DNA of 64,000 nt, taken from NCBI RefSeq assembly GCF_000150275.1, contig NW_002060963.1:529262-593261 (forward strand). Reading direction: 5' to 3'. Of this stretch, positions 1 through 64,000 are shown piece by piece; positions within the stretch are counted from its first letter, which is position 1; each line of letters starts with the position of its first letter. The notes under the pieces were generated by a model. The model had not been told where the DNA came from. It did not search any database and was given only the letters and a program-made list of their open reading frames with translations. Source of the stretch: Trichoplax adhaerens. Taxonomy: Eukaryota > Animalia > Placozoa. The position numbers were made by a program, and so were the translations under genes.

Positions 1-3000
1 AGGTAGATGATAAGCTTATGTGATATATGCCGATCACGAAATTCCAAATTTTAGAAACATAAGGGCTTTATTGAATCTTATACACAGATTAACTACACAC
101 AGCTCTACTCTAGCCGAATACTACTATTAAAGACTTCTAGAACGAACTAACAGAATAATCTAAAGTTGCATGCTTTTATACTTTTGGTAGCATTCGCAGC
201 TACAATCCGCTCGGCAACCTTTTACCTTATTTTACACATAGTTAAATTATTCTTAGTCAAAGTCTATAATTATGGCTACCAAATATCTCTTAGGATAAAT
301 ATAGAAGTTACGCTACCGTACATTATACTAACATGGCTAACAGTCTACAATCACAATACTAATTTACATTACAGCTTAATATACTATATTCGTATCTACC
401 CCTGGTTTATTCTAGCAATTGGATGACATTACATCGTCTATGATATTATTCTTTACATAATTTTTACGCTATTTCAATTAAAATCTTTACGATACTTCTC
501 TCACGCATTTTCTATTCAACTCTTAGCTAATCTAATGAATTTTGCAATCTTTAAAAACTTCTCATTAGTCAAATATTGAGGAAATATTGTGACATTATCA
601 AAAACAATCGTATAAAAAGAAATGTTAAAAAGAAAGAATTTAATGAATAACCCTACTTTGAATTTTTCAAAGAAATGACATACTGTAGAGATAAAAACAT
701 TGATCTCCAATTGTATACTCCTATGTATGTTTTAAAAGAAAATCATTTAAAGTCTACTATATCTGGGAAATTAGATGATAGGATTGCTAATTAAAGTTGA
801 GAATAAAGCATACATTATAATTATTGAATTAATTTATGAATTCTAATAGTATCTTCAGATTATTTCTTAATAAATTTAATGATTAAAATAACTACTGTCG
901 ACTTACATAGTCCTTGAGTTTTTGGCAAGGCCAAAGTCTAATGATTTAAAAGGCAAAAACGATTAATTTACCATAGGATTACCAATTCTGCATATTATTT
1001 AAACCGTACTAATTAACATTATATTATTAAATTAATTAATCTGTTTAATTATTTTATGTTATAACTCTAGATTTATGGCTATTTTAACGATACATATAAT
1101 GAGCTACTTTCGGTATTAAGCAATAATTTATTCGCGTTGATGCTTGAAGATATTTATAAAGCAAAGTAAATTTTTAATTATTCAAAATACTGAAAGTAAT
1201 TTAGCATTCATGTTTAGAAAATCACTTTTTACTTATCAAAAGTACACAATACAACCACATAACTTGACTGTTCTGCATAGTACAGAATTATAAACTGTTA
1301 TCGACGATAAGATAATAAATCTTCAAAAATGAGTATTTAAAACAAATTCAATTTTCCTTTCTCCAGATACCATGAGGAGGCATAAACATAGCAAATTTAA
1401 GAATTATACTTAGAGTCTCACTATAATTAAGAATGTTTTTCATAAGCAATGTTCTTAAAATTATTAGAATACTTATTTTGAAGTACTTAGTATCTCAATT
1501 GATCAAATCACTAAATAAAGTATGAAATTCTATTATTAATTCGTTTGCAATAAATTACGTAGCACCGAGTCTTTCATCAGAATTTAGACAAAATATTGAT
1601 ATTTAATCTGTTTAAAGTATCTTTAAGTTGCAACCATAGATTTACAGCCGTTTAAATAGTACTTATTATACTAAAATTTAGTTTCTCATGAAGCAGTAAT
1701 TTTGTGTGTTTTGAGACTTGAAGACATGAATAAAGGATGTAAAGTTTATTAGATATCCAGGCATTAAAATAATTCGAAATCCGCAATACCGATATCATTT
1801 TCATGTATTGAAAGTACCATGTCATATATAGACACATAATTTGGCGTCAGTGCACTGCGAAGAATCATCAGGACATGCTACCGATGATAAATAGAAATTC
1901 TTTGGAAATGAATGTTTAAGATCAGATTTAACGTTTCTAATTCTAGATATGTTTAAGTATCATTATAATGGGCTTTTTAAGAGAAATTGTAATAGTTTCA
2001 GCTAGTTACAATAATTATAAGTTAGAGAAATACACTTATAGTGCAGTATGTAGTGTAGAACTGTAAGTTTCAATAAAGTAAGTACGTGTTGATTAATTAT
2101 GGCTAGTATGATCAAAACAAATCATATACAGTATGTTTTCTAGAAGATCGTAACTGATAGCCATGTTAAATGCTGTTATTAGGCAAAATACTAATACGAT
2201 TGATGATTCCTATGTAGAAAGTGTTTGATTGTAATTTGTATAAGTTGTATCGAATTATTATCTTAAAGACTAAGTCGATTATCTAGTTTAGCTAGCCACT
2301 TTCGATTGTTCTTATGAAAGGAAAAAATTGGAATTCTTCTACTACAGGCGGACGCGATAAATATTTCTTTGAAAATCAATGAAATGGTGCTGAATATTTA
2401 TGACACATTAGAGATTTGCTCTACTTTAACAATTCAAAATTTTTTGTTGTCGTATTGCGAACCTAGGGTTAAGAACCCATGCTTTACAGTGTCATTTGTG
2501 AAATTACTAGAATATTCTGTGATAATTGATATCTTAAAATCTAATTGCTAAATAAAATTTAAGGTTCTGTTAATCAGGTATTCGGAATAAATTAGTAGCA
2601 CATGTTTCATTAGAACTTGATTCAAAATTACGATATAACTGTTCAGTGCTACTAAATCGATATGCAAATAAATGTCAGGTGTAGGTTAAATCATGAAATG
2701 TTTTATATTTCTAATATATTATGCAATTAACAGATAGTACATATAAAATATAATATGGAAGAAGATCAATTGAATGCAACGACTATCGAAGATACCTTAT
2801 CAAATAACGGCAGGAGGCAGAACATTGCAACCGAAACGAATTTAATAGAAGGTGCGACAGCCATAACGATGCCAAAATTAAGATAGGACTACAATTTTAT
2901 CTGTTAATAAAGAAAACTTATTCACTATGCAAGGGAAAAATATTTTAAGTGAATAATAATATAATTAATTATTATGTTACTTAAAATCCGCTGTTAACAA

Positions 3001-6000
3001 TATATATAAATTATTTGATAAATCTCCCTCTTATTTATATGTATTTTATTTACAATTAATAAAGATTATGACGCTTACAGTAATTATTACTCTGTCGAAA
3101 CCAGAATAGTAATTGTTCTATTTTAGTATAATGAAAACTTGTATAAATGGAGGTAGCTAACTCGTATCTTGTCTTGCATCCGCTGTAAAAAAAGCATCAA
3201 TCAAACCCTAATCACGCGATTACACACGTATTACACTATGATTTGCTGTGCAATTCCATCAACGACAGTTTGCTTTTAATACGAGATATAATAGAACGGA
3301 GATAGCTCATGACATAGACTTGACAGTGACAGTATTATTTATAATTTATCAACGGTATGTTTATGAATATTTAGGATTTAAATAAATAATACTTATAGGT
3401 AAATATAAGATAATATATTCCTCTAGGTTTTACTGAATAGCGTTGGAAAAGATCGAATAACGTCAGTTCATGGGAACTCAACCAACGTAAGAGAAAATAC
3501 TATAATAAATTTAATCCTTGCTAAACTCTAATTATTAAGTTATTATCATACATTATTTGCAACTATAGCTGACTAACTTATTTACGATTCTAGTAAATCA
3601 TGTAGACAATAAACGGTATTATTTCTTCTAACATATTTGGTACGGGATAGCTCATTGTAAAACTCTATATTACAGTATGTTTCTAGTGATAAGCTACTAC
3701 GTGATACTACATGACACTGTTAGAAAACATTCCCTCATATATTTCAGGTAAATATTGAGGACATGGTGCTACATTCAAAAATTTCATAGTAGCTAACTTT
3801 TAGCTACATGACATTTACTAAAATTAATGAATAGTAATAAGAATAATACACCATAAAAGAGCACGGTCTTGGATAGTAATTACCGGGGATAATTGATTAT
3901 GTATATAATAGTTAAGCAAGTTTTTAATTTAAGGCATTAAGTACTATTATTAAATTGTAATTGTTGACGATTTGATAAGGCTCTTAAATAAGTTAAGCAA
4001 ACCTTGGCTGAGATATAAGCAGTCATTAATACGTCAAAAAAATAAATATAGCCAAATTGACTTAATGTATATAGAACCGAAGATAAGTTTACTTACAAAC
4101 TCTTCGAGGCGATTACGATAAGTTTTACTCATTTTTATCGTACTCTTTGAGTACCTTATGATCAATTCGCTGTATCGCAACGCCAATTAGTATTTATCGA
4201 TGAGGATCAATAGCTAATGTAAAAGAAATTTTTAATGTAAATATGTATCTTATAAGAATATTTACGAACGATTCGAAATATTAAAATATAAAAAACGCGA
4301 TGGTGTAGAAGTTTAGCTAATTCAAACATCAGAGTCTAGCTCTATTACCTGGTATTCATTAGCTAATAAGAAAGTATTTGTATCTCTTTAAGGGATTGTA
4401 TCATGGTTAAACGGTATATTATAGTTAAAAACCTACGTTTATCAAGGTTAACATAAGCCTGATGGGCAATCATGTGGCAATAAAATGTTAGCTATGTGTG
4501 TACTAATAACTAAAATCTCTTAATAATATTTTACAAAGATTCGATAGTCAATACTTGTATAATTTATTAACGGAATGAACATGTATGATATTATAGAATT
4601 ATAACTATGATACAAACTGGTACTGCAATTTTTTCATGGTATTACGAACTTACTCTAGCGAATGGATTCAAGAGGCATAATTAATGTTCTCTTTAAGAGT
4701 TAAAATACTTTTATTCATCTTACTTGGTAAAAATATCTTTAGAATGTTTCTAAGTTCATCAATTTCCCCGGTTGCGCTGATATAGTATAATAGTAGAAAT
4801 TAATAATATTCTGTTGCTACGAGAAAATTTCGTAAAGTATTGCATAATAGGCAATTTTCATTTTATGTTAGTATATACTTTTGTGCTAGTAATGTAATAC
4901 GATCTCCTTAATTGCGTGCTTATACACTTTTAAACTGTCACTTTAGTGAGTAATATTCAGTACTATCGGGCTACCCAGGGTAGTTAGCTAGTTGATTTGC
5001 AATGGAACCAGACTAGTGCATGTAAACCATTAAAAGTAAATTTTAGACTGCAAACTATCCCATATTCTAACAATATAAGAGTATATCACCTATAAGTATA
5101 ATAATTAATGAGCATTGATGATTTGACCCTCTGATGTGCAATTCATATATATAGTATGAAATTAAAAATGTCACTCATAAATGAAGATAATAAGTATGCC
5201 ACTGTATTGTCCTGTAAATTAACAGTAAATGAACTCTTGCTAAGATTGTACTACCGGCATTTTACATACGTTGAAATACATAAGTCACAAATGAAATTTC
5301 TATGCCGGTAAACGCTAATTTATTGAATACACGACAGAGTCTTATGATGTGACTCCGCCAAGGTTACGGTGTGTTCACATAAATGCTTCCTTTTTTACAA
5401 TCCATAAATGCCCACAAGTTAGACTCGGATTTTTTTGATTAACTGCAAACTGCAAGTTGAATTTAGGTGGAACATGCATAGTAGCCTGCGATGATACAAA
5501 AACAAACGAAATAAGTAACTTACTTACGAAGGAATGGATAAAGGAATATCCTTTATTACCAGTATTTGTCAGTTACATTATTACTTTTCAAGTTTCTTTA
5601 GATTATGTATATTATACTATGATTTTTTTCTTAGTATAAACTTCAAATACGCCATATTTTACGGCAAATGTGCAGTCGGCATAACTTTATAGCGATACAA
5701 CGATAACAAATCTATATCACTTAATAGTGCCAGCTATAATCTTAATTGATTTATAAGCTACATTATAACTTTCCAGTTGTTGTTAATTAAATGAGATAAA
5801 TGCTGTATTCGTAATAAAATAACTAAGCATCTTTATTGCGAAATATTTATTAATTATCTATGAAATGCTTCTTACTTCGTATCGTAGATGCTGCATTTCT
5901 TATAAGCATTCAGCAGGAAGGCATGTGATGTAACTACGACAGGTCTATATTGCTGTATGGTATTAGCTACAATATATAATTAATTCTTTCTGCAATCAAC

Positions 6001-6600
6001 GTGGGAACTTAACATTAAATTCACACAGGTTTAAAAGTTGAAATTTATTATTTAAATTGAATCGAAATGCTTTCAAGGTTTGAAACGTAGGACTGGTGCA
6101 TTTTATTACTGTAATATAGTCCGTTATCGCTTTATTAAACTTATAAAGTTCACTATTTTTACAAAGTACGAATTAAACAAGAGATAATGCTAACATACAA
6201 ATTATATAATTTGATACGATGAATGCAGTAACTTTATCAGACAATAGATAAAATAGAAATAAAATCTAGCGTAATTACTTTTACAGAACTCATCATGTTT
6301 GCCTTTCAATTTTGACGAAATTAATTACAAGATCATTATGTGAAGCATTATTCACATAAAGTAATTTAGCAGTTAGCCGAGGCTAAAATGTATCGTAATA
6401 AGTGTATATATATTATATATAACAACAGACTTCTATACTGAAATTTAAAATTACTATTACGATATCACAATAATTGCAACAATGTATTCTCTCGTCGATT
6501 ATAGTGTTTCAGTAATAAATACGAAAGCTGCGATGCCTTTGTAAATGCAAAATTCTTGATCAAGACAGTAGTTTATTATCGTACTGTATGAATGAACAGT

Positions 6601-9600
6601 TTAGTCATCGTCTTCTTCTTCTTCTTCATCCATTTCATCGTCTAATTCTTCACCATCTTCTTCTTCTGCACGTTGAGCAGCTCTGAGTGCATTCTCTTCT
6701 TCTATAGTAGGATCGTCAATCTCAGTAATATCGGCACCACTAGGGAATTCATCTTGCACTGGAGGTGGTGGTAGAGGACTATAATTCTCACTATTATACT
6801 TGTGTCCAAAGCCAATGTAAATATTTTCAAATTTCCTAATGATACAAAGCAATGGATAATATGACTACTTATGTTCCTGATATAATTTTATTTGGTCCAA
6901 GATATACGATATCGTATAGGACTAGCAATTATTATAGACATAATGCTATGAATAATAAAACGACAAATGAAATACCTATCTATGGCAAAAGCGTAAGCTC
7001 CAGGCCATCTATTGGAACGTAAGACAGCACAAGCATAAGCAGGAACCAAACGTGATGATAAGTAGGGGGTCCATGATGAACGTCCATCAACCTCATCATC
7101 TTCTGATATTGGAGTGAGCAATGGTGGCCCTGTTTCTGGCTCGGGTTCATCAGGTTCTTCTCTTTCTTCATCATCTTCCTCATCTTCAAAATCATCTTCC
7201 GGTTTCTCAGTCGGATTGAACCAAGTGCAACGACCCTATTATATAAATTAATAATAAGAGATGATAAGATTGGTGCTTCAAATTTTTATGATTAGATTAG
7301 TGAAACAATTCAAAGATATCATTGCAAACCTGAGGTAATAAATATTGCACATGATGCACCCAATTACTCAATGATGGTTCTAAAAGTTCTTTTAGGCTAA
7401 GTCCTTCAAATTCTAGGTTAACTATGAACGAATCCCTGACTGTAGAATTATAGAAGATGAAATTAATCAGTACCTCGTCATATTCATAAAATAGATATAA
7501 AATGGCTAATGATTGAATAAACTTAATAACTACCATTTTCATCTTCGTCTTCATCTTCATCTTCATCAAAGTGGTAGTAACCTAGGGGACTAATTTGACA
7601 ACTGCCAGTAATTCGAGCAATTTGAGCACGTAAATAATTTGATTCATTTCCTGGGAACGGAGGATAACTAACAATCTAATGAATTGATGAAAAGAAATAA
7701 TATTAATTTTTCAACTATTCATGGTTAATATTTGAAAGTGAGGAATGATATTTCATTTTTAGCAATCATTCTAATACATACCGGTGCATCTAACTTGCCA
7801 GTAAAGAATTTCTTTATATTTCGTGCTATATCTATCTGAGTAGGAGTTACATGCGGTAGTTTTACCCACGGTTTACCAGCTGTTAAAGATTGTATAACAT
7901 TTCGCTCATTTAGTGACGCAGTTATCAGTAATTGGCAAGAAAGTTGATATTTACGTACTGATTTAGCGGAAAATTACAAAGTTGATTTTTTACTTACGTT
8001 CACTACAGACGAAGTAGATATATTTGTTGGCACCCGTACGATTGTCTTCACGTGGAATAGTAGGAGGTGGTTTATAGTTTGATTTAGGCAATTCATCTTC
8101 ATCTTCTTCGTCAGATCCTTTAATGCAGTACAGAACACGGCTTAGATTAAAAAATTTACTATTTAAATTTGAGAAATACTGAATTCTAAATAATTTCTTT
8201 GACTATTTACCATTTTCGCTTTCATCTCCTCTATCGTCTTCCTCAATTTCCTCCTGAGTGAAGATAAAAAAGATTTAATTTAACCCCAAATATAACCTTA
8301 AATATTTGCATCTTTAATAGCATTCAATAGTTCTATGAATTACATCTTCCAAGTCGTCTTCATCATCATCTTCTCCCTCTCGATACTGAGTTTCAGCTAT
8401 GTAGTAATTGCCATGAAGGCCGATAATTTTACCTACAATAATAAAATTAGGTCAACTTTATCATCAATTAAACAGTATCATTTTGCTTTAGGTTTTTTGT
8501 TACCCCAAAAGCGAACAGTTTGTAAGGGATAATTTTCAGCTAAAGTCTTCAATGCAAGAAAGACCCTATAAACTTCCATTTGTGACAGACCAACCTATCC
8601 ATGCGCAAAATATCTCCATTAATACTTGTAATTATAAGATTTGCATTATTTAAATGAACCATCATACTTACTCCTGCTTGTTCAAAGTAATGAGCAATAT
8701 CCATCAAATCTGGAAGTGGCAAATCTTGATCATCATCAGGGATAGGAGGCATATCTTCTCCTTCTTCAGTTCTTACCTAATTCATAGAGTGGAGGGTTTA
8801 CGTTTACAGGGTGTTGTAAATCAAAAAATCGAATGTATTGCGATAAAAAGTTACCTCAAACAATGCTTTCTGTTGATCAGCAAGATCTACTGCCGGTGAA
8901 AGGAGACTTTCATCTTGGATAGTATCATTTGGAACGATAAATTTTGATTTCTTGATATTTCGGGACATATCCTCCAAAATATCTATTTTGAAAATAAAAA
9001 TTATTTATGAGCCTGATGGTATGTAGGAGTGAAGAAATAGATTATGTTTTACTTTCATGTTGTCATGCTTAGTAGACAATATTAACACATGACTATAAAT
9101 CAATGTCATTACGGATACATTTATACTTGGTATGAATGATATAACGATAAATTCATACAAATTGCCTAGAATGATATTGGTGTTAACGACGAGTATTTCT
9201 AATGCATGTATCACATACCCACAGGATTTTCGGGTCTTTCGTTTAATACTTTCATTAGTATAGCACTTAAGTGTTCATATCTGGAAAATAGTGAATAATC
9301 ATTGAATATATTGAAAAGATTGATGGCCAAAATAATCTCATATTCGATATCTAACTTAAAAGACAAAATACTATGACTTTAAAAAATCAGGTTTATCGAT
9401 TATATAACTATTTTTCGATTGAATAGGTAAATTTATTTGAGCGATAAGAAGTGGAATAATGTTTAAAATTAGAGCTTGGAAATTGATCGTTGATTTATGG
9501 AAACGTTTTTCAAGCTACTGCAAGGCTAGTCACAAAAAGTTTAGTAATATATAGCGCTTCCTTTTCTATTGGTTTACTTACAAGCTTGTCTTGGACTTGG

Positions 9601-9679
9601 TACTCGTTTTCATCAAGTAAGATGTTGCTGTTAATATTTCGGTTGATTCTGCTGGATCAATATTTGTCGCGTTCTCCAT
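6601..9679 (-). CDS. RSPH4A: Radial spoke head protein 4/6 homolog (RSPH4A/RSPH6A-like), multi-exon
   Basis: Spliced exons give [12 protein letters not shown]...[105 protein letters not shown], then an acidic tail. These are radial spoke head 4/6 family motifs. GT-AG junctions checked are phase-compatible. The single gene is probably co-orthologous to vertebrate RSPH4A and RSPH6A. Confidence 0.92.
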
Positions 9680-9955
9680 CTTTGTAAGATAATAATGTTA
9701 CGCTTGTCGATGCAAATTCCAAGTTGTGGTGTGGTTACAAGCAATCGCAAGATGTAATTTTGCTGCAATAGAGGATAATATTGCGTCAAGAAAGTAGAAA
9801 AGGTTGCTTTGAATGTTGCCAACTGTAAAAGTGGACGACGGTAGGCAAGTACGCCTAATAACAGTGTTGCTAATTGGCAATTTTGTGAATATTGAAGCAA
9901 CACCACGGTAACGATGCTGAATATTACTGCTTTGCTGATTACATTGTGTACAGGC

Positions 9956-9969
9956 GTTGCCAGGGTAAC
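9956..9969. promoter_or_regulatory. RFX X-box upstream of the radial spoke gene
   Basis: GTTGCCAGGGTAAC matches the X-box consensus GTYNCY-N(0-3)-RGYAAC and lies ~280 bp upstream of the ATG of a motile-cilium gene. Weaker copies at 9866-9881 (GTTGCTAATTGGCAAT) and 10140-10154 (GTCACCCATGGTTAC). Confidence 0.65.
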
Positions 9970-10079
9970 GATGGCGTATTTTGACTGACGTTCTCAGTTA
10001 TCGTTGTTTACTATTCAGTGTATGAGTCAGTAGTCTGTAGGATTACGTTACTACTGGGGGTAGTGTCAACAATTGTCTG

Positions 10080-11010
10080 GTACTGTCCTGTCATGTCCAG
10101 TGTACAGTATAGTACTGGCAGTCTGACACTACAGTGGTCGTCACCCATGGTTACAGTATGGCACACAGTAGAGTACAGTACAGTACTTACCGAATGATGC
10201 CAGAAGAATAGTACTGTACTGTACAGTATGTACTGTAGTGCTGCAGAAGAAGAGATGACGTGAACCATACTAAGATACAAGTGTACATACGTTACTTGAT
10301 AGTCGATAGTGTACACTGTACAACGCCATGTAAAAGCAACGATTGACTCAGTTTATGGTCCTGTACAGTGTACAGTTTACAGTACATAACACGGCCTACT
10401 GTACATTGTACACTGTAGCAGTACAGTGTAAAGTACAGTACAGTACGGATAATATGTATTGTACACTGTAGCAATAGTTTACGGTACGGTACAGTTGAAG
10501 GTACTGCACAGTGTACAGTGTACAGTACTGTACAGGATGCTGTATACTGTACACTGTAGCAGTAGTTGATTAGTTGACGGTACTGTACTGTACTGTACTG
10601 TACTGTACTGTAGGTCTATTGATGCTAAACTTTTATGATTGTAGGCATGCAGCTTCGTATATGATATGCCTCTTATCATTAGAATTTGATGCAATTGCAA
10701 TAATTAATCTACCACGTTCACGAGTAAAGATATTTCGCCTAAAAGGTTAGATACTGTACCGTACTGGAAAAAGAACGATTGACTCAGTTGAAGTACAGTA
10801 CAGTATTTGCACATACAGTACAGTACTGTACAGTACAGTGTACTGTACCGTACGTGTATAGTACTGTACTGGAAAAAGAACGATTGACTCAGTTGAAGTA
10901 CAGTGTACTGTACCGTACGTGTATAGTACAGTACTGTACTGTACTGCATGCTGTATACTGTACACTGTAGCAGTAGTGGATAAGTGGATTACCGACTGTG
11001 ACTGTACTGT
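10080..11010. repeat. GTAC-rich (TACTG/TACAG/TGTACAG) low-complexity tract with internal direct repeats
   Basis: Dense ACTGT/ACAGT iterations, including a pure (TACTG)n run at ~10581-10610. A 39-bp direct repeat occurs at 10761-10799 and 10866-10904, and a 33-bp repeat at 10832-10864 and 10897-10929. Confidence 0.9.
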
Positions 11011-13149
11011 AAGCTTCACCTACTCGTTCGATCGATTTAAGAGCAACGAACACGGACCACGAGGCCACTGCAAGATCGTTGCCTACCAAACTGGAACGCA
11101 GGCAGATTGGATCTTTGCATCGAAAAAATTTCAAGGCTGCTCTGGTCAGGACTCAACTAGTATGTTGAGCGCGTCTTTTCTCCATTGGGTTATTGCAGTA
11201 CTTGTAATTCAGTGATGTACAGCGATTCGCTATTAGCAATGCTAATAGCGCATAGTATACGGCAGATTGGATAAAAAGATCAAAATGGACAGCCAGTGGT
11301 GGTAATCCATGATGGAATGGATGCGTTGGATGGATTGAATGAGAGTCATGTGAATGCCCTTATGGTTCAAGCCCCGACCTGCAGGCTAAATTATTCCCAG
11401 AGATTGAATAGCGATGATTGCAGCAAGGATTTATAACGGAATGGCACTCACGACGTTTGAAATGCAATGACGCCAACTAAAGTAAGCTGGTAAGTAATCC
11501 ATTTGTTCTCTAGATTAGATAAACTTCTGCACCTGCAACATGACGTTGGACTACATGAAGAAGCATCTTCTACATGTATCTACATGGATGCGTCATCAAA
11601 GTTTCCAGAAAAGAAATTGTTAAAGTGTATCAAGCCGTACCTATTGAAATGATGATACTCTTCTAATTTATACCATCTTTCGGGACTGAAACATATCAAT
11701 GTTGAGAATTGACAACTGATCAAAATGGCACATGCTTGATATCACTCTTTTCTACCTTTGAATGACAGTAAATACATGCTAGCACATGGTTAACACTAGT
11801 ACTGGATGTTCATAGGTGTCCAATACAACTGTTGATCCCAGTACATTTACAGTAGTGTGATACTTCTAGGTCAAGTTGACTCAGCCAATAATTTTACAAA
11901 TAATAATCACAATTATCCTAAATAATTCAGCATTCGAGATTTAGTGGAGTAATTATCTTGAAATGGTATTGTATCAAGCTTATTAATTTCGTAATCTGAA
12001 TTTTTCTATCGGTTTTCTTGCCAGATAAGGACAATTTGCGCGACCTCTTTCCACTGGCCACATTTCATGCGTTTGTGCAAGCCTTGAGGGAATGGCCTAT
12101 TAAATTACTGTAGCTATCTTGAATGCTACTATTCGTATGGAAATATCAAGAAGTAACCTTGATGACACTGTCATGCAACTGTTATTCACTGTTGAAAGGA
12201 TAGCATATCAGTGCCAAAATCTGCGCTGTATCAGCCTCGTCTACTGCTGCCTCGACTCTTTGCCTGGTGTTGAATCTCATCTTGTGCATATTAAACATCA
12301 TGAATTATTAGCGTCGCAGAGCTTGTTCGGAAGTATTTAATAATGTATCTACTGTACTCTATATCGAATGTAACAACTGTACAGTATATTAAAAAGTGAT
12401 AAGCTTACAATAATAACGGAGAAAATGATACCTGAGTTATTCTAACAAGCGTACGATGGTAATATTGAATGATTGTTATTACAAGTTACTACTGTTTTCT
12501 CTCCTTTCTAGAGGTAAAAGTTTAATAAAGGTTTCTAACTTTAATGCGATTAAACTCTTGATTAGAAGATTGTGTGTACGCGTTTAATGAAACATAGTAA
12601 AGTTTTAGTTATTATTTTGTAAATGATCATTCTTCAAATTATTATTACTGTTAGTGTCTGTTAAAATTGAGCAAGAAGCGTATCATCTTTCGACATTTTA
12701 CAATAAGTTATTAGCACAGTGTACCCTATAAGACCGTACAGAAATTGATGGCAACAGAAAAACAACCTACTGATCCAACTGTCTTCGTTGTGCGATAACA
12801 TAAGCAAATGGGTTGGCTCTGTTGTGTGGTGTCCGATATCATTTCTGCAAAGTTAGAATAGTAAATTTGCATGCAACGGTGCACACTGCAGTCATTAACA
12901 ATACAGAAAACTTCCCTTACAATTATTACTCATGCTAAATAAAACGAAGCTAGAAATCATGATCCAAATCTAAAAACTCGATTCTCTTATTAGTTACATC
13001 TATCCACTTCAAAGCGACACCATTGAGGACATATGCTTTGAATTCTAAAATTCAAGCTTTAAATCATCTATCAGATAGATTTAAGGCTGTTGGATTAGTC
13101 TTGCCTATATGTTTCTACCCTGTTGATATTCGTATTCATTCTCTTTCTA

Positions 13150-14040
13150 TTAACCACGTTCGTTCTGAATGAGACCACAGATTACTTGAGTTGATGGGTT
13201 CTCACATTATTAAATTCTGAGGACGTTAACATCAAATCATTTATTAGTCAAGATCGGAATGTAAAAAATTGGCTTTCTATTAACAACTGCTTTAGTAACC
13301 GATGAGAGATCTTTAAATATGCATCCCAAGATCTCAGTATATTCCGTAAGTGATGGAGTAATTTTGTTATTGACGTGTGGTTTTTACAAAATCTAAACAG
13401 GGCCTATATCAATTATTCGTCCATCAGTACAGACAGATACTAGCTATTTCACTATTTAAACCTACTGACTAACAGTCATAGTGATTATCCATGAGATCTC
13501 CGTAAAAAAAAATATTTTATGCTCGCATTGTTACAGAATGCTGCCATTGATAATTCGTATTACTTAAATTTTTCAGGCGTCCATATAATCATTTTTAATT
13601 CTAAAGTCTCCCGATATCAATCTATCCTGTAGTACAGAACAGAGATGAACATGTTAAGATTGCACACCACTAACCAAGAATCTCAATAGTTGTGCGAGAA
13701 ATCTCCGTATACCATTTTTATATTCTTTAATTTAATGGAGTAGTGCCATTAATAACCCTTTCATTAATAATCCTAGGACGTCAATATTGGATTATTTGTA
13801 CCAAGCAGAAATTAACATGTTTACAATCGTGTCTTACTAATCAATAGTCTCAACAGTTATGCAAAAAATCCCCGTAAATTTTCTTATATACTCTAACAAG
13901 GTACTGCGTTGATGATTCCTTTTTATTATTGTTAATTCTAAAGACATTAATATCATATCATTTATCAACATAGGACAGCAATCATCATGTTGATATTTAA
14001 TAGCGATGATTTTTCAACCCTGAGGACGCTAACGTCGCAT
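13150..14040. repeat. Degenerate tandem repeat, unit ~170-200 bp
   Basis: Recurring blocks (A/G)ATCTCCGTA-like at ~13330, 13496, 13701, 13868 and AATTCT(G/A)AGGACGT-like at ~13213, 13570, 13770, 13935. Confidence 0.55.
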
Positions 14041-17000
14041 CATCTGGCATTTCACTGCCCTCAAGATAAACAACTTTACGTACTTTATTTTAGAAAACAA
14101 TTTCATTCATTACATTTTCTTCTCCTTCTTTATTCTATCAAAATAGATGTTTGTATTCATGAATGTTACTAACTGATTATGATGTAAACAATACAACATG
14201 ACTTGTTAATATACCCATTAATTATGTTAAATGTCATTTATTCTTTTTTTTACGATTAATGAATATTTCATTACTATTGGCTAGAATAGACCGTATTGAA
14301 TGCAGTTAATAGACTTCTCAAGAATTGAACAAATCTTAAGCTAAATTACCACTAGGAGCATGACCTTTTAAGATAATAATAGCAATATAAATGATGGTTA
14401 ATTATCAGGAACAAGGATATTACTGTTCTTGCCATTAGTTTACGCTTTAAGATAACGGAAGGGTCGCACCATTTTTGACTTGGTTCATTTACATTTAGCA
14501 CGACGATTACCCATTTAAACCCAATCCCAGTCTGCTAAGCTGAATGATAAAAACCTTAATAACATAATCTTGTCTATTTCTCTGTCTTACCTGATGGCAA
14601 TAATACAGCAACAGTGATGTTATCTTCCGCATTAGCTGCTAGACTGTAGACGACAGTCTAAAATTTCAAGTACTCACTTCCGGACTACGATTGATGGAAG
14701 CGGGTAATGTTAAAGTACAACCGTTGCAGTCTAATGCAAGAACTACTTAACTCAGCCTAGGAGGATCCTTTAAACATCATCCTCCCCGCACCATCCTATT
14801 AGCTATTTTTAAATAATCCTACTGTTCACAGTTTGTAATGAAATTGTTACTTTATCAATGTATTCTATCAAAAGATGTAACTATATTAAAGAATTGATTG
14901 TAAAGTCTTTCGAATAGAGGAGTGCCAAGAGTAAATTATTTGATCTGGGAAATATAATTAGATAATTAAAATCAGAGCGTGTTGATCTATTTCATAATCA
15001 TATTAACGGGGCGATAGTCGCGATAAGAGGGTAATCATAAATTCGATCAGTCCTGGTGATTATCTATTGGTGCCCTTCATCGTTCAAATGGAATGATAAA
15101 ATTTCATGCTTTAAAATACAATAAACTGCCTATATACATGTACAATGTGCTTAATTGATTTCCAAATAGTTGATTAAGCGCTAACATGCGTTATTTTGCG
15201 TAGGTAATGCAGTATTTAATCAAGCTATTAATACCGATGCTGCTTCGGTAGTCATCGAAAACAAGTTTAAGTCAGCCGCGTGATGTTATCAACTCGTCTT
15301 TTCCGTAAAAGTTAAATATCGATAAAAGTAAAAAAATAAATCTTCAAATGGTAAAATAGTTGAAATTATTTTTTGATACAGTACAATCATCGACGTCATG
15401 TACAGTTTATCCGAAGCTGGTGTTTACCAACAAGAGTAGTCAAGTTCATATCGATTCTCATTCTAGACCAAAATATAGTCTTTACAAATGTAAACAGTAC
15501 ATGATTAGGATAATTTATTCATAAACTGAACAGATGGTAGCAAGTATTGTTGGACAAAGTGACAGATTAAACGCTTCAGTAATTTACTTATTGTTTATTG
15601 ATAATTGTTTATTTTATCGGTCTTGAAGGGAAGAGTATACGATCAATGGAGTAAAATGGTTATTACTTGCTTAGTAACACCTGTGTTATTGGACTATTTT
15701 TCCATTCGATGCGTGTGTTTAATCAAATGCCTGTTTCTGCGTCTTAATTAATGATCAATATTGTATTGATGCAAGTTTTGGCTCTATTCCATCAAAGCCT
15801 TCTCGAAGGAAGGAAAACAACATTTTCTGCATAAGTGGTACACCATGAAGGCAAATAGTAAAAGGCCGGTCAAGCCTACGCCAATCTATGTTGTATCCGG
15901 TCTGTGTAGACCATTGTGCGTACGAATTTCTGTCAACACTATCCATCTCATCGACAGTCTTTTGCAATAGAGTTAATCATCACGACAAGTGTAGTTAACA
16001 TTAAGCGTAGGTTGAATAGCAATAAATAAATCAATTGATTACTCTTGACCCGAGTCTAGAAGTCTACTCTCCTACATGATATAAGCGTTTTACTCCTGGC
16101 ATGATCATTCAGCTTGAAATTTTCAATATTACAGCTGGCATCATGCTTAGCAGTGTTTCGTAGGAGTACCGAAAATAAGACAGATCCATCGTATTTATAT
16201 CAATTAACTGCACGCTATTTCCTTATTGACTCTGTAGTCCATAAAATGATGACTACTGCTTGTTCAGCTTGATCGGACAATAATCATAAATAAGAAGAAT
16301 CATGCCGAAATGATTTAATTCAGCTAAAGTTGTTTCATTAAATAAATAGGATTGAATAGCTTGTGGCAGTAGATAGTTACAATACGATTTCATGTACTGA
16401 GTTCAACACTAGATTGTTACGTTGCATGTTGCAGATTAATAACATGATCCATATCAAGTCGCATTGAGACCATGATGATCCCCAGAGTTGATATTATGCT
16501 ATTCTTTTGCCCTACTGGCATTTTCACCATCATGCTTAAGCAAAAGAAAAGGTGTTATTGATGGCTATTGTCATTTTTTGTTGTAAGCAATTGAATCTTT
16601 AGTTGAAAGATTGCAAATGGCTTACAATCACATGCAATGAATGATATCCATTAGCCATCTGTGATAAAACTCGTCCATCACATCGCATCCACTACGCTGT
16701 CATTGCTATCGAAGGTGATCATCTTCCCTTTCCATGATAAAATTCAACATTACTTGCTTTCCATTTCTGTTTTCAATCGCTCTCGAGCTCATTTAGATCC
16801 CTTGTGATGGTAGCATACCCTAGGTTAGGCATCCATTGAAAGGCATTATACCCCCATTCTCCATTGAAAGAAACGATGGCGTTGGTTGGCCATCAGCCTC
16901 GCTTGTGGTTGAAGTATCATCCCCTTCACCCACTTGACATGGATACCATGATCCATGTCTACGACTATATCATAGGTTGTGGCATTCTTACCCTCCCTCT

Positions 17001-18418
17001 ACTCGTTTACCTATCCCTCAGAATAACTTGTTCAACCAATGTTACTTGATAACTCTACTGGGCAAGAAATTCAATGGCTAAAACATGGAAGAAGCTAGCT
17101 CGAGAATCGTTGTGTTGATTATGTTACAACAACAAACGCTTGGTAAACTATCATTCTCTTCTTGCTTGATTGAAAGGTTTGATTGTCATTGAAGGAAAGC
17201 GCTATTGTTAAGCCTATTGTTGTCATCACAAACGACACACGTCGGTTAAACGGACCCGTTGATGGATTTTGCCGTTGAAAGGGGCTGCCATTGGTGGATG
17301 CTGTTGACCACGTGATGCAAGCCATTGATCAACACCATGGAACAGCTGCATTTCTTCATCGACTTTACACGATATTGATTGACTGTTTAGCGGGTGGTCC
17401 AAACTGGCGATTGGAAAAATGGCTGATTCCACAAGCTCTCTCCACTGCTCGAGTTAATCCACACTGTTCTCATTGAATGACATGATAAAGTTAAAAATGA
17501 AGAAATAGAAAATGGAATTATTTCATCCTTGCATTGGAAAGATTGTCATTGCATGCATCCATGCGGTCCAAAGCTGCAAGTAAGTAGCGTATTGTTGTGC
17601 ATGATGATGTCACGCATTGCTCGTCTTTTAGATATCTTTCTAGTTGGCGATCGACGTAGTTGCCATTCTTTCACTGATACATTGTTATATTGCGCGATGA
17701 ATGACTTGAGCTACACCACTAATCCTAGTAACATACCATCATCATAATCAATTTAACTAATAACTCATCACTCAACGTATTGTTCCATGTCTGCGCCTAT
17801 TTGTTTTACATGTACAGTATATAACGGTTATCTAAATAGAAAGTTCGTCATAACCTGCGGCACTTTCTTACCATTTTATCGACCATTCTAGCGACGATTA
17901 GCATCGATACTCTTCATTGCAGCTATTTTACTTGGATCTACTTGTAGTTCTTGCCTTGACCATCTTGTATTTGTGGAAGAAAACGACGTCCGTTAATACC
18001 GATGATTGTTGATGATCGTTAGCACATTGGATCATCGTGAATTCTTTTACATACTGTACTGTAGATTGGTCAATCTTGCCAAGGTTTTGATTGACAGCGG
18101 ATTGCCATCCAAATCAACGTTACATTAGATAAATCCAATTGGTTGGATTCCAATTGAAATCATCCTCTTCGATTACCATCTTGAATATTCACTTATCATT
18201 TGGATACAGTTGATAATCACCTACGAGAGCGTAAACTTGTTGTACTGTATACGTTATCGATCAACCAAGATCAAGTGGATTGTTTGGGGATCGAAGAGAA
18301 GAAAATTAGACCATCGTTGTTGTTGTTGGCGGAAAGAGTTTTTATTTCTTTTTTTTCCCCTTCCTCTACTCATCGTCATTGGTGTGAACGAGAAAGTGGA
18401 TCTATTGGTACATGAAAA

Positions 18419-21400
18419 ATGGATCGTTACTTAACTTGTCCACTATGCCAGTATTATTTTAATCATCCTGTTATTCTCCCTTGTGGCCATAGTGTCTGCT
18501 TAAAGTGTGGCCAACGCGTGCAAAAAAGCATCGCTACTGCATCACCTGGTCTTCGTGCTAAACGAGCATCTTTACCTAGTCTTCATTATGGCGACGGTGG
18601 ACAGGTAACGCGTAGTAAGTCAGTCGATCTGATGGTAACTTCCATCGTTTGCCCAGTTTGTGTCAAGAAAAATATCTTGGCCGATCGAGGCGTTCAAGGA
18701 CTTGCTAGGAATTGCATGTTTGAAGCATTAATTGATAAGCTTAAAAATCAGAAAATTAGCCAAATGAATGATTGCCAACTGTGCGAGAAAACGCCACCAA
18801 CACAAGCTACTCGCTATTGCGAGCAATGCCACATTGCTTACTGTGATAACTGTTGTGCAGTTTGCCATCCTAAGCGTGGACCACTTGCCAATCATACGTT
18901 AACCATCATCGCTAAATCTCCTGTAGAAGAATACCGACACAAACAACTCAACCCTTGCGCTCATCATCCTAATCAATTGGTCAATATGTTTTGCGCTACT
19001 TGTTCCGTTTTAATCTGCTGTAAATGCTTAGAAGTTGGAGGCCATTCAAGCCATGATACTCGCAGTTTAGATGTGGTTTGCAAGAAGCAAAAGGTATGTT
19101 CTCCAAGTAGTACACGATCTTCTACCATTTTACTGTATTTTATTTTGAATGGACTGTCTTCAAAACAGGACCATGCCAATCTTGTTAATTTCAATCGAGT
19201 TGTTTCAAGACAGTAGGAAACAAATCTTACTTTGAATCGGGTAATTTTAATACAAACAACAGCAATCTTATTTTCAAACCAGCAGCTTCAATACAGTACG
19301 AGATTGTTGTATGTCTCACTTTCCATCAAGTAGGTTAATGGTCAATCATTTTCCTTCGAATCGGCTAGCTTCCATGTCACAATACCAATCTTATTTTCAA
19401 TCCAATCGTGTAGGTTCGATTTAGCAACGCCGATCGTCTTTTCAATCGACTAGCTTAAATAGAACAACACCAATCTTATTTTCAATCAGCTACTGTCAAT
19501 ACAACGATGCCAAGTTGACTTTGAATCTACCAGTTTAAAACTGCCTATCAATACACAACGATCGTATCGAAAAAATGGATACAAAAACACATCAGTTCTA
19601 CAGTATACTAGACGTTCGCGTATCCAATGGCATCATCGATAAGTACACTTGCAGTGGGTTCAAAATGAATCATTCCACCTATTCCATCGGTAGAATAAAA
19701 TAAATCAACGATGATGAACTTTCCAATTTTGAAACATGGACAACAGCCATGTATTGACTTAGTTTCACTTCTATCCAGTAAGAGTAGATGACGGTCATCA
19801 TCATCATCAGTTCCTACTGATCCATGATTCATTTATAACATGGACGGTAATTTCTAGTTTATTTTCTAAAACAGTAACTTTATTTCCTCTACCCGAGACG
19901 ATATTTGACAATCATGACGTCAAATTGTTGTCGATTTTACACTGATGACTTTCCTCAACTTTTGCCTATTGATGCTACACAAAAACCTGCAAGATTGTTT
20001 TCCTTTTTCAATTTTTCTACTGTCTACATGAAATGAATTGCTGTTTCAATACTGTACTGTGCTATGTTTGCGTTAATAATGTGGAAAGCATTGTTTAAAA
20101 ATGATTGGGCGTTTTGTACTGTTATAGAATCCCTTTTTATTTCTTGTATAGTTGCAAGGATATTTTCGGCATGATGTTGATTAGGACCAATCGTACCTTT
20201 TACAAGGTTTTTTTCAACTCTTTTACAAAATTGATTGCTTCAACTTTCATCAATCCATTGAAAACTAGGCCAGAAGTAGTCACAACATTTCATTTTTGTT
20301 ATCTTTGCCAAATTTTTGAATAAATAAATAATTTTATCTTTTCATGGCAGGTTAAAATTATAGTATAATGATAGCAATCATTTCTTGATATTTAAATACA
20401 TTTACAGTAGCGATGCAATTTTTTTTCTTGATGGTTTATTTTGGGGAAATCTCACTTGCCATTTTACACTCTATCGTTAATCATGCCAAACTGGTTGATA
20501 ATGGTCGTACCCTTCTTGGAGAATTGTACCAAACTGTCTAATGAGGGTAACATAGAATGCATTATGAAGTAATGATTGAAAAGAAATGCCTTCACCAGGG
20601 CTAGCATAATATCCGATGGAAGTCATATTTCATCAACATAACTGGAGAGTAGACACTTGAAATGTTTTTTACACGGATCATTTTGTCAAATAGCTAAAAA
20701 ATGAAGAAGAAAACAATAGTATTGCACTGTGATGACATTCTCGTCTCCATTTTGTCACAATCCTCACATTCAATACCATAATTGTTTAGTGTTTTTTTAC
20801 CTTCGATCTAATCCCTCTACTATAGTCGGTTATTGAAGTGTTTAAATAGCAATCAAGCGGCCTTCCAATGGATTTTTTTTATAGCACATTGTGTTGTGTA
20901 CCTCGTAGGAATTTTTATCAGGATCGCATGATGCAGTCATCATCATTATTCATAACGAATCAAGTCACGATGGAAGTAATTCATGCTTTAGATAATGTAA
21001 CTGATTCCAGTACTTCCACTTCACTAGAATATCAACAACGACTAGCAGATACAAAATGACACCAGCTGAATATACAGTAGAAAAGATATTTCCACTTCTC
21101 TATGTTAACTCAGCCGGGAGAACATCAAATCGACCAAGAAGTGGTGTACCAGAACATCACGGAAATGTAGTCATTGCTTTTTTTATTTTCCAATTGCAAG
21201 GGAAAATGGCGTCGCGCCGTACTATGCCCTTTCTGAAGTACCTTTTATCCATTTCGAGTGAAACGATATTGTCATTTCTATTCTAGTAGTAATGTCTAAG
21301 TCTACAAGATTATTTTACGGCAATTTCATATCATGACATGCACCTGTTTTAAGCCATTATACCGTTATGATTTTACGATGCAGTTCTACATGCAAAACGT

Positions 21401-24400
21401 CTTGCGGCACTATAACATTTTTTCATGCAATGCTTATGCAACTATTCAATGGAGACTAGCGATAGACCTTCCTAAATCTCCAGCCTCTAGTGGTCATGAC
21501 TAAAAGTACGTATTGTATACCCAACTGGGTGCTTTAATTTTTAATCATTCCTTTTTAGCCGCCAAATCAACGTTGTCAATCTCCAACGGAGAATAAAGGG
21601 ACGTTCATAGTGGACTTGCATTAGGCCCAGACTACGATATTGTCTCATTCTTATTATTAATGGCTAGTCCATTTTAGCTCTATTTCCTATCTTGTATAAC
21701 TTTTTAAACAACTTTTTAATCTCGCTATCCACTGCAATATCGTGTCCAAGCTGATAGAAAATTACAAATCATCCTGTATTCAAATAACTAGTTCTCGACG
21801 GGATGACCAAGTCAATAAACGATGAAAAATTAGACAGCCACATTTTATGTCGACTGTAGAGCGATTCTCTTCTCTCCGGGGGTGATAGCCTTGCAAGATC
21901 CTGACTAATGTTAGCTTATGAGTCATAGGCAATTTACGGTAAAAGGAATCGTCAAGACAATCATTTCTTTGTAAAGCAACATAGTAGACGAGTTAAAATA
22001 ACACTGCCATTAGCGTTTTACAACAATTGGATAGTACAATTTTCTCCTGCATGCCCACAGCGGACAACCCATACAACGGAAGCTTTACTGCTAAATTGAA
22101 AGGTTTCCGACATCTTTGTCTTTGCCCTTCCTCATAGAAAGATACTTTAAAGTATACGAATATAATCATTAAGACTTGGCTAAAAGGTTTCACTATGATT
22201 CACGTGGAGAAGAGTTTTTTTATCACCTTTTTCGTTTCTAGGCAATGACGATAATTCTGACGTAATTTGCTTTCGATTCTATACATCATAGCAAGACATT
22301 AACTGATCTCCTTTAGGAGTCATGTCTTTATTATAATCAACTACACCATGATTCTATATTAACTAATAGATTAGCGTATGGCATTGTTATATTATTCAAG
22401 GCTAGAAAAGAAAAGTAATATACGATAGGTAGAGTTAATGGTGATAATCCACTGTTCTAAAACGAAAAAAAGGTAAACTACTGTAGTCATGGCTACACAT
22501 GTTGATGTGCAAGGCTAACACAACGCAATCGATCACATTGATCATGATCTTCCATTACTGAGTAACTGGCTTTAAAGCACATTTTTTACGTCCTGTTTTT
22601 CATTGCAAAACGAATAAAAATAACCTAGAAAAGAAGTTGGTTGGTGGAAGAGATCATGAATAAAAATGAATCATGATATCCTTACAGTATCGCTTGCTTT
22701 AGGGTATAGTTTTTTCGTCCTGATCTTCATTCCAAGCGAATAAAAAATAAATAATAACTTAGAAATGGATTGATGGGGAATAGAAATAGTCGATAAAATC
22801 AATCATGATATCCTATTACTTTACTGTATATGCTGCTGCTTTAAAGCATCATTTTTATATCATCTTCTTTTATTACAAACAAATAAAAAGAATACAACCC
22901 AGAAATGAAACTGGTTAATAAGAAAGAAAAATAGTAGACAATGCCAATTATATATTATCATTTCCGACTGCAGCATCAGTTGCTTTAAGTTTTCTTCTCC
23001 TGCGCTCATTTACCATTGCGAAACGAAAAAAAAATAACATAGAAATAAAGTTGGCTCATAAGAAAGAAAAAGACAGGATAAAATTATTCATGATATACGG
23101 TATAGTCTTACCATTTAACATTGCAAAACGAATAAAATAGTAATCGAGAAACAAAGTTGATAAATGGAAGAGAAATGGAAGCTACCCTCTTCCAAATCGA
23201 AAGAAACATTAATTAAACAAATCATATTTGATGAAGTTAAAACTACCGCTTTTACTTCGTACATAATGAATACGATAATAACTTGGTTTAATATTCCTCC
23301 TTATTTAACTTTTACTCCCTTGATTAGCAGTAATTGACTGAAATTGCTTAAATGGAATAGAACTATTATTGATTTTACTTATGCTAATTACTGTATCCAA
23401 AGTTGAATGACAATGGTGATCGCTTCTTTTTGAAATGCGCTTCTAGACTAATACTCAAGCCAACTTAAATATTCTGAAGACCAACGTGAACGATTTACAA
23501 ATATTTATTGGAGAGCTAACCGAATGTTACCAACAATATGAGGTATGAATACCTAGAAACGACATGCTTGAAATAGAGCTACAATCTATAGAGTTTTGAT
23601 ATGCAGCTAGAAATAGTTTGCTTACATACTCTTATTAAAGTAGCCATTTCTGTCAACTAATTCGTATAATCATTGATGGCGTAAGTGATCCAACAATGGA
23701 AATAATTGTCTCTTTACAACAACGTTTTACTCCATCTATACAACTTATATCGTATTAAGCATAAAATAATATGCGTCTCCCTTTACTCTTTCATGTTTTG
23801 CAGATCTCCAATCTTGATTTAGAAGCCTCAATAGCCGCTCAATTTGACTTATTAATTAATCAATTACAAAAGAAGAAAGAGAAAATGCTATCGGATATAT
23901 CGAATCAACAGCGTGAACAGTTGGAAAGTCTTAGTCTACAAAATAACTCTTATAAGCAAAAATTAGAAGATGCATCGGTCCTCGTTAGCTTCATTGACGA
24001 ATGCTTAAAAACCAATGATTGCGGCAGTTTCATCCAGGTAAGCCATTACCATGTATATGATATTCTATTGTGATGGCAACAATCTCATTTTGATTTTATC
24101 TATCATCCTTCTACTATAGGTGGCGGATAATCTAAACACCAAGTACGTACAATAGACTCTTCTACTTTTTACTTTAATTTTCATGCAATCCGATTTATAG
24201 TGATCTATTACATGACTCATTTCCAGTAATAAGATCGTCTTCTATTGTATATTATTAGTAATGCCTCGCTTGCTTCTTACTCTTTGTCAACATAATAGGA
24301 TTAACGATGCCTTGGCGACATGGAAAGACGAGATTGTTTATGAAGCAGCAGTGGAGCCGCCATTGGACGTAGTTTTAGATTCTAAGGCATGTCAAAAGGC

Positions 24401-25468
24401 CGTTACTGAACTTTGCTTCATTCAAAAAAGTGGTAAGTGCCCCTAAATAAGGCTGTGTATTGTGAGTTTTAACAATTATCAAATAGGATGTAAAATGCGT
24501 ATCACTCGTTGTATATGTTGAATTCATGCTAAGCAAAGCTAATTAAATTAAGGAAAAGACTTCTAAAATGTTATTCTAATTTAATTAGTCCCTATGCAGC
24601 CTGAAATTATTGCTGATGAATGTCGTATGTCCAATAATAACCTTACCGTCTGTTGGAGACCACCTAAAAATTGCCAAGTGGAAGGCTATATCTTAGAATT
24701 GATGGAAGATGGCCAAACAAAGTATAAAGAAATCTACCGTGGTAGAGAATGCAAATATACAGCTAGAAACTTGCATTTCGATACTACTTATAATGCTCGT
24801 GTCAGAGCCTATAATAAAGCTGGTATCAGTGAACAAAGTGTTGAAATCTGTCAAGGAACAACACCTAAAGGTAAATTTCATCAATGAACTCTCCCCTTTT
24901 CGTTTGGTATTGGTGTCACTAACATCAATTTCTTTCTTTTACAGTAATGCATTTTATCGTCGATGATGCCTTAGGCCACCCAGACATTAAACTCTACAAT
25001 GATAATACCGTGATTACATGTAGCAATAGTCAAGATAGAGTAATACTTGGCAGCGTTGGAGTTTCACGAGGTGTCCATTACTGGGAAGTATGCATTGATC
25101 GATACGTTGGAGATCCGGATCCTGCGGTTGGTGTAGCATATCTTGATGCCAACAGGGATTCAATGCTTGGACGAGATACCAAATCGTGGGCAATGTATGT
25201 TGATAGCTCTAGAAGTTGGTTTAAACACGATAATGTCCACACCAATCGTTGTGAAGGTGGAGTAACCACTGGCTCAACTGTAGGCGTCCTCTTAGATATG
25301 GACAGAGGCTTGGTGCGCTTCTATATTAATGGTGAGCCACATGGCCCAGTAGCATATAAAGGATTAAGCGGTACCATCTATCCAGCATTTAGTTTAAATA
25401 ATAAGGTACAAATGAGTATTCGTACTGGTTTATCGATTCCTTCCAATTATTTAATTAGTACAAAATAG
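18419..25468 (+). CDS. TRIM9: TRIM9/TRIM67-like E3 ubiquitin ligase (RING, B-box1, B-box2, coiled coil, FN3, SPRY)
   Basis: Exons ~18419-19093, 23447-23542, 23804-24037, 24120-24142 (23-nt microexon), 24299-24432, 24589-24870, 24944-25468. RING CPLC...LPCGHSVCLKC; B-box1 CQLCE...CEQC...CHPKRGPLANH; B-box2; FN3 EIYRGRE...TTYNARVRAYNKAG; SPRY LGSVGVSRGVHYWEV...DPAVGVA...MLGRD...WAMYVD. Confidence 0.93.
19170..19540. repeat. Degenerate ~37-40 bp tandem repeat in TRIM9 intron 1
   Basis: Repeated CAATCTTATTTTCAATC-like core at ~19177, 19221, 19263, 19386, 19431, 19471, 19511. Confidence 0.6.
22540..23180. repeat. Degenerate ~105-145 bp tandem repeat (~5 copies) in TRIM9 intron 1
   Basis: Recurring CATTGCAAAACGAATAAAA...AGAAA...GTTG...TCATGATAT blocks at ~22601, 22728, 22871, 23014, 23119. 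Confidence 0.7.
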
Positions 25469-26221
25469 TATTGTAGTGTATTGGTTAATTACTTTAAATG
25501 GATTTTATGATAACATTAATTTCTTATCATGTTGAATTTAAATCAATCACGGTGCTGTAAATGTTTTCGTATCTTTTGCAATACAAAGTACTCGTAATGT
25601 CAAGCAAAGTAGTTCCACGACAGCTTCTATAGCTATTATTGTTGCTATAATCTAGTTTTACGCTTTTATTTGCATCAATGGACAGTCGCAGATGTAAAGT
25701 ATCATAAAAATTATACTTAATAATAGTATTATAATGTCAAAGTTAATCATTGTAGAGTGATATAGATGACCTTGTAAATGTCATCATACTCAGCTTTATT
25801 GGCTAATCTGATATAGCCGTCTCAAAAAATTTTATTTCAAACGTATAGACGTTGCTTAGATCACATGTCTACTTATTATTATGGATTGTTGTATTCCATA
25901 TTTACTGTAGCAGTTATTGTAACTATTAAATGATGTAAGAAAATAATCCTATTTTTTTTTGGCCTTGGCTATGGTATTGTCCATTCTTATGGTAACGGCC
26001 ATTAAGAATGCATTATTAATTGCGTCATAGTAGATCACAATTTGTCGTAAAAAATTGAACTTTAAATTATCAAAGATTTTACGGAAATCACAAGTTTTAT
26101 TTAAGAGTCATCTTTTAGGCTTGCTTTATACCATCATGTATACGTCTAGACGATGTATAATAATCTTAAACTTCTAGACATCAATAACAATGGGTGTTGT
26201 GAAGTTTGATAAGATTTCTTC

Positions 26222-26270
26222 ATCAAAACTGAATATGTGATAATACAACACTTTACATTCAGTTTGTCAT
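26222..26270 (-). promoter_or_regulatory. SECIS element (type II) in the selenoprotein L 3'UTR
   Basis: Minus strand reads ATGAC-AAACTGAATGT-AAA-GTGTTGTATTATCAC-ATATTCAGTTT-TGAT: AUGAN/NGAN core, 11-bp helix II (one G-U pair), unpaired AAA, and an apical GTG/CAC mini-stem. Confidence 0.92.
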
Positions 26271-26582
26271 GTGCTCTACCTTTCTTCACTGCACCACCTG
26301 TTAAAAGTTAAAAAACATTATTTCACTTCGCTGCCTAAAAGAAAAATGTTGCATGATCTAATGATAAGTAATGACATAAATATTTAACTTAATTTCAAGT
26401 ACTTTTTGAAAATTAATAAAAGATTATTAATTTACTAATGTCATATGTGTCGCTTATGATGGTGTGATTGTAGTAACATTGCTATGCATTCCAGAATGGG
26501 TTTAATGGTACAAGAGGATCAATAATATAGAGTAATCTAATAAATTCTCGTCTTTATCAAATCTTTCTAAATTACAAATTAC

Positions 26583-29549
26583 CTATAAGTACGACAATAA
26601 TGTAGCTATCTTTGGCCGATCAGGCGGAGTTTTGCTACAATATACAAGAGTCATCTCGCCATTGGAACCAATAATAAAGTCTCCTCCCATCTATGTGTAG
26701 ATAAAGTGGTTAGAATTTATTTCCTTAATGTAGAATTTCATGATAGCTATTGTCAGAAGTACAGATACAGACTTAAGGTTTTAATCCCTAACTTATTACA
26801 ATGACTTACTTGATTTGGATCGTCATCTTTTACCATTTTATATAAAGATCGACCGCAACATTTCTGCTCAGCATAGTATGTCATAGTTGTTGTAGACCAA
26901 ACCTTTAACAGAATCCATAGGTTAATAACTGCAAATTATTGCCAATTCGATTATTAAGATATATGGCTTTATAGAACACAAGATTACGTCATGCGTAAGC
27001 TACAAAGATTACGAATCAAGCTGTATAACAAATACATGATACCTTAGCGACGGACTGTCTTAAACCGAATGCTTCATATATCTGTATTGTTAAATAAATA
27101 AATGATTTCTTCTTATCAACTTAATAGAAATTATAAGTATTATCATTTATTTTTACAGGCTATGTAAAGAGTATACAAAATATTTCTTTCGATAGATACA
27201 ACGCCAGATGTGGATACTAGTGACCTAATTTTTACTTTGAACGATTACATAATCTCAGTGAGTAACAACTACTATTTAGCGGCCAGAGATTTGACGATAG
27301 AGTAATACCTTCCTATCGGAATCCATTAGCATCGGATAAGTGGCTTGAGTTTCTTCAAGCCATTGTAAAGCACCAGCCTATCAACATAAATTAAAACACG
27401 TCATTTGCACAGGCTTTGACAAGATCAAGCTATCTTAAGACATACCTGAGAACCAAACGTGATCAAAATAGTCTTTGTATTAGCAGCATCAAACATAGCC
27501 TAGGGAAATAATTCAAACAAAAATTAGCAAGGTAAGCTATATGCTGATATGAATGTATTTAGGTATCAACCTTTTACTGATCATACTACTCTAATATTAT
27601 TTTCTTTTATAAGGAATGTTCTTAATACAGTTATCAGCAATAATTCAACAACTATAGCACTATCACCTGATTCCGCTGTAGTTCGGCTACGTGATCACGT
27701 CAGGGCAGTCACGCAAAGTGTCTCAAAAGAATTAACAGCAATGATTTTCCACTTTCCATGAAATCTGATAAATTTACTTGGCTGAAATCCATCAAATGAT
27801 ATTGTTAGATCAGAAAATTATGCAAGATCCAATGGTATGTTGTATTCATTTCCAGTACTCTATCTAACAAGATGATTTATGAATATTGCATGAACTTTCG
27901 TATCTCTAACCTAGATGTACGAACATCGATCAATGGAACATGCAATGGTGCTACAGATCCGACAGTAGAACTAGATTGAGGCAATCCATCACTCTTATTG
28001 TGGTCCATTTTACGATCAACGTCTTTTAAAAAAGTGTTCCAGTTATCCTATGAGGTAACCCAAAATTTATTAGTAAAAATTGCGTAGATAATTAATGAAG
28101 TATTTATTTTATGCTGTTAAAACTTTATGCTATATCTAACTATTAGTACCATTTAGGACCAGCCTATTGAATTTGATATCATGTAATGTTATTATTCTTA
28201 CTTCGACGTCAAATAATTCATCTACGGCATCACGAACTTCAGGAATCCTAAAACATTTCAGTATCTCTATTAAAGACTTCCTAAATTTAGACTGCCGTAT
28301 GCACAATAAGCGGGATAATAAAATAATATCAATTTGGAAAGATATAACAAGCTTTATACATATTCTGCGGGATAGGATAACAGGTATTAGTCCCTATGTA
28401 TTGCATTCACTGATATGACAGCTATATCTACATACGTAAATCCCAACTATACAAACGTTAACGACAGATATTTTATAAGAAACACGATAGCTACTAATTT
28501 TAAAGGTCAAGAGGCGGTTAAGGGTTAGTAGAATAGCTTGAGAGAATCTAGTAATATATCTATTACAATAACATTTGTTCGAATAAACTTAATGTGTTAG
28601 GATAAAATTAATTACAATATCCGATAAATTACCGATAATTTTCTTTGCATGTATTTTGCAGATCTAGGTGGGACTTTACAGATAATCTGAGTGTAGGCAA
28701 GAATTTATCAATGTTTGTATAAGAAATAGATTTATCCTTAGATAATAACATAATTTAACGGCTTCAGGTAGCCCTATAAAGTGCAAATATCTACTACTGT
28801 ATGCTAGGCATATACACAGTTCTACGTGTATGTATACTATTTTCATTAGCATAGGAGTAATTAAGCTATAACAAGAAGCTAGATTACTTTTTAATGCAGA
28901 ACTAAACTAAGTTAAATGTTTCCAAATTCGAGAGAAGTTGATAGCTGTAATTCATACTGTTTCTGTGCATAAATTATTACAGTCTAACTGACAATTTTTT
29001 TCTATGTTTAACCTGTACCTATTAAATGCTTCAGCATAAAGTCCAATAGCGGCTCCTAACTTATTGACATGATTATTTACAAAATCCCCAATCGACTCTA
29101 TTAAGGTGTAAAATAATAGAAAAGATGATTTATGCATGTTGTCTAATACGTTTCACAATAATGGAACATTATTGATCATAGACAATTACTTGGCTAGTAA
29201 AATGCTGGTAAATCTCTCTTTCTATACTAAATAAAAACTTCAGTGCTAATTTTATATATCATATCGATGATGAGAATTACTATTAACACTTTACTATTTA
29301 CCTTTATAATACTGCTTGTATACTGTATAAAATTACAGTAGATAGACAACGAAAGATGGCAAGTTTTACTTCAATACAGTAATAGCACATAATTATCGTC
29401 TACGATACTTTATAATAACTCAAGCAATAGCATATTATATACACACCAATGATTGAGAACTTTTCTTGAACTCCTGCTAACGTTTTATTTAATCCTTCAG
29501 CTAGCTGTTGTACTTCCTGAGCTATCTTACATGCCGTATCGGATGCCAT
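26583..29549 (-). CDS. SELENOL: Selenoprotein L (thioredoxin/AhpC-like fold, UxxU motif), 11 coding exons, 298 aa
   Basis: Phase-consistent GT-AG exons 29549-29447, 29097-29019, 28686-28633, 28247-28202, 28047-27911, 27781-27667, 27499-27446, 27377-27309, 27081-27043, 26902-26810, 26690-26583. Translation includes LLLILLRHFA-TGA-LP-TGA-RDHVAEL, ILITFGSQAGALQWLEET, DSDRKIYEAFGL and DDPNQMGGDFII...SKTPPDRP. SECIS is present downstream. Confidence 0.93.
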
Positions 29550-29790
29550 GTTGTAATGGCATCCGCCTGCTACTATAGCCCCTTTTTTCAACTTCAATCC
29601 AGTACAGATAATCCTACAAAATCAAGACACTATCTAAATCATCGCTTGCATCAATAAGCTACTAATCATAACATTTTAGACCTAAGCTTTACCTGGAAAC
29701 AAGATTAGTTTGCAAAGATGCAGTAAATGGAGCTCGGTCTGGAAAGGAAATTATTAATTTATTCTATACAGAAGCCTTTTTGTTCGCGCT

Positions 29791-29804
29791 CGATGACGTC
29801 ATCG
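29791..29804. promoter_or_regulatory. CRE/ATF palindrome upstream of selenoprotein L
   Basis: Perfect 14-bp palindrome CGATGACGTCATCG containing TGACGTCA, in a CpG-rich patch ~240 bp upstream of the SelL ATG. Confidence 0.45.
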
Positions 29805-30051
29805 CGAAAGAGTATGGATAGGCTGTGTTTTAAACATGAGCAACGGGTCATAATGTAACCAATAGCTGACGATATTTCGAGTTTTTAGGTTATTGTACCA
29901 TGAGATCAGTGTCTAAAACAGTGCTCAAGCTCATAGTACATAGACTAGCAATAAATTTTTCTTCTCGTATCGAACAAGCGTTCCAATAATGTAGAGTCTG
30001 TAATAAAGTACGCCTAGTCAGACAGACAACAGACAGACTAGACAGTACCGC

Positions 30052-30065
30052 GTTGCTATAGAGAT
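30052..30065. promoter_or_regulatory. Candidate RFX X-box upstream of KIF6
   Basis: GTTGCTATAGAGAT has a strong GTTGCTAT half-site and a degenerate second half, in the divergent SelL/KIF6 intergenic region. Confidence 0.4.
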
Positions 30066-31563
30066 TATTGCAGTAGCAGTGTACAGTAGCAGATCTGGAT
30101 TTTGTGACATAAAAATATTGTTATTATTCATTGATCTATTGTTGCTACTGTGCGAGTATAAAGTAATAGAAGCAATAGCATTCAGTAAGACCACCTGTAT
30201 AAGTAGGAGTAAATAGATTCGTGTATCAAATGACAACTTAATGCTTGTCTGCAATGATTTGAACTGAACTTTTAACAGTGCTAATTGTACGTACACGATA
30301 TACTGTATATTTGAGTTCGAGATTTACTACGCTAAAATCGAGATCGACTCCATGCAGTAGCGTAATTCCTGCTCAAAATCTGCACACGAAGTAATAAGGC
30401 TGATAAGAAGTAGCTTTGGTGCATGATATAGGAGTCAATTACCTACTTCTTTTAGTGCCATGATCTGCTAATGTCAAGTTATGGCGCATTTTAGTAGAGC
30501 ATACGCGAATATTATGCACAGGAATAATAATCTTCTAATAAATTATATTTGAAGATATTAAACAGAGGCAACGAATCATATTTCTAGTAACCTATATTTA
30601 GAATTATACTTTTCTTGCCATATGTACCATCCAGTATTATTGGGGATAAAACGAAGACATAGTTTGGCATAAGCGCGAGACGTATATCAATTCCAATTCG
30701 ATATTTCTCTACATATGCAGTACTGAAAAATCTTACTCCCAATAGTTAGTTATTTAACTGTATGAATAATCAAGCCACTTACTATTAACAGTAAATAAGT
30801 ACCACAGATGTGTAAGCCACAGCATTCTTAATATTTACTATATCACAATATTATATGTTATACGGACATATCTCAAATTAAACGGTTAATACAGCATCTT
30901 AGCAGTAATGGTTTTTATTATCGACGACTGTAATAGACAACTCCTCAATAATAATACGTATATTAGACTAGATTAATATCTAGATCTTATCAGCTAAATG
31001 AATAAAGTGCTTAAGTGCTAACCCACTTCTTTACGTGCGAATATACAGTATGGTACTACTATGTCTATCTATTGTGAAGATAGCACAGAACTACACTACA
31101 CCGTAATATAACTGCGATCTAAGCGTAAAGGGTGAGGAAAGATTTATTGTACTATATGGTACAGTATGTTTAGCAGGCAATACATTGCGTATCATTACTT
31201 GTATGCGATTACTCACTTAGGTGCAGCACTCAAAATACACCCACCAATATATATTTTAGTATAATAAATTAAACTAGTTGCAAGCTGCTGCTGGCTTTTC
31301 AAGCGACTGCTAGTTATTTCGTTAATTCAGTAACGGTCCATTCTATAGCAGAAATAATTAAGCGGTATACAGTAAAAAGCAATTATGACCATTAGAATGT
31401 TATCAGCTGATTACGATTACTTTCTAGCCTTGAACTATTGCTGTTAAGCACGGTTTCTTGTGTGATATACTATAGGCTGCCTAAAATTAATCGTGTATAG
31501 TTAGTTTAGGGTAGAGTATATTATTATTATTTATGAAAGAATTGCAGAAAGGTTAGATAAACC

Positions 31564-34500
31564 ATGGTGAAGTATGGTATTCAAATCTATTCTCGAATTA
31601 AGCCAACCCGAGCAAAGGCTGAGGCAAGCGAATATACATTCTAATTTAAGAATAAAATAATCTTGTTGCTGGATATTGAATCATGGATAAGACGTATATT
31701 CTGATAATGAAGCTAATTTACACTCAGCTTGAATACATCAGAAGTATTGATTATCATCTTGTAACTTTCAACCTACATTCGTATGTTAAGAAATCTAGCA
31801 AATCATTTTCTGCTTGCACTGTTACACCATTACTAATTTCAAATTATTATTCTACCACTTCGTAACCAAATGGAGATGATTTGATAAAATTTAAATCCTG
31901 GATAGTGATATTAAATAGGATTTCTTTATGACACATATAGGCGTATGAAATAACCGAAAAGGAAGATTCAGGATCTGCGATTGTGACTTTTCCTGTATCC
32001 AAAGATGCTGCTGAAGGATTTGTAAACAATAAACGAGATAATTTTAGATTTAAGTAAGGATGAGCGATGACTATCTATCTAAGTAACCTAAGCCTGTTCC
32101 CGCTGTAATGGAAAAATACATTGCTTTTAATTCATGTCATATTTAAAAGACTGTGCAATAGCACTGTACAATTACATAGAACATAACTAGATAATGTAAA
32201 ACAGTGTATTAAATTATCAAATAAGATAGGCATATTTCGTATGGTGTAGAGTTTACAGAGGAAACTATTATACAGAACCAGATGGTATTAAGGAAACCAT
32301 TTACGTAGAATATGATAGAAATAAGATTATAGACAATGAAAATATATTCTGATAGAAGAAAATTTCTCATTTTATTTATTTCTAGATTTAATAAAATATT
32401 TGATCAAAACGCCAAGCAGGAAGAAGTATTTGAATATGTAGCCAAACCAGTCTTACAAAAGTAAATAATATTCAAATTGAATTATAAACTTTAGGCCACC
32501 CATTTACGAAAGTAAATGTACAGTAATTAATAGATTGGAAAGTTAGTGTCAGCTGTAATGATGGCAGTTCCAACCTAGACTAAATGTTAAATATCTTTTG
32601 TAATCCGTTTATCATCGCCGTTAGTGCCGATAGCTTCATAACAAATATATTCTTCTTTGATGATAGCGTTCTGTTAGGTTATAATGGAACTGTATTTGCA
32701 TATGGACAGGTAAATGTAGTATTTGTGAATACAAGTATCGTCGGTATACAGCTCTACGAATGATTTCTAACGTTATTCTACGTCTAACAGACAGGATCTG
32801 GCAAAACTTTTACGATTACTGGAGGGGCTGAACGATATACTGATCGAGGTCTCATTCCGAGGACAATATCATACCTATTCCAAGAATATCAGAAGGTAGT
32901 GGACAACCAATCGAGATCACATTAAAGTTTCCCTGTTTTAATTGATCAATAGCTATGATATTTTCATAGCGGCAGATTAACTACTTCAATCTACTCTAGC
33001 AGTCGAGCCGGTAGTTATTTTATAATTTATATTGCACAAGTATTTAATGCTAAATCTTAAGTTTGTATTTCTGAACTGTTTTTGATTAATGATACGCTTC
33101 GATTTCAGAATGTCGACTCTGAATATACTACTCATGTTAGTTACCTTGAAATCTACAATCAGTGCGGCTACGATCTTTTAGATCCGAGGCACAACGCTTC
33201 TAAACTGGAAGATCTACCGTAAGTAGTTTTGCAATCTGGATCTGATACGAATATATCTAGTGATTTAGTTTAATTAAATAGTCAATTTTTAATCTTATTG
33301 ACAATTATGCCTTATATTTACTTGGTAACTGTAGCAAAGTTAGCTTACTGGAGGATAATAATAGCAATATCCATTTAAAAAATCTATCCATTCATCAAGC
33401 CAATAGCGAAGAAGAAGGTAAGTGAAGTATATTTTATTTAATATCAATTTATTGATATTCTTTCTGATTTTTAGACAAACTTTTCTGAAGCATTTGACCT
33501 AATAGTCAATCATAACTTACAGGATAAAGTCCTCATTATTTGAGATACACGCTTAGTTTACTTTATTTTATTCATAATACTCGTTCTATTTTCATTTATA
33601 AAGTGCTTACATTAATTAATTAGTTGTTGTCGTCTAGTTTCTGACCTTCCATCAAGATTATAGATAAAAATTCTAAAATCTGCATTAGCAATGGTGCAAA
33701 TTGAATTTGTTTTCACCTTTGTTTGCCGTATAAACAGGGCGCTAATTCAAACTGCACTCTGCGATTAAACTACTGTTAATAAAATTGCATTATATCGCAA
33801 ATTCATTCCCATTTCCTAGTCTTCTTCTCTTTTCAATGCTTGTATTTAGAATGAAAATCTTGGAATTCAATCATTTCCATACAGTCTTGTATTGATCTTG
33901 TACAATTTTCGCCTACGCAATGCGAAAAATTTCTATTTCTACTTGGTGCATTCTTTTTACGTTGGTGCCTATTAATATGCTAGATTGAGTTCTTTCACAT
34001 CAGTAGCTTAAATTACAGATAGATACAGTTAATAAATAGCTACCAACTGTCTTTTGCTTTTTTACGCCTTCATACTCTCGTTTGAAGAGAAATAAATCCA
34101 AGGATTGTAATTATTTGACGTATATATCAGTAGCTTAAATTAGAGACAAGTAGACGCTATAAATAATAATATCAAATCTCTTTCCATTTTATAGCTTTAA
34201 ATTTGTTATTTTTGGGAGATACGAATCGAATGATTGCCGAGGTAAGGCCTATAAGATTAAAATAAGCATATTCGAGATCGCAAGCTTATACAACTCAAAG
34301 ATTGCAAGGACCACTTTGTTTTCTAGACATGCAATAATATTTTTGATTTCAGACGCCCATGAATCAGGCATCAACTCGTTCCCACTGTATATTTACAATT
34401 CATATGTCTATTCGAGAAACTGGCTCGGATACAATTAGGCGATCAAAATTTCACCTAGTTGATTTAGCAGGGTAAGTCGTCCATTCTGCTTTCATCATGG

Positions 34501-37500
34501 CGTTCAATTAGAGATTTAGCTGCTAGTACAGGAAAAGTAGATATACACAATGGAACTCATTCCACTCTTGATTTGGATTCTTTAGATCCGAAAGAGTAGC
34601 AAAATCTAACATTGGAGGAACCATTCTAACTGAAGCCAAGTACATTAATTTATCCTTACATTTTTTAGAACAGGTAACGTTACTCTTCCATACCTTAGCA
34701 TTCGCTATACAATCATTATCCTTTATGTCCTCTAATCCTGCTGATGACTATCCTATTCTTTCAGGTTATTATCTCGCTATCTGAAAAATCAAGAACTCAT
34801 ATCCCTTATAGAAATTCTATGATGACATCAGTATTGAGAGATAGGTAAGCTTATGATTATCATTCTATCTTGTCACTGGCAGGTGATAAAGATCGATCCT
34901 GCTTAAGTCAACAAAATGCAGTTCAATCCTACTACTATAAATTACAATCTGTCTTGTCCATTTGTTATAGTCTTGGTGGAAACTGTATGACATCGATGAT
35001 AGCAACTTGCTCGGTAGAAAAGAAGAATTTAGACGTAAGGAGATTATTTCATTTGTATCTATACGGTAGCTATGGGTAATTTATATACGAATATTTATTC
35101 ATATCATATCCTAGATAATGCTATGGTATAAAATAAGATCATTTAGTTATAGTAATTAATGCTTATCACTCCAATGTCATGCTATTAATTGGACAAATTT
35201 TTATAGGAAACGATTACTACGTGTCGATTTGCGCAGAGAGTGGCATTAATTAAAAACGAAGCATTATTAAATGAAGAAGTCGATCCAAAATTGGTATTTA
35301 ATAATTCTATGGGCTATATATATTCTATAGAAAGATATGCATGTCTCCTAACTTATTTTTACGTTTCATTTTAATCCCATAAAGATGGTAGTTCGATTAA
35401 AGAGCGAAATTCAACGACTAAAGGAGGAATTAGCTATTGCTACGGGAAATCAATCAACCGATCCACTAGTTGAGCAAGAGATTGATAGGTAATTAAGTAA
35501 ATTGTGCTGATACTGGAGAGAAATGGACAGTTTTGCATTCCTCCTTAGTTATATCTTCTGCTTTAATTTCCAATTTATGTTTAATTTTAATCTTTCTGTA
35601 ATTATTAGGTGCCGTGCTTTAGTGGACTCCTATATTGCCGACTCCGATCCTGAAGCAATATTGAGTGTAGGAGGTGATATGCGAAAAATTACTTTGTGCT
35701 ATAAAATCTTTAAGGATAAAGTTCTGCAAGGAGGCCCCTCCAAAAGGTATGCAAAGAATTATATACATATATTTGAATTTGTGCTAAGCTTGATCGCCTT
35801 TACGGTGGTATATTGACCTGGATCTGTTAGAAAAGGGCACATTATATGTTCCAATCATATCATGGATACTCTATACCGTATTGAGACCCATTTTCATTTC
35901 TTAAATTTCGTTTATGTACATGATGATGACTTAGTAGTAAATTATATTTATTTCATAGTGGGGATAACACCCAAGGAGAAAATGAAGATGATGAAATGCC
36001 AGTAAACTCCGCTCGAACATCGAAGGAAGTTCAACGATTGACTGATTTATTACAGCAACGTGATAATGAAATTAGTATCCTTTTCACATAGTCAAATATT
36101 GCAATCAGAACGGGTTTTCTTTTCTAAATAGTTAAAGCATAGCGACTTCTTGCATTTTACATACAACTTTTCAGTAATTCAATAGTCATACTTCGAGCTC
36201 ATTCAACCTTAACGAAAAAATTTAAAACGCAGACATTCTTGTAACAATGCTAAAGAAAGAGAAACAGCGAGCAGCGGTAGCTGTTGCTCATTCTAAAACA
36301 AAAATTGAAAGCGATACAAGTCCACGAGATAGTAGAATAACGCAATCGAAATCTCTAGATACAAAACAGTATCACCACGAGGAGTCCCGTGCAAGCTATC
36401 GAAAAGAGACTAAACATGAAAGGTCGCCATCGAACGAAAAGCAAGCGGAGCCAAGGCATAACCGGATATACGGTAAAATTATCATTCCGATTTGTTGCAT
36501 TTCATCTATAGCTGCGATATGTCGCTCAACTTCTGTAGTAGTACAGCGTAACTTTCATCAACTAGTAGTGGTACGATGATTGATCTCTAGCCTTTGCACG
36601 AATTAATTGTCGATAATTCTATTTCCTAGCTTAAACTGTAAAGTTAATAAACGACATACTACATGATTAGAAAATTTTAATCTCTAAAATCTCTTCATTT
36701 TATCCGCCTTTTATGTAGGAGACATGTCGAAAGGAAGACAAGAAGCATTTGACATTTTCCGTCGAGATTACGCTAATAACTCTGCTATTGATGACAAGAA
36801 ACGAATATTGAAACAAAAGTAATTAAGATAGAGAGTAAAAATTAACGCTATAGAATGATACTATTGAAATTTTTATTTTTACTCTGCTTACAGTATATGA
36901 CATATTGATTTCTATAACTAGATATGCCGAAGCTAAAGCTCAAGGAGAAGCATTAAATGATTGTAAAATGCAGATAAGTAAGTCTTCTACGTAGATATTT
37001 TAGGCATTAATTTAATAAATGTTGGCCTCTGAAGTGCGCTGTCATGATGATAGAATAAGTTTTAATACTTGATTAATGAATTGTCTGACCTTAAAAGACA
37101 ACTGTAAGCAACAAATTGAAAAATATAGAATCGGAAAAGCCATGAAAGGTAAATAGTGAATTATCTTCTCTAAATGAAAATACTTAATTAGTGTTGATCA
37201 GAGAGTAATAATCATTTATTTACGGGAATTAGGATTGAATGGTCGTGAGATAAATAGTGCAGATTTGGAAGATCAGGAGCAGTTTCTACGCGATAAATTA
37301 CAGGCTGAAAAATCGCGGTACATATCCCTTCTTCATCGCGGAAAAGATAACTTTCGTTGTGCAGAAAATAATCATATACAATAAGACTAACACTGTTTTC
37401 TTTAATGATGATAGATATAAGGATATATTTGGCCATCTGAAGGTACTGAAAACCGAAATTGAGCATTTACAACATCTATTAGACAAAGCTAGATTGAAAT

Positions 37501-38365
37501 TACAGCAAGATTTCGAGGTGTGGTGGCAGAAACAGACACAATCTCAAGGAATTCAACAGGAACAGCCTGTGGAAGTTAGTGATGAATATTACCATGCAAT
37601 GGCAGTTCTACTAGCTTACTTAAATTTTATTTTCAACGGAGATTCCTTCAATATTCTTAACGTATTGATGCTATCAATATCAAATTAAACGGCTTAAACT
37701 TTTAGACCATGTCATAAATTATTCTCTTTACTCTCTCGATTTCTAAATATACCATTCTCATCGTTTATAGCCCCCTCCTAAATCACGTTCTGTCTGGAGA
37801 ACACCAACACCTAATAAGCACGACTATCAACCGAGAAGTAAGGAAGCAAGGAGCAACGAAAGAAATGCCGGTTCTTCCAGAAATTCACAGGAGTTTATGG
37901 ATAGTTATACGCACGGCTATTCGCCAAAAAATAAAGAAGTCAAGAGTCATGAAAGAACTGCTAATTCCTCAAGAAATTTACATGAAATTCTAGATAGTTA
38001 TACACGTTCAAGTGAGATGACCAGGTTAGACCTTTAAGAAGTAAATTTGTAAATGAATAAATGAGTCCGATTAATGATGGGTTGATAGATGCAATGAAAT
38101 TATTTAATCTCCATCAGGAAGCAAATCCAGCAAAAATCGATTCCCATGACCGGCGATAAAGAGGCGGATGCAGATATTTTAGCATTTATGAAAGCTAAGC
38201 AAGATCTTGCACGTGCTAGAGGTATAGGCAACCTAAAACGCAATAGAATTATTCTTGATGCACAGTATTAATTTAATGTCCTACTATCTACTGCGGTATT
38301 TTTCGGCACAATCATTATTGACTTACATTATTATTTTTAATTGTCTAGGGTTATTTGGTAAATAA
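31564..38365 (+). CDS. KIF6: Kinesin-9 family motor KIF6, ~20 exons
   Basis: [61 protein letters not shown] (P-loop), [82 protein letters not shown], and C-terminal IPMTGDKEADADILAFMKA. These match KIF6 rather than KIF9. Confidence 0.93.
31624..31940 (+). other. GC-AG intron (KIF6 first coding intron)
   Basis: Exon 1 reads ...KPTRAKAE, then GAG|GCAAGC. No GT occurs between this point and the in-frame TAA, and the next exon starts in phase 0 at 31941 (AYEITEK). Confidence 0.75.
36075..36232 (+). other. U12-type (minor spliceosome) GT-AG intron in KIF6
   Basis: 5' site GTATCCTTT, branch site CCTTAAC at 36207-36213, no polypyrimidine tract before the CAG. Splicing restores [17 protein letters not shown]. 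Confidence 0.88.
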
Positions 38366-39868
38366 AAGCAATTGTGTGTATTATCGGATGTCTGACTGAT
38401 TGCAACCTCTTTCAAGATTATTGCATTTCGAACAATTATAAAATGTTGCATCTTTTGCAGCTCTGACGTAGTGTACACTGCCAATCAGTTAGGTATATCA
38501 GTCTAATAATTATTTCCATAAATTAAAAATTTCAAACGGCTGTCTCCATTTCCAGTCTATGTACTAAATGAAGGCTTACACCCCCTATTCTAAAGCGAGT
38601 TTTTCTATCGATGCCAATAGGATACGCTGTAAAATTATCTAATTGAATACAATTAATATATCTATCATCTATAAAATCAGCAATGTATCATAAATTGTGA
38701 TTTTTCATCATTTTATCATTTCCAAATAATATCAACGTTAATCATAATTTAATTATAAGCAAAGAATATTCATATTCTACGTATTTTTTGATTGATACTA
38801 AATTAAATCAGTCATACTGTTGTGTAAATCGTTATGGCTACTAAATTTTTAAGTTTTGTAAGGATGCCTAAAACTTATTTAAAGGATGACCATCCATCAT
38901 ACGGTATGTTAGAATGCACACACAGTCCTACACAATGTCAGCACATTATTAATAGTTTTTTAACGCAACCTATTCCAGAAGCTAGTTTTCAGATTGCCAT
39001 CAGTTATATCATATGCACTCCACTACTAACCGCTATGAGACTACATTAACGTAACACATTCCATATTCCAGAAGCTAGTTTTGAGATTGTTAATCGTGAT
39101 ACTACATACAACACATCCAACTCTAATAAATCTCCTGATTCGTATCGTTTTACGCTATTACTTGAATTTGTTGAACTAAACTGAGTATCACTGCCTCCTC
39201 ACGTTACTATCTACCGTGTCAAAAGCATGATATAATCAAGGATCACGATAAATCACACCTAGTACTCACTACAATATTTAAATAAACTCGTTTATTCCGA
39301 TTAACAATTTCTGTGACTATTTTATCTTTTACTATCCATACATCTATATACATTTTAAACTGTACCTTAAAATTAACAAATCGTAGCACTTTCGATAGCT
39401 AAACTTTAAATGGATAATTCAAACATGGATGATAACAGTTTCTTAATCTTATGCTGATGAAATTATCAAGTTTTTCATATATTCACAAAAACAGAGTTAT
39501 CAATGCCAACTAAGTCATGCTATACATTTATCAATGAAAGCAAGAACGTTGTAACGACTTATGCACGTTATGGGCTAAAAAATTGTCGTAAACTAGTACT
39601 ACTAATTACAGTAAGATTTACCGGGTATAAACTCTTATGTTGAGTCAGTAACATTAATATTACAGTAAAAAATATTCAATAATATATTACCTAAAAACGC
39701 CAGACACGATTGATGAAACGCATTAAGTCGTTCAGTAACAGCTACCCGTCAAGTTTATCATATGGTCTGATTCTTAAGACCACTTATGAAACCATCAAGT
39801 GTATAGTCAAATATCTTAGCGTTGAATTTCATGACAACCAATTCGCATCTTAAGGTGCATACCCTATA

Positions 39869-42866
39869 TTATCTTTGTCCCACAAAGTCTTTTGCTTCAT
39901 CAAGAAGTACGCCTATTTCTTCATCTGTATCAGATACGTTAAAATCTGGATCATCGGTAGTGTTCTCTCCGTAAGATGATGATTCTTCGTCTATGTCATC
40001 GTCATCAATGAAGCTGTCATTATAATCGTAACTGTTTATTCCGCCATCATCATCACTATCACCGTCTAGCGCACTCTTGCGATCTAAACAAATGCAATTA
40101 CAGGGTATGTGAAAGTTACTTAAGTGCTTCCTTGAATCATTTCCTAATTAATTAATATGCTAATGCAATAGAACATACTTTTGGCATTTTTGGGTTGCGC
40201 TTTAATCCGAACTGATGCTACCAAAGGAGATAGATATTATAATTAACACTTTGATAATATCTAAAAGTCTATTCAAGAAATATTTTCTAATCTACCTCTA
40301 GATCCCGTTTGTTTTCTTGTAGTTGCAGTTGTAGTTGCAGCTGTCTGTTTCTTCAGATGGGAATACTCTTTAAAATGTTGCAGATTCTTCCTGTGATTTA
40401 ATTAAATTAATTATTGACGAAAATGCAGAGATAATCCAATAAATTTCCTAATATCTGAGGGCTTTAACGATTACCTGTAACAGCTAGCTCCAAAAGGGCA
40501 TACTGGTAAATCGTCATCATCACTTTCATCAGATACATTCGGTGAACCATCAGCTGAAGGATGAGAGTACTCAATCAAATGCTGTGGGTTTTTCCTATCG
40601 TGTACGGTCATGCACAAATAACATTCACTGTTAGTATATATATACATCTTTATGAATAAATATAATACCTATGCTGGCTATGTATGATGATACCTATAGC
40701 ATTTCGCTCCATAAGGGCATTTTTTAATTGATTTGTGCTTCGTAAGTTTATTTGACTTTTGACTTTCTTCACTTTCAGTGGTAATAGATGAGCGCTGTTG
40801 CGAATCCTGACTAGTCGTTCTTGCCTTGGGTTGATGAGAAGTAGTCTGTCCTTTTTTTTCTTCTTCTACAGATTTTTTTACAACAGCTGCATCTCGTCTC
40901 TCCTGCATATCATCTGATTCATCGCTAACAAAGACATTTTTAGTCTTTGATATTTTTCGATTGTCATTCCAGTCGCCATCCTCGTCACTCACGGTATCTC
41001 TTCTGGTCAAAGCTTTTCTAGATTTCGGTATTGGCGTTTCATCTTCGTCGTCATCACTAAAATTAGCCTTGTTTCTAGTAACGTGGGTCTCTGCTTTCGT
41101 TGATTGCATGTCCTTATTACTATTTTTTGATACCGAGGTGGAAATTCCATTATCCAAATTAATGTCATTTTCAATAGTCGACCTTACAGTAGTTTGTTTT
41201 TTGACCTCAGCCTTATTGCTAACATTGGTGCTACTAGTGTTGTCGTTATCTGTAACTTTTGTCTTAGTAACCGCCGGTTTAGTAGTAGCCTTGTTACTAG
41301 CTTTTGGTTTTTTCGTAGGTTGCTGCTTGCTGCTGGTAGCAACGTTGCTCAGGTTAGAGCCAGCTGGTGCCAAATCAGCCAGCCATGACGGTAATTTACG
41401 CTTCTTTGACAATGGTACATATTCAGTAGAAAATGGTTCGTCTTCGACGTTACTACAAGGGCTATCACGCTCTGTATGTTGTTTATTGCTATTGCTGGTG
41501 TCTGCGGTTGAGCTAGGCTCATTTGCTATTGACTGTTTACTAGTACAGGATGAGGTCGGTTCATCAACGGAAAAAGTATCTTTGATGTCGCTAAGCGCCC
41601 ATGCTGGATGCGAACTATCGTGGACTTTCGACTTGACGCTTTGCTTTCGGTCAATACTACGACTAAATTCATTCAACATATTAAATTTCGCTTAGTTCAC
41701 TACCATGACGAACATGTGAGATGACAGCTGTTTTCTGAGCAGTGGTCAAGCACTGTTTAGCAGTCGTTACTTATCCGGCTAAATCAATTGCCCTATTAAT
41801 ACATTATTAGCCGGTATCTTGTATAACCTACCCTTCTCCTTCATTGCCTTGAAGATTTTTATCCTTTTTCTGGCTGGAATTTATAACCACCTGATAATAT
41901 AAATCACTTGGTAATAGCGAAACTTCATCTCCGTTTTGCAATTCTTTTTCAACATTTCGTGGCAGCACATCAAATTTATCCTGACCAGCAGCTCGATAAA
42001 AGCAAGGATTTGCGTGAGTCTGTAACACAATGAGTAGAAATAGATAACACATACGTTAAAAATGTTATTTTAAGTATTTTGAGTGATCAAAGCATAAAGA
42101 TTACAAAAAGCAGTGTTGCATCCAAAATAATATACAATTTATCGTGACTCTCTCGTATAAGTGTTTTAATTCACTTTACATAACAGACGAACAGTAAATA
42201 CACGTAAAATACGTAAACTGTGGGTATTGACGCAAGTATACGATACGCCAAAGTTTGTCTTTGTGCACAATCATACTAACGGGAATTAAGATGAGTTTTT
42301 CGTCCAAATATTTCAGCTCTGCATGCTTACGAGATACCCTTTTTTCAGTTACCTAAACAACAGGAATTCATATAATAAATGTAACATACGTTTAGGATAA
42401 CGATTCAGTAAGCAATCCTATTTGTTAGCAGCATACATAAACGTGTTTTTATCAGAGCTCAGTTATACAAAATGATGCTTTTATTGCTGCCTAATGTCTA
42501 ATATGAGTTAATGAGGCTTCAACACCTATTATACAAACAAAAGCAGGAGAGTATGTAATCGTACAGTAATTGCAGGTACTATTACATCAATGAATAAATT
42601 AATGTAGACATACTCTACATAAAGAGTTCATTTCGTATTCCTATAAATGTGCGTAAGTTTATGAGTGCAAAATTCGATGCGACCATCTTGTCGTTACCTG
42701 ATAACGTTCATACTACTATTGTGATCCCCTTCACTTGAAACTCAACTTTGCTTTTCTATAGCTCAATATCATTTACCTCCAAGAATGGGCCTCGACCAAT
42801 TGTGACTGTACCAGGCTTAATTTCAGTGATTTTGCCGTTACTTCTTGATTTCAGAAATGCACTCAT
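39869..42866 (-). CDS. APLF: Aprataxin and PNK-like factor (FHA, two PBZ zinc fingers, acidic tail)
   Basis: FHA: VTIGRGPFLE-VTEKRVSRKHAEL...PTHANPCFY. Ku-binding-like KKRKLPSWL motif. PBZ motifs CPYGAKCYRKNPQHLIEYSH and CPFGASCYRKNLQHFKEYSH. Tail NSYDYNDSFIDDDD...EAKDFV. Confidence 0.93.
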
Positions 42867-43689
42867 CTCTTCTGGAGTATGGAAATCATAAGATTCTTAT
42901 TCTACGAACAGCGGTATTCAAAGCGTACTTATAAACGTGTCAATAAGATCAATAGCAATATTGCAGCATTACGAAGTTATCTGTAAAATTTGATTTGATT
43001 TATGGTGAAGATATGGTTTCGTAATGCAATCAATAATTAGCAGAAATGCCTGTTCCCATTTGGAGTTATCAAATGATAAGATTATTTGTTACTATTTATC
43101 AACGTTGTCAATTCGTATTGTCCATAGCAATACAATTCTTGGCAATGATGAAATTGTTTGTCATATGTCTAATTAGACTGATGATGAAAACAAAGTACTG
43201 CTAATGGAGCAATTAGCATCGATTCTCCCATCTCTACCGCTTGACGTGGAACTGATGGAGAGACAGGTGCATCGAGGCATGACTTCTGTGTACACGTATG
43301 ATGGGCAATTTATTTAGCAAATAAACCGCTATTATTGTCTACTAGTCATAGCAATGGCATCGCAGCGATGTTATTTCTACTATTCTATTGGATGGATTGC
43401 ATCGACAAATCTACTGCAGGCAAGTATATGCTGTCGACCATCACGTTGTTGTGATTGAAATTTTACAACGAGCTATCGAACGTATGGCTCGTTTGATCGA
43501 CGATAGCTTCTACAATAGCCTATCCACTCACCTTCAACAACAATTGAACCGAATCGATAGCAGCAATCGGTAGAAAATAATCCAAGACCGTCAAGGAATG
43601 CTCTTCCGTTGCAAAGCCACTGGCTCAGCTTTGCCTGCTTGCACCTCCTCGTACCTACAGCAGGGTAATCAAGTGATGTTGATTGTAGA

Positions 43690-43800
43690 GACATAGTATT
43701 GTACTGTACAATGTACTGTAAAGTATAGTACTGTGCACTGTACTGTACCATATAAAATAAAATAAAGTTACGGTACTGTACTGTACTGTAGGACTGTAGG
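43690..43800. repeat. GTAC-rich tract between divergent APLF and TRAX copy 1
   Basis: Repeated TACTGTAC, e.g. GTACTGTACTGTACTGTAG. Confidence 0.8.
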
Positions 43801-43905
43801 TGTGGCATTCTTGTTCTATTGTTCAGCCAGCTATATGTTCATACTTGCGCCACTTGCCGTCGAAAGTGGGCAAAAGTCTATTCTTCTGCTGTACCTTGTT
43901 ACTCG

Positions 43906-44049
43906 GTATACTAGTACACGGCAGTTTGTAAATCCTGAGTATACTATATACCGCTGAAATCGTTCTTTTAAATTCAGAAATTGACTTGAATAACAATTTC
44001 AGCGGTATATAGTTGAGACATCGTTACAAACTGCCAGTTACTAGTATAC
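43906..44049. repeat. Long imperfect inverted repeat (hairpin or MITE-like)
   Basis: Nested arms GTATACTAGTA/TACTAGTATAC (11 bp), GGCAGTTTGTAA/TTACAAACTGCC (12 bp) and ACTATATACCGCTGAAAT/ATTTCAGCGGTATATAGT (18 bp; 43943-43960 with 43996-44013). Confidence 0.85.
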
Positions 44050-45560
44050 AGGACTGGCTGGCAGTTTTCTTCTACAGCAGTAGTCCATGTAGGGCACTGC
44101 AGATTGGAATTTTTATTCCGTCAATATCGTACAAACGTTTTACTGCTTGATTGGTAAAAGATGGCAATAAAATGACTTTAGAGGCGCACTAAAAATGTTC
44201 ACTACACTCTAGTCATTGCTATTCAATATTGATATTGCAATTGATAGTATACAGGTTGATATACTGCAGTTACAGTAGCAAGGTTACTTCTGATGTGACA
44301 CCTTGCATTAATACGCGTGAGGAATAAATTCATAAATTAACTCACATAAATACAGCGATTTTGCAAACCATGTGCAGATAGGAGGAGCGCTTGGTCAATG
44401 GTAAAAAGAAGAATCCAGTGATTTTGTCCGAATTTTCTTATTACCTTCTGGATTTGTGATGACCGGCTAATTGCATACTGATTGACAGTACTGAGTTTTA
44501 GCTACTCTGATCTAGAGTGCGGTATCTTTTCATAACGTATAGCATAATTTTGGGGAGAATTGCGGGTGTAAAAATAGTGATATTTTCAATGGATACCGAA
44601 TTGAAGACAGCGACCAAGTTATAGACAGTATTTATGCTTGATGGCGCAGTCATAGCTATTACGGAAACAGCCAAAATAGTGTACAGCATAAATTAGACAT
44701 GAAAATTAAGAAACATTGAAGCGAAGAGTAACATTGTCTAATATATTTCATACATAACAGTACGTGTGTGCCTAATTATTATGCAACTATCTGGCTTTTA
44801 AAGGGCAATGTTAAGAGTTTCCGTAATGCTGTGAAAGATATGTAAAGAGCACAGTAATTTCAAGACTCTAAAACCTTTAAGATCATCTCACAGCATCTTT
44901 GTGACACATGCATTTTCACCATTAATCTAGCAGGATCATTATACAGAGAGCACTTTAGTCACTAATTCTCATCGTAGATGATAAATTATGTTCGTAAACA
45001 TAACTGGATAAAATAGCGAGCATGTAGTTGTTGACGGCTAGTTTCAATTGAATAAGTAGCTAACAGCAACGGACACCAGTATTTTGCTACCCTATCTTCA
45101 TGGCTGTGCATTGAGTGTGCAAGTGTAGATTCGACTATGTATGATTATATAATTATCGAGGTAAAACTAAAATTGAATTCTTAACTCCTAAGAGTGAACA
45201 AGTGGATAACGATCAATGATCCAATCCGTAAGTAATTCCTGAGGTTTGCAATATTCTGCATAAGCTTCTAACTTCATAGAGCAAGAAGAAATTATGTACC
45301 AAGCTTAGTGATATCATGATGATTTACAGTATATGATTCATCAAGCCTTGGCCTATTGCCATTACAATCAGCGTATACTGGCGCGTGCTCTGCAACAGAG
45401 GCTCAGCTTCGCTTGCGCGCTTCTATACAGTCTTTCGGTTGTTTCTTTTCGCATTTCAGGTTGGCATCCTTGTACGGCAATTGCATTTGTAGCTTACAGC
45501 TGCTCCTTGCCACAAATTAAAGATTGTAGAGAAGGCTAAAAGTAGGTTACGCTTAACTTA

Positions 45561-46995
45561 ATGAAAGTGGACGCTATGACGCAGCATGCAAACAATAAAA
45601 TGGCTTCAGTATTTAAACTTTATCAAATTGAACTGGATCATCATCATGATACTCATGAACAATTGATCAAGATCAGCAGAGATGTCACTGTGGCTAGCAA
45701 AAGATGTATCTTTCTACTCCATCGAGCGGCTGATTGGCCGAGGAAAAGGAAACTTACCCTCAAGCAAGCGAAGGCCGAATTAGACAACATCCATGATGGT
45801 CTTCTTGGTAAAATTGCAGAGTACATTAAGATGGATACCCATATTTACGCGAAAGCTTACTATCCTGGCTTAGAAGAATATGTCGAAGCAATCACATTTT
45901 ATTACTTCTTGCAAGAGAGCAGGCTGATTTCATTGAATGATCTTCATCATATTGCTCCTTTAGCTGGAAAATTAATCACGCCATACAGTTACGCAGGAGG
46001 TAACGACACTAATCGATCAAGTCACTATTTTTACAATTTTGACAGATAAATCCATTTTGCTTGTAGTTGTTCCTGTAGATTAAAATAACTTGATCTAGTC
46101 GAGTACCTATCGTACAGCATAGTGGACTCGAAATCTGCTGGTATGAAGTTGTTTCCTTTACTAAGCGTACTGCGGTGTGCTCAATATTTGAAATTTTGCT
46201 AGTGGATCAAAGTTTTTAAATATTTAATCATTCATCTCTTTTGCGCAATCTATTTTATGCTCTAGTGGATTCGATAATTATAATCCAAGTCTGTTAATGG
46301 ACGAATTTTTAGTTTAAAATCTCTCGATGTTCGATCTTTTCATCGATGTAATTCGAAATCCCCGAGTACAGACACGCTCTTGTTATATAAAATCTTCCTC
46401 GACCTTCGACTATTTCTTTTACACAGCATCTACAGTATAGAGACTACTGTAGGTTTGATAATAGACGATACCATTCTATCTAAAAGTCTCGCAGTAAAAC
46501 ACTTGGCAACCTTTTCATTAGATATCATTTAATTTTATCAATCCCTTATTTGACTTGATGATCTCTGTCTGCATCTCTGATTGCTAATTACCATCGATAG
46601 CGATCTTCTATTTTACTCCATGGTGCAGCAGAAAACTGATTATTGGAAAAGATTTAAATTTATTTTCTTGCAGCTTGACGTAATCATTTAGAATGCTAAA
46701 TCGAGAGTAGCCATAAAATAAAATAATATTCATTCCATTCCATGCATTAGGGATTGCTGATTTATCCGGTGAACTCATGAGGATGTGCATTAATGTCAGC
46801 GCCACCGCTACTGGAAATTTACCCTATCAAATTTGTCTCTTTGTCCATACCTTGTTTGTCCAATTTATTGCATTAACCCGCAACAATCGAGAATTGCTCA
46901 TCAAATGCAAACAAATTGAACAAAACTTGGCAAAGATTGAAAAAGCCTGCTACGAAGTAAAGCTGCGAAATACTGAAGTCGTAGAGTCCTGTTAA
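45561..46995 (+). CDS. TSNAX: Translin-associated factor X (TRAX), copy 1
   Basis: Exons 45561-45999 and 46751-46995. Motifs SRDVTVASKRCIFLLHR, PGLEEYVEA, GIADLSGELMR and KIEKACY, with the TRAX catalytic acidic residues present. Confidence 0.88.
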
Positions 46996-48245
46996 CCAAA
47001 TGGATTATTGATGTTACATTTTCCAATTGTATAGTATTGGTCAACTTTTCCTTGATATCGCATATCATCCATTTCTACAATATTGATTGGCAAGTTGATT
47101 AATCAGCCGATCACAATATTCCGTGCAAATTAGAACTTGTTTTAGAACGTTTACGATAGAGGCTGGATAAGGTGAATAACGCCATTAGCTCTTAATTTAA
47201 GTAATTAAAATAGTTCACTAGCCAAGATAACTGCCTCTATGAATTGGCAATGTACTGAATGCATATCAGAAAGATTCTATCGAATACAGTAATAAGAATA
47301 TCTAAAATAGTAATGTCAGTAGCGTTCTAATTTTTTTGACTCTCATAGTTATTGCTTCATCATATGGTATTCAAATAAAGGGTAAGTTACAGAAGTGTGA
47401 ATACTGTATACACGTAAAATCGCCATTTAATACAGTCATAACTAAGTAATTTAAAATTCAATCACTTTTATTCGAGACTCATCAATGTCGATATACTACA
47501 TAGACGTATATCGTAGCAATCCTCTTCTGGTTAGTATAAATGCCTTAGTAATAAAATTTTAGCTATGTGATCTAAAATTGTATCAATCACATTTGATTCG
47601 AGGTATACAGATGCATGATAGACGGCACACAAGTTACAGTTAATATTGGCAATTTCTTTTTCGTATGGAAAATATTATACGTGCATAATAATGATAGAAT
47701 TACAGTTATAATCTAGCATTGGGCTGTATCGATCGGCATCGTTTACATCATTATGATCAGGCTTAGTTCATCTATCAATTACAGAGAATGAGAGTTAGGA
47801 AAACGCTTTGATTAACGAATGTGTAAAGCTTCATTTTTTGAGCTACAGAATTGGATAATAAATCAATTAGGATTTATAGTGTATAGCTTATTATTTGGCG
47901 CTTAATTTTAAACGCTAGCAAATACTTCAAGACAAAAGTGATAATCGTGTTAAGGAAAAAATAAAACCGAAATGCTATAAAGGCGATCATTGCTGGCAGA
48001 CTAGCTTTAATATTAACCGCGCATTAGCGCTATTTCACTCGAACCTATACTTATGCTAACAAGTTTGATAGCTTATAAAAGGACTGTAGACTATATCTAG
48101 ACTTATCAAGAAATGCATTTCTGGATCTATTAGCGCATAGATGGATAAATGCAAAGTTAGTACTAGAGAATTTTACCACTCATTCAGTTCAATCAAGGTT
48201 ACTAATATCTTAATATTTAATATAGTACAATCCATCAGAGCGTAT

Positions 48246-51200
48246 CTATATAACAGTCAAAGTCTTAGTTGCTGCATGAATCAAATATGCAGCATTGGCA
48301 ACTTGTATTTTAGCTTCTTCCCATTTATTCTGAGTTTGGCCAATAAATAGAGCATCAACAATGCCTGGGAAGGGGGCAACGTTATATTGATCGATTTGAC
48401 TGGATGCCATAATGACATGTTTGTCGTAAGATCTACCCGGTAATCCTTCAGGAATAATAAATGCCCTCTCCAGGTACATTAATTGATCATTAATCCTTCT
48501 TAACTTTAAAGCACTAAAGAAAGTTGGTAAAGATACTCTATTAGCACCCAGCAGTAAGGAATATCGCAATAACGACAGGCAATGCAATTTTACTGTTGAA
48601 TTCCTTCTATCATCTAAACCAGTAGAATCGTTAGTTTAAACCAATACTTACTCATTCACGTCAATATTCTGAATGCTTTGATCAAATCGACTGCAAGCGA
48701 CCGTAAAGTTTCCAATAGCCCATTGTAAGTAATCTACAATTAGAATCAGCATTAATAACATAGGTAGACATGGACAAGTTGTAGGATTTGCAATGAATCA
48801 AAGTAAATCGTATAGTAATTGGTTCATATCTATACTCATCGACGCCTCTTCCATACCAATGATGAAATGCAATCAAAATAGTGTATAGAATTTCATTCAA
48901 AATCATAATCCTCATCATTGCGGCATAATCATATTACCTAAAGTGACTCCATGACTTTGTAGTAGAGGTTTATAGGCTGCCGAAATCTGCGCAAAATACA
49001 TACCGATCGTTTGTGCATAATCGATAGTGTTGATATGTAAAAGTGGATAGTCTGAAAATTCTACAGTAAGCAGCATCATCATACGCCCGATAGAGGCATG
49101 AAAGGAAAAATGGGGATCTAAAGTACGTTGGATATAGTCGAAGGTATCATAGCGCGTATGATAGGTAGGATAATTGGATAATGGCGAGGTTACCTAGAAT
49201 TATTAACAAATTTCAGTATAAAGTAAAGATAATGGCTGAATGAATAAGCACACGAGCAGAAAGGAAATGACACAAGACAAAGTTTTCTTACAAAGTTGAA
49301 GACGTATGCAAAGTTGATTGATGAAATTCCCACGTATTGAATAAAACTTTTGTAATCACTTCCAGAAGCTAAGAGACCCATGCTAAGATGGAAATCCGTT
49401 GTACAAATAGAACTCTGTTTCAGCCTACACTTTTTAATACCGCCTCAATAAATTGTAAATCTATCAGATATTCTTACAATGGCTTTTGAGTGCCTGGAAG
49501 TGGAAATCTTGTAGACCAAATATCATAAACCGATTTCGTTAAGTCGTTGGGGTCTTTTACCTATTTTAAACATAATACTTCATTTTCTTGAAAACTCATG
49601 CATATCAGAAATCATACAGTATTTCTCGCCTTACTCGCTTTGCTGCTTCATGTACGGCTTTAGTAAAAATTGGGCTAGCTTGCGCTGCAAATGAGTAATT
49701 GCCTAAAAATGATGAGACAGGAAAGAACAGATCTGCTCAACAGTTGTCATAAGTAATTTCGCTAAATTTAAACTCATTTTCTTGCTAAATATACCTATAA
49801 CAGCAAGGTCAACATTAATATAAGTTACGGCCCTCTGTGCTAATTCTTTTGCATTTTCCTAGGCATTAATGGACGAGTTAGCACTACGAAATGGATTACG
49901 ATAGCATCAACACTAAAGCAAACTGTTATGCCTTAGAAAATTTAGACGTACTTCTACCCATTCTGTAGATCCAATTAAAGCGAACTCTTCTGCATCCCAG
50001 CTACAAAATTTTATCGTTCTTCGTGGTCTCCAGCCTTCAATATTGTTAAGAATAGCGTTTCAAGAAATATAGTAAGAATGGACAAGTACTGTATTTATTA
50101 TTTGCGTCCATTAATAGATGTTAATGAATAATACACACAATTTGTTAGTTTTGTTACATCTACTCACATCAAAGTAGCTTTATCAATTAGCTTAATATGA
50201 TTGTTAAATCATTTGTACGCTATATCACATATGCCTTAAGATTTTAACATCAATTGTCAAAAGATTAAATACAAAAACTTGATCTAAACTAACCTTGCTT
50301 TAGGTGAATTCCCATAATTCTTGATACTTCTAGCATTACAGCGGTAGCACTAGAAGGATCAATTGCACCAAAATTCCATGCATCTCGATGATTACCAACA
50401 ATAACATAACGATCTGGTTCAATCTGACCCTTTATTGTACCAATAACATTGTAAATATCTTTATGGACCAATTCGTTATTAACAGCCAAATGGACAACCC
50501 TGTAACAAAATATTAGCCATTACGATGATTAATTATACCAGTAAATTACCCATTCAAATGTGATTCGGCCAAAACCTGATATTCGGCCAATACGCGTATT
50601 GGCCCGTGATATAGATAGATAGGTACAGTACAAAATATCACTAGCTAAGAAGATTATTTATGCAAATTAAGTAGTAAAGGCAAATACCCATATAGCAATA
50701 CTGTCCGTTAACTCAAGATGTAGTCGATGTAACGATCGATCTGTAAATATCTACTGCATAATAGAATAACTCATCTCATAAATGTTGTAATTATGCGGCT
50801 AAGCTAGCTACTACTGATGTGTAATTAAAATTTCATCGTATTGAGATAGCTCGGATTAACTCTAGCTGCTAATTTGTTGTAGATAAATATAAATTATTGT
50901 TGCAATACTTAGATAATAAAGTAAACCAGCTTTCGCTTACCAATTAGACATATTAGATATAAAGGAACCGCCAATTTTATATTTTATGGGCAGCTTCCCT
51001 CGCCATTCTGCCGGTGCATCAAGGCCATCAAGAGATTCCAATAAATAGATAGCATCTTTAGCACTCAAAGGTTGCACTGGAATGCTAGAAACAATACCGC
51101 TTAAATTGGAATTCCTATATGCAGAATCTGAAATGATTTATTACCGGTGTGAGAACTGATGGAAATGATGCTTTGGCAAGGAATAAATATCTATTTATAT

Positions 51201-54200
51201 TTCAGCTTGCTAACATCTAGGGCAAACTAACCTAAAGATGGCCGACCAGGCGTTTCGGGATCTCCTAACAGAGTTGATACTGAACCGCGCTGTACTCCAC
51301 TATAAGGCAAGTACCAATCGTTTGGATATGATTTTTCGTAGCCTTCAGGAGCGCTATCCGCAGGATCATTGTAAATGATCATACCAATGCAGCCAAACAT
51401 TTGCCCAATTTTTGGCTATCATAAGTAGAGAGCAATAAAACCGCAGGTGTACAGATATTAAATACCAGTACGTAAGCAGTGGATTATATACGTAGACAGT
51501 ATCTGAATTCATTTATACGTCGATTTGATAATTCTATTTGCTTTTGACTTACCTTGTCACCACGAAACATTCTACCATATCTTACAATAGCAATTTTACC
51601 GCGACAGCTAATATTTAATTTTTGCAGTGCTACGAAATCGCTATAACGGCCGTAATTGACATAGATTAGTTGGCCCTCTACGAGGCCTTTTGCAGCGTAA
51701 GCATTATACGGAGCCAGAAGTTCAGGATCATTTTCATCAGGGTGCAACTTTTCCTCCTTCATTGAAGCGCGATATCTAAATGTTCCACTTTGATCTAGTT
51801 AAAGAGATGAGACAGTTCATTAAAACTTTATTTTGCTTCCTAGAAAAGAAGCCAAGTAAACTATCTATCATGAAATATATTGTATAAGAAAGTAATTCAA
51901 AACCCTATATAGATGTCTTTATGCAACAGATTTTAGTGTATCAATTGAATAGATATTAATGCGAAGCTCTAAGTTTATGACTTTATTATAAAGATATTCA
52001 TTTCTCATAAGTCAGCTGGGGAAAGTTGCAATTTCTGATTTTCTTGATTATTACAACATTTATAAAGATATGATGAAAAAACATTCATCATTCTGCCAAG
52101 AACTGTTTACATTACAAATTTACAGATAAAAAATAATAAAAAAGATCATAAATTATAACGGCGTTCTCTACAGCTGAAATTGAAATACTGTTTTAGAATA
52201 TTGATTACAGTATTTTTGATTAAAATATGAAAATTTTACAATGCTAATTACATTATTTTTAAGCGATACCATTATGAATTTTTCTATATCTGTTGTAAAA
52301 ATGATTTAAAGCTAAATTGTAAAGTATAACAAATTGAATATTCTATATTATATTATTTATATCTAGAATATCTTTGAAGAATTTACTTGAAATTTTAATT
52401 AGAAAGTGTAGAGCAAGGAAAGCTTTGCGGTGCTTTTTGAAGTAGCAATCGTTTTAACTAGGTAATTAGTAGAGTATGACATGGACTACTAAAGAAATAC
52501 TTTTAGTAGTCCATGAATAGGATAAATTATTCCTAACAGTGATGATTTCAAATTGCTCTGAAATTTTATTACATTATCCTTGAAATAAGACATTGCTTAA
52601 TAAAACATTGCTTAATAAAATCAATATATTTTGCTTTGTACCTTTCATACCAACAACATTTGGGTTCTTAGAATCTGGATAAGATAGTAAGGCTCGGTAT
52701 TTTTGAAATCGTACATCATCAAAGCTGGCAGATTCCCATTGACTCTTAACGTAATCCGCCAATTTAAGATTTTCGGCAGATCCAGCATGATGAACTTTCT
52801 TCGATAAATACCTAATATATGCGTAAGATTTGGCAGATTGCAAAGGAGATTAGCTCATGTAGCATAAAAATGCGTGAATATGCTATCATTTTTATAAAAT
52901 AATCAATATCTAGACTGAGTATTATTAGCACCAAGCATTTAATCCTTCAATGCCATTAAGCAATATAAAATTTGTGCACTTATACTTGAAAGTTGTCACA
53001 TCATGTTGAAATAAACTATCTTAACGATTACTGTAAAAAGAATAAAAAGAAAATGACTGATTAAAGTTATTTTAATGTTAAATTCTTATTGATAACTCAT
53101 TTTAATTAAGTTTCCGTGGCCTCTATGTAGGATAGTATATACGCTACCGATATACCACTATATCATAGATAAATATTCTACAACACTAGAAGAAATCATT
53201 CTAGAACGTTAAAACTCTACTGTATTATGCCAATTAGCTTTTTTATACAAATATTAGCTCAAAATTAAACTAAAACCTACTTGCATATAATGTAGAGTAA
53301 TCAAAGCAATTTATTGCAGTAAACGGAAAGAAACTCTCATGTTTTACAGACATCTAAAAGCCAAGAATATTCTTCACAGAATGGAATACATGCAAATTGT
53401 CTAGATTTTATGGCATCCACTAACGTAAGATACTAATAGAAAAAGCTATTACCGGTACAATGTGTTACAAGAAATCTTGACGCTGAGAGCTTGCACAACA
53501 CATACAGTTCAATTACAATATTGGAAAGAGATGTCTTAAGTCCTGCAATTGTATCTGGCTCTAAACTCATTTAATTGAGTAAAGTAAGAGCGAAAACTAT
53601 ATTTTCTAAATGGTTTTTTATTTATTAAAAGAAGTTAGTAGAATATTAAAATTGATATTTTTGTTTGCTCTACAATAAAATTTCCTATAATACGAAGAAT
53701 AATAATGGCAATTCTTAGTGCAATATTAAGAAGAACAATAGGAATACTTTCAATAGAGTAAAATGAATGAACAAGAAAATCATATGGTCTAGATAATACT
53801 ATTCACAAATATTTAAGAAATACTGATGAAAACGGAAGCTAATATACAAGTATATTGTATAATAAACCATTGTTCAATATAGTACGAATAACAGAAGGTC
53901 GTGCCATAAATGCTTGAAAAAACTATCTCTAATCCTAATGTTAGATTACTTTTTACTTTAAAGGTCCCGGTTATTAATTTAATTATATTAAGGTATGAAA
54001 GCTTTCAACTAAGCGAAATGACTGCAAAGAGAGCCTACCTCGAAAATATTATTTTTGGTTACACCAAATAGTATTGCCAGAAAATAGAAGCTACCGGTAT
54101 GATTCATATTTTTGTTCCATATACAGGCGCTTAGGCACAGTTTTACAAGAAACTATGAGATCTTAGATCTTACTTCCATACTAAGCTTTGAATACTTTCA

Positions 54201-54646
54201 ATTGAGCGAGAAAAGCTATATCGCCTCAATTATATCGTATAATTTTCGCTAATAATTATATAATTAATCAATACAGTGATAGAATATTTGGATTATATCA
54301 TAACGGCTCTACAGTCAACGCTAATTACATTTCTAATATCTTACTTTAATTGGTCACGAATTTGATTTGCATCCACAGAATCCGCCATATTCTGATGAAT
54401 CGCTCGTAATCGATTAAGGATAACATGATAATGATCCGAAGATGATGTTGTTGTTGAAGTTGTACTAGGAACAGTGGTAGGATTTGGAGGATGAGCCTGC
54501 CTACCAATAACGCTGCCAACAATACCAGCACCAATAATGGCAGCCACAACGATAATCAGCAATAAAATTAAGCGTGTGGTGGTTAGAACATAGCTAAAGT
54601 GCTTACCGCCCTCTTTTACTTCTACTGCAGTATTTTTATCAGCCAT
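48246..54646 (-). CDS. Glutamate carboxypeptidase II / NAALADase-family M28B peptidase (type II membrane protein)
   Basis: N-terminal TM helix ([19 protein letters not shown]). PA domain [10 protein letters not shown]...[12 protein letters not shown]. Zn/catalytic motifs GNHRDAW, GAIDPSS, SWDAEEF, YINVD, SGSDY and PTYHTRYD. Dimerisation domain [15 protein letters not shown]. Confidence 0.92.
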
Positions 54647-56309
54647 GATTAAATTTGATGCAGCTTTTGAGCTAATAGATGAGATGCGATGAAAGTATAG
54701 CAATACCTTTTATAAGTTAGGAAAGTTTTAATTAGATATAGCACTTGCGAAGTTTAACTTGTTATTCTTACTTCGTATAACCAAGTTAATTTATATCGGT
54801 CAGGAGAACGCTTATTAGTTCTACTGTATAGATTTGCAAGGACTCAACTTATAATGTACTTTGACCTCAACTAAAAAAATAACTTAAATTGACGTCTACT
54901 AACGCAGTTTCTGCAACATAAACACGGGTGGAGCCCGGCAATATACCGTATGTCAGTACGTCAACAAATTTCAGTGTCAATAAATTAGTGTCTACGAGTA
55001 TCTTGAAGTACCCTCAAAACAAACGAAAACTTCTGCTATTTGTCTTATGCTACAAATTTCTTTCTATCATTATTAAATGTATTATAGTTTATCTCGTACA
55101 AAATTAAAGTCAATTTTTAACATAGAGATAGTATATTGGAGTTCTCGAAACTTATAGTTTCATATTTAATTACAAGCTGATGCTATTATAATGGCTAGCA
55201 AGTACGATGGAATTAAACGATCATTCTTCGGTTATTTACTACGCCATCAGATAATCTAATTCATAGCAACATTGATCAATAGCTCATTGAAAGCTTCAGC
55301 AATAGCCTAGAAAATAGATTTATTATAAATGTTTACATCAAGATATAATATTTTTAAGGATAACTCACTTAGACATTTCATGGTAATTAATTTTTATTAT
55401 AGGCACTGCAATGTGATTGGTAGTTAAAGTGGTTAATAATCTGCCTTAACTTTACTTTATTTATATTATATTACATCTACATATGAGGAAGAAGTTTAAT
55501 GCACGTAACCACTAATAGTAAGCAAGAAGAAAGCTCAATATCTCTATCCGATAATCTCCACGATAATAACTATTTTATCCTGCGGCTATCTTAAAAATAC
55601 TCATCGATCGATGGATGATAGCAGTTAGCAATTTACAATATTTCATTTTGTGTATTTTTGTTCAGTATTTTGAGAGCCCTAAACTATCATAGATTTGTTG
55701 GTATTGTCTAAGGTCCTGCTACGGATGCTATTGAAGCAATATCGCCAATTAGTTGTTATGATTAAAATTAATGCGGTACTTTGTGTATGTGAAATCGATA
55801 TTAGCTGTAATTTACTGTAACTGTGAGATCTTATAACGTTTATTATTGAAACAAGATACAGTGACATTCTATGAAGGTATACCCAATATCCGCTACTTAG
55901 CGTTATCGATTGTAGATAGCGCAAATGTTAGTAATTGTTAAAGTAATTTGTTACATACTCACGTTTAAAGAATTCTATCGTGGTTTACAGAATGTAATTT
56001 ATAATAGTTTATTGCCAATATACTGTGATATAGCAATTATCAAACAATTGCAAAGATGTCTGGTTTTCATTGAAAGCTGTAAAACATTTTTGTTATACGG
56101 ACCTGAGTGTATCACGTAGGTAGATGATGTATTGATATTTTAAAATATTTATCAAAGGCCAAGTAAACTATTTTACATGTTAATCTGGATTACTTCAACT
56201 TGAAAATATGATACAAAGCTGTATAGGGCTATCGAGTAAGTTGACAAAAAATTTGATACAGCAATATAATTAGTTGGTTAGTTATTATAAGCGTGCCACA
56301 TCCCATCTT

Positions 56310-57523
56310 TTACGCAGAAGGGAGTACTTCTGCTTTTCTTAATTTTAACTCATAGCAAGTATTTTCAATTTTAGCCAAGTTTTGTTGTACTTGATGGCAT
56401 TTCTTAGTCAATCCCTTTATTTTCTTGGAGAGCCCAACAAATCTTTTGTATATGACGCGAATAAAGACACAAATTCGATAGCATCGACTTTCTCCACCAC
56501 TTCCACTGGCATTGATGCATAATCTCATCAATTCACCAGATAAATCAGCGATACCTAGTATGGATAGCAGGAGTAAAATACCAGGTTAGCAAGTTCTGAT
56601 TCATACACGTACGATGGTAGCAATGACAGAAGTAAACAGAATTTTCGCATGCTTTATATTATTACTGGTTCAGTTATAGTCAGCATATTATGCTCTACTA
56701 TCCTGATTACAGCATAAAAATAAACTACTGGCATTTGTAGTATGCGGTAGTATCTCCTCGATAGTCTTTATCATTATTGGAATTTACATCTTTTGCATAT
56801 CCTATTCGATTGTACTGTATACTGTATAACATATACGTATATATTCACTAGATCACAGTCTACAATAACAGGAATCCAATCAGTATTCTAACATCGTAGC
56901 ACAATAGTAGTTGCACTTGTACAAGTGTAAGTAGTAATACATTCTAGTCAAGTACCGTAGAAGAGACACTAAGCGCTAAACTATTCAATAAAATGATAAC
57001 TTTTCAGCTGAACTACTGTACCTGCTGCAAAATCGTATGCTGTTAATAGTTTACCAGGTAATGGAGCAAGATCAATAAATTGGCTCAATGAAATCAGTTT
57101 ACTTTCTTTTAAATAATAGTAATACGTCATTGCTTCGACAAATTCTTCTAAACCAGGCCAGTAAGCCCTAGCATACAAGTATCGATCATCGTTATCGACC
57201 TTGGCGACAATTTTACTCCATTGCTTGATCTGTATTTCATCTAGTTTGTTTTTAGCCTCTAGTAATACCTCTTCCTGTTTACTAGAGTCGTTAAGAGCTC
57301 GATGTAATAAGAATATACATCTTTTACTAGCAATAGTAATATCGCGGCTACTTTTAACTAAACGTTCATGTTTATCATTTTTACGATCTAATTCCATTTG
57401 ATATTTTACGAATTGCGTGGCGATGTCGTTGTTGTTTTTTGCATCATCGTGTCCAGCTTGGATGGACATTTCCTGTTGAACATTTTCGTTCAATTTGATT
57501 CTCTTCTCGCCTTTATCGCCCAT
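56310..57523 (-). CDS. TSNAX: Translin-associated factor X (TRAX), copy 2
   Basis: Exons 57523-57022 and 56554-56310. Motifs ELDRKNDKHERLVKSSRDITIASKRCIFLLHR, PGLEEFVEA, GIADLSGELMRLCIN and KIENTCY. Confidence 0.9.
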
Positions 57524-57940
57524 CGACTCACACTGTGATCAATTATATATATAGCTATGGCTTAGTCAATAATTCAATTGGCTAGTAATAAAGTATTGAG
57601 CCACTATTTAGATTGAATCGCTGCATCCTTGGTGGAATCCATTGCTCCTTTCTCTTCCAGGTCAATTCTGCATTGGAGCAGGTTGCTACAATTCAGTCGA
57701 GTGTATCGTTTTCATGTCGCTTCCCATACACAACGCTGTATTTGATTACCAAACGTGGATTGTCTTTCAAATTGGCATGTGCAAATCGAGTTGTCACCCT
57801 TTCGAGGAAGTCTGGTTGAAAAAGTGATCATATAACTTACTGTGATATGGAAGATTTCTCAGAAAGAATCAAAAAGAGGATTTTAGATGACACCTTATTT
57901 TGCACACCGTTGTATCTCCATTGTACACTAGACAATGTAC

Positions 57941-58016
57941 AGTGTACAGTGTACAGTACTTAAGTGTACAGTGTACAGTACTTAAGTGTACAGTGTACAG
58001 TACTTAAGTGTACAGT
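57941..58016. repeat. 22-bp tandem repeat x3.5 (AGTGTACAGTGTACAGTACTTA)
   Basis: Exact units at 57941-57962, 57963-57984, 57985-58006 plus a partial unit, between divergent TRAX copy 2 and the F-box-ANK gene. Confidence 0.92.
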
Positions 58017-58333
58017 AGCATGTACTGTAGTGGACTCATTGCGTTGTTAGTCTTTGGTGTGACTTGATTGGAAGGTATCCCCCGTACGCTACTTCTACCA
58101 CTATGTATTACACTGAAATCAAAGCACAACGCTCGATTGCCTATAGAAGGCCAATCCTAGACCCAATCTATCCCGCTGTTGTTATATCAACCGAGGCTAT
58201 CCTATCCATTTTGAGGATAAAGTTAATGGCTGAGGTAGATCATCGTTGGTGGTTATATACTAGTCAGTAATTAGCTCCAATTTTGAATTCGAGAAGAAGT
58301 TATTAATGTAGGAATCAGTTCTTGCTGAAGAAG

Positions 58334-60397
58334 ATGGCGTTTCATTTGAATTCATCTTATTTTCCATTATTTAACTTACCTGACGAATTAATCTATTGTA
58401 TATTTGGCTTTGTCCATGGATGTGATTTAGCCAGACTTTGCAGGGTTTGCTCGAGATTAAATCATTTTATTGCACAAGATCAGCTAGTATGGAAAGAAGC
58501 AATCAATTCTGAGTTGAGTGGAAAACCGCTCTTGCTAAGCCATGAAAACTATAAAGATTTCTATAAGAGAGCTTATTTAGGATTATATCGAAGTGTAGCC
58601 GACATGGTCAAGCAACGATTAATGCAAAAATTGGATCGTGAAGCTGAAACGGATGCCGATTGCTGTGCCAGATATATTATTGAAAAGAAATATTCATATG
58701 GACATTACCTAAAGGAACAAGGTACACAACGAAATAACAGATCGAAAGCGGAAGATTCCAATCAACAAGCTCATTTATGCTTTTATTTATGTACTGCGGC
58801 TAAACATAGTTATGAAGTTTGGGCCGATAAATTATGCCAACAAGGAGCTAAATTATGTGGAATCACTTTTATGCCTGAAGCTTTAGATCTACTTGAAGAC
58901 TTATTTATTTGTCCATTGTATTTTGCTACACGTGAAAATAATGTTGCCATGGTTAAAAAAATTATTGAATTAGGAATTGTTTATCAACCTCAAAATCCGC
59001 AATATATATTGCATGTTGATGATGCCACTAGCTCCAAAGTATCATCCATTTACTCAACCATACAAGCAATCATTTGCAAAGTATTGATATGTATTCGTCA
59101 TGATCCTCACTTATTACAGCCGTTTTTAAATTCCTTGAAATTACCTCCAATTCATCAGGCTGCAATCTATGGTAATATCGACGAATTAAATCGACTTATA
59201 AAGGAGGAACATGCCGATCTTGACATGATGGACAATTACAATATGACTCCTTTAATGTACTCCATACTAATTAGTCGCGAACATATTGTGCGCTACATTT
59301 ACAGGTCGCAAATGGATATCTTAATTGGTTACCCTTTAGCCGATTCTATCAGCGCCGCATTAGGAGGTATTGAATATAAAGTGCTACAAATTATACGACA
59401 ACATGACTATGAGTGTTATGAAGCTGTTATATTTGAAGCATTTGGAGATGAAAGATTTTTTACTAACTCTAGTAATAGAGAAGTATTGCAATTCATTTTA
59501 GCTGATTTAACTAATCAAGAGACGTTTTATGCAGCTTGTCAGAGTGCAATTTCCTCTCGAAATGGTCGTCTTATTCATCAATTAATATCAGATTTGCCAA
59601 CACTATTACAGTTATACGCGAATTCAAGCGATGATGTTCAAGGCTTATTACAACAAATTACATTTGCAAGAAAGAAGGTCATTACTGAGCATGGTAAAGA
59701 GTTAGTCTTAGATGCCGCACAATTTGGACAAGGCAATTGCATTCGAGAATTAGTTGTACAGGGTGTTCAACCAAATATGCATTGCGTACGAGAAATGTTA
59801 TATCTAGGTATAGGTATTGAGTTACCCAGCCATTTTGCTATTGCTAGTAATACTAAATACAAACAGTTTCATCAGTTTCTACTACAATTAAGTGGCCAAG
59901 ATTTCGACACAAATGCTGTTGTTAAAACATTACAATTTTATACGTTTGCAAAAGCAATTGCAGATCTACCTACGTATCAGACCATGAAAGAAACTATCAA
60001 TCGCATAATAACCGAAATAATGTGTCGCACTATGCACAGTGATTGGTACCAGCCAATGTTCATTGATAATCGGCTACAGAAAAGGGTGGACGAAATTAGT
60101 TGCACACTATTACAGAATTTAATGTCTCTCAATAAGAAATATGATATCAATGCTCGTGATAGAAGTTATGGTCTGCGTAAAGAAACTGCTTTGCATGTTG
60201 CATCTAGACTTGGAAATCCTGCTTGGGTACAATTATTCTTACAGGCTGGTGCAGATAGGCAAATTGAAGATCGCTTCCTAGAAAAGCCAATCAATTGCGT
60301 CCGTAAATCTGCTAAAGAATGTAAATACTTACTACAAAATTATCATTCGTGCTCATTACCATCGAAACCAAAATATTCCCCACCTGTGTATGATTAA
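58334..60397 (+). CDS. Intronless F-box + ankyrin-repeat protein, copy 1
   Basis: First ATG at 58334. F-box LFNLPDELIYCIFGFVHGCDLARLCRVCSRL...WK. Ankyrin-like repeats CPLYFATRENNVAMVKKIIELG, PIHQAAIYGNIDELNRLI...DNYNMTPLMYS and DINARD...ETALHVASRLGNPAWVQLFLQAGAD. Confidence 0.85.
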   Translation: MAFHLNSSYFPLFNLPDELIYCIFGFVHGCDLARLCRVCSRLNHFIAQDQLVWKEAINSELSGKPLLLSHENYKDFYKRAYLGLYRSVADMVKQRLMQKLDREAETDADCCARYIIEKKYSYGHYLKEQGTQRNNRSKAEDSNQQAHLCFYLCTAAKHSYEVWADKLCQQGAKLCGITFMPEALDLLEDLFICPLYFATRENNVAMVKKIIELGIVYQPQNPQYILHVDDATSSKVSSIYSTIQAIICKVLICIRHDPHLLQPFLNSLKLPPIHQAAIYGNIDELNRLIKEEHADLDMMDNYNMTPLMYSILISREHIVRYIYRSQMDILIGYPLADSISAALGGIEYKVLQIIRQHDYECYEAVIFEAFGDERFFTNSSNREVLQFILADLTNQETFYAACQSAISSRNGRLIHQLISDLPTLLQLYANSSDDVQGLLQQITFARKKVITEHGKELVLDAAQFGQGNCIRELVVQGVQPNMHCVREMLYLGIGIELPSHFAIASNTKYKQFHQFLLQLSGQDFDTNAVVKTLQFYTFAKAIADLPTYQTMKETINRIITEIMCRTMHSDWYQPMFIDNRLQKRVDEISCTLLQNLMSLNKKYDINARDRSYGLRKETALHVASRLGNPAWVQLFLQAGADRQIEDRFLEKPINCVRKSAKECKYLLQNYHSCSLPSKPKYSPPVYD

Positions 60398-62686
60398 ATT
60401 TGTAACTTAATCGTTCTTACTATTCCTGCTGATGCTAAAACATGATGTATTCAATATTAATTACTGTTAAGGTACCAACCTTGCTGGATCAAAAATTATT
60501 ATTTATCTCAGATAAATACTATATTGAAATGTAGGATTAATTAACTTACTACACTTGTAAATCAATATCATATTCAGGAGCTACATTGCGGTATTCGTTA
60601 TAAAAATGATTGCGTCTGATTGAATATAAAGTGAGTAATAGCACTGTAGAAGCTGTTCAATACTTACAGACAATATCGTTAATACACGTAAATCGCACTC
60701 TTTTGTATATTCATTTCAAATTTCGAGAAGTCTTTAAATATTTTGTTCCTGTACTTTATAATAATTACCATATAGAGATCGTGAAAATATGTTGAATAGC
60801 TTATATTTATTGCTGTTGATACGAGAATAAAAAGCACTCGTAAGGCACAAAATAATCTAGTCATAGCCTAATTGATGCATACTTGTTGGCACATTTAGCA
60901 TCAATACTTTGATAGTAACAGACAAACTGTATTAAAATAGTGCAGTTCAGCGTGGAAATCCAGCTACTTTACTGTTATTATCACAAGAAGGTTCAAATAG
61001 ACAAATTGACGATTGCCTTTTACAGGAACTGGTCCATAATGTTAATGAAGGGTCAAAGAGTACCGATACTTGCTTAAAAGCTATCGATTATGTCTTTGTC
61101 TTACAGTACCGAAATACTAATAAATCGGAATTATTTAAGGCTATAACTGATCACTGCTGTTATTGAAATTTCACTTAAAAACTTATTGGAGAATAAGTAC
61201 GAATCAAATTAACATAGTTTATAATCTGGATCTGACCTAGTCTTGAAACTAAGGTATTACCGAAGGAATAGCAATGATGAATACGGCTATCTTAGCAATG
61301 AGCTCAAAGCTAATATAAATTTCCACTACTGACCAACAACAGATAGAGATAATTGTCATGATTTTATAAGAATAGAAATAATAATAGTTTGATCACGAGC
61401 ATAGTCAAGATTCGATCGAAGCTTAAGATTAACTATAGATGAGTTATTGCGTCGATAATTATATGCTGTATACTCGTATATAATTATAACTTATAGTTAA
61501 GCAGCAATCTTAGTTTAATAGCATCAAACTTTTAGTATCAAACTTTTAGTGGTACATCATCGTGGAGGCTTAATCGCCACTGAGCTAAAGGAGTACCGAG
61601 TACGGTACAATCAAAACAAATTTTTTTCTCCTAGGTACATGATCGAAGTTATAGTTTTTATTACTACTTATAATGATGTAGAAATTTAATACATGTCTTA
61701 CTTAATTATTATATCGTTTCTTATCATTATCACCCCTTATTTGATCGAAAAGTTATTTATCTCGGGAAGATATCCTAATGAAATGTAGAATGAACTAACT
61801 TACTTGCAGGCATAATTTTACATCATAATTAGCAGTTATAGGTGTTACAGTATAGTCATCAAAATGATTGCATCGACTTAATTATAGAGTTAATAAGTGC
61901 TACATTAAGCGGAGACAGTCTAGTATTACAGTTGGTATCGGCAGATACTATGCATATATCACACTGTTTTTCATATTCAATATAAATTTCGATAAGTTTA
62001 TGTTGCATCTACTATAACAGCATAAGAGCTGCTAAAAACGACAGCAAGGTACAGATACGAGTCCTCTCTAGAATCAAATCTTGAATTATTATTATTGCGA
62101 AAATTAGCCTTTTTTCCAATCTTCTAACGTTGTTCGTAAGAAGCTTTAAAAAGTATATACGTAACATATACACTGTAGTCAGCGACCACTAATATGATAG
62201 AATCTATCCTGCTGTGATACTGTAAATAGAATTGTCACTGGTAAATTAATTGACTTCCTTTTTTAGTAATCTGTAGCAGAATTTGTTTCTCCATATTAGA
62301 CAGTGAAATCTGTCATATATCTGAATCTTAGACTTGCTTAATGTTAGTATAGTAATTATCTAGTAAGGTAGTACTGTTTGACTAGCCCGGTTCTATAGCT
62401 GTATTAGAATGAAGACTGCGGAATTTTTACGGTAACTATAGAAGTAATGCGAAATAAAGTTAGCTTGTAACTTAGGAGAAGAAGCATGTGTATTTCTTTG
62501 AGTTCGAACCTATTCACCACGAAAATACACAACAAAGTCCTCAAATTCTAACGTTATACTGTGGTCTAAATACAGTAAGCATAAAGATTGCGCGCGGGTT
62601 TATAAATCTAAACTGGATCCATTTGAATGCTCTATCATTTCCCATTTTTAAATCGATTTGAAGGCCGTTCATAAAAATCAATAAAA

Positions 62687-64000
62687 ATGGTGAATGTATA
62701 TGATCCTTGTTATTTTCCATTTTTTAGCTTACCGGATAAAATAATCTATGATATCTTTAATTTCTTATACGGAACTGACCTAGCTAAGCTTTGCTTGGTA
62801 TCCTCTCAGTTCAATCATTGGATATTTGCTCGAAATCAACTTGCGTGGAAAGATGCGATCTATTCTGAATTAAGTACAAATCCAGTCTTGATAAGCCAAG
62901 AAAGTTATCGAGATTTTTATAAGAGAGCCTATTTAGGATTATATCGGTGTATAATCGATAAAGTTTCAGAACGTAAAAAGTTGGGTATGGAACAGAAACG
63001 GAGTAGTGAAGATACGCCCAAATGTGTTTGGAGAAGCTCTTTTCTAGTTGAGAAAGAATATTCATATGGCCATTACTTAAAGCAAGAGAAAACACAACAA
63101 AACTCATCATGCATACGTGCTAATCTAGATCGACAAGATCGTTTACGCCGCTATTTGTGTACTGCAGCAAAACATGGTTACGAAGTTTGGGCAGCTACAT
63201 TATGCCATCAAGGGGCTAATATTTGTGGCCTCTATTTTACTCTTGGTCGTATTCATTTTGATAACTATGAAGATTATTTCTTGTGTCCATTATACTTTGC
63301 TACACTTGAAAATAATGAAAGAATGATTCAAAAAATTATAGAATTAGGAATTCGTTATCAATCGCCAAATCCATACTATATATTGCCATCGAATGATGCT
63401 AGTTTCGCAGAAGAAAATGCATCGGGTGATTATGTGACTTTTTCACTACATTTTTCAGATCTACAAGAAATGATTTGTAAAGTATTAATATGCATAAATG
63501 ATAATGCTGCCTTATTGGAGGCATTTTTAAATTCCTTGGATTTACCATCAATTCATCAAGCTGCAATCTATCAAAATATCGATGAATTCAGTAGATTTTT
63601 CGACTATAGTAGAAATTCTGATCTTAATGACATGGATCATTATAATATGACGCCTATAGTGTATTGCATATTGCTAAATCGAAAAGATATTGTTCGGTAC
63701 ATTTACAACTCAAGGACAGACATCATTGTTGGTCGTCGCTTAGCCGAATCTATTAAAACAGTATCAAGTAGTATTCCATATGATATGTTAAAAATTATAC
63801 GAGAACATGACAATAAATGCTATAAAGCTGTGGTATTTGGAATATTTGCTGATGAGAAAGTTTTTACTTCCGACAGATTTAAAGATGTACTTAGATTGAT
63901 CTTAATTGATCTCGTTGATGAAGATGTATTTTACGCTGCTTTTGACGGAGCTATTTCCTCTGGAAGCAATCAACTAATTAATTTATTAATTTTAGACTTA
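62687..64000 (+). CDS. Intronless F-box + ankyrin-repeat protein, copy 2 (3' end beyond window)
   Basis: Open frame from ATG 62687 to the window end, absent from the ORF track because it has no stop. MVNVYDPCYFPFFSLPDKIIYDIF..., DFYKRAYLGLYR, EYSYGHYLK, LCTAAKHGYEVWA, CPLYFAT, SIHQAAIY and DHYNMTP are collinear with copy 1. Confidence 0.85.
   Translation, partial: MVNVYDPCYFPFFSLPDKIIYDIFNFLYGTDLAKLCLVSSQFNHWIFARNQLAWKDAIYSELSTNPVLISQESYRDFYKRAYLGLYRCIIDKVSERKKLGMEQKRSSEDTPKCVWRSSFLVEKEYSYGHYLKQEKTQQNSSCIRANLDRQDRLRRYLCTAAKHGYEVWAATLCHQGANICGLYFTLGRIHFDNYEDYFLCPLYFATLENNERMIQKIIELGIRYQSPNPYYILPSNDASFAEENASGDYVTFSLHFSDLQEMICKVLICINDNAALLEAFLNSLDLPSIHQAAIYQNIDEFSRFFDYSRNSDLNDMDHYNMTPIVYCILLNRKDIVRYIYNSRTDIIVGRRLAESIKTVSSSIPYDMLKIIREHDNKCYKAVVFGIFADEKVFTSDRFKDVLRLILIDLVDEDVFYAAFDGAISSGSNQLINLLILDL

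What the first reader, a model, noticed from the sequence alone, without database searches (positions are those of the whole stretch)
26583..29549. Hidden double-selenocysteine gene: selenoprotein L with an in-frame UxxU motif
Seen: a complete 11-exon, phase-consistent minus-strand model (298 aa) with two TGA codons at 27709-27711 and 27700-27702 in RHFA-U-LP-U-RDHV (U164, U167), the position of the thioredoxin-fold CxxC. The frame continues through five further exons with family-like sequence. Established: SelL is the selenoprotein family with a UxxU motif able to form a diselenide bond, with a patchy distribution in aquatic organisms and absent from mammals. Inference: standard gene callers would truncate, split or skip this exon, so it is probably mis-annotated in this genome.
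Basis: partly seen in the sequence, partly recalled or inferred. Interest (0 to 1): 0.9.

Follow-up and report, generated by a model that had tools for sequence, protein, structure and literature searches.

The report
Known Trichoplax selenoprotein L gene
This is a real, expressed gene for selenoprotein L, whose active site holds two selenocysteines encoded by TGA "stop" codons; it was reported for the placozoan Trichoplax in 2012, so the only practical news is that the public gene models still cut the selenocysteine exon out.

Summary
Two in-frame TGA codons (27711-27709 and 27702-27700, minus strand) give RHFA-U-LP-U-RDHV. Assembled RNA from three runs of three studies shows 11 GT..AG splice joints.

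A canonical SECIS hairpin lies in the 3'UTR, 27 nt after the stop codon in the mRNA. It is the only strict SECIS-pattern site in the window, against 0 in 300 random windows.

The NCBIfam model "SelL-related redox protein" hits only this gene in the 105.6-Mb genome. Two other genomes keep both TGAs in LLRH[F/S]A-U-LP-U-RDH. A sea-star homologue has CLPC there, and that motif aligns with the catalytic CVVC of solved PRXL2B.

The genome behaves as Trichoplax adhaerens. Jiang et al. 2012 (PMC3473315) already list one Ta.SelL, on the minus strand of scaffold_22. The finding is therefore already known.

XP_002117260.1 (T. adhaerens) and RDD42532.1 (Trichoplax sp. H2) both drop 111 of the 115 nt of the Sec exon and the whole 54-nt exon 3.

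This scan has already filed another selenoprotein of this genome (SelU2) as known since 2012. No search or fold of the joined exons was done.

The parts
29693..29752 (-). 5' exon, partly seen. It is spliced to 29613. Its extent upstream is unknown.
   Evidence: loose ends at 29615 of 58 nt (X14) and 27 nt (X5); those letters match the window from 29695 with one mismatch, and GT follows at 29692-29691. The same junction is used in the public model P0012.
29447..29613 (-). Exon holding the start codon: 5'UTR 29613-29550, ATG at 29549-29547, coding exon 1 to 29447.
   Evidence: joint 29097/29447. The frame is also open upstream of the ATG, so the start is not proven. The N-terminal length of sea-star P0014 fits this ATG.
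29019..29097 (-). Coding exon 2.
   Evidence: Joints. It is 59% identical to P0014 residues 40-66.
28633..28686 (-). Coding exon 3 (54 nt, 18 codons). It is missing from both public gene models.
   Evidence: Joints 28246/28632 and 28686/29019 in three runs. It is absent from P0012 and P0001.
28202..28247 (-). Coding exon 4.
   Evidence: joints.
27911..28047 (-). Coding exon 5.
   Evidence: joints.
27667..27781 (-). Coding exon 6, the Sec exon. It has TGA at 27711-27709 (U164) and 27702-27700 (U167) in LLRHFA-U-LP-U-RDHVAELQRNQ.
   Evidence: It is present without differences in spliced RNA contigs. The NF040769 match covers profile positions 7-51 with 2 TGA inside. The TGAs align with Cys of P0014 and with TGA in L009, L010 and L008.
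27446..27499 (-). Coding exon 7.
   Evidence: joints.
27309..27377 (-). Coding exon 8.
   Evidence: joints.
27043..27081 (-). Coding exon 9.
   Evidence: joints.
26810..26902 (-). Coding exon 10.
   Evidence: joints.
26583..26690 (-). Coding exon 11, ending in the stop codon TAG at 26585-26583.
   Evidence: NF040769 profile positions 139-172, E 2.8e-6. There are 11 hits in 1.84 billion representative proteins.
26298..26582 (-). 3'UTR intron (285 nt) that begins directly after the stop codon.
   Evidence: Joint 26295/26581 (cut +2) with GT..AG ends in X14, X5 and X8.
26100..26297 (-). Terminal non-coding exon. Its 3' end was not determined, because the contigs run on past 26100.
   Evidence: table 8.
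26199..26289 (-). SECIS element. Helix I is GUGAAG/CUUCAC. The core AUGA is at 26270-26267 and its UGAU partner at 26225-26222. Helix II is a perfect 11 bp. Unpaired AAA lies at 26254-26252, and there is an apical mini-stem (form 2).
   Evidence: fold; it is the only strict-pattern site in the window, with 0 in 300 random windows. It is identical in Trichoplax sp. H2.

Best explanation
This is the selenoprotein L (SelL/SELENOL) gene of a placozoan, almost certainly Trichoplax adhaerens. The mRNA has at least 13 exons, 11 of them coding, and encodes a 298-residue protein. The N-terminal ~130 residues form a region of unknown role that is conserved in a sea-star homologue. The C-terminal ~170 residues form a peroxiredoxin-like-2 (PRXL2/AhpC-TSA_2) thioredoxin-fold domain.

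Two UGA codons three codons apart are recoded to selenocysteine by a single form-2 SECIS in the 3'UTR. The SECIS lies 432 nt after the first UGA in the mRNA. The resulting U-L-P-U centre replaces the CxxC of PRXL2 proteins. It presumably cycles between diselenol and diselenide as a redox-active site, as was shown for zebrafish SelL.

Shown here: the exon structure and expression, retention of both TGAs in the mRNA, the SECIS-shaped element, conservation of both TGAs and of the frame beyond them, and alignment to Cys and then to a catalytic CxxC.

Inferred: actual Sec insertion at both codons, diselenide formation and the oxidoreductase function.
For: 1. RNA contigs of three runs from three studies show all 11 joints and contain the Sec exon unchanged.

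2. A SECIS with an AUGA...AAA...UGAU core and a perfect 11-bp helix II sits on the same strand, 27 nt into the 3'UTR of the mRNA. It is the only strict-pattern site in 128 kb of sequence (both strands), against 0 sites in 300 Markov-random windows.

3. The whole-genome six-frame search with NF040769 (SelL-related redox protein) gave only two matches, both in this gene. The Sec exon matched profile positions 7-51 with 2 TGA inside, and the last exon matched 137-172.

4. The public model that lacks the Sec exon matches profile positions 49-172 at 85 bits (E 3.8e-24), and PF13911 at 42 bits against a cut-off of 27. The skipped exon therefore supplies exactly the missing N-terminal part of the domain.

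5. Collinear exon-by-exon homologues in two other genomes keep TGA-x-x-TGA, while the flanking residues diverge on both sides: RDHVAELQRNQ versus RDHLAQLHQRQ and RDHVAMLQQHQ.

6. The Patiria miniata protein P0014 aligns LLRHFACLPCRDHVAQLQ with LLRHFA*LP*RDHVAELQ. Its CLPC aligns with the CVVC of prostamide/prostaglandin F synthase 9us9, which was mutated to Ser in 9usa.

7. The in-genome paralogue SelU1 has RRPG-U-HV-C-REEA at the same place.

8. Jiang et al. 2012 list one Ta.SelL on a minus strand.
Against: - Rfam's SECIS models found nothing, even at E<=10. They also missed the SECIS at the SelT control locus of the same genome, so this negative carries little weight.
- The folding energy of the SECIS region is not unusual for its composition (z -0.9 to -1.1).
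- Single exons gave no Pfam match.
- NF040769's curated cut-off of 120 bits is not reached.
- There is no protein-level evidence here for Sec insertion.
- Contigs cannot exclude minor isoforms that skip the exon.
- The contig number maps to scaffold_21 rather than the published scaffold_22. The rule is contig number = 1415 minus scaffold number, and it fits five other published selenoprotein genes.
Confidence: 0.93

Rival explanations
1. The TGAs are real stops, and the gene makes a truncated 163-residue protein or is a decaying pseudogene. On this reading the downstream exons are translated only in ancestors or not at all.
For: TGA is normally a stop codon. No protein data are available. Rfam found no SECIS.
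Against: - The five exons downstream are spliced in frame and conserved at 45-77% identity in other genomes that also keep both TGAs.
- Those exons carry most of the family-domain score, 85 bits.
- A SECIS is present.
- The gene is expressed in three studies.
- The sequence is identical in Trichoplax sp. H2.
Confidence: 0.03
2. The public gene models are right. The main mRNA skips the TGA-bearing sequence by using a 4-nt mini-exon, giving a 243- or 286-residue protein without a redox centre.
For: Two independent annotation projects produced this structure.
Against: - All three RNA assemblies join 27911 to 27781 and 27667 to 27499, with the full 115-nt exon between.
- No contig shows the 4-nt exon.
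- The modelled protein lacks profile positions 1-48 of NF040769, which include the active-site motif.
- Gene predictors avoid in-frame stops by design, as PMC3473315 notes.
Confidence: 0.02
3. Only one of the two UGAs is decoded as Sec. The other would cause termination, or would be read by another near-cognate tRNA, so that no diselenide forms.
For: Decoding of two closely spaced UGAs by one SECIS is inefficient in general. Nothing here measures it.
Against: Both TGAs are kept in four genomes, and both positions are Cys in the Cys-form homologue. From my own knowledge of Shchedrina et al. 2007, a paper not held in the library, zebrafish SelL inserted both Sec residues using a single SECIS.
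Confidence: 0.05

Closest known systems
Selenoprotein L (SelL/SELENOL) of fish and marine invertebrates (Shchedrina et al. 2007, PNAS 104:13919); Ta.SelL of Jiang et al. 2012 (PMC3473315)
   Same: It has a UxxU motif in a Prx-like thioredoxin fold, a single 3'UTR SECIS for two Sec codons, and comes from an aquatic animal. There is one copy in the genome, on the minus strand, as published for Trichoplax.
   Different: Nothing essential differs. The stop codon sits at the very end of the penultimate exon, so the SECIS lies in a purely non-coding last exon. The published scaffold number is one higher than the one my contig mapping gives.
NCBIfam NF040769 SelL-related redox protein (bacterial subfamily)
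   Same: The match is collinear over profile positions 7-172 of 173 and spans both TGAs.
   Different: The scores are 85 bits for the public model plus 26 bits for the Sec exon scored separately, both below the 120-bit cut-off. This protein is eukaryotic, carries an extra ~130-residue N-terminal region, and its gene is split by introns.
PRXL2 family: PRXL2B prostamide/prostaglandin F synthase (PDB 9us9), and SelU/PRXL2 paralogues of the same genome (Pfam PF13911)
   Same: The same fold family (PF13911 at 42 bits). The redox motif sits at the same place after the first hydrophobic strand: L-R-x-F-x-[C/U]-x-x-[C/U]-R.
   Different: SelL has Sec at both positions, where PRXL2B has CxxC and Trichoplax SelU1 has UxxC. 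Sequence identity is low (E 4e-5 through the sea-star homologue). SelL also has the N-terminal extension.

Membership tests
Selenoprotein L (SelL) | Two in-frame UGA codons separated by two codons (UxxU) | tested here: met
   TGA at 27711-27709 and 27702-27700, in frame and in a spliced, expressed exon.
Selenoprotein L (SelL) | UxxU lies at the position of the CxxC redox motif of a thioredoxin-like (Prx-like) fold | tested here: met
   Both TGAs align with Cys of CLPC in P0014. CLPC aligns with the CVVC of solved PRXL2B 9us9, and with the Ser mutant 9usa. The match is by sequence only, because no structure of the joined protein was predicted.
Selenoprotein L (SelL) | A single eukaryotic SECIS element in the 3'UTR | tested here: met
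   There is one form-2 SECIS-shaped hairpin at 26289-26199. It is the only strict-pattern site in the window, with 0 in 300 random windows. Rfam's model did not score it, but it also failed at a control locus.
Selenoprotein L (SelL) | Sequence homology to named SelL proteins | tested here: inconclusive
   No protein named SelL was available to the tools. The support is indirect: NF040769 'SelL-related redox protein' hits only this gene, and Jiang 2012 lists one Ta.SelL on a minus strand.
Selenoprotein L (SelL) | Both Sec residues are inserted and can form a diselenide | not testable with these tools
   This needs 75Se labelling or mass spectrometry.
Pfam PF13911 AhpC/TSA_2 (PRXL2-like) | Domain score above the gathering threshold | tested here: met
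   The public models of this gene score 42.1 and 42.6 bits against a cut-off of 27. Single exons do not reach it.
NCBIfam NF040769 SelL_rel_redox | Whole-protein score of at least 120 bits | tested here: not met
   The score is 85.2 bits without the Sec exon, and the Sec exon alone scores 26.1 bits. The joined protein was not scored. This gene is a eukaryotic relative of that bacterial subfamily, not a member of it.

The most novel reading that the evidence does not exclude
The intron placed directly after the stop codon may be a functional design rather than an accident. Under the usual rule for nonsense-mediated decay, a last exon junction this close to the stop codon would not mark normal termination as premature. 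Failure to decode U164 or U167 would leave six junctions downstream and should trigger decay, which would tie SelL mRNA level tightly to selenium supply.

The donor position is shared with an unidentified homologue (L009). There the codon before the junction is AAA (Lys) instead of TAG, so the arrangement probably arose from an ancestral coding intron.
Probability: 0.12. Interest if true: 0.4.

Novelty: already known. Interest (0 to 1): 0.15.

Why it matters
For biology it adds little, because SelL in Trichoplax was published in 2012 and the family in 2007.

The practical value is in annotation. The RefSeq/UniProt entry (XP_002117260.1, B3SAG9_TRIAD) and the Trichoplax sp. H2 entry (RDD42532.1) both lack the active-site exon and a 54-nt exon, and should be corrected. 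The RNA-supported exon coordinates given here, including the UTR intron and the SECIS, allow that.

The case is also a clean positive control for the scan. A reader without tools recovered a correct 11-exon double-Sec model from raw sequence.

Tried and rejected
- **Rfam scans.** The whole window at gathering threshold, and 24500-26700 at E<=10, gave no SECIS. I set this aside as evidence because the same library found no SECIS at three control selenoprotein loci of this genome. My pattern scan does show a SECIS at one of them, the SelT locus.
- **Pfam on single exons.** Nothing relevant came up.
- **PF13911 over the whole genome.** It did not hit this gene. The model starts after the redox motif and the exons are short. 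Its one hit with "2 TGA" (L005) is low-complexity chance.
- **My first exon model.** It had 10 exons and 280 codons, and the RNA joints corrected it.
- **My loose SECIS pattern.** It is not specific, giving 1.25 sites per random window, so I replaced it with a strict one.
- **The SelL family paper.** PMC1955791 is not held. What I say about zebrafish SelL rests on my own knowledge and on citations.
- **The joined 298-residue model.** It was not searched, scored or folded. Exons were searched one by one by reference. Whole-protein evidence comes from the public proteins P0012, P0001 and P0014.

Full report
**Observation**

The window is AT-rich (about 32-35% GC) and intron-dense. On the minus strand the sequence reads aga cac ttt gcg TGA ctg ccc TGA cgt gat cac. 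The TGAs lie at 27711-27709 and 27702-27700, inside an open frame flanked by an AG acceptor (exon start 27781) and a GT donor (exon end 27667).

From sequence alone I could build a phase-consistent model of 10 exons and 280 codons.

**Transcripts**

One stretch (26100-29700) was laid against four public runs. Three of them come from three different studies: X14, on record as RNA-Seq, plus X5 and X8. They hold spliced contigs with 11 joints, all with GT..AG ends on the minus strand.

Ten joints bound the coding exons:
- 29549-29447
- 29097-29019
- 28686-28633
- 28247-28202
- 28047-27911
- 27781-27667
- 27499-27446
- 27377-27309
- 27081-27043
- 26902-26810
- 26690-26583

It totals 897 nt, or 298 codons plus TAG, with Sec at codons 164 and 167. 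The Sec exon is present in the contigs with no differing letters.

The eleventh joint removes 26582-26298. That is an intron beginning immediately after the stop codon TAG (26585-26583), so the last exon (from 26297) is entirely non-coding.

A loose end at 29615 matches the window from 29695 with one mismatch. There is therefore at least one further 5' exon, spliced 29693 to 29613.

The fourth run (X4) gave only short unspliced low-depth pieces and looks like genomic DNA. Contigs cannot exclude rare isoforms.

**SECIS**

The SECIS core lies 27 nt into the last exon. The sequence there reads AUGA-C-AAACUGAAUGU-AAA-GUG...CAC-AUAUUCAGUUU-UGAU.
- AUGA is at 26270-26267 and UGAU at 26225-26222.
- Helix II is a perfect 11 bp.
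- Three unpaired A residues are followed by an apical mini-stem.
- An outer helix GUGAAG/CUUCAC closes the element (26289-26199).

The minimum-free-energy fold reproduces this shape. The folding energy itself is not unusual for the composition (z about -1).

A strict pattern scan finds this one site in the whole window on both strands. The pattern requires the core, an 11-bp or longer perfect helix, AA at the start of the loop, and GA on the 3' side. It found none in 300 second-order Markov random windows. A looser pattern was not specific.

Rfam found no SECIS. It also found none at the loci of three other published Trichoplax selenoproteins. At one of these, SelT, my scan and the fold show a clear SECIS about 150 nt downstream of the coding match. 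I therefore treat the Rfam negative as uninformative.

In the mRNA the SECIS core lies 432 nt after the first UGA.

**Family**

Exons were searched one at a time by reference.

- Single exons gave nothing in Pfam.
- In NCBIfam the 23 residues before the first TGA and the last exon both hit NF040769, "SelL-related redox protein". They matched profile positions 16-36 and 139-172, the last exon at E 2.8e-6.
- A six-frame search of the whole 105.6-Mb genome with that model returned only two matches, both in this gene. The Sec exon matched with the two TGAs read through (profile 7-51, 26 bits), and the last exon matched profile 137-172.

A search of 1.84 billion representative proteins with the last exon found 11 hits. 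The best (P0001) and its cluster mate (P0012) are the public models of this very gene:
- RDD42532.1, Trichoplax sp. H2, 243 residues.
- XP_002117260.1 / B3SAG9_TRIAD, TRIADDRAFT_61255, Trichoplax adhaerens, 286 residues.

Both models go from ...DVRTS through "SQ" straight to AMFDAANTK.... They keep only 4 nt of the Sec exon and use a GT inside it as donor. Both also omit exon 3.

These models match NF040769 from profile position 49 onward (85 bits, E about 3e-24) and PF13911 AhpC/TSA_2 at 42 bits (cut-off 27). The skipped exon supplies exactly the missing N-terminal part of the domain, including the redox motif.

**Do the TGAs align with U or C in homologues?**

Contigs carrying three of the other last-exon hits were fetched, plus the Trichoplax sp. 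H2 locus.
- In L009 (an ENA assembly of an unidentified organism) and L010 (a Logan contig), exon-by-exon tblastn gives collinear matches to exons 5-11.
- The Sec exon reads ...LVLLRHFA-U-LP-U-RDHLAQLHQRQ in L009 and ...LVLLRHSA-U-LP-U-RDHVAMLQQHQ in L010. Both TGAs are kept, while residues on both sides have diverged and the frame after the TGAs is preserved.
- The H2 locus is identical to the window here and in the SECIS.
- L009 also has a SECIS-shaped hairpin about 1.4 kb downstream.

A search with the public protein P0012 found a full-length homologue from the sea star Patiria miniata (P0014, 327 residues, 35% identity, E 5e-45). tblastn of P0014 against the window aligns it collinearly to eight of the exons. 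It pairs LLRHFACLPCRDHVAQLQ with LLRHFA*LP*RDHVAELQ, so both TGAs fall on Cys.

P0014 in turn matches the solved prostamide/prostaglandin F synthase PRXL2B (9us9, E 4e-5). Its CLPC sits on CVVC, the pair replaced by Ser in entry 9usa. The in-genome paralogue SelU1 has RRPG-U-HV-C-REEA at the same place.

**Which genome, and is the gene known?**

The assembly has 105,631,681 bases in 1414 contigs. The proteins identical to the window's exons are named Trichoplax adhaerens and Trichoplax sp. H2.

Jiang et al. 2012 (PMC3473315) list 28 Trichoplax selenoproteins with their scaffolds, among them one Ta.SelL on (-)scaffold_22. Five other genes of their table fall on contigs numbered 1415 minus the scaffold number, with the right strand. 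These are SelU1, SelU2_a and SelU2_b, and SelT, SelW2 and SelH_b.

By that rule the window (C1394) would be scaffold_21, not 22. The difference of one is unexplained. It may reflect one scaffold missing from this copy. Since the genome holds only one SelL-like locus and it is on the minus strand, I take it to be the published gene.

The family itself was described in 2007 (Shchedrina et al.). That paper is not held here but is cited, where SelL is called a Prx-like protein of aquatic organisms.

**Mechanism**

Shown:
- a spliced, expressed mRNA with two in-frame UGA codons
- a SECIS-shaped element in its 3'UTR
- conservation of both UGA codons and of the downstream frame
- placement of the two codons on the catalytic Cys pair of the PRXL2 fold

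Inferred from established knowledge of eukaryotic Sec decoding and of SelL: SBP2 and eEFSec recode both UGAs using the single SECIS. The U-L-P-U centre then acts as a diselenol/diselenide redox site.

The role of the conserved N-terminal ~130 residues is unknown.

The start codon is not proven. The frame is open upstream of 29549, and the JGI model adds 43 residues from upstream exons. However, the H2 model and the N-terminal length of the sea-star protein fit the ATG at 29549.

**Verdict**

The gene is already known, so interest is low. What remains useful is the correction of two public gene models and the RNA-supported coordinates.

Noticed in passing
window 26298-26582 (minus strand); L009:10100-10115: The 3'UTR intron starts directly after the stop codon (TTA TAG|GTAATT), so the SECIS sits in a purely non-coding last exon. 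In the homologue L009 the same position reads CTC AAA|GTAAGT, and the sea-star protein runs on 27 residues past this point. The intron was therefore probably an ancestral coding intron, and Trichoplax gained a stop at the exon end.
   Followed up: partly
window 29550-29760 (minus strand): The reading frame stays open upstream of the ATG at 29549, across the RNA-supported junction from 29693 to 29613. The JGI model XP_002117260.1 starts 43 residues earlier (MALKEV...) in a further upstream exon. The RNA contigs end before that ATG, so the true start is unresolved.
   Followed up: partly
window 18419-25468 (+ strand): A convergent neighbour gene encodes a RING / B-box / fibronectin-III / SPRY (TRIM-like) protein. 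Its last exon ends about 630 nt from position 26100 in the terminal non-coding exon of SelL. The RNA contigs of 2.7-2.8 kb run on past 26100, so the 3' ends of the two genes may overlap.
   Followed up: no
L012 (G000:C1404:1866500-1871500), minus strand near 4040: Rfam 15 finds no SECIS at E<=10 at the Trichoplax SelT, SelW2 or SelH_b loci. A clear form-2 SECIS hairpin is nevertheless present about 150 nt downstream of the SelT coding match. Rfam negatives for SECIS in this genome are therefore not informative.
   Followed up: yes
window 29534: There is a C>T difference on the + strand in the RNA contigs of X14 and X8. It changes codon 6 from GCA (Ala) to ACA (Thr), the residue found in the Trichoplax sp. 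H2 protein. This is a strain or sister-species polymorphism.
   Followed up: no
G000 contig numbering (C1394 versus scaffold_22): Contig number = 1415 minus JGI scaffold number holds for five published selenoprotein genes, but SelL is off by one. One scaffold between 15 and 21 may be absent from this copy of the assembly.
   Followed up: partly
L005 (G000:C1414:5973028-5973246): This weak PF13911 hit flagged with '2 TGA' is low-complexity sequence (repeated CTVLY) and not a second double-Sec gene.
   Followed up: yes
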